Part shown: piece by piece, positions 1-27,047 of the stretch
Layout of the letters: the number at the start of each line of letters is the position of its first letter
Numbering within the stretch: the stretch's first letter is position 1
IMG/VR virus record: IMGVR_UViG_3300044209_000031
Coordinates: 1-27,047 of that record
Reading direction: 5' to 3' (one strand)
Source of the DNA: a virus
Lineage: Duplodnaviria > Caudoviricetes
Length of the DNA stretch: 27,047 nt
Notes under the pieces: generated by a model
Databases searched by the model: none
What the model saw: the letters and a program-made list of their open reading frames with translations, nothing else
Told to the model about the DNA's origin: nothing
Made by a program: the position numbers and the translations under genes

Positions 1-148
1 GGCTGAACGAGGGCAGCAGCTTGTCGTTGGGGTTGTCGGCCAGCCGCTCGGCCGAGCCGGCGCAGTACAGCAGCACCAGCAGGATCAGCGGCAGGGCAGC
101 CAGCGTCAGGCGCAGGCTGCGGCCGGGTTGCAGGTTGATGAGGCGCAT
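1..148 (-). CDS. Host ABC transporter permease, 5' part only (resembles urea-carboxylase/guanidine-associated ABC permease)
   Basis: Translated by hand (not in ORF track): ATG at 148, MRLINLQPGRSLRLTLAALPLILLVLLYCAGSAERLADNPNDKLLPSFS. It has a hydrophobic helix plus the NPNDKLLPS motif I recall from this permease family, and runs off the left edge. Confidence 0.75.
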   Translation of the reverse strand, partial: MRLINLQPGRSLRLTLAALPLILLVLLYCAGSAERLADNPNDKLLPSFS

Positions 149-164
149 GGTGGAGTCCCGATTC

Positions 165-213
165 TGTAGGGGCGCGCGAAATTTGGCGCACTTGAGCGCA
201 ATAAATGGCGCGA
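165..213. repeat. Prophage terminus (TG...) with two tandem putative transposase-binding sites
   Basis: TGTAGGG at 165, then GCGCGAAATTTGGCGCAC (174-191) and GCGCAATAAATGGCGCGA (196-213), imperfect direct repeats 22 bp apart. They lie between the last tail gene and the host gene. Confidence 0.65.
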
Positions 214-246
214 ACTCGCGTTGCCGCATGTGCAAAGCCGTTGCAC

Positions 247-3045
247 TCACAAACCGACCGGTTTGATCGCCACAGTCGCGGCGATCCACTCCTCTGTTGC
301 AGCCATCGTGAAGAGGCCGGGGTCGATGCTGGCAACCCTCAACGCCAGAACGCACGATGCGGCAGAGCAGGTAGTCGTGCCGGTGCCACTTGGCGTGTAG
401 GTCTGCCCATCGACCAAGGGCCAGCCGGTTGTCGCATCGTCATCATCCGCACCATAAGCAGCGATCCAGTACGTATCGGCCTCTCCCCATGCTGGGCTCA
501 GCGCCGGCGGATTCGGGGAAACACTCGACCCTGTAGCCACGGCCACTGCGGGGGCAACTGCTGGATCGAACGTCCCAGACTGGAACCTGTGCACCTGAGC
601 AGCGCCATGCTCGGCAGCGCTCGTTACCAGATCAACACTCGTGCCCCCCTCGGCACCTGATGCGATCCGGTAGAACCAGCTCGACCGGACGGCCGTGCTG
701 TTGTTGTTACTGGTCAGCAAAGTCCAGCCGGCCGGAACCGCGACAGTGGCGCTGCCGTCGTTAACAAACTGCATCAGCAGCAGGTCGCCTGCAGCAACGC
801 TGGCGGGCATTGCGACCATGTGCGACGTAGTGCCGGCCCCGAATGCGCTCGGCGTGAGGCTGAGGCGGATCGGCGGCGCAGTGACCAGCCCCAGCCGCTC
901 CACGCTGATGTCGTGTGCCTGATGGCTATACAGACCACTGCGCACAGCGTCGACAACGATGCGCAACGGGTTGAATGGCCCGCCATCACTGATCTCTGTA
1001 GCCAGCGGGTAATTGTAAGCAGCCCCTGCTTGCAACACTTCGCGCTTGAGCACCGAGCCACTGTAGAAGCGGAAGCGGTACTGCGTACCAGGCTCCGGGC
1101 CGATATCGCCGATAGTAGTGTCGATCAACTGGTCAGCCTGCAATAGCCGATCACGGTGCGCGCAACTGACCGTAACCTCACCAGTTACAGCTACCGGATA
1201 GGACGCGCCATTGACTCGCAGATTGCCCGGCGGGTACGGCCGAGCCGCCCGCTGCGCCATCAGCAGGCTATCGACAGCCGCCAGCGCAGGGTCGAGCTGG
1301 CCGCTGCCGGACTCAGTCAGCAGCCGGGCCTGCACTGTGGTGCCCGGACTGTAAGCGAGCGGATCAACTGCACCGCCCCCCTCGACAAACCAGACCCGCG
1401 TGCCAGCAGCATGTGCAACCGGCACCGTATCGACACAGCCCCTGGCAATCGCGGCCGTCTGCGCATCGGCATCAATGCCGACCAGGCGCACAATCTCATC
1501 ACCGATCAGCACCGCACCGCCTGGCTCGACAAAGTCCAGGTCGACAGCAGCAGTCAGGCTGATAGCTGTATCAGCCGGGCCGACGGGAGCGGCCAGCAGG
1601 GCGCTGGGACAGAAGTCGCCGCTGTCAGCATCCACCCAGTCAGCGGTGCCAACGCGAGCCTGCAGCGTGAATGCCTGAGCCATGCTGGTCGGCTTGACGG
1701 CCAGCGCCTGCAGGTAGCAGTCGGTCGCATCGACCAGTGCCAGGTTTGCCGGATCAGTCGCCTGCGCAATATCGCGCCAGGTGCGCTCCTGCAGCCGGCG
1801 CACAGTGATCGGTTGCGGCGTGGGATCGGGTGCCACCCAGCCCGACGGCTGCACGCTGGTCATGCTGGTGGCCGGCAGCCCGAACACATCCTGTACAGCC
1901 GTGATGGTGATGGTCGACTCGCTAAGCGTGCCGTCCTCGATGCGCCCTGCACGCACCACCATCTGCTCGATGCCGCGACGCACGCTGCGGATGCGGAATG
2001 CCTCCCCCGGCTCGATGCGATAGCCCCGGCGATCAAGCCGCACCTTGAACCGCTTCAGCCCTGCGGCCGCAGCCCGCAGCTCACGCACCGCGACACGGCC
2101 GGCCAGCTCTTCGGTCGGCAGGCCAACATACTCGCGCGTTTCCGTCAGCACCTGCCCTGCCGCCATCACAGCGCCCAGATTGCGCTCACGCCAGCTGCGG
2201 TCGTCGCCGGTGATGGGGTCGCGCCACTTGACGACCAGCTCATTCAGCGCCCCAGCCGTGGCCGCGTTGTCATCGTCATCAATGCCGAGCAACCCGCTGT
2301 CCTCATCGAACAGCGGCAGGTCGTCGACCGCATAGTCATCACGGATCAGCGTCAGATGGAACAGACCATCGAAGCGGCTCAGGTACAGATTGCCCCCGAT
2401 GTGATCGAGCACCTCCTGCACGAACGCACTGACAGTATCTGACCTGTTCCAGCGCAGGCACAGGCCAAAGCCCTCGGAATAGAGCGCATCGGCAGCAGCG
2501 CGGAACGATTCCTCATCCAGCCGCGAGCGATCCATGCCACCGCCCCAATCCCTGTTCGTCAGGCACTCATAGACGATGTGTGCCGGGTTCATCGCGTGGA
2601 TTGCACCAGCTGCCAGCTCGACCTTCGCCTTCCCCGGATACCACGGCGCACCGTCCCAGCCGGCAGTAGTGCGGCGCACGCGAAATTTCCACGGCTTGAT
2701 GTACGGGCTCATCGCCGAGACCTGGCCGTTGAAGTAGGCCGTCAGCACGCCCCGGAATCCCGGAACGTCTCCGCCCAGCATGCTGGCCAGCCCGGCCGGA
2801 GCCAGCTGGCTCGGCTCTCCCATCATCACATCGAGCGGGCCGACAATTCCGCCCTCCTTCTTGTCTCCACCGAACAGGCCGGGCTTGTTGATGCTGACGC
2901 GCCCGGATGCGGTAACGCTCCCTGACCATGCAGTCTTGCCACCCACATCGACCGCCACCAGCGCATTGACAGGCCCACGGCAGATGCCCATGTGGATGCC
3001 CATGTAGTAGCGATAGCCAATCGTGACGCTCTTCTTACTGCCCAT
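247..3045 (-). CDS. Tail tip / central tail protein (host-specificity J-like, Phage-tail_3) with C-terminal extension, 932 aa
   Basis: Start refined to MGSKKSVTIGYRYYMG (ATG 3045). Motifs GLFGGDKKEGG, NPAHIVYECLTNRDWG and RPYPPGNLRVNG are typical of D3112/B3-like tail tip proteins. Last gene before the phage end. Confidence 0.85.
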   Translation of the reverse strand: MGSKKSVTIGYRYYMGIHMGICRGPVNALVAVDVGGKTAWSGSVTASGRVSINKPGLFGGDKKEGGIVGPLDVMMGEPSQLAPAGLASMLGGDVPGFRGVLTAYFNGQVSAMSPYIKPWKFRVRRTTAGWDGAPWYPGKAKVELAAGAIHAMNPAHIVYECLTNRDWGGGMDRSRLDEESFRAAADALYSEGFGLCLRWNRSDTVSAFVQEVLDHIGGNLYLSRFDGLFHLTLIRDDYAVDDLPLFDEDSGLLGIDDDDNAATAGALNELVVKWRDPITGDDRSWRERNLGAVMAAGQVLTETREYVGLPTEELAGRVAVRELRAAAAGLKRFKVRLDRRGYRIEPGEAFRIRSVRRGIEQMVVRAGRIEDGTLSESTITITAVQDVFGLPATSMTSVQPSGWVAPDPTPQPITVRRLQERTWRDIAQATDPANLALVDATDCYLQALAVKPTSMAQAFTLQARVGTADWVDADSGDFCPSALLAAPVGPADTAISLTAAVDLDFVEPGGAVLIGDEIVRLVGIDADAQTAAIARGCVDTVPVAHAAGTRVWFVEGGGAVDPLAYSPGTTVQARLLTESGSGQLDPALAAVDSLLMAQRAARPYPPGNLRVNGASYPVAVTGEVTVSCAHRDRLLQADQLIDTTIGDIGPEPGTQYRFRFYSGSVLKREVLQAGAAYNYPLATEISDGGPFNPLRIVVDAVRSGLYSHQAHDISVERLGLVTAPPIRLSLTPSAFGAGTTSHMVAMPASVAAGDLLLMQFVNDGSATVAVPAGWTLLTSNNNSTAVRSSWFYRIASGAEGGTSVDLVTSAAEHGAAQVHRFQSGTFDPAVAPAVAVATGSSVSPNPPALSPAWGEADTYWIAAYGADDDDATTGWPLVDGQTYTPSGTGTTTCSAASCVLALRVASIDPGLFTMAATEEWIAATVAIKPVGL

Positions 3046-3265
3046 TTCCAGACTCCACCGCGCGCGCATGCTCAACCAGCTGCAGCGCCAGCGCATCGCC
3101 CGTCGCCGTCAACACCTCAGCATCCACACCGCCCGCCTGCACGATCGCAGACCAGTCCAGCCCGTAACGCTCGCACAGGGCGCGAGCGCCGCGATGGCAG
3201 TAGCCAGGGCGACTGCCCCAGCCCGGCACGCTATGCAGATGATCCAGCGTCACGAACATCATCAC
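3035..3265 (-). CDS. Small conserved tail-associated protein (YCHRGAR motif), 76 aa
   Basis: Overlaps both neighbours. GYCHRGAR...GLDW...TGDALA pattern is typical of the small gene before the tail tip in these phages. Confidence 0.75.
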   Translation of the reverse strand: MMMFVTLDHLHSVPGWGSRPGYCHRGARALCERYGLDWSAIVQAGGVDAEVLTATGDALALQLVEHARAVESGNGQ

Positions 3266-3489
3266 TTCCCACTCTTGGTCTTGATCGGCCGGGTACGCAG
3301 GTTGCCGTAGCTCAGCGCCTGGAAGTCCGCAGTCCAGCAGTCACCGAACACGACGCATTGCGGTGTGCCTTCGTCCGTTTTCGGCAGCGACTCCTCATCC
3401 AGTGCCTGTGGTTTTGGCTTTTGGGTCTTTGGTTTAGATGTCAGGGCGATAGCCACCACGGCCACGGCCAACACAAGGAGCTGCCACAT
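3262..3489 (-). CDS. Small tail assembly protein, 75 aa
   Basis: N-terminal hydrophobic stretch and P..DEGTPQCVVFGDCW motif. Syntenic position after the BR0599 gene. Confidence 0.75.
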   Translation of the reverse strand: MWQLLVLAVAVVAIALTSKPKTQKPKPQALDEESLPKTDEGTPQCVVFGDCWTADFQALSYGNLRTRPIKTKSGK

Positions 3490-3497
3490 AGATCACC

Positions 3498-4319
3498 TCA
3501 GAAGAACACGTTGGAGCCATCCCAAGGCGACTTGCCAGACAGATGCGGAATGCCACCGTATTGCGGAAGATTGTTGAAGACCTTGCAGCTGGCCACGGTC
3601 TGCGCGCAGCCGGGATAGACCCGCACAGCACTGCCGACCGCAAGACCATCACTGCCGCCCAGCAGCTGCAGGCCGCCGGCCGTATGCGCCTCGATGCCGC
3701 GCCGATCATACTCACCAGCACCCACCGGCCACTCCACCAGCCCGCCAGTGAAACGACCGAGCGGATAACCCGACAGCTCAGCACTGCTGATGCTCACACC
3801 GTCCAGCGCCTGCACCGTGATCGCGACGCGGTGCAGGTTGCTGTCGACCCCGCAGGCCAGCGAGTACAGTGCGTGCGGGCAGTTACGCTCCCAGCCCAGC
3901 CGCAGCCCCTGCATGTTCATGCGCTCGGTCAGCGGCGAGCAGCTGATCTCACAGCGATCCAGCGCCGGCCAGCGCACGCCCCTGATCTCGCCGGCCCAGA
4001 TGACCAGGTAGTCATCCACACCGTAGTGGCGGGCGAATACCGTGAGCTGCACGGGCGAACTCGGCGCGGCAGCGCGGTACAGCTGCGCGACATCGAGGTC
4101 GGCCGGTGCCGTGAGCTTGAGCATGTCCGGGCTCGTCTGCCCGGTCTGCCGGATGCCGCTGTCGCTGATGCCGCCACGCAGGGCGCGATACAGCTGATTG
4201 TTGTGCTCGATGTCGCGGTCGCCGCTGGCATAGGCCCAGCGCAGCACACCCCGGCGGAACTCATACAGCCGCACCGGCCGGCCGCTGGCCGATGCACGCT
4301 CTGCTGCGTCAAATGTCAT
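3498..4319 (-). CDS. Phage BR0599/DUF2163-family tail (hub) protein, 273 aa
   Basis: Cys motifs CPHALYSLACGV and YPGCAQTVASCKVFNNLPQYGGIPHL. 4-bp overlap with the upstream gene. Confidence 0.85.
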   Translation of the reverse strand: MTFDAAERASASGRPVRLYEFRRGVLRWAYASGDRDIEHNNQLYRALRGGISDSGIRQTGQTSPDMLKLTAPADLDVAQLYRAAAPSSPVQLTVFARHYGVDDYLVIWAGEIRGVRWPALDRCEISCSPLTERMNMQGLRLGWERNCPHALYSLACGVDSNLHRVAITVQALDGVSISSAELSGYPLGRFTGGLVEWPVGAGEYDRRGIEAHTAGGLQLLGGSDGLAVGSAVRVYPGCAQTVASCKVFNNLPQYGGIPHLSGKSPWDGSNVFF

Positions 4320-6022
4320 GCACTGAACTCCTCATCACGCACACCCCGGAACACCACATGGCTGCGTGCAAGTCCGTCGCTATCGGTCATGTGCTCGATC
4401 TCGATACCGTCGCTGTCCAGCCGGCACAGCACCAACCAGCTGATGCGCAGTACGTCGCCCGGCGCGACGTTGCGCCCCAGCGCGCTGTCGAGCACCAGCC
4501 GCTCCACATCAGCCGACAGCTCGCTGCTGCTGGTGATGCGCCGGTGCAGTGCCGTGCCGTCCACCAGCTCGATGCGCACGTCACGCCGCCCCGGCTGCGA
4601 CCGGCCGAACCGGGTGTAGCCGATGGCCGCCACATCCACCGACATCGCTACATCAGAGACTGGCGCAACAAGCTCAAGGTCATCGGCGTGCGTCGGCACC
4701 CACACCGCCGCCAGCCGGCCTGACAGCGCATACAGCAGCGAACGGAAGGCTGCCTGCTCATCGCGGCCGGACAACAGCCAGCGATGCTGCATGACCGGGA
4801 ATGCCCGGCTCGCGGTATCCGTCAGCAGCGGCAGCGCCGTGCCGTTGTCCAGCTCCAGCAGCAGGCGCTGATAGGCGCGGGTCAGATCCTCGGATTCATC
4901 GGGCCGGGCGGTCAGCACCGGGACGCCGCGATACAGGGTTGCAGGCATCACGTCCGGCCAGTCGCAGGCATCCAGCACCTGGAAGCGGCAGTTAACGCGG
5001 TCGAGCCGATCCGTCAGCCGGTCGCTGCCGGGCTGCTCTGCCAGCGTCGCCGGCCGCGCCGGGTACAGCCGCGAGCCGGCTGGCCAGTCCTGCTGCGTCG
5101 AGCGCTTGAGGGTCAGTCCGTCCAGCTCGACGCTCAGCACCTCGACGACCTCAACACCGAATGCCGACTCGCTGCGCAGCAATGCCAGCCCGCCGGCGCG
5201 GAAATCCCGGCCGGCGGTGCTGCACGGGATAGCCAGCGCGCCCGCCGGCACGCTGACCCCAGTCAGCTGGATGTCCGGCCAGATCGGCAGCGCCCACACC
5301 CTCGATCCCCAGCCGAACACACTCAGGTCGAGCAACTGCCGCTCACGCCCCTCGGCAAGCAGCGAGATCTCGAATTCCCGGCGCGGAGCTTGGCGCAGCG
5401 CGCGGCGCTGCTCCATGCCTGTCTCGCTCTGCAGAACGTCGGTCGCCCAGTCCAGTCGTTCAGTGATGCCGTCAGCCCAGTTGGGAGCAAACGCCCAGGC
5501 GATGATCCGCGTCGCCGTGATCCGAATCGCCGGAGCCTCGCCATTGTCGAACTGCCAGCTCAGGCTGACATCAAGCACCGGCGCGCCGTCAGGCGTGATC
5601 GACAGCTGCCACTCTCGCTCCTGCAGCGCCGCAAACAGCAGCGGCGGCAGCGGCTGGCCCGCCAGTTCGATGCCGTCATCCAGTCCCGCGATGGCCTGCA
5701 GGCTGCGCGGCAGCAGATGCGCATTCCAGACCCGAACCGGCGCAGTCTGCGTCGACGCGACGTTGCCGAGGTCGAGGCGCTGCAGGCTGATATGAATGCG
5801 GTGATACCAGTCATCACCCCAGCAGCCCAGCCGCTCACCAGACAGCTGCTGCGGTGCAACAGTGACTGGCAGTGCGCTGATCAGCACGCCGTCACCTGGG
5901 CCGATGGCGCCGATAGACTCGTGTGGCGCGGGCACCCAGGCATAGCCGTCCAGATCGCTGGACAGATTCTGGTTGTAGCCGGCGAGACCCGCCGGCCGCA
6001 GCTCACCAATGATGATGGTCAT
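4316..6022 (-). CDS. Minor tail / distal tail structural protein, 568 aa
   Basis: Start refined to MTIIIGELRP (ATG 6022, 2 nt after the upstream stop). Motifs PNWADGITERLDWATDVL and EQRRALRQAPRR. Confidence 0.8.
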   Translation of the reverse strand: MTIIIGELRPAGLAGYNQNLSSDLDGYAWVPAPHESIGAIGPGDGVLISALPVTVAPQQLSGERLGCWGDDWYHRIHISLQRLDLGNVASTQTAPVRVWNAHLLPRSLQAIAGLDDGIELAGQPLPPLLFAALQEREWQLSITPDGAPVLDVSLSWQFDNGEAPAIRITATRIIAWAFAPNWADGITERLDWATDVLQSETGMEQRRALRQAPRREFEISLLAEGRERQLLDLSVFGWGSRVWALPIWPDIQLTGVSVPAGALAIPCSTAGRDFRAGGLALLRSESAFGVEVVEVLSVELDGLTLKRSTQQDWPAGSRLYPARPATLAEQPGSDRLTDRLDRVNCRFQVLDACDWPDVMPATLYRGVPVLTARPDESEDLTRAYQRLLLELDNGTALPLLTDTASRAFPVMQHRWLLSGRDEQAAFRSLLYALSGRLAAVWVPTHADDLELVAPVSDVAMSVDVAAIGYTRFGRSQPGRRDVRIELVDGTALHRRITSSSELSADVERLVLDSALGRNVAPGDVLRISWLVLCRLDSDGIEIEHMTDSDGLARSHVVFRGVRDEEFSA

Positions 6023-6024
6023 GG

Positions 6025-6909
6025 TCAGGGGCCGTCGTATCGCACGGCGAGACCAAACGCGCCGGAGTGCTCGACGGCACCACCACCATCTCGCGCCGCC
6101 GTGTTTTTCCGGTACGCAGGGTAAATGGCCCATCGATCCATGCCGATGCTGATGATCTGCCCAGCCTCGTAGTTGTCGTTGCGCGTGACGCGCAGCAGAT
6201 CAGATTCAGCCGTCAGACTGACCATCGCGCTCGGCCGGATCTTGTACGCACGCGCAGGCAACAACACCGCGTCGCTGTTCCAGTTGCTCGGCAGCAGCCC
6301 GAGCAGCGGCACCAGCGCCCGGATACCGACAAGCGTCGTGTTGGCGGATTGCGCGCCCTCCCAGCCCTGACCGTCGAGATTGCTGTGTACATACCAGTTT
6401 CGATGACTGGTGCGAAAGAACGAGTCCGCGCAGAACGGCAGTGGGCACGTCGACGTGGTCGAGCCGTTGCCGGAGGTCGGTGTCAGCACCACACCACTGG
6501 ACGGCGTAACTTCAGAGCAACTGGCAGCAACCCACATCCCAGTCCCCGGGTTTCCACCGACGCCACCGATCCCACACGCCAGCCACTGATACCGGGTGCC
6601 ATAGTTGATCACCAGGCACAGCTCATTCCCGATGGCATGCAGATGCCAGACCACTGGCCAGGTCACAGCAACACCGCCAATGCCATTGCCGTCGACACCC
6701 ACAGCATTGGGCGCACTACCCACACCAGTAGCAGTGCGCCCGGTCACCAGCAGCTTGTTGCTGGCCACCGCCGGCACATACAGCACCGCGCCGGCCTTGC
6801 TCAGCTCCTGAGCGCCGGCAGACCAGGCCCAGCCGGCGAGCTGGGCATTGTCGATCAGCGCAGTACGCAGGGAGGACATATCCGCTGCGCTGCCAGTGAA
6901 GTAGCTCAT
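6025..6909 (-). CDS. Virion structural (tail) protein, 294 aa
   Basis: MSYFTGSAAD N-terminus and ...HSGAFGLAVRYDGP C-terminus as in D3112-like post-TMP genes. 4-bp overlap with the upstream gene. Confidence 0.75.
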   Translation of the reverse strand: MSYFTGSAADMSSLRTALIDNAQLAGWAWSAGAQELSKAGAVLYVPAVASNKLLVTGRTATGVGSAPNAVGVDGNGIGGVAVTWPVVWHLHAIGNELCLVINYGTRYQWLACGIGGVGGNPGTGMWVAASCSEVTPSSGVVLTPTSGNGSTTSTCPLPFCADSFFRTSHRNWYVHSNLDGQGWEGAQSANTTLVGIRALVPLLGLLPSNWNSDAVLLPARAYKIRPSAMVSLTAESDLLRVTRNDNYEAGQIISIGMDRWAIYPAYRKNTAARDGGGAVEHSGAFGLAVRYDGP

Positions 6910-7748
6910 GCGTCCATCCTCATGGCGATGTAGTCAGAGAATCCCGTGCGCCACACGTCCTGCAGCACCACCCAGGTCTCCCCATTGATCACCAGCGTGT
7001 TCTCGGTGGCGTTGCCGAAACCGGAAATCATGCAGATGCCATCGAGGTAGCCCCACAGGTTGGCGGTGTTGTCATGCAGCTCGATGGGCAGCAGCTTGTA
7101 GTTACCGCCCGTGTCGCGCAGATAACTCGTGGTTCCGGACAGCACAAGATTGCCCCACGGGTAGCAGTACGGCTGCTGCCAGCCGGCAGGCGACAGCATC
7201 TGCATCTGCGCCCGGTTTCCCTTGAAGTACGCCGAGTTGCCGGTATCACTGAAACGCTTGGACTCAGCGCCATTGAGCACACCACCGACAGCCAGCGGAT
7301 ACGGGTACTGCGACGGGCGGCCGTAGGGCAGGAATTTGCCAGCGTAAGCGGTGATGTAGACCGGCGTTCCGACCTTCATGCCCAGTGCGATCCGCTGCGG
7401 GTTGATGGTCAGCCAGTAGTCGATCCGCACATTGTGTGCAGGCAGACCAGACAGCTTGGCGCCCGGCTGAGTATCAAACGAGTTGCCCGGCACATAGCCC
7501 GTGAAGCCAGCCACAACCAGGTTGTAGTAGTCGGCCCCGGCATCCTGATAGGTGCGGCACCCGATGAAGATTTCCTCATCGCCGGTGTAGCCGCTGCCCT
7601 TCAGGATCAGTTCACGGTTCGCCGATGCAGTGTCGTAGCGCAGCACCGTCCAGCCATTCGCAGCCGCAAAATCACGAATTACGGCGAGCATCTTGTAGTG
7701 GGCGAGCACGCCGCCCGCGTTGTCGACGTAGCCGATCTGGTGAGGCAT
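6906..7748 (-). CDS. Virion structural (tail) protein, 280 aa
   Basis: Immediately follows the TMP gene. Motifs ELILKG.G..G.EEIFIG and PYGRPSQYPYPLAVGG. Confidence 0.8.
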   Translation of the reverse strand: MPHQIGYVDNAGGVLAHYKMLAVIRDFAAANGWTVLRYDTASANRELILKGSGYTGDEEIFIGCRTYQDAGADYYNLVVAGFTGYVPGNSFDTQPGAKLSGLPAHNVRIDYWLTINPQRIALGMKVGTPVYITAYAGKFLPYGRPSQYPYPLAVGGVLNGAESKRFSDTGNSAYFKGNRAQMQMLSPAGWQQPYCYPWGNLVLSGTTSYLRDTGGNYKLLPIELHDNTANLWGYLDGICMISGFGNATENTLVINGETWVVLQDVWRTGFSDYIAMRMDA

Positions 7749-7749
7749 T

Positions 7750-10700
7750 TCAGACTCCGAGAATGCTGCGGAACTTGGCCGGGTCGTTGCTGAGCATGAC
7801 CGTGATGGCCTCGTGCCCGGCCGGCGTATTCAGTGCCGAAGCGATGCGCTCCGGCGAGTCGATCAAGTTGAAGGTCTGGCGGTTTTGCACCGTAGTGCTG
7901 AAGGCCTTCGCCGGCTCCGCCAGCCTGCCAGCCACACGGCCCGGCCCCGGCATCGCGGGCGCTGGAATGCCAGCAAGCCCGCCAGTCGAGTGGCGTACTG
8001 CACCGGCCCAGTCATCCAAGGCAGACATGCCGCGCGCGTTGAAGTCGTGCAGGAACCCCAGCGCGCCGGGCTGGGCGACGACAGCCGCGCGCGACACGAA
8101 CTCACCATTACTGAGCCATGCCGGGATACTGTCGCTGGTTGCAGTGCCAGGGCCGGTGACGTGACCGCCGTCTGCGAAGGCCTGGAATGCCAGTGCAGCC
8201 ATCACGGCCGCAAGGCCGATAGCCGCCGCACCGCCGAACGAACCGATAGAGGCTGCGATGGCAGCCGGCGTCCAGGACGCGGCCGTTGTCGCTGCAGCGC
8301 CGGCTTGAGTTGCGGCAGTCGTTGTTGCTGCCGCAGCGGATGATGCAGTCATAGCCGTAGTGGCCGCCTGCTGCGCAGTCTGCACCGTAGTGATCGCCTG
8401 CACTGCCTGCGGCGCGGCCTGGGTGATGCCGCTGAACATGCCGGCAAACCCTTGGGTCGCCTGCTGCGCCAACTGCTGCGCCGCCAGCTGAGCCATCGAC
8501 TGCAGTACGCTCTGTGCGAGTGATCGCACGGCATCACGCACCGTCATCGTGCCATCCGCCAGCCCCTGCAGTGCGCGCGCCAGACCCTGCTCGATGCCGG
8601 TGCGCAGCGTCTCAGCCAGCAGCGAGGTAGTCGCGCGCAGGCGCACGGCCTGATTGTCCAGGCCCTGTAGTGCAGCACGGGCAGACTGCCCGACCGCCCC
8701 CGGCTGCCGCGCCATCTCGGCCAGCAGAGGCCGCATCTTCTCCAGCTCTGCAGCGGTCTGCTTGTGGATGTCCAGGATCTGCCGGCGCGCATCCAGCTCG
8801 GTCAGCAGCCCGGCATCCTGCTGCACGTTAACGCTCTGCTCCTGGCGCTGCTGCTCGGCCAGCAGGTCATCGATCTGCTGCTTGATGGCACTGACCCGGA
8901 TCGCCGCCTGCTCGACCGGCAGCAGCTGATCGAGCAGCTGCAGGCCAGCCGCGTTGCCAGCCTCGGCAAACTCAGCGCGCATCTGGTCGAAACGGGTCTG
9001 CAGCTCCAGCAGATCCGCGCCCTGGCCATTGCCACCTGCGCGCAACAGATCCGCCTGCAGCTGCACATTGCGCGCTGCGTTGGCCTCGGCCTGCTGCTGG
9101 CGTTCGGTCGCCTCCAGGGCGGCCAGCGCGGCATTGGCACGCTCGGCCAGCGCGCCGGTCAGGTTGCGTTCGGCAAGCTCGTGGCGGCGCACTTCGGCTG
9201 AGGTCATGCCCTGTTGGGCGGCCTGGCGTTCCAGGCCTTGTACGTAGGTCGTTTGTTGGTCGAGCAGCTTTTGTGCTGCATCCACAGCCTTCTTGTTGGC
9301 CTCGGTGCTCTCATTGGTAGCAGATGTGGCCAGCTTGAACTGGGCGAGCCTGTCACCGGTTGCCTCACTGGCAGCCTTTCGCTCAGCCTCATAATCAGCT
9401 CGCGCCTGCCGTGCTTGCTCAGTGCGCTCGGCAGCGGCAGCGCTGGCAGCTTCACGCTCAGCGAGGATGGCCCCGATACTCGCGCCCCGAGCATCATTGA
9501 TGCCGGCCAGTTCCTGCTCCAGGCGGGCACCGACACCCTCCAGCGTGTCATCGGTGAAGACGGCCTTGATGCCATCCCGGAATGCAGCAGCGTAGCTGCT
9601 GGCCTTGTCGAGCCCGCTGGCCACCTCCACAACCATGGTCTGGATAAAGGCCCGCACGTTCTCAGGAAACCTGGCGAAGGCCTCGATCAGGAAATCGACA
9701 GCCTCTTCGCCGTCGCCATGCAGCTGCTCGAAGTTCTCGCTGTAGAAGCGCGTCAGGAACTCAATGGACTCGGCCGCATCCTGAGCAAAGCCGTCAAACT
9801 TCATGCCGATGGCATCCAGGTAGCCTTCCAGCTCACCCGAGGCCACCATGGCATTGAGTTCATCGAGCGCGCCGACCGCGAGCATCACAGACTCGCGCAT
9901 CAGCTCACCGAGGCCAGCCTGGTTGACGTTGAGGAACAGCTGATCCCACGAATCGCCCAGGTTGGAAATAGCACCATCCAGCGAGTTCATCCGCTGTTCC
10001 ATGGCACCGGCAAAGTTCACATTGCCGATGCCGATCAGGTACTGCTCGATCTCGGCCGCACTGTTGCCGACTTCAGTGGTGGTGCCCTGGAATGTGAAGC
10101 GGACCTTGTCGCCCTCGGCGCTCGCTTTGATGCCGAACTCTTTCAGGCGCTCGAACTCACCGGTAGCAGCATCAGCCACGGCCTCTATCATCTGCTCCAG
10201 GTCTTTGCCGAGCGCAGCCGAAGTGTTGCCGTAGGAGCGCAGCGCATCCTCGGATGGCGTCAAACCGAGGTTCACCAGCTTGGTGAAACCGGCGACCGAT
10301 TGATCCAGGGAATATGGCGTGGTCGCAGCAAAGGCCTGCAGGATATCGAAGGCCTCTGCTGCTTTCTCAGTGCTGCCGGTCGCGGTGATGAGTCCGGCAT
10401 TCAGGGTGTCAAACTGGCGCTGCACGGCAACGGCTTTGGTCAATGCCGCCATGGCAGACCCGGCAGTGATCAGCTTCGGCAACAGCTTCGACAGGCCGGA
10501 CTCTGCAGCTACTGCACCACTGCCGACAGTTGCGGTTTTCTTCCCTGCATCCTCGGCAGCATCACCCAGGTCATCCAGGCCGAGTTCTGCCTTGCGCGCA
10601 CTGGTGACAAACTGGCCGTTGGCCTCGCGCAGGCGGCCTGCAGCATCGGTATAGATGCCGACCTTGGCTGCGGCCGCAGCAGCTGCCGAGCCAGTTTTAC

Positions 10701-10917
10701 CCGCTGCAGATCCTGCGGCACCCAGCTGTGCTGTGGTCTTCTGGCTCTGGCTACCTGCACTGTCCAGCTTGCCAGACAAGCCATCCAGGCCGGCATTGGC
10801 ATCATTCGCATCCCGCCCAAGCCCCTGCAGATCATCCCCCACAGCAGCAATCTGCTGGCGGGCCTGCTCCAGGTCAGCCTTGATGCGTAGCGCCAGATTG
10901 AGGTCGGTGGTGGACAT
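7750..10917 (-). CDS. Tail tape measure protein, ~1055 aa
   Basis: Long Ala/Gln-rich helical ORF with tape-measure segment TPYSLDQSVAGFTKL...TGEFERLKEFGI and C-terminal FADGGHVTGPGTATSDSIPAWLSNGEFV. ATG 10917 preferred; GTG 10926 is the alternative. Confidence 0.92.
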   Translation of the reverse strand: MSTTDLNLALRIKADLEQARQQIAAVGDDLQGLGRDANDANAGLDGLSGKLDSAGSQSQKTTAQLGAAGSAAGKTGSAAAAAAAKVGIYTDAAGRLREANGQFVTSARKAELGLDDLGDAAEDAGKKTATVGSGAVAAESGLSKLLPKLITAGSAMAALTKAVAVQRQFDTLNAGLITATGSTEKAAEAFDILQAFAATTPYSLDQSVAGFTKLVNLGLTPSEDALRSYGNTSAALGKDLEQMIEAVADAATGEFERLKEFGIKASAEGDKVRFTFQGTTTEVGNSAAEIEQYLIGIGNVNFAGAMEQRMNSLDGAISNLGDSWDQLFLNVNQAGLGELMRESVMLAVGALDELNAMVASGELEGYLDAIGMKFDGFAQDAAESIEFLTRFYSENFEQLHGDGEEAVDFLIEAFARFPENVRAFIQTMVVEVASGLDKASSYAAAFRDGIKAVFTDDTLEGVGARLEQELAGINDARGASIGAILAEREAASAAAAERTEQARQARADYEAERKAASEATGDRLAQFKLATSATNESTEANKKAVDAAQKLLDQQTTYVQGLERQAAQQGMTSAEVRRHELAERNLTGALAERANAALAALEATERQQQAEANAARNVQLQADLLRAGGNGQGADLLELQTRFDQMRAEFAEAGNAAGLQLLDQLLPVEQAAIRVSAIKQQIDDLLAEQQRQEQSVNVQQDAGLLTELDARRQILDIHKQTAAELEKMRPLLAEMARQPGAVGQSARAALQGLDNQAVRLRATTSLLAETLRTGIEQGLARALQGLADGTMTVRDAVRSLAQSVLQSMAQLAAQQLAQQATQGFAGMFSGITQAAPQAVQAITTVQTAQQAATTAMTASSAAAATTTAATQAGAAATTAASWTPAAIAASIGSFGGAAAIGLAAVMAALAFQAFADGGHVTGPGTATSDSIPAWLSNGEFVSRAAVVAQPGALGFLHDFNARGMSALDDWAGAVRHSTGGLAGIPAPAMPGPGRVAGRLAEPAKAFSTTVQNRQTFNLIDSPERIASALNTPAGHEAITVMLSNDPAKFRSILGV

Positions 10918-10946
10918 GGTGAGCACAGGTCGGTGGATTCACCCGC

Positions 10947-10990
10947 ATGCTCGCTGATGCTGGGTCGCCTGTGATTTTTCCGGCGCAACA
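10947..10990 (-). promoter_or_regulatory. Putative activator-dependent late promoter upstream of tape measure gene
   Basis: Minus strand GCGCCGGAAAAA box followed 25 nt later by GAGCAT. The spacing is identical to the sites at 16391-16435 and 23675-23720. Confidence 0.5.
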
Positions 10991-11013
10991 AAAAGCCCCG
11001 CAGGGCGGGGCTT
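10987..11013 (-). terminator. Rho-independent terminator after tail chaperone genes
   Basis: Minus strand AAGCCCCGC-CCT-GCGGGGCTT-TTTGTT: GC-rich stem plus U-tract, 4 nt after the stop at 11017. Confidence 0.85.
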
Positions 11014-11016
11014 CGG

Positions 11017-11286
11017 TCATGGCTTGAGGAGCTGTCTGTGGTGAGCCTGCGCATCATCGCCGCAGGCCATCGCGTGGCTGATGTCGACCATCATCGCCGC
11101 ACGCGCCTGGCGATTCAGACGATGCTCGGCTTCCCAGAACAACATCAGCTGGCGGCGGGTCAGGCGGCCGAGATCTCGGTGGTTTCCGTATCCGGCGCGG
11201 ATGAGGGTTGCGAAGACATCGGACCAGCGGACTTCTTGGCGGCCAGCAGCGCGGCCTGGCTGCGACTCACGGCACAGCGTACGTAG
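11017..11286 (-). CDS. Tail assembly chaperone frameshift extension (GT-like, -1 frame)
   Basis: Open -1 frame overlapping the chaperone 3' end (…RWSDVFATLIRAGY…LTRRQLMLF…). It is entered at slippery heptamer C CCT TTC (11286-11292). Confidence 0.7.
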   Translation of the reverse strand, partial: LRTLCRESQPGRAAGRQEVRWSDVFATLIRAGYGNHRDLGRLTRRQLMLFWEAEHRLNRQARAAMMVDISHAMACGDDAQAHHRQLLKP

Positions 11287-11651
11287 AAAGGGCCGTTCAC
11301 GCTCCACCACCACATCAGCAGGTCGTAACCTTCTGCCTGCGTCAGACCGGCGACAAACTCGGGCGGCATGTCGATGGAGATGGCAGCCAGGTCGCGCACC
11401 AGGAAGGCATGCCGGCCGAGCAGGCCATGCACCTGCTCGATGGTGATCGCGGTCGAGCTTTCCAGGCAGACACGCAGATCAGCAATCAGCGGCTCAACCC
11501 GGGCGATCAGCTCCAGGCCTTCAACGAAACCGTACTCACGCACTGTGTAACTCTTGCCGCGCAGCTTCACTGTGCGATCAGGATGCAGGATGACGAGATC
11601 ATCAGCACCCGGCTCGGCCGGATCATCCGACTTCTTCTTCAGCTCTGCCAT
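11160..11651 (-). CDS. Tail assembly chaperone (G-like), 163 aa
   Basis: Lies between the tail tube and TMP genes. Motifs DDLVILHPDR, VREYGFVEGL and WWWSVNGPF. Confidence 0.8.
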   Translation of the reverse strand: MAELKKKSDDPAEPGADDLVILHPDRTVKLRGKSYTVREYGFVEGLELIARVEPLIADLRVCLESSTAITIEQVHGLLGRHAFLVRDLAAISIDMPPEFVAGLTQAEGYDLLMWWWSVNGPFYVRCAVSRSQAALLAAKKSAGPMSSQPSSAPDTETTEISAA

Positions 11652-11653
11652 GA

Positions 11654-12412
11654 TCAGCCCTCAGCCGGTGGCAGCTGCACGCCAGCGAAGCCGCCAAGGT
11701 TGGCATCGGCCGCGTTCAGCACGTCGTACAGCAGGCTGCCCTTGAGCTTGATGCTGGACAGACCGTTGTTGATGAGGTCCAGGCCAGTGACCGGATCGAA
11801 CTGCATCTTGTACAGGCGCACGCGGACGCGCTCATTGTCCACGGTATTGATGCCGTCCAGGATGCCGTACTTGGTCACGGCCGGTACGTTGAAGCAGGCC
11901 AGGTTGATGTAGGCACCATGGGCATACGCGGCACTGAACGGCTGAGTCAGGCCAGCAACATCCAGGAACTCCAGGCTGCCACCTGCGGCCGAGTCGATGC
12001 GGTAGTGCTGACCTTCCTCCAAGGTGGCCGGGATGGCTGCATTATCAGTCAGCACCAGGGAGCTGATACGCGGGTGCTCCAGGCTGACCCAGTCGCCGGC
12101 AAGAATGCCGCTGGGCAGCAACTCACCGGTAACGGTTCCGGCCGCGACATCGTTCTGACTGGCCTGCAGCGCCAGCGCAAAGTTGGCTGCACTGCCGGCG
12201 TTCAGCTCAATCTCGAAGTCGGCTTCCTTGGCCTTCTGCAGCACCACGGTGGTCAGCTTCTGGCCGGTATAGCTTTCCTGGCGCTTCTCGCTGTCCTGCT
12301 TCAGGTTGACCTTCAGGCCAGCGGCGTCATCGACCCAGCGGCCACGGCCAGGCTTGCCCGAAGCCTGGCGGTCGTACAGACCGAATTTGCCCTGGAAGGA
12401 AAAGTCTTTCAT
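11654..12412 (-). CDS. Major tail (tube) protein, 252 aa
   Basis: FSFQGK N-terminus, ESYTGQK and GINTVD..RVRVRLYK motifs. No sheath gene is present, so the tail is non-contractile. Confidence 0.85.
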   Translation of the reverse strand: MKDFSFQGKFGLYDRQASGKPGRGRWVDDAAGLKVNLKQDSEKRQESYTGQKLTTVVLQKAKEADFEIELNAGSAANFALALQASQNDVAAGTVTGELLPSGILAGDWVSLEHPRISSLVLTDNAAIPATLEEGQHYRIDSAAGGSLEFLDVAGLTQPFSAAYAHGAYINLACFNVPAVTKYGILDGINTVDNERVRVRLYKMQFDPVTGLDLINNGLSSIKLKGSLLYDVLNAADANLGGFAGVQLPPAEG

Positions 12413-12576
12413 TGTCCGGCCTCCTCAGCCACTACCTCGGCCTTGCGCAGGAATGCCAGCTCGATGGCATTCACCTGGATCTTGTCACCCGGCTTGTACT
12501 GCTTGCCCTTGTGGGTGTGCGGCTTGGCCAGTTTGACCTCGATCAGAGGGCTGGCCTGGTCTTTCTTCTGGGTCAT
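12409..12576 (-). CDS. Small conserved phage protein, 55 aa
   Basis: Translated by hand: MTQKKDQASPLIEVKLAKPHTHKGKQYKPGDKIQVNAIELAFLRKAEVVAEEAGQ. ATGA overlaps with both neighbours. Confidence 0.75.
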   Translation of the reverse strand: MTQKKDQASPLIEVKLAKPHTHKGKQYKPGDKIQVNAIELAFLRKAEVVAEEAGQ

Positions 12577-13016
12577 GGGGTTCCCCCGGTAATGAAATGC
12601 TCAGTGGCAAACACATCGCACCACAGCAGCGTGGTGGCGTCGTAGTCCAGGACATCGCCCTGCTGCCATCGGCAGGGCTTGCCGCCCTGTACAGGCGGTA
12701 TCCAGTTGATGATCTGCTGGCGGATCTCGCCGATCAGTGGCGAGGCATCATCCATAGCCGCCTCGCCGCGCATGTCGCGGTAGCTGCGCACTGCCAGCAC
12801 CACGCCGAAGGTGGCCGTGGTCTGCTGGGTGCCTGCCCGCCCCATGTCACCCGCTGGCCGTTCATTGGCCAGCAGCACATAGGCACAGGGGGTGCGGAAG
12901 TCGGCCAGCGACTTCACGGCAGCGTAGGCAGATGCCCCATCAACGTGCTGCAGTGCCGGAACCCTGGCACGCAGGCGTTCGATCACCAGCTGCACATCGA
13001 ACGGCGCGCTGCTCAC
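12573..13016 (-). CDS. Tail terminator / Mu gp37-like protein, 147 aa
   Basis: Position after gp36-like gene. TP.AYVL and FGVVLAVR motifs. Confidence 0.75.
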   Translation of the reverse strand: MSSAPFDVQLVIERLRARVPALQHVDGASAYAAVKSLADFRTPCAYVLLANERPAGDMGRAGTQQTTATFGVVLAVRSYRDMRGEAAMDDASPLIGEIRQQIINWIPPVQGGKPCRWQQGDVLDYDATTLLWCDVFATEHFITGGTP

Positions 13017-13531
13017 CGGAAGCCCCTGAGCTGCCGGCGGTCAAATACCGGGGCATCCGACATCACCTGGATCTCGACTGCTTGCGGATTGCCCTTCAGT
13101 GGGTCAGTAGCCCCCAGGCTGAAGCGGCCATTGGCCAGCTCGGTCAGCAGGCGCAGGGCATCGCGGTACGCGCGGGCAATCGGGTCCGTGTCTTCCAGTG
13201 CCCGGCGATCCTTGTGCAGCATGTAGCGGCTGATGTCGCGGGCCCAGCCAGACACCAGCGCCGGTACCGGCGACAGCGGCAGGCTGTAACCACGCTGCAT
13301 CAGGTAGCCATCAATCAGGCTTTCGGCCTGGTCGACGGCACTGGTGATGCACTGCAGCGCATCATCTGCCGCCTGCACCTCGGCTGCCGTCCAGCTGCTG
13401 CGATCCTCAGCCCGCAGGGTGGCATCCATCAGCTCAGCAGGCACCACACGCAGGTGAGACGGCGTGGCCACCTGGGCCAGCTCCAGCACACCAGGGCGAT
13501 CAGCCAGGGCAGCGGCAGTGATGTAGCGCAT
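13013..13531 (-). CDS. Head-tail adaptor, Mu gp36/J-like (DUF1320), 172 aa
   Basis: Motifs AESLIDGYL..RGYSLPL, DISRYMLH and YRDALRLL...ANGRFSLG. Confidence 0.85.
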   Translation of the reverse strand: MRYITAAALADRPGVLELAQVATPSHLRVVPAELMDATLRAEDRSSWTAAEVQAADDALQCITSAVDQAESLIDGYLMQRGYSLPLSPVPALVSGWARDISRYMLHKDRRALEDTDPIARAYRDALRLLTELANGRFSLGATDPLKGNPQAVEIQVMSDAPVFDRRQLRGFR

Positions 13532-13534
13532 GGC

Positions 13535-13960
13535 TTACTCCTTCGGCACCTTCACCGTGCAGTGCTCGACCGCCAGCATCGGTTCGCTGGTGATGGCCTG
13601 GTACTGCTCATCGGTCAGATTGCGCAGCAGCAGGCCATGGCCGGCACGGGTGAAGCGGTAGCCGGCACGGCGGAAGGATGGTGGCAGCGAGCGGACGAAG
13701 ATCGCTTCGACTTCTTCCTGCGCGCGCATCCACTCCAGCGCCTGCGAGGGCTCCTCAGCCGGCTGGCCAGCGTCTTCCTGGGCAGCGCCATCGCCTGCGG
13801 TTTCATCACCAGCCGGCGCGGCCACTTCTTCGGTCGGTGCGGGGGGGGCAGCTGGTGCATCGGCACCGGTGGCCGCCACATCAGCCACAGCAGCAGTCTG
13901 ATCCACAGCATCCGGCTCACCTTCGCCAGCCTTGCGCTGGCGGCGTTTGGCTTCAGTCAT
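13535..13960 (-). CDS. Mu gp35/HI1506-like protein, 141 aa
   Basis: Acidic low-complexity N-terminus. C-terminal FRRAGYRFT...LTDEQYQAITSEPML.V domain. Follows the capsid gene. Confidence 0.75.
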   Translation of the reverse strand: MTEAKRRQRKAGEGEPDAVDQTAAVADVAATGADAPAAPPAPTEEVAAPAGDETAGDGAAQEDAGQPAEEPSQALEWMRAQEEVEAIFVRSLPPSFRRAGYRFTRAGHGLLLRNLTDEQYQAITSEPMLAVEHCTVKVPKE

Positions 13961-13971
13961 GGGTCACTCCT

Positions 13972-14868
13972 TCAGGACAGCAGCGAGGTCACCAGTACCT
14001 CGACCGCCTGGAAGTTGGTGTTGGAAGCACCGTTGGCCTTCTGCTGCGCCTCGATCAGCGACTTGGCAGCAGCACGCAGAGTCGGCGGTACCACCAGCAG
14101 CTTCGGCTCGATCTTCATCGAACGGCCGTTGTCGCCCTTCACGTTGAGCATCTGGGCAAAGGCATCGTCGAAGCTGGCTTCGTCCAGAGTTTCGCGGCTG
14201 GCAAAGGCGGTCTGCCACAGGCCGAAGCCGACGTTGGAGCGGCCATCAGCGCCGTAGATGAACTGCTTCTGCATGAAGACGTTGTCGTCGGTCTCCTGGT
14301 CCTTGGAGATGAACTGGTACTTCTTGCGGGTCTGCAGGATCAGCGGCTTGAGTACGCGACTGGTATCGAGCAGGAACCACGGGGTACCGGTACCGCCCTG
14401 GAAGTTGCTGACACTGACTTCGCCGGCACCGGGTACGCGCACCGGGTGATCGGTATCGAAGAAGTTCTGGCCGTCGTAGCACTGGGTGGTGAAGCCAGCA
14501 GCCAGCAGATCGAACACCAGCTGATCCGGATGGTCGGCAGCGTCCTCGCCCAGCTGCTGCATCGGGATGTTGAACATGCCGTACTGGTCGTCCTCGATGC
14601 TGTCGCGGTCGACCACTACGGTGTTCTCGAACGGCTTGTTCTTGATGCGATATTCATGGGCCATCAGCGACTGCAGTACGCGGTCACCGACCCACTCGCG
14701 GAAGGCGGTGTTCTTGCCCAGCCACGGGTACATCTCTTCCGCAGTGGTGCTGGTGGCCTCGGTGGCGATCTTCTTCCAGACCGGGGTGCCACGGCTCTGC
14801 ATGCCCTGCTGGAACTGGGCCTTGTAGCCGATGAACAGGGCGTTCAGGTTGGCTTTATTGACGATCAT
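13972..14868 (-). CDS. Major capsid protein (Mu gpT-like), 298 aa
   Basis: Start refined to MIVNKANL (ATG 14868, RBS GAGGAG). Motifs YPWLG, REWVGDR, CYDGQNFFDTDHPV, KPLILQTRK and GFGLWQTAF. Confidence 0.93.
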   Translation of the reverse strand: MIVNKANLNALFIGYKAQFQQGMQSRGTPVWKKIATEATSTTAEEMYPWLGKNTAFREWVGDRVLQSLMAHEYRIKNKPFENTVVVDRDSIEDDQYGMFNIPMQQLGEDAADHPDQLVFDLLAAGFTTQCYDGQNFFDTDHPVRVPGAGEVSVSNFQGGTGTPWFLLDTSRVLKPLILQTRKKYQFISKDQETDDNVFMQKQFIYGADGRSNVGFGLWQTAFASRETLDEASFDDAFAQMLNVKGDNGRSMKIEPKLLVVPPTLRAAAKSLIEAQQKANGASNTNFQAVEVLVTSLLS

Positions 14869-14882
14869 GCGGGGCTCCTCGA

Positions 14883-15287
14883 TCAGATCTCGATCCACAC
14901 GCCCTGGCTGTCGACATCACGAATGATGCCGGCCGGGCTGCGGGTGTTGGTGCCGTTGGTGGCTGCCACGGTGTGGTCATCCACGATCCAGGCCTGGCTG
15001 CCGATGTCTGCACGGGTCACCTGATCGGCACCTGCGCTGTTGTCGAAGCAGAACACGCCGCGCACCACGCGCACGCGCACGGCACCGGCCACGCCGGCAC
15101 TGTTGTCGACGTGTTCCTCGGCCATGCCACGGGCGGTCAGGTCGGTGGCGGTGACACCGGGTACGGCATTGCCGCTGGCATCCAGGCAGACCAGGCTGCC
15201 GGCGAAGATGACGGCGCCGGCAGCGACCGGATCGCCAAAGTTCTTGCCAGTACGCTGGCTGGTCAGACGGTCTTGAGTGAGCGGCAT
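14883..15287 (-). CDS. Capsid decoration/cement-like protein, 134 aa
   Basis: Lies between the protease and capsid genes. Gly/Ala/Val-rich with ADIG..AWIVDDHTVA...AG.I..V...GVW motif. Confidence 0.75.
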   Translation of the reverse strand: MPLTQDRLTSQRTGKNFGDPVAAGAVIFAGSLVCLDASGNAVPGVTATDLTARGMAEEHVDNSAGVAGAVRVRVVRGVFCFDNSAGADQVTRADIGSQAWIVDDHTVAATNGTNTRSPAGIIRDVDSQGVWIEI

Positions 15288-15289
15288 GA

Positions 15290-16384
15290 TCAGGACTCCT
15301 TGGCGGCCTTGAACTGTTCAGGGGTCAGGCCCATGCGGCTGCACACGGCCATTTCTTCGGCAGACAGGGCACCCTCGCCACCACCGGCAGGCGGCTGGCC
15401 ACCGGTCTGGGTCTTGGTGAGGGCTGCGATGGGCGCGGCCTGCTCCAGGTACTTGCTCAGGGCGGCCATGTCGCTCTTGGCGAGGTCACGGGCCCAGCCT
15501 TCCATGGCAGGCAGGATGCGGCCATCGGCCAGGCCATCCTGAATCAGGCGCTCAGCGGCATCGCCGTCAACACGGGCGGTCAGCGCAGCCAGCTGGTTCT
15601 GCACAGAGGTGAAGGCCTCTACAGGCACGAACTTCGCCGGGTCCGGCTTGGCTGCGGCCTTCAGACCGGTACAGGCGGCCAGCATCGCCGAATGCTTGCT
15701 GCCCGCTGCAATGCCGAGCTGGGCGCACAGGGCCGCCTGCTCGCCAGTCATGGACTTGAGCGCCGCAATGGCTTCTTCTTCGGTTGCCGTCTCGGCCAGC
15801 CCCAGGGCGGCGATCACGGCCTTCAGCAGTTCATTCACGATGGGTTCCTCGGTGGTGGGCAACCCGAAGGTGGCGGCGGCCTGCAGGGCGAGCGCCTGCA
15901 TGCCGTCGATAGCCGGGTTGTTGGTGATGGCCCCCATCAGCATGTCCAGCACGTCGCCAGTGACGGGATCGAACATGAACACGGGGGAGAAATAGCGGTA
16001 CTCACCTGCAGTGAGCAGGTCAGCAGCACGGGCAGTCAGCTCGACCTGGATGAACAGCCCCTCGCCAGCGCGGTACTCGATGTCGCGCATCCAGCCGGCG
16101 GCCGGTGCTGGCTGGCCGTTCTGCTCCTTGTGCAGGGTCTGGTGCTCGTAATCGACCACGGGCGGAGTGCGCCGGGCACGGAAGCGCTCAATGACCTTGC
16201 TGGCCACTGCCTGATCGATGCGCCAGGCTGCCACGGGCATCTCACGGCCATCGGCCGGGCGGAACAGGCCATCCGGAGTGGCCTGCAGCCACAGCGTGCG
16301 GTCAGCGGCAGGTGCAGCCAGCTGGAAGTGGCAGGCTGCCAGTGCCAGGGCGCTTCGAGTCGGAGTAGGTTTCTTGGTTTTCAT
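15290..16384 (-). CDS. Prohead protease (Mu gpI-like) with internal scaffold (gpZ) start, 364 aa
   Basis: Motifs DYEHQTL, PAPAAGW, YRYFSPVF and AITNNPAIDGM. An in-frame GTG at 15838 is preceded by GAGGA. Confidence 0.92.
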   Translation of the reverse strand: MKTKKPTPTRSALALAACHFQLAAPAADRTLWLQATPDGLFRPADGREMPVAAWRIDQAVASKVIERFRARRTPPVVDYEHQTLHKEQNGQPAPAAGWMRDIEYRAGEGLFIQVELTARAADLLTAGEYRYFSPVFMFDPVTGDVLDMLMGAITNNPAIDGMQALALQAAATFGLPTTEEPIVNELLKAVIAALGLAETATEEEAIAALKSMTGEQAALCAQLGIAAGSKHSAMLAACTGLKAAAKPDPAKFVPVEAFTSVQNQLAALTARVDGDAAERLIQDGLADGRILPAMEGWARDLAKSDMAALSKYLEQAAPIAALTKTQTGGQPPAGGGEGALSAEEMAVCSRMGLTPEQFKAAKES

Positions 16385-16390
16385 GCCGAC

Positions 16391-16435
16391 AGACTGCCGG
16401 CACGGGGCGGATGGGTCTTTTTTCCAGCACCAAAA
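16391..16435 (-). promoter_or_regulatory. Putative late promoter upstream of protease gene
   Basis: Plus strand GCGGATGGGTCTTTTTTCCAGCACCAAAAT closely matches GCGGATAGGTAATTTTTCCAACGCTAAAAC at 23691-23720. Candidate -10 CAGTCT. Confidence 0.65.
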
Positions 16436-16498
16436 TCGTCTTGCAGGGGGCTGAGTGCTGTATGCACTTCCAGTGCTGCCATCCAGCCCCGACGTAAA

Positions 16499-16512
16499 CG
16501 GTTTATAAACCG
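16499..16512. repeat. 14-bp perfect palindrome CGGTTTATAAACCG in G-I intergenic region
   Basis: Read directly: an AT-rich dyad in a GC-rich context. Confidence 0.8.
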
Positions 16513-16582
16513 CGCTGCGGGGCTTTCGGCGATAACGGCAACACTCGGGCGGGTTCGGCGGCCAGCGGCCTCTGAGCGCGCC

Positions 16583-17143
16583 TCAGGAGCCCGGCAGCAG
16601 GTAGCCCTTGGCGATCTCCACCAGCTCGGCATTGTCTGCCGCACTGGTACCGAGGAACGGGCGGGCCGGAATGCGGATGCTGTAAGCCCCAATGGTCACC
16701 CACTGGGCAAAGTTGCTGGCCTTGCGCTTGACGAAGCGATTGCCGACTTCGCCGGAGCGGGTGTCCTGCCTGAAGAACACCTGCTGGCTGCGGGATGCCA
16801 CCTGGATCTCGCCGCCGAGCTGGTGAATGGCGGCATAGGGCCGGTTGCTACCGAACAGCAGCTCACCGGAGCGCACCTGGTAACGCAGGGTGTTGGCCAG
16901 ATGGCCATCCAGCCGCATGATCTTGTCCTGGTTCTTCTTCTTGCGGCGCTGGTAGGCCGGCGACAGCGCCTGCCAGGGTGTGCCGTCCGGCGCGGTCTGG
17001 CTCTTGAAGCGGCCGTCATGGGCGATCAGCAGGTACTCGCCCATGTCGCGCAGCATGGGCTCAGGGTTTCCGGTGGCATCGGCCACCTGCTGGATGTAGG
17101 CCAGCGCGGCGGCGTTGTCGAATTCGAGGGTTACGCCGGACAT
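16583..17143 (-). CDS. Virion morphogenesis protein (Mu gpG / tail completion S-like), 186 aa
   Basis: Motifs RFKSQTAPDGTPWQALSP, GSNRPYAAIHQLGG and IPARPFLG. Confidence 0.9.
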   Translation of the reverse strand: MSGVTLEFDNAAALAYIQQVADATGNPEPMLRDMGEYLLIAHDGRFKSQTAPDGTPWQALSPAYQRRKKKNQDKIMRLDGHLANTLRYQVRSGELLFGSNRPYAAIHQLGGEIQVASRSQQVFFRQDTRSGEVGNRFVKRKASNFAQWVTIGAYSIRIPARPFLGTSAADNAELVEIAKGYLLPGS

Positions 17144-17152
17144 CGAGTCACC

Positions 17153-17247
17153 TATACTTCAATCGCTCAGTAGCATGTGCTGCCCCCGGCAAATTGGGTC
17201 GCCAAGTGCGCTGGGTTCTCCATGTGAGCCGGCACATGGAGTCTATT
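17153..17247 (+). ncRNA. Candidate small structured RNA convergent on the MuF-PBECR2 gene (with -10 TATACT and terminal hairpin)
   Basis: TATACT at 17153-17158, a multi-stem region at 17166-17215, and a 9-bp hairpin CTCCATGTG/CACATGGAG at 17218-17241 followed by TCTATT. Expression is not demonstrated. Confidence 0.35.
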
Positions 17248-18505
17248 CCTCCCGCCTGTACAGCCTCACCCCCACCCGAACATCCTGTTCATCCGTGATC
17301 ATCTGGAAGGTCGTTGTACCTGTCCAGCCATTGTCCCCTCGCTCGAATACCGCCAGCAGCGGCTGATCATGCCCATCCACTACGAAGCGGGTGACATAGC
17401 GACGGCGCACGACAGCCACCTTCTCGCGGTAGTACCACTCCAGCCTCACCCAGATTTCATCAGGGTCACGCAGGGCTTCTGCCAGCATGGCCATGTATTT
17501 GCCCCGGCCCTGCTTGTCGATCTTCGAGAGGACATCGCGGCCACCCTTGGTGAACAGCTCATTGCCGATCACCACGCGCTCGCCAACGGCATCAGTGAAG
17601 ATGACGGGTTCATCCAGGGTGGCACCGAAGGGCTCAAGAAAGGCTTTTGCCATGGCCGCGGGCTGTTCAGACGCTGGTATGTCGGCCAGATCGAGTAGAG
17701 GCACGGGCGATGGCCGCGCAGTCGGCAACGGCTCATCGGGCAGTCGATTCGATACGCCTGGGCCGCTGGTTGCCCCCGAGATATGTGCCGGTGGCTTGTC
17801 CGGTGGCGGGATGGCTGCGGACAGCCGGCTGCGCCCCGGCGTGTACTCGAACCCCGGATCAACACCCTGCGGTACCTGCACCACACGCGGGCCGTTCGGG
17901 CTGCGCTGGCCGATGGTGTGCGTCTCCATCACCACCTCGGGGGCCTTGTCCGGACCGGACTTGCCCAGGCGCTGCAGGTCGCGCTCGGACAGCGCGCGGA
18001 TCGAGCACTGGCAGCCCCAGCCATTCGGCGGGAAATGCTGCTGCCACCATGGGTCGTCCCAGCGCAGCACCATACCGTTCCAGGCTTCATGCTGCGGGCG
18101 CGGGTGCTCCACTGCATCGCTGTGGATGTACTGCCAGTAGGGCCGCTGCTCACGCACGGCCATCAGCTGCTCATGGCGGCCCGCCATGTAGCTGCTGCGC
18201 AGGTTGGTCTCGTAGATCACCCGGCTGCGCCAGTTGCGACCACCGTTGTAGTCCCAGCCGTGTTTGGCCACGATGCGGTCGAAGTCCTTGCGGAAGTCCT
18301 CCAGCGTCGAGCCGCCGTCGATGGCCTTCTGCACTGCAGTGCGAAAGTCAGCCACCAGATCATCCCGGTTTGCACCGGCCACCACGAAGGCCCAGTCATG
18401 CTCCTGGGTGTAGATATCCGTCCAGCCCTGCGTCGGCAGGTTCAGTTTGCGGCGAAAGAACGCCTCCTGTTCGGTAAAGCTCAGCGACTCAGCCGTTATT
18501 GCCAC
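17243..18505 (-). CDS. Minor head protein MuF (gp30/F) fused to C-terminal PBECR2-like nuclease domain, 420 aa
   Basis: Start refined to GTG 18505 (RBS GGAGG). MuF motifs IYETNLRSSYMAGR, RPQHEAWNG and PPNGWGCQC. C-terminal LAEALRDPDEIW...RRRYV.RF...GWTGTTTF...RVGVRLYRR as recalled for PBECR2. Confidence 0.85.
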   Translation of the reverse strand: MAITAESLSFTEQEAFFRRKLNLPTQGWTDIYTQEHDWAFVVAGANRDDLVADFRTAVQKAIDGGSTLEDFRKDFDRIVAKHGWDYNGGRNWRSRVIYETNLRSSYMAGRHEQLMAVREQRPYWQYIHSDAVEHPRPQHEAWNGMVLRWDDPWWQQHFPPNGWGCQCSIRALSERDLQRLGKSGPDKAPEVVMETHTIGQRSPNGPRVVQVPQGVDPGFEYTPGRSRLSAAIPPPDKPPAHISGATSGPGVSNRLPDEPLPTARPSPVPLLDLADIPASEQPAAMAKAFLEPFGATLDEPVIFTDAVGERVVIGNELFTKGGRDVLSKIDKQGRGKYMAMLAEALRDPDEIWVRLEWYYREKVAVVRRRYVTRFVVDGHDQPLLAVFERGDNGWTGTTTFQMITDEQDVRVGVRLYRREE

Positions 18506-20066
18506 CGGCGGCCTCCTGCAGCACGTCGTAGCGGCCACGCAGGGCAGCAGCGGCCAGCGCGTGAGACATAGCCTCAGCGTACTGATCCAGCGTCATGTCC
18601 GGCAGCAGTTCGGTCAGACCATCGCGGATCTGCTCCAGGCTCTCGGCGTCATCCACCAGCGCGCGGATCTGGTCGATCCACTGATCGGTGGCTGGTCGCA
18701 TTACCTTGGCCAGCGCAGCGCTGGTATCGGCCGGACGCTGGGCAGTGGCGGCGGCCTGCAGGGGCTGCTGCGCGCCTGGTGTGGCAGCCACCGGCACAGC
18801 CTGCAAGATCTCCTCGCCCTCAGCCGGCTCAGGGATGGCCAGCCGCTCCTGTGCCCACTGTCGAGGGATGCGCAGGCCGATGCCAGCCAGCTTCGGCAGG
18901 CTGTCGGCATAGGCCGTCAGGTCTTCCGGCTCGCTGATATCGAAGCGCAGACGCGGGCAGCGCTTCCAGTCGCTGACCCAACCATTGAGCAATGCGATGG
19001 GGTAGATCAGATCGCGCGACAGGGTGGAAGCAATCTGCCGGGCATCGGCGTCGCGCAGGTCCATGCGCACCTCGTTGTGCACGTTGCCCAGCGCATTGGT
19101 GCTGCTGGCCCCATCGGCCTGACTGGTGAGGGTTCCGCCGAGGATGGCCTTGGACTGGGTACGCTCGCACCAGCTGATCATCAGCTCGAACGCCTTCGGG
19201 TCACCGGTAGCCGCGTCCAGGAAGTCGAGTTCCATGCCGCTGGGGATGATGCCGGAGGCGCGGTGCCCCAGCTGCGAAAGCGCCCGCAGCAGGGTCAGCT
19301 TGTCCTTCTCGCTGGAGCCCGACGGGTACTTGCCCAGTCGCATCGGGATGCCGTAGATCTCCAGGAACTCGGCCAGATCACCCACCGAGTAGTTCTTGAA
19401 CAGGAACGGCCAGGCCAGCACACGGAACAGCGCCGAGCGCTCCAGGTAACCCGACTTGGCCTTGTGCTGGTGGGTGATCCAGCCGAACGGCTGCAGCGGC
19501 TCGCCACCGCCAGGCCCACGCAGGCGGATCTCCTGACGGTAGCCGCGCACCACGGTGAACCAGCTCTGCGGCCGGTGCTCGATCGAGGCAGGCAGCCAGA
19601 TGCCATCATCACGGCCCCACTCCAGCTCTAGGTTGGCAAAGCCCTTGCCGATGCCATCGGTCACGTCGAACAGCATGCCCTCGAAGTCATCCAGCCCCTG
19701 CAGGTGCTCGTACAATGCCTCGGCGGCCTTGCGTTCGGTAGCCGATGGGTTGTTCGGTGGCACGATGTCCCAGTCCAGCCCCAGCAGCGCGCGGCGGCGC
19801 TTGCCTATCTCGGACATGATGTGGCCGTCCTTCTCCTCCATGTCTTCGAACAGATCGGACTGGGCGGCCAGATCGCCCTGTTCCGCCGCATCCATGATGC
19901 TGGCGAGCTTCGAGGGCGTCAGGCCCCGGGTCGGGTGGCCCTGCCACTCCTGGTGCAGACCGATCATGGTTGCCGTCTGCGGCTCGGCCAGGCGGCCGGT
20001 ATCCACGATGCCGCCACTGGTATTGAGGATGCGGCCGAGTGCGGCACGCAGCTTGTGCATCACCAT
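18489..20066 (-). CDS. Portal protein (Mu gp29 / DUF935), 525 aa
   Basis: Motifs HPTRGLTPSKLA, LFEDMEEKDGH, FLEIYGIPMRLGKY, SKAILGGTLTS and ALGNVHNEVR. Confidence 0.93.
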   Translation of the reverse strand: MVMHKLRAALGRILNTSGGIVDTGRLAEPQTATMIGLHQEWQGHPTRGLTPSKLASIMDAAEQGDLAAQSDLFEDMEEKDGHIMSEIGKRRRALLGLDWDIVPPNNPSATERKAAEALYEHLQGLDDFEGMLFDVTDGIGKGFANLELEWGRDDGIWLPASIEHRPQSWFTVVRGYRQEIRLRGPGGGEPLQPFGWITHQHKAKSGYLERSALFRVLAWPFLFKNYSVGDLAEFLEIYGIPMRLGKYPSGSSEKDKLTLLRALSQLGHRASGIIPSGMELDFLDAATGDPKAFELMISWCERTQSKAILGGTLTSQADGASSTNALGNVHNEVRMDLRDADARQIASTLSRDLIYPIALLNGWVSDWKRCPRLRFDISEPEDLTAYADSLPKLAGIGLRIPRQWAQERLAIPEPAEGEEILQAVPVAATPGAQQPLQAAATAQRPADTSAALAKVMRPATDQWIDQIRALVDDAESLEQIRDGLTELLPDMTLDQYAEAMSHALAAAALRGRYDVLQEAAGGNNG

Positions 20067-21715
20067 GCTGTTGGCTCCGAAAGCAGGCCGTTGTAGTCGT
20101 TGTCAGGGTTGGTCACGTTGTCGAAGCCCCGGCTGTTGCGCGGAACCTCGGTCCAGTCGATGCCGCCGCCATCCATCCAGCAGGCGCGCTCCACCATCGC
20201 CAGCGCGACGGCGAAGTCCCCGTGGCGCTTGGCCTTGCCGGCGCTGGCCTCAGCATCCAGGTCTTTCTTGCGGCCCTTGTCGATGGCCGGAACCCCGTTG
20301 ACCAGCTTGATGGACAGCAGGTCGTCCAGGGTGGACTGGTGACGCGGGATCTCGTAGCCGCCGGCCTCGAATTGGCCCTTCAGCCGGGGCATCCACTCGT
20401 GGTACCAGCCGGCAGACAGGTGCACCTGGTCCACTACGTTGACGCCGTACTTCAGCGCAGCCTGCTCGGCCAGATAGCCACCGTTGCCGGTCGCATCGAA
20501 GGCCATGCCGCCACGCCGTGGCAGCCGGTCGCAGATGAAGAACATCACCTGGCGCTGCTGCTCGTACGTCAGGTTGCGCAGCTCGACCACGAAGGGCACG
20601 CGGCGGCGCAGGTTGGGCAGGATGGTGGCCGGCACGAACACCGTCAGGTCGCCGCGACGGGCGAAGTCCTCGCCGAACACATGGCGGCAGGTCGGATCGA
20701 GCCGGGCCAGCTCGGGGCGCAGGTTCTCCTCACACCACTGCTGTACCTCGGCCTCGCGCATATCCGACGACCAGGCTTCAAAGCCAGCCGGCGCTTCGTA
20801 GCGGTAGATGCGGATCGAGTGGTCGGCCACCATGGCCAGCTCGATCAGGGCACGCGACAGGTAGTTGCCGCCGGACTTCTTCGGCACACAGCCGTATTCC
20901 TCGTCGGCGCACTCGACATTCGGTGCGTTGCGATACAGGCCATCCCGCCACGACTTCTCCGTCTCGGGTGACCAGGATTGACCGGTGACGTAGCAGATGC
21001 GGCGGTACAGCCCCTCCTGGATGGCAGCATCCAGCGTGATGCGGTGGATGCTGTAGTCCTTGCGGCCCTCGCGTGCATCCTGGATCAGCTGGTTGAACAG
21101 ATTGTCCACCCCGTTGTGGGTGCTGATCATCCGCACCTTGTTGCCCCACATGGTCAGAGCCAGCGCGGCCTTCAGCAGCTCCTCCAGGCTCTCATGGAAG
21201 GCCGCCTCATCAATCACCACATCACCCTGCAGACCGCGCAGGTTGCTCGGTCGGCTGCTGAGCGCCTGGATTTTCCGCCCCGTTTTCGGGAAGCGGATCA
21301 TGTAGGTCAGGATCTCTTCCTTCTTGCCTGCATCCCAGAAGGTCTGCTCGTAGACATCAGCCTCAGCCAGCTCGTTGAAGGCGCGGGCGAACAGCGCGCA
21401 GGCGGCGATGTACTCCAGCGCCATCTCCTGACGGCTGCCGACGTAGAAGGTATTGGTACCGCCCCGGCGGCGCGGCTTGGCCGCGTTGATGACGTTGCGC
21501 CCGGCCTCGGCCCAGGTCAGGCCGGTGCGGCGGGACTTCTCGGCCAGCATGATCTGGCTGTCATCCTCGAACCAGCGTTGCTGGTACGGCAGGAACACGG
21601 GCTCGCCGCTCGGCTGGGCCGCCGCAATGTCCTGCGGCACGTCCACGCCGTACAGCTCCATCTCTTCGGCCAGATCGATCTTGCGCGGCGCGCCCTGTGG
21701 CGTGAGTCCCTTCAT
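20060..21715 (-). CDS. Terminase large subunit (Mu gp28-like), 551 aa
   Basis: Motifs LPYQQRW, Walker A EKSRRTGLTW, Walker B VVIDEAAFH, ISTHNG, nuclease G.DFARRGDL and HGDFAVA. Confidence 0.93.
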   Translation of the reverse strand: MKGLTPQGAPRKIDLAEEMELYGVDVPQDIAAAQPSGEPVFLPYQQRWFEDDSQIMLAEKSRRTGLTWAEAGRNVINAAKPRRRGGTNTFYVGSRQEMALEYIAACALFARAFNELAEADVYEQTFWDAGKKEEILTYMIRFPKTGRKIQALSSRPSNLRGLQGDVVIDEAAFHESLEELLKAALALTMWGNKVRMISTHNGVDNLFNQLIQDAREGRKDYSIHRITLDAAIQEGLYRRICYVTGQSWSPETEKSWRDGLYRNAPNVECADEEYGCVPKKSGGNYLSRALIELAMVADHSIRIYRYEAPAGFEAWSSDMREAEVQQWCEENLRPELARLDPTCRHVFGEDFARRGDLTVFVPATILPNLRRRVPFVVELRNLTYEQQRQVMFFICDRLPRRGGMAFDATGNGGYLAEQAALKYGVNVVDQVHLSAGWYHEWMPRLKGQFEAGGYEIPRHQSTLDDLLSIKLVNGVPAIDKGRKKDLDAEASAGKAKRHGDFAVALAMVERACWMDGGGIDWTEVPRNSRGFDNVTNPDNDYNGLLSEPTAW

Positions 21716-22014
21716 GACCGATCACCGCGCAGGATGAACTGGATGATGGCCACGTCCCGTTTGGGCACATCACCACTGCGTACCAGTGCCATCAGGCGGC
21801 CGCGCTGACCTTCGAGCTGTGCAGAGCGGGCAGCGGTATCGGCCTGCGCGACCAGTTCACCCTCACGGATTACCTGCGCAGCATACTGAGCGCCGAGGAC
21901 GCCATCCTGCCGGTACAGGCCATACATGCGGCCGGCAACGAAGCCAAGGGCCAGCAGCATGAACACACCACTACCCAGAATGGCCATATCTGGCACGGTC
22001 AGGATCACTTCCAT
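21712..22014 (-). CDS. Hypothetical membrane protein, 100 aa
   Basis: Overlaps both terminase genes, suggesting translational coupling. One N-terminal hydrophobic helix. Confidence 0.6.
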   Translation of the reverse strand: MEVILTVPDMAILGSGVFMLLALGFVAGRMYGLYRQDGVLGAQYAAQVIREGELVAQADTAARSAQLEGQRGRLMALVRSGDVPKRDVAIIQFILRGDRS

Positions 22015-22562
22015 CAGGCTTTCCCCAGCAGAATGCGGCGGATACGGTCTTCCAGCTGCTCGCTCATGCCGTCGCTACCGCGCATTTCCTCCAGGCGCTC
22101 CTGCTGCTCGGCCAGCAGTCGTTCACGGGCAGCGGCCTCGATGGCCTTGCGCTCCTTCAGGGACAGGCTGCGGGTTTCCTGCACCGCCTTGGCGGCCCGG
22201 GCCAGATCGAGCACATCCTTGATGCCTGCATCACCATCCTGCAGCGCACCGAAGGTGGCATTGGTCGCCAGCGTGGTGACGGCCTGGGCCAGTAGTGCGC
22301 CGGAGCGGTCGTCGAAGTCTTCCCCCAGCTCGGCGACCAGGGCGGTAGCTGCTGCGTCGATCTCGCGCATGCTGCGCGCCATCTCATCGAAGGCCTGGCG
22401 CTTGCGGCCGAGTGCAGAGCGGCTTGGCAACTGGGTAGCCGGGAAGTGCTGTTGCAGATCCTTGATCAGCTCATCCAGCGTCAGACGGTTTTCGCGTAGC
22501 CGGCGCTCGATGTGACTGCGCACCTCAGCCGGCAGCCGGTCGACGGTCGATTTACGGCCCAT
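22014..22562 (-). CDS. DUF3486 / Mu gp27-like protein (putative terminase small subunit), 182 aa
   Basis: Start refined to MGRKSTVDRLP (ATG 22562). SRSALGR motif. Lies upstream of the terminase large subunit. Confidence 0.85.
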   Translation of the reverse strand: MGRKSTVDRLPAEVRSHIERRLRENRLTLDELIKDLQQHFPATQLPSRSALGRKRQAFDEMARSMREIDAAATALVAELGEDFDDRSGALLAQAVTTLATNATFGALQDGDAGIKDVLDLARAAKAVQETRSLSLKERKAIEAAARERLLAEQQERLEEMRGSDGMSEQLEDRIRRILLGKA

Positions 22563-22567
22563 GTCAG

Positions 22568-22867
22568 TCAGGCCCCCGGGCGCTTGACGCCATGGCATCG
22601 TGCGCGGCCGCTGGCCACGTCCTGCCCGCGCTCGGTCAGCGTCGCCAGCACGACTGCACCGGTCAGCTCACTGGTAGTCACCAGTCCCTGCTCAGCCAGC
22701 CAGCTGAGTTCGGTCTTTACCTGGTCGCGCGTAGGGGTATGCCCCCAGTGCTCCAGTGCCGTGGTCAGCACAGAGCTGTTGGCTCGGTATGACGGCATTT
22801 CAGACAGCACGCGCAGCAGCACCAGGCGGCGGTCCTCGGCCAGAAAGGTGGCGTAATGGTGGCTCAT
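22568..22867 (-). CDS. Mu gp26-like winged-helix protein, 99 aa
   Basis: Motifs EDRRLVLLRVL, ELSWLAEQGLV and LTERGQDVASG...GVKRP. Confidence 0.85.
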   Translation of the reverse strand: MSHHYATFLAEDRRLVLLRVLSEMPSYRANSSVLTTALEHWGHTPTRDQVKTELSWLAEQGLVTTSELTGAVVLATLTERGQDVASGRARCHGVKRPGA

Positions 22868-23181
22868 GCAGACCTCGTCAGCAGAAAGTCATTGATCCGG
22901 TCGACCGACCGGGACAAAGGGCCAAGCTCCCGCGCCAGCCCCGCAATCTCGGTCCTGATGGCTTTCATGTCGCCCATCATCTCGGCGACCAGCTTGTGAT
23001 CCGGCAGGTACTCCACCTGCTTTTCCAGCGTCAGCAGGCGCTCGTCCTGGCGGGTCAGGCGTGCAGCCAGTTGCGCGGCTTCATCTGCCGTGGCGGCCGA
23101 GCGTGCGGCGTGCCAGGAGTACAGGCCACCGGCAATGCTGATCAGCAGTGGGGCCAGTTGCAGTACTTGCTCCCAGGTCAT
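22864..23181 (-). CDS. DUF2730 / Mu gp25-like membrane-anchored coiled-coil protein, 105 aa
   Basis: N-terminal TM helix, RL..LE..VEYLP coiled coil and ...I.DFLL C-terminus. Synteny agrees. Confidence 0.8.
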   Translation of the reverse strand: MTWEQVLQLAPLLISIAGGLYSWHAARSAATADEAAQLAARLTRQDERLLTLEKQVEYLPDHKLVAEMMGDMKAIRTEIAGLARELGPLSRSVDRINDFLLTRSA

Positions 23182-23615
23182 CAGCTGGCCTCCAGCTCGA
23201 TGATGTCCTCACCGGGCATCAGACCATTCGGTCGGGCATCCCAGTAGCTGCGGCCGAAGGTGCGCACGGCGGCATACATGGCATAGCGCTTGATGCGGCT
23301 GATGCCGGCGCGCTGCAGTGCTTCCAGGAACAGCAGGTCAGCGGCAGCGCGAGAGGTGAACTGGCCGCAGTACAGGTAGTCATGCAGCACCGCCGGGGCA
23401 CGACTGGCATCGTTCTGATCGAGCACCGGGCGCAGCAGGCGCGGGATGCTGGCCAGGTCGGTGATGAAGCCACGCGGTACGCTGATGTGACCCAGCGAGT
23501 ACATGGCGGCCATCGGGGCGGTGAGGTGATAGGTCAGCGGCGTGAGCACTACCCACTCACCAGGGCGGTGGGCGCGCAAGTCGAGGGGGGAGGTAAAGCC
23601 AGCTGCAGCAGCCAT
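23181..23615 (-). CDS. DUF1353 family protein, 144 aa
   Basis: Motifs VPRGFITDLASIPR, AVLHDYLY, RAAADLLFLEAL and MYAAVRTFG. RBS AAGGAG. Confidence 0.88.
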   Translation of the reverse strand: MAAAAGFTSPLDLRAHRPGEWVVLTPLTYHLTAPMAAMYSLGHISVPRGFITDLASIPRLLRPVLDQNDASRAPAVLHDYLYCGQFTSRAAADLLFLEALQRAGISRIKRYAMYAAVRTFGRSYWDARPNGLMPGEDIIELEAS

Positions 23616-23674
23616 CTGGGGGACTCCTTGCGCCCCGGATGGGTGTGGGTGGCGTGGCGAGGCGCTATGGAGTC

Positions 23675-23720
23675 AGGGTGCAGGAACTAAGCGGATAGGT
23701 AATTTTTCCAACGCTAAAAC
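23675..23720 (-). promoter_or_regulatory. Putative late promoter at start of late operon
   Basis: Minus strand TTTTAGCGTTGGAAAAATTACCTATCCGC with CACCCT 25 nt after the GGAA box. Matches the site upstream of the protease gene. Confidence 0.65.
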
Positions 23721-23755
23721 CGCCCACTCAGAGCGGCCGGCGGCATAGCCAGGGA

Positions 23756-24361
23756 TCAAGCATCTTCCCGGATACTTGCCATGAATGCCCGCTGCTTCTC
23801 ATCCACCATGGCAGCGAGTTCGAAGTGGTGCACTTCGTAGATCTGGAAGGGCAGCAGTAACGTGCGCACAAGCGACAGCGACAGGAAGCCTGTACAGACG
23901 GCAAACAGTACGTTGATGACAGTGGTGTCAGACGACACGTTTTGTGCCACCAACCACGCCAGACCAGCCAGAACACACGCGACATGAACCACGAGGGTCA
24001 GTGCCTGCGAGAACAGCAGGTAGGTGATCTTCTCAACATAGGCAGAGGCCTGCTCGACAGACAGCGTGTCAGCCCCTGACGTCCGTCCGGTGAACAGCAT
24101 CAGCGTGACCATGAAGCCTGCCAGCACAGAAACCAGCGTCATGATTGCCGTGATTACATCCTTGGTGGACTTCACCTGATCTGGAGTCATGCAGTTGGCC
24201 AGCCACCATCCCAGGTAGCCGCCGAGCAGCAATGGCACCAACGCAGCAAAGATCTGCTTCAGCCAGAAATGCGAGGTATTGGTGACCACACGGAGCATCT
24301 GATGGGCAGCTGATGCTGCACTCTGCATCTCGTCAGGCACCAACCAATCTCGCAGTTTCAT
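23756..24361 (-). CDS. Four-TM integral membrane protein (candidate RexB-like effector), 201 aa
   Basis: Four hydrophobic segments (IFAALVPLLLGGYLGWWL; ITAIMTLVSVLAGFMVTLMLF; LLFSQALTLVVHVACVLAGLAWLV; VINVLFAVCTGFLSLSLV). Starts 1 nt after the upstream stop. Confidence 0.75.
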   Translation of the reverse strand: MKLRDWLVPDEMQSAASAAHQMLRVVTNTSHFWLKQIFAALVPLLLGGYLGWWLANCMTPDQVKSTKDVITAIMTLVSVLAGFMVTLMLFTGRTSGADTLSVEQASAYVEKITYLLFSQALTLVVHVACVLAGLAWLVAQNVSSDTTVINVLFAVCTGFLSLSLVRTLLLPFQIYEVHHFELAAMVDEKQRAFMASIREDA

Positions 24362-24362
24362 G

Positions 24363-25337
24363 TCATTCGGCTTCCATCTTCTTGACGGTTTTCAGAGTGC
24401 CGTCGGTCTTGATCGGCCCCTGCTTGCTCGGGTCGCGCAACTCTACCAGATACTCCTTCATGGCAGTCTCAATCTCGGTTACCGCCGGGCGTCCATCCGG
24501 CGTGAGCTGGATCTTTACCGGCTTGCGCTCTCGATACTTGGTCAGATCAGAAACGCCGCCACCCTCTTTGAACGACAAGGTGACTGAGGCCAGGAACTCG
24601 GAGTCAGCCTCTTCCAGCACCGCCAGTGCATCATCTTCGTCCAGAGTCTCGTCAGCGCCGGCCATCCATGAAACCATGCAACGGTTGGTGCCTTGAACCT
24701 GACCCTTCATGTCTCCCAGCGGCCTTGCAAACCGACTTGTCTGCCCGCCGACCTCATGCACCAGCGATGCGGTCACCTTGCTGATGCCGCCACGGCTGTT
24801 GATCAGGGCATGCAGATCCGAAGACCCGATATCGGACAGCTCAAGAACGCCATGGCCATCAGCAGAGCACGCCTTGATGAGTACCCGCAGCATCTTGGCA
24901 AGGCCACCTACACCACCTCCCCCTGCTACTGACTCGACGATCAGGATCTGACCATAGGCCAGGCAGCGGTAAGTCAATACCAGCTCGCTCGGCTGCCCGT
25001 CATCCGCCTTCAGATCAACCACCTGGATGGCTGCCTGCGCACTGGTCATATCCGGTGCGATGGCTTCAGGCACATGCCCCTTGGTATACGCACACACCGT
25101 GAACAGCACCCCATGTTTCAAGGTGGTGTGGTTGTTGATGAACAGACAGTGGGTGCCATCCTTGATACCTCCATTGCCCTTCGGTTTGGGACAGTGACGC
25201 TGCCCAACTGTCTGACCAGACAGCATGATCTTCAGGATTTCATCCTCGATTCTCGGGGGCTGCCAGTCCTTCGGCGTGTTCCGTGCCGGCTTGTAACCGA
25301 CCGCTTTTACAACCAGGGTTCTTGATGTGGTGTTCAT
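24363..25337 (-). CDS. Soluble hypothetical protein (candidate RexA/DUF4747-like sensor), 324 aa
   Basis: Start refined to MNTTSRTL (ATG 25337, AGGA RBS, just after the CsrA-like gene). No TM segment. Coupled to the 4-TM gene. The family assignment is inference. Confidence 0.65.
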   Translation of the reverse strand: MNTTSRTLVVKAVGYKPARNTPKDWQPPRIEDEILKIMLSGQTVGQRHCPKPKGNGGIKDGTHCLFINNHTTLKHGVLFTVCAYTKGHVPEAIAPDMTSAQAAIQVVDLKADDGQPSELVLTYRCLAYGQILIVESVAGGGGVGGLAKMLRVLIKACSADGHGVLELSDIGSSDLHALINSRGGISKVTASLVHEVGGQTSRFARPLGDMKGQVQGTNRCMVSWMAGADETLDEDDALAVLEEADSEFLASVTLSFKEGGGVSDLTKYRERKPVKIQLTPDGRPAVTEIETAMKEYLVELRDPSKQGPIKTDGTLKTVKKMEAE

Positions 25338-25353
25338 GTGTATTCCTGATATT

Positions 25354-25557
25354 TCACTCCCCCAACTCCCCCCGCCAGATATCCAGCTCATCCGGAGCGC
25401 GGATGGCCAGGCGGACTTTGCCGGCGTGGAGTTCGGTGACGGTGATCTCGATGCCTTCTTCCATCAGCCAGCGCAGGGCTTCCTGCGGGTCGACGTCATC
25501 GGCAACTTGCAGCTGGATGGTCTCGCCTTCCCGGCGAGTGAGGATGAGGTTTCCCAT
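25354..25557 (-). CDS. csrA: CsrA/RsmA-family translational regulator, RsmN(RsmF)-type with internal helix insertion, 67 aa
   Basis: MGNLILTRREGETI...IEITVTELHAGKVRLAIRAPDELDIWRGEL matches the CsrA pattern L.LTRR.GE.I...VR.GI.AP....I.REE. An extra segment DVDPQEALRWLMEEG resembles RsmN. RBS GGGGAG. Confidence 0.85.
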   Translation of the reverse strand: MGNLILTRREGETIQLQVADDVDPQEALRWLMEEGIEITVTELHAGKVRLAIRAPDELDIWRGELGE

Positions 25558-25609
25558 GGTTGCACTCCCTTGCGCATGATCTTGATGAGTTACTTGTCCG
25601 GCAGTTGGG

Positions 25610-26119
25610 TCACGGGCTCAGCACCACTTCCCGGGCTTCACCGCCGTTCACTGATACCGCCTGCATCAGGTTGCCGCCCTGCAGCGAGTAGCCGACCTGC
25701 CAGGTGATTGAGGTTTCAACGAAGAACTCGCCATCGGCTACATCGCCGAATGCAAAGCGGCCCTGGGCATCACAGGTGGTCTTGCGGACGTACTGGGCAA
25801 ACTCGGCAGGGTTCGGGGTGAACGTCACAACCCTGTAGGCGGGGTTGTAACCCTGCTGGGTATTGCCATAGATCACTGCGACACGCTCGGCGGCGTAGGC
25901 GGTTTTCGGCAGCAGGGTCACTGGCAGGCCGGCACAGGTCACCACGCCACCGCCGTTCTGGCGGATGAGAGCACTGCCGGTGATCATATTCACGCCGCGC
26001 TGGGTCATGGCGCGGGCTTCCTGGGCATTGAAGCTGGATTTCAGGTTGACCGTTGTCGGTGCACAGCCAGTGAGGGCGGCGCAGGCCAGTGCAGCAGCAG
26101 GTAGAAGTCCGAATCGCAT
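25610..26119 (-). CDS. Lipoprotein with Ig-like/carboxypeptidase-regulatory-like beta domain, 169 aa
   Basis: True start MRFGLLPAAALACAALTGC (ATG 26119, RBS AAGGAG) with lipobox LTGC. Motif TTCDAQGRFAFGDVADGEFFV. Confidence 0.8.
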   Translation of the reverse strand: MRFGLLPAAALACAALTGCAPTTVNLKSSFNAQEARAMTQRGVNMITGSALIRQNGGGVVTCAGLPVTLLPKTAYAAERVAVIYGNTQQGYNPAYRVVTFTPNPAEFAQYVRKTTCDAQGRFAFGDVADGEFFVETSITWQVGYSLQGGNLMQAVSVNGGEAREVVLSP

Positions 26120-26151
26120 GCTTTGCTCCTTGTGGTTCCCGGCAGGGCACC

Positions 26152-26796
26152 CTAGAAAATGATCTTCCCGACCAGCATCCCGGCCGCGAACATGCCCCAC
26201 AGGTACAGCGGATACCGGGTCAGCAGCATCTCCAGCGTGCTGCCTTTGCCGGCCGGGGCTGCCTGTGGGCGGTTGGTGTGTGACTGCGGTTGCAGCCGCT
26301 GAAGGTGGTCCAGCACGCGCTGCAGCTGGGGGCGCTGCAGGGTGGCGAGCTGGGTGCGGCCGAAGGTCAGCTCGCAGTAGTTGTTCATCTCGGCGCGGGC
26401 GGCCTTTTCGTCGGCCAGGCGCAGGATCTTGCCGGTGAGGCGGCGCTTGTCGGCCTCGTCCTGCAGCTGGTCGAGGCGGCGTTGCAGCACGCTGCGCGCC
26501 TGGGGGAACTGGCCGGCGGTGATGTCGGCAATCTGGGTGACGCCCAGTTCGGCAAAGACCTTGCGCCAGATCTCCTTGGAGTCGGCGCCCAGCTCGCTGC
26601 ACTTCAGGCCCAGCTCGTACAGCGCGTTGCGCTGCGCCGGCACCAGCGGGCGGTTGGCCTGCTCATCCTGCGGGTTGGCATGGGGGCAGCCCAGGCTGAT
26701 GTGCCCAGCCTGCACCATGGTCAGGTTGTGCTTGCGCGCATCCTGATAGTCGCGCCCGGCGACCCGGTTGTTGCTGCCTTCAACGCCGACATCCAT
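26152..26796 (-). CDS. Membrane-anchored protein with N-terminal NRVAGRDY motif, two helical repeats and C-terminal TM helix, 214 aa
   Basis: RBS GGAAGGTGG. C-terminal YPLYLWGMFAAGMLVGKIIF. Internal repeats LGVTQIADITAGQF and FGRTQLATLQRPQL. Confidence 0.8.
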   Translation of the reverse strand: MDVGVEGSNNRVAGRDYQDARKHNLTMVQAGHISLGCPHANPQDEQANRPLVPAQRNALYELGLKCSELGADSKEIWRKVFAELGVTQIADITAGQFPQARSVLQRRLDQLQDEADKRRLTGKILRLADEKAARAEMNNYCELTFGRTQLATLQRPQLQRVLDHLQRLQPQSHTNRPQAAPAGKGSTLEMLLTRYPLYLWGMFAAGMLVGKIIF

Positions 26797-26847
26797 CCGC
26801 CACCTTCCGTTGATTCCCTGGCCTGCTGCTGGCTATCCCACCCGCGC

Positions 26848-27047
26848 TCACTGCTTCTCTTTGTAGTTCCTGCCCGCCACCCGGTTGCCGTCGCCGCTGA
26901 CGGTGACGCCGCCGGTAGCCGGTGCCTGGCCGGCGAGCAGCTGGGCCAGCACGCCCTTGCGTGCGGCGGCATCCATCCCACGGTACAGCTCCAGCATCAG
27001 CAGCTCATCGGCGGGCAAACCGGCAGACGTCTGCCGGTTTGCATCCT
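26848..27047 (-). CDS. 3' end of probable prophage repressor (XRE/CI-like), truncated by window edge
   Basis: Translated by hand: ...DANRQTSAGLPADELLMLELYRGMDAAARKGVLAQLLAGQAPATGGVTVSGDGNRVAGRNYKEKQ*. The L..DE..L...YR.....R helix pair is typical of the C-terminus of short phage XRE repressors, and the position matches the B3-type repressor. The HTH itself is not in the window. Confidence 0.6.
   Translation of the reverse strand, partial: DANRQTSAGLPADELLMLELYRGMDAAARKGVLAQLLAGQAPATGGVTVSGDGNRVAGRNYKEKQ
27015..27042. repeat. 28-bp perfect palindrome
   Basis: GCAAACCGGCAGAC|GTCTGCCGGTTTGC, read directly, with no spacer. Confidence 0.9.

Follow-up and report, generated by a model that had tools for sequence, protein, structure and literature searches.

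Bacterial amyloid signaling sequences (BASS1-10) are short motifs described in Bell/NLR gene pairs (Dyrka et al., 10.1101/2020.01.06.895854; training sequences in PMC8086366). According to the accessible parts of these sources, the motifs comprise about 25 residues, are rich in G, N, Q, V and I and are poor in K, P and L. Another pair, Bab/Agp (BASS11, E. coli ECOR25), is prophage-borne and adjoining in a proteobacterium and also has a shared C-/N-terminal motif. Its killer, Bab, is of the Bell type, and its sensor, Agp, is a TPR-GreA/B-PIN protein; neither HTH nor repressor is mentioned in the available text of that paper (10.1101/2024.11.07.622273). In both systems, as far as the accessible text goes, the protein with the C-terminal motif is encoded first and is the controlled one, and the protein with the N-terminal motif nucleates (10.1101/2020.01.06.895854; 10.1101/2024.11.07.622273).

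We analyzed a related arrangement in a viral contig of 27,047 bases, the whole of which is referred to as the window. As in BASS pairs, the product of the first gene of this phage pair ends with a G/N/V-rich motif that recurs near the start of the product of the next, collinear gene; gaps between the genes are short, and the motif is occasionally doubled. The phage pair differs in that there is no NLR or TGP receptor (the partner, designated P0001, is a 214-aa Flk_N protein) and no Bell/HeLo-like, TIR, CHAT or hydrolase effector, the tail carriers being HTH regulators in 65 of the 71 proteins scanned. In addition, BASS hosts are filamentous bacteria, whereas the phage pairs belong to phages of proteobacteria. 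Thus, judged by its sequence, the pair has the BASS layout and is not a member of a BASS system. This agrees with the first-pass annotation, which saw a repressor-like and a membrane-anchored protein instead of an NLR and an effector: the pair consists of a likely XRE repressor and a predicted membrane protein, with no NLR or Bell domain.

Two motif classes are used below, class A (V-x-G-x-x-N-R-x-A-G-R-D-Y/F) and class B (F-x-G-x-V-G-Q...G-x-I-x-N, or a GQY variant). In the part of the training set that was covered, class A resembles by eye the family C01, which from its size of 210 is probably BASS1: both have a beta strand, S-G-x-G and then AGRD. However, C01 reads S-G-x-G-R-phi-Y-Q-A-G-R-D and class A S-G-x-G-N-R-phi-A-G-R-D, one residue shorter and without YQ. 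Class B is similarly alike, by eye, to C02 (probably BASS2), and NRVAG had no match in the training sequences covered (PMC8086366). Membership in the RHIM, PP or BASS3 groups was rejected, as there is no central G-phi-Q-phi-G and the columns of 80 pairs show G-x-x-N-R-phi-A-G-R-D. Of the broad amyloid-motif likeness proposed in the first-pass annotation, the part concerning bacterial motifs held, with BASS1 the closest by eye, and the RHIM part did not.

Three further systems are relevant. SinR/SinI, CapH and DdrO are XRE regulators that are controlled via a helical region at the C-terminus and are inactivated by a hairpin mimic or a protease, and we know of none that carries a matched beta tag. 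They share with the phage repressor an HTH plus a helical hairpin, although all fold matches had E > 0.001. RexB of phage lambda is a membrane protein, and Rex also excludes phages. In the lambda cI-rexA-rexB operon, accessory genes are co-transcribed with the repressor, and RexA binds CI and aids the lytic switch; no shared-motif tag is described in the available part of this report (10.1101/2021.04.19.439022). On that partial text, RexA is the nearest functional precedent, being encoded in the same operon as the repressor, binding to it and promoting lysis. No Rex homology of P0001 was detected in Pfam, PHROGs, NCBIfam or PADLOC. Finally, Flk (Fluke) of enterobacteria is, in the accessible text, a cytoplasmic protein with an Flk_N domain and a C-terminal membrane anchor, features also found (the anchor as a prediction) in P0001; Flk has 333 aa, against 214 aa in P0001, and acts on the flagellar export gate (PMC13344023). 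Orthology of P0001 to Flk was rejected on account of this length and of a score of 71 bits versus a cut-off of 353, and long Flk-type relatives begin with a proline-rich MQP... end without the motif.

Repressor and partner genes in the window

The window contains the late genes of a Mu-like phage, all encoded on the minus strand, among them those for Mu gp27, terminase, portal, gpF, protease I, head T, gp36 and tape measure. The two ORFs of the pair are separated by 51 nt (Table 1). The repressor ORF, which at its 5' side runs off the contig (last base, 27047), ends with GVTVSGDGNRVAGRNYKEKQ and a stop codon, and the partner ORF starts with MDVGVEGSNNRVAGRDYQD. Tail and head are identical at 9 of 14 aligned residues, and six of these nine residues are encoded by different codons. 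Both the shared pattern on adjoining ORFs and four synonymous codon differences had been reported in the first-pass annotation; we found the pattern on the minus strand in both ORFs, and all four differences are among the six.

Table 1. Features of the repressor-partner locus, with positions in the window
Feature	Positions	Strand	Remarks
XRE-family phage repressor gene (likely), 3' half	26848..27045	-	46% identity to complete relative; HTH-bearing 5' end beyond contig end
Predicted two-helix hairpin, putative CapH/SinR-type oligomerization region	26935..27018	-	model of relative L012; PADLOC capH match residues 33-127, E 8e-6
Repressor tail motif GVTVSGDGNRVAGRNY, class A	26863..26910	-	low confidence, unstructured in monomer model of relative
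Partner gene P0001, 214 aa: head motif, Flk_N domain, predicted C-terminal membrane anchor	26152..26796	-	
Partner head motif MDVGVEGSNNRVAGRDY, class A	26746..26796	-	pLDDT < 50 in monomer model
Flk_N-like helical region, residues 43-181	26254..26670	-	NF007987 E 9e-20, 71 bits vs cut-off 353; PF27202
Predicted C-terminal transmembrane helix, residues 197-213	26158..26208	-	helix 196-213 in model; hydropathy peak only 1.62

When a relaxed motif pattern was applied to all six frames of the window, only the tail and head sites matched, compared with 0.005 matches per window in 200 shuffles, and a loose pattern gave no match in 2340 shuffled 800-nt stretches. A chance origin of the motif pair was rejected on the basis of these controls. 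An assembly artefact was also rejected, as pairs occur in other loci and two contigs, X1 and X3, cover parts of the region. The public contig X1 is identical over 26313-27032 and is possibly the source of the window. None of the aligned contigs supplied the upstream half of the repressor gene that is missing here. The relative X3, aligned to 26831-27000, has nine differences, and the two listed within the motif are synonymous by codon reading. A promoter and terminator scan gave no signal above chance.

The upstream ORF is likely the C-terminal half of an XRE-family, probably lysogeny, repressor. Aligned over 72 columns, its 65-aa fragment shares 46% identity (E 3e-19) with the C-terminal half of L012, the nearest complete relative, in which an HTH_3/HTH_31 domain is present. 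Among 78 tail proteins of at least 110 aa, 71 were scanned after seven near-duplicate or flank-cut ones were omitted; 65 of them matched HTH profiles (HTH_3/HTH_31/Phage_CI_repr) and the other six matched no family, which, in relatives, supports the repressor-like nature first noted for this protein. The S24 self-cleavage peptidase was listed for none of 77 repressors scanned, and repressors without the tail are too short to hold an S24 domain. The model of L012 consisted of the HTH, a two-helix hairpin (helices 77-88 and 91-103) and a low-confidence tail; a Foldseek search with the repressor model yielded no match at E <= 0.001. The late-gene side of the repressor is seen in the window, and the divergent ner-like/transposase early side was seen only in relatives (B3, KS10, BcepMu, L001 and L051).

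In the model of P0001, the head is disordered (pLDDT < 50, residues 1-40); after it come a helical core, modeled with confidence, and a hydrophobic helix at the C-terminus. The membrane anchor assumed in the first-pass annotation is supported as a prediction by this model and by a hydrophobic C-terminal end that is conserved across the partner family. Since P0001 has no hydrophobic N-terminus, its head would face the cytoplasm. The first three-helix module of the core (residues 51-114) resembles ORF6C and the C-terminal domains of Sak, NinB and Red-beta; the best VIA match, to 8qe9, gave Z 7.8 with an rmsd of 1.6 over 60 residues, which is below the caution line of the tool (Z 8) and is a lead only. 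ORF6C was matched in 4 of 24 relatives (best E 0.0095), and there were further weak links of the core to GemA and an Ant family. Foldseek with the partner model found no match at E <= 0.001, and a single-sequence search of genome contigs with P0001 found no loci.

Some other minus-strand genes of the window are of note as well. A 325-aa DUF4747/DUF6731-like protein (24363-25340; Atlas TM 0.6-0.7) is followed by a hydrophobic 201-aa protein (23756-24361), both inserted before the late genes. PADLOC had no match for this pair; we presume that such a combination of a soluble and a multi-TM protein could be a RexAB- or Kiwa-like defense moron. A CsrA-family protein (25354-25557; Pfam E 1e-12) is located between a probable lipoprotein and the DUF4747-like gene. 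In X3, which joins 25560 to 26155, the partner and CsrA-like genes are kept and the probable lipoprotein gene between them is absent. The Mu gpF head morphogenesis protein (17243-18538) has a C-terminal PBECR2 nuclease-like domain.

Distribution, modularity and co-variation of the motifs

Searches of viral and genome contigs with the class A DNA pattern alone detected at least 163 loci, at least 117 of them distinct. Among the matches listed, 107 of 117 distinct loci had a tail and a head by the union of two relaxed patterns (86 pairs by one and 88 by the other). The 10 unpaired loci among these matches were L127, L131, L145, L182, L189, L197, L204, L214, L217 and L221, and about three of the ten are probably chance matches. 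In L221 (1234-3039, Halonatronum saccharophilum), the class A motif lies about 80 residues from the start of an NB-ARC + TPR protein, before the NB-ARC, and this links the motif to NLR-type proteins. Named hosts of class A loci include Pseudomonas, many Enterobacterales, Marinobacter, Thauera and Limnobacter. The pair, with a frameshifted partner, also occurs in a P2-like E. coli phage, and in a sample of 401 genomes of the class a match was found only in the seed genome. The class A core has about 14-16 residues with 18% G, 13% N, 9% V, 15% R, 2% each of Q and I, 1% K, 0.1% L and no P, a composition that is partly fixed by the pattern. There is a consistent asymmetry between the two sides, with G-S-G-N in the tail and G-D/E/N-N/Q-N in the head.

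Comparison of tail and head codons in 80 pairs gave pS 0.85 and pN 0.30 (part of pN being fixed by the pattern), i.e., synonymous sites are saturated, and codons shared by tail and head were not above a GC-matched null (p 0.10). A recent DNA duplication or gene conversion was rejected on these grounds, and the earlier proposal, made from a few codons, that conservation acts on the protein is supported over the 80 pairs.

The 70 complete partners among the matches listed comprised 42 Flk_N-type proteins, 19 Zn-ribbon+TM proteins and 9 others; 60 of the 70 passed a hydropathy cut-off of 1.9 and none had a hydrophobic N-terminus. The head motif, as seen in these predictions, is modular and sits on several unrelated membrane proteins. 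Six loci (L209, L030, L240, L246, L248 and L271) have two head-bearing partners per repressor, and the repressor of L209 has two motif copies. Gaps of 2-20 nt or overlaps were found in most relatives. About 270 nt separate the tail from the head at L101 and at L116:1540-1830, where a short intervening ORF starts with a decayed remnant of the motif. The 81-aa partner in L111 (1555-1800) combines, by eye, the motif with a helical hairpin of the repressor type and lacks an HTH, which recalls SinI-type antirepressors.

In Burkholderia, Janthinobacterium and Nitrincola records, a class B scan revealed this layout as well; here inserted genes more often separate the partner from the repressor, and some orphans occur. 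Because matches to the class B pattern in genome contigs are mostly due to chance, only rows with an HTH or Flk_N profile match were used. For 24 class B repressor tails, the head was adjacent in 10, further on in 6 and absent within at least 1 kb in 4, and 4 had too little flank; one of the four without a head (L308) has a divergent head by eye.

The pair also occurs in cultured phages. In Pseudomonas aeruginosa phage B3, ORF18 bears the tail and ORF20, a membrane protein not of the Flk type, bears the head; Ps59 has both halves as in B3. Class B or divergent versions are present in BcepMu (gp17/gp18) and KS10 (gp13/gp12), with two motif copies in the BcepMu gp18 partner. Seven B3-like phages were inspected, out of 53 records listed: two had both halves (B3 and Ps59) and five had neither (Fc02, Ps56, Fc22, H72 and JBD67). 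In these five, the repressor ends directly after the hairpin and the next gene is not a partner. A counter-example is Komp_PAO1_1, in which the tail is present and neither of the two following ORFs has the head. According to the available part of a study of Fc02, the cloned repressor alone blocks infection, and in the lysogen the repressor transcript extends over the next gene (PMC9936078). As the Fc02 repressor alone is sufficient and sister phages are without both halves, the tag and the partner are an add-on and not core immunity. The module is accessory in B3-like phages.

Co-variation of the motifs within homologous pairs, which the first-pass annotation had suggested as a check, was analyzed in Pseudomonas. 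A profile of 73 relatives detected 58 loci. Leaving out L022, where no upstream gene is visible, and L058, which is truncated, and adding the window gave 57 pairs, 48 of them distinct. The motif class agreed in all 48 (9 A/A, 35 B/B and 4 none/none), and motif scores with the own partner were 48.1 versus 33.6 for permuted partners, a value not reached in any of 100,000 permutations. The class changed at least six times on the partner-core tree and four times on the repressor tree. Independent contrasts were few and agreed in 4/4, 2/2 and 3/3 cases, with p values of 0.125-0.5, none reaching 0.05. At a finer level, 17 of the 35 class B pairs combine a GQY-type tail with a non-GQY head, which argues against fine matching, and within class A the own-partner identity was 8.64 versus 8.43 of 14 in a GC-matched null (p ~0.005, mostly due to one column). 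The four none/none phages (class C: L006, L010, L051 and L052) keep the Flk_N partner with the motif on neither protein, and thus the partner body can exist without the tag. The class C repressor ends in a different helical domain. The class C partner starts with a helix followed by a beta-prone IKxKGNxxNINFGTQ, which is a second motif in some class A partners.

Literature searches, with subscription papers largely outside their coverage, found no description of a repressor/membrane-protein motif pair. In a term search of amyloid-motif papers, HTH did not occur in the text available, and repressor and phage were also absent where looked for. The pairing is real, widespread and modular, and apparently undescribed in print.

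Possible roles of the shared tag

It is very probable, in our view, that the repressor tail and the partner head touch through the tags; this judgment sums over the reading preferred below and over the defense and tether alternatives. The two tags are matched, are lost together and switched together, appear to be under selection at the protein level, and both are predicted to be cytoplasmic and disordered when alone. The near-identity of the two sides, the pseudo-repeats and the BASS likeness point to beta-arch stacking as the mode of contact.

The reading that we tentatively prefer is that the partner nucleates a beta co-assembly that inactivates the repressor and so provides an SOS-independent route of induction. 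Tail and head would be matched, short, beta-prone tags that stack in a BASS-type cross-beta (beta-arch) assembly. The repressor and the partner would be co-expressed in the lysogen; the membrane protein would cluster on a signal and recruit the repressor via the tag; and recruitment beside the oligomerization hairpin would pull the repressor off its operators and inactivate it, leading to SOS-independent prophage induction with the partner as input and the repressor as output. The gene order and motif position match those of Bell/NLR and Bab/Agp, which would place the repressor in the controlled slot and make the varied membrane proteins the inputs. It also favors this reading that ORF6C, which the partner core resembles, occurs in phage antirepressor-type proteins. 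The SinI-like look of the L111 partner, the class A motif on the NB-ARC-TPR protein of L221 and the lack of a listed S24 domain count in its favor too, although tail-less repressors could not accommodate S24 either. On the other hand, small two-TM partners resemble pore-type effectors as much as sensors, and the class A core is shorter than the 25 residues typical of BASS and is Arg-rich (15%). Orphan tails, as in Komp_PAO1_1, and the Flk_N partners of class C, which carry no tag, also speak against this reading. A wider proposal, which we make with more reservation, is that Mu-like and P2-like proteobacterial phages may wire the repressor to interchangeable membrane sensors by an amyloid-signaling tag. 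Such a plug-in, self-propagating induction switch would have a transcription factor as its effector in place of a death domain, and could also set off other prophages in the same cell that share its motif class.

It is conceivable, if somewhat unlikely, that the pair is a defense module, with the repressor as sensor and the membrane protein as killer. An incoming phage or a rival antirepressor would cluster, cleave or titrate the repressor, and this would template the head, oligomerize the partner and depolarize the membrane (abortive infection). The experimentally studied amyloid-signaling pairs, as described in the accessible parts of the literature, do end in cell death, and the partner gene occupies an accessory slot directly behind the repressor; in Fc02, the transcript covering this slot is made in the lysogen (PMC9936078, available part). 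Moreover, 27 of the 70 complete partners among the matches listed are small Zn-ribbon or other TM proteins, and the multi-partner loci are explained equally well by a single trigger acting on several effectors and by the reverse. However, the 42 of 70 that are Flk_N proteins with a single C-terminal anchor, and those without any anchor (KS10 gp12, L183 and L137), fit pore formers poorly; PADLOC matched neither P0001 nor nine other partners; and the motif positions are reversed relative to known receptor/effector pairs. A discrete tether, an unlikely explanation in our estimate, would replace propagating amyloid by a small stoichiometric beta-sheet or a few-rung solenoid, with which the partner would hold at the membrane a pool of repressor, or of prophage DNA bound by it, either as a buffer or for delivery to a membrane protease. 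Regulators are known to be sequestered at membranes (as in Mlc-PtsG), translational coupling is tight, the motif is short and charged, and the consistent tail/head asymmetry suits a defined hetero-interface. Yet such interfaces would seldom need near-identical sequences on both sides, and the double motifs of the L209 repressor and the BcepMu gp18 partner recall the pseudo-repeats of BASS and HET-s.

All of these readings assume contact between the two proteins. That each tag instead serves its own protein (self-assembly, or a protease or host-factor signal), or that both bind a third factor, is improbable. The likeness of tail and head would then stem from an old duplication and their co-variation from linkage. 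Tail and head adjoin in the DNA and can move as a single cassette, which speaks for this explanation and against the co-assembly that we prefer; within-class matching is weak, and orphan tails and heads exist (for class A, 10 of 117 unpaired among the matches listed, including the few probably due to chance). Nevertheless, both halves are jointly lost in B3-like phages, the class is also matched where unrelated genes separate the partner by 130-1300 nt, sub-variants such as GQN[IV][YF]GN (L243 and L251) are matched on both sides, and saturated synonymous sites also argue against it.

Implications for Mu-like and P2-like prophages

New in these data are that the module is accessory, as sister phages are without both halves, and modular, as the head occurs on unrelated proteins. 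Phage B3 on PAO1 is a cultured phage that carries the pair, and its tail-less sisters Fc02 and Ps56 are natural controls. To our knowledge, the natural induction signals of Mu-like and P2-like prophages are largely unknown, and their repressors are without a RecA-triggered cleavage domain. A matched tag that couples the repressor to exchangeable membrane proteins would be a candidate mechanism for induction or for a guard function. If it is of the amyloid type, the tag would extend amyloid signaling, known from the accessible literature to end in cell death, to gene regulation.
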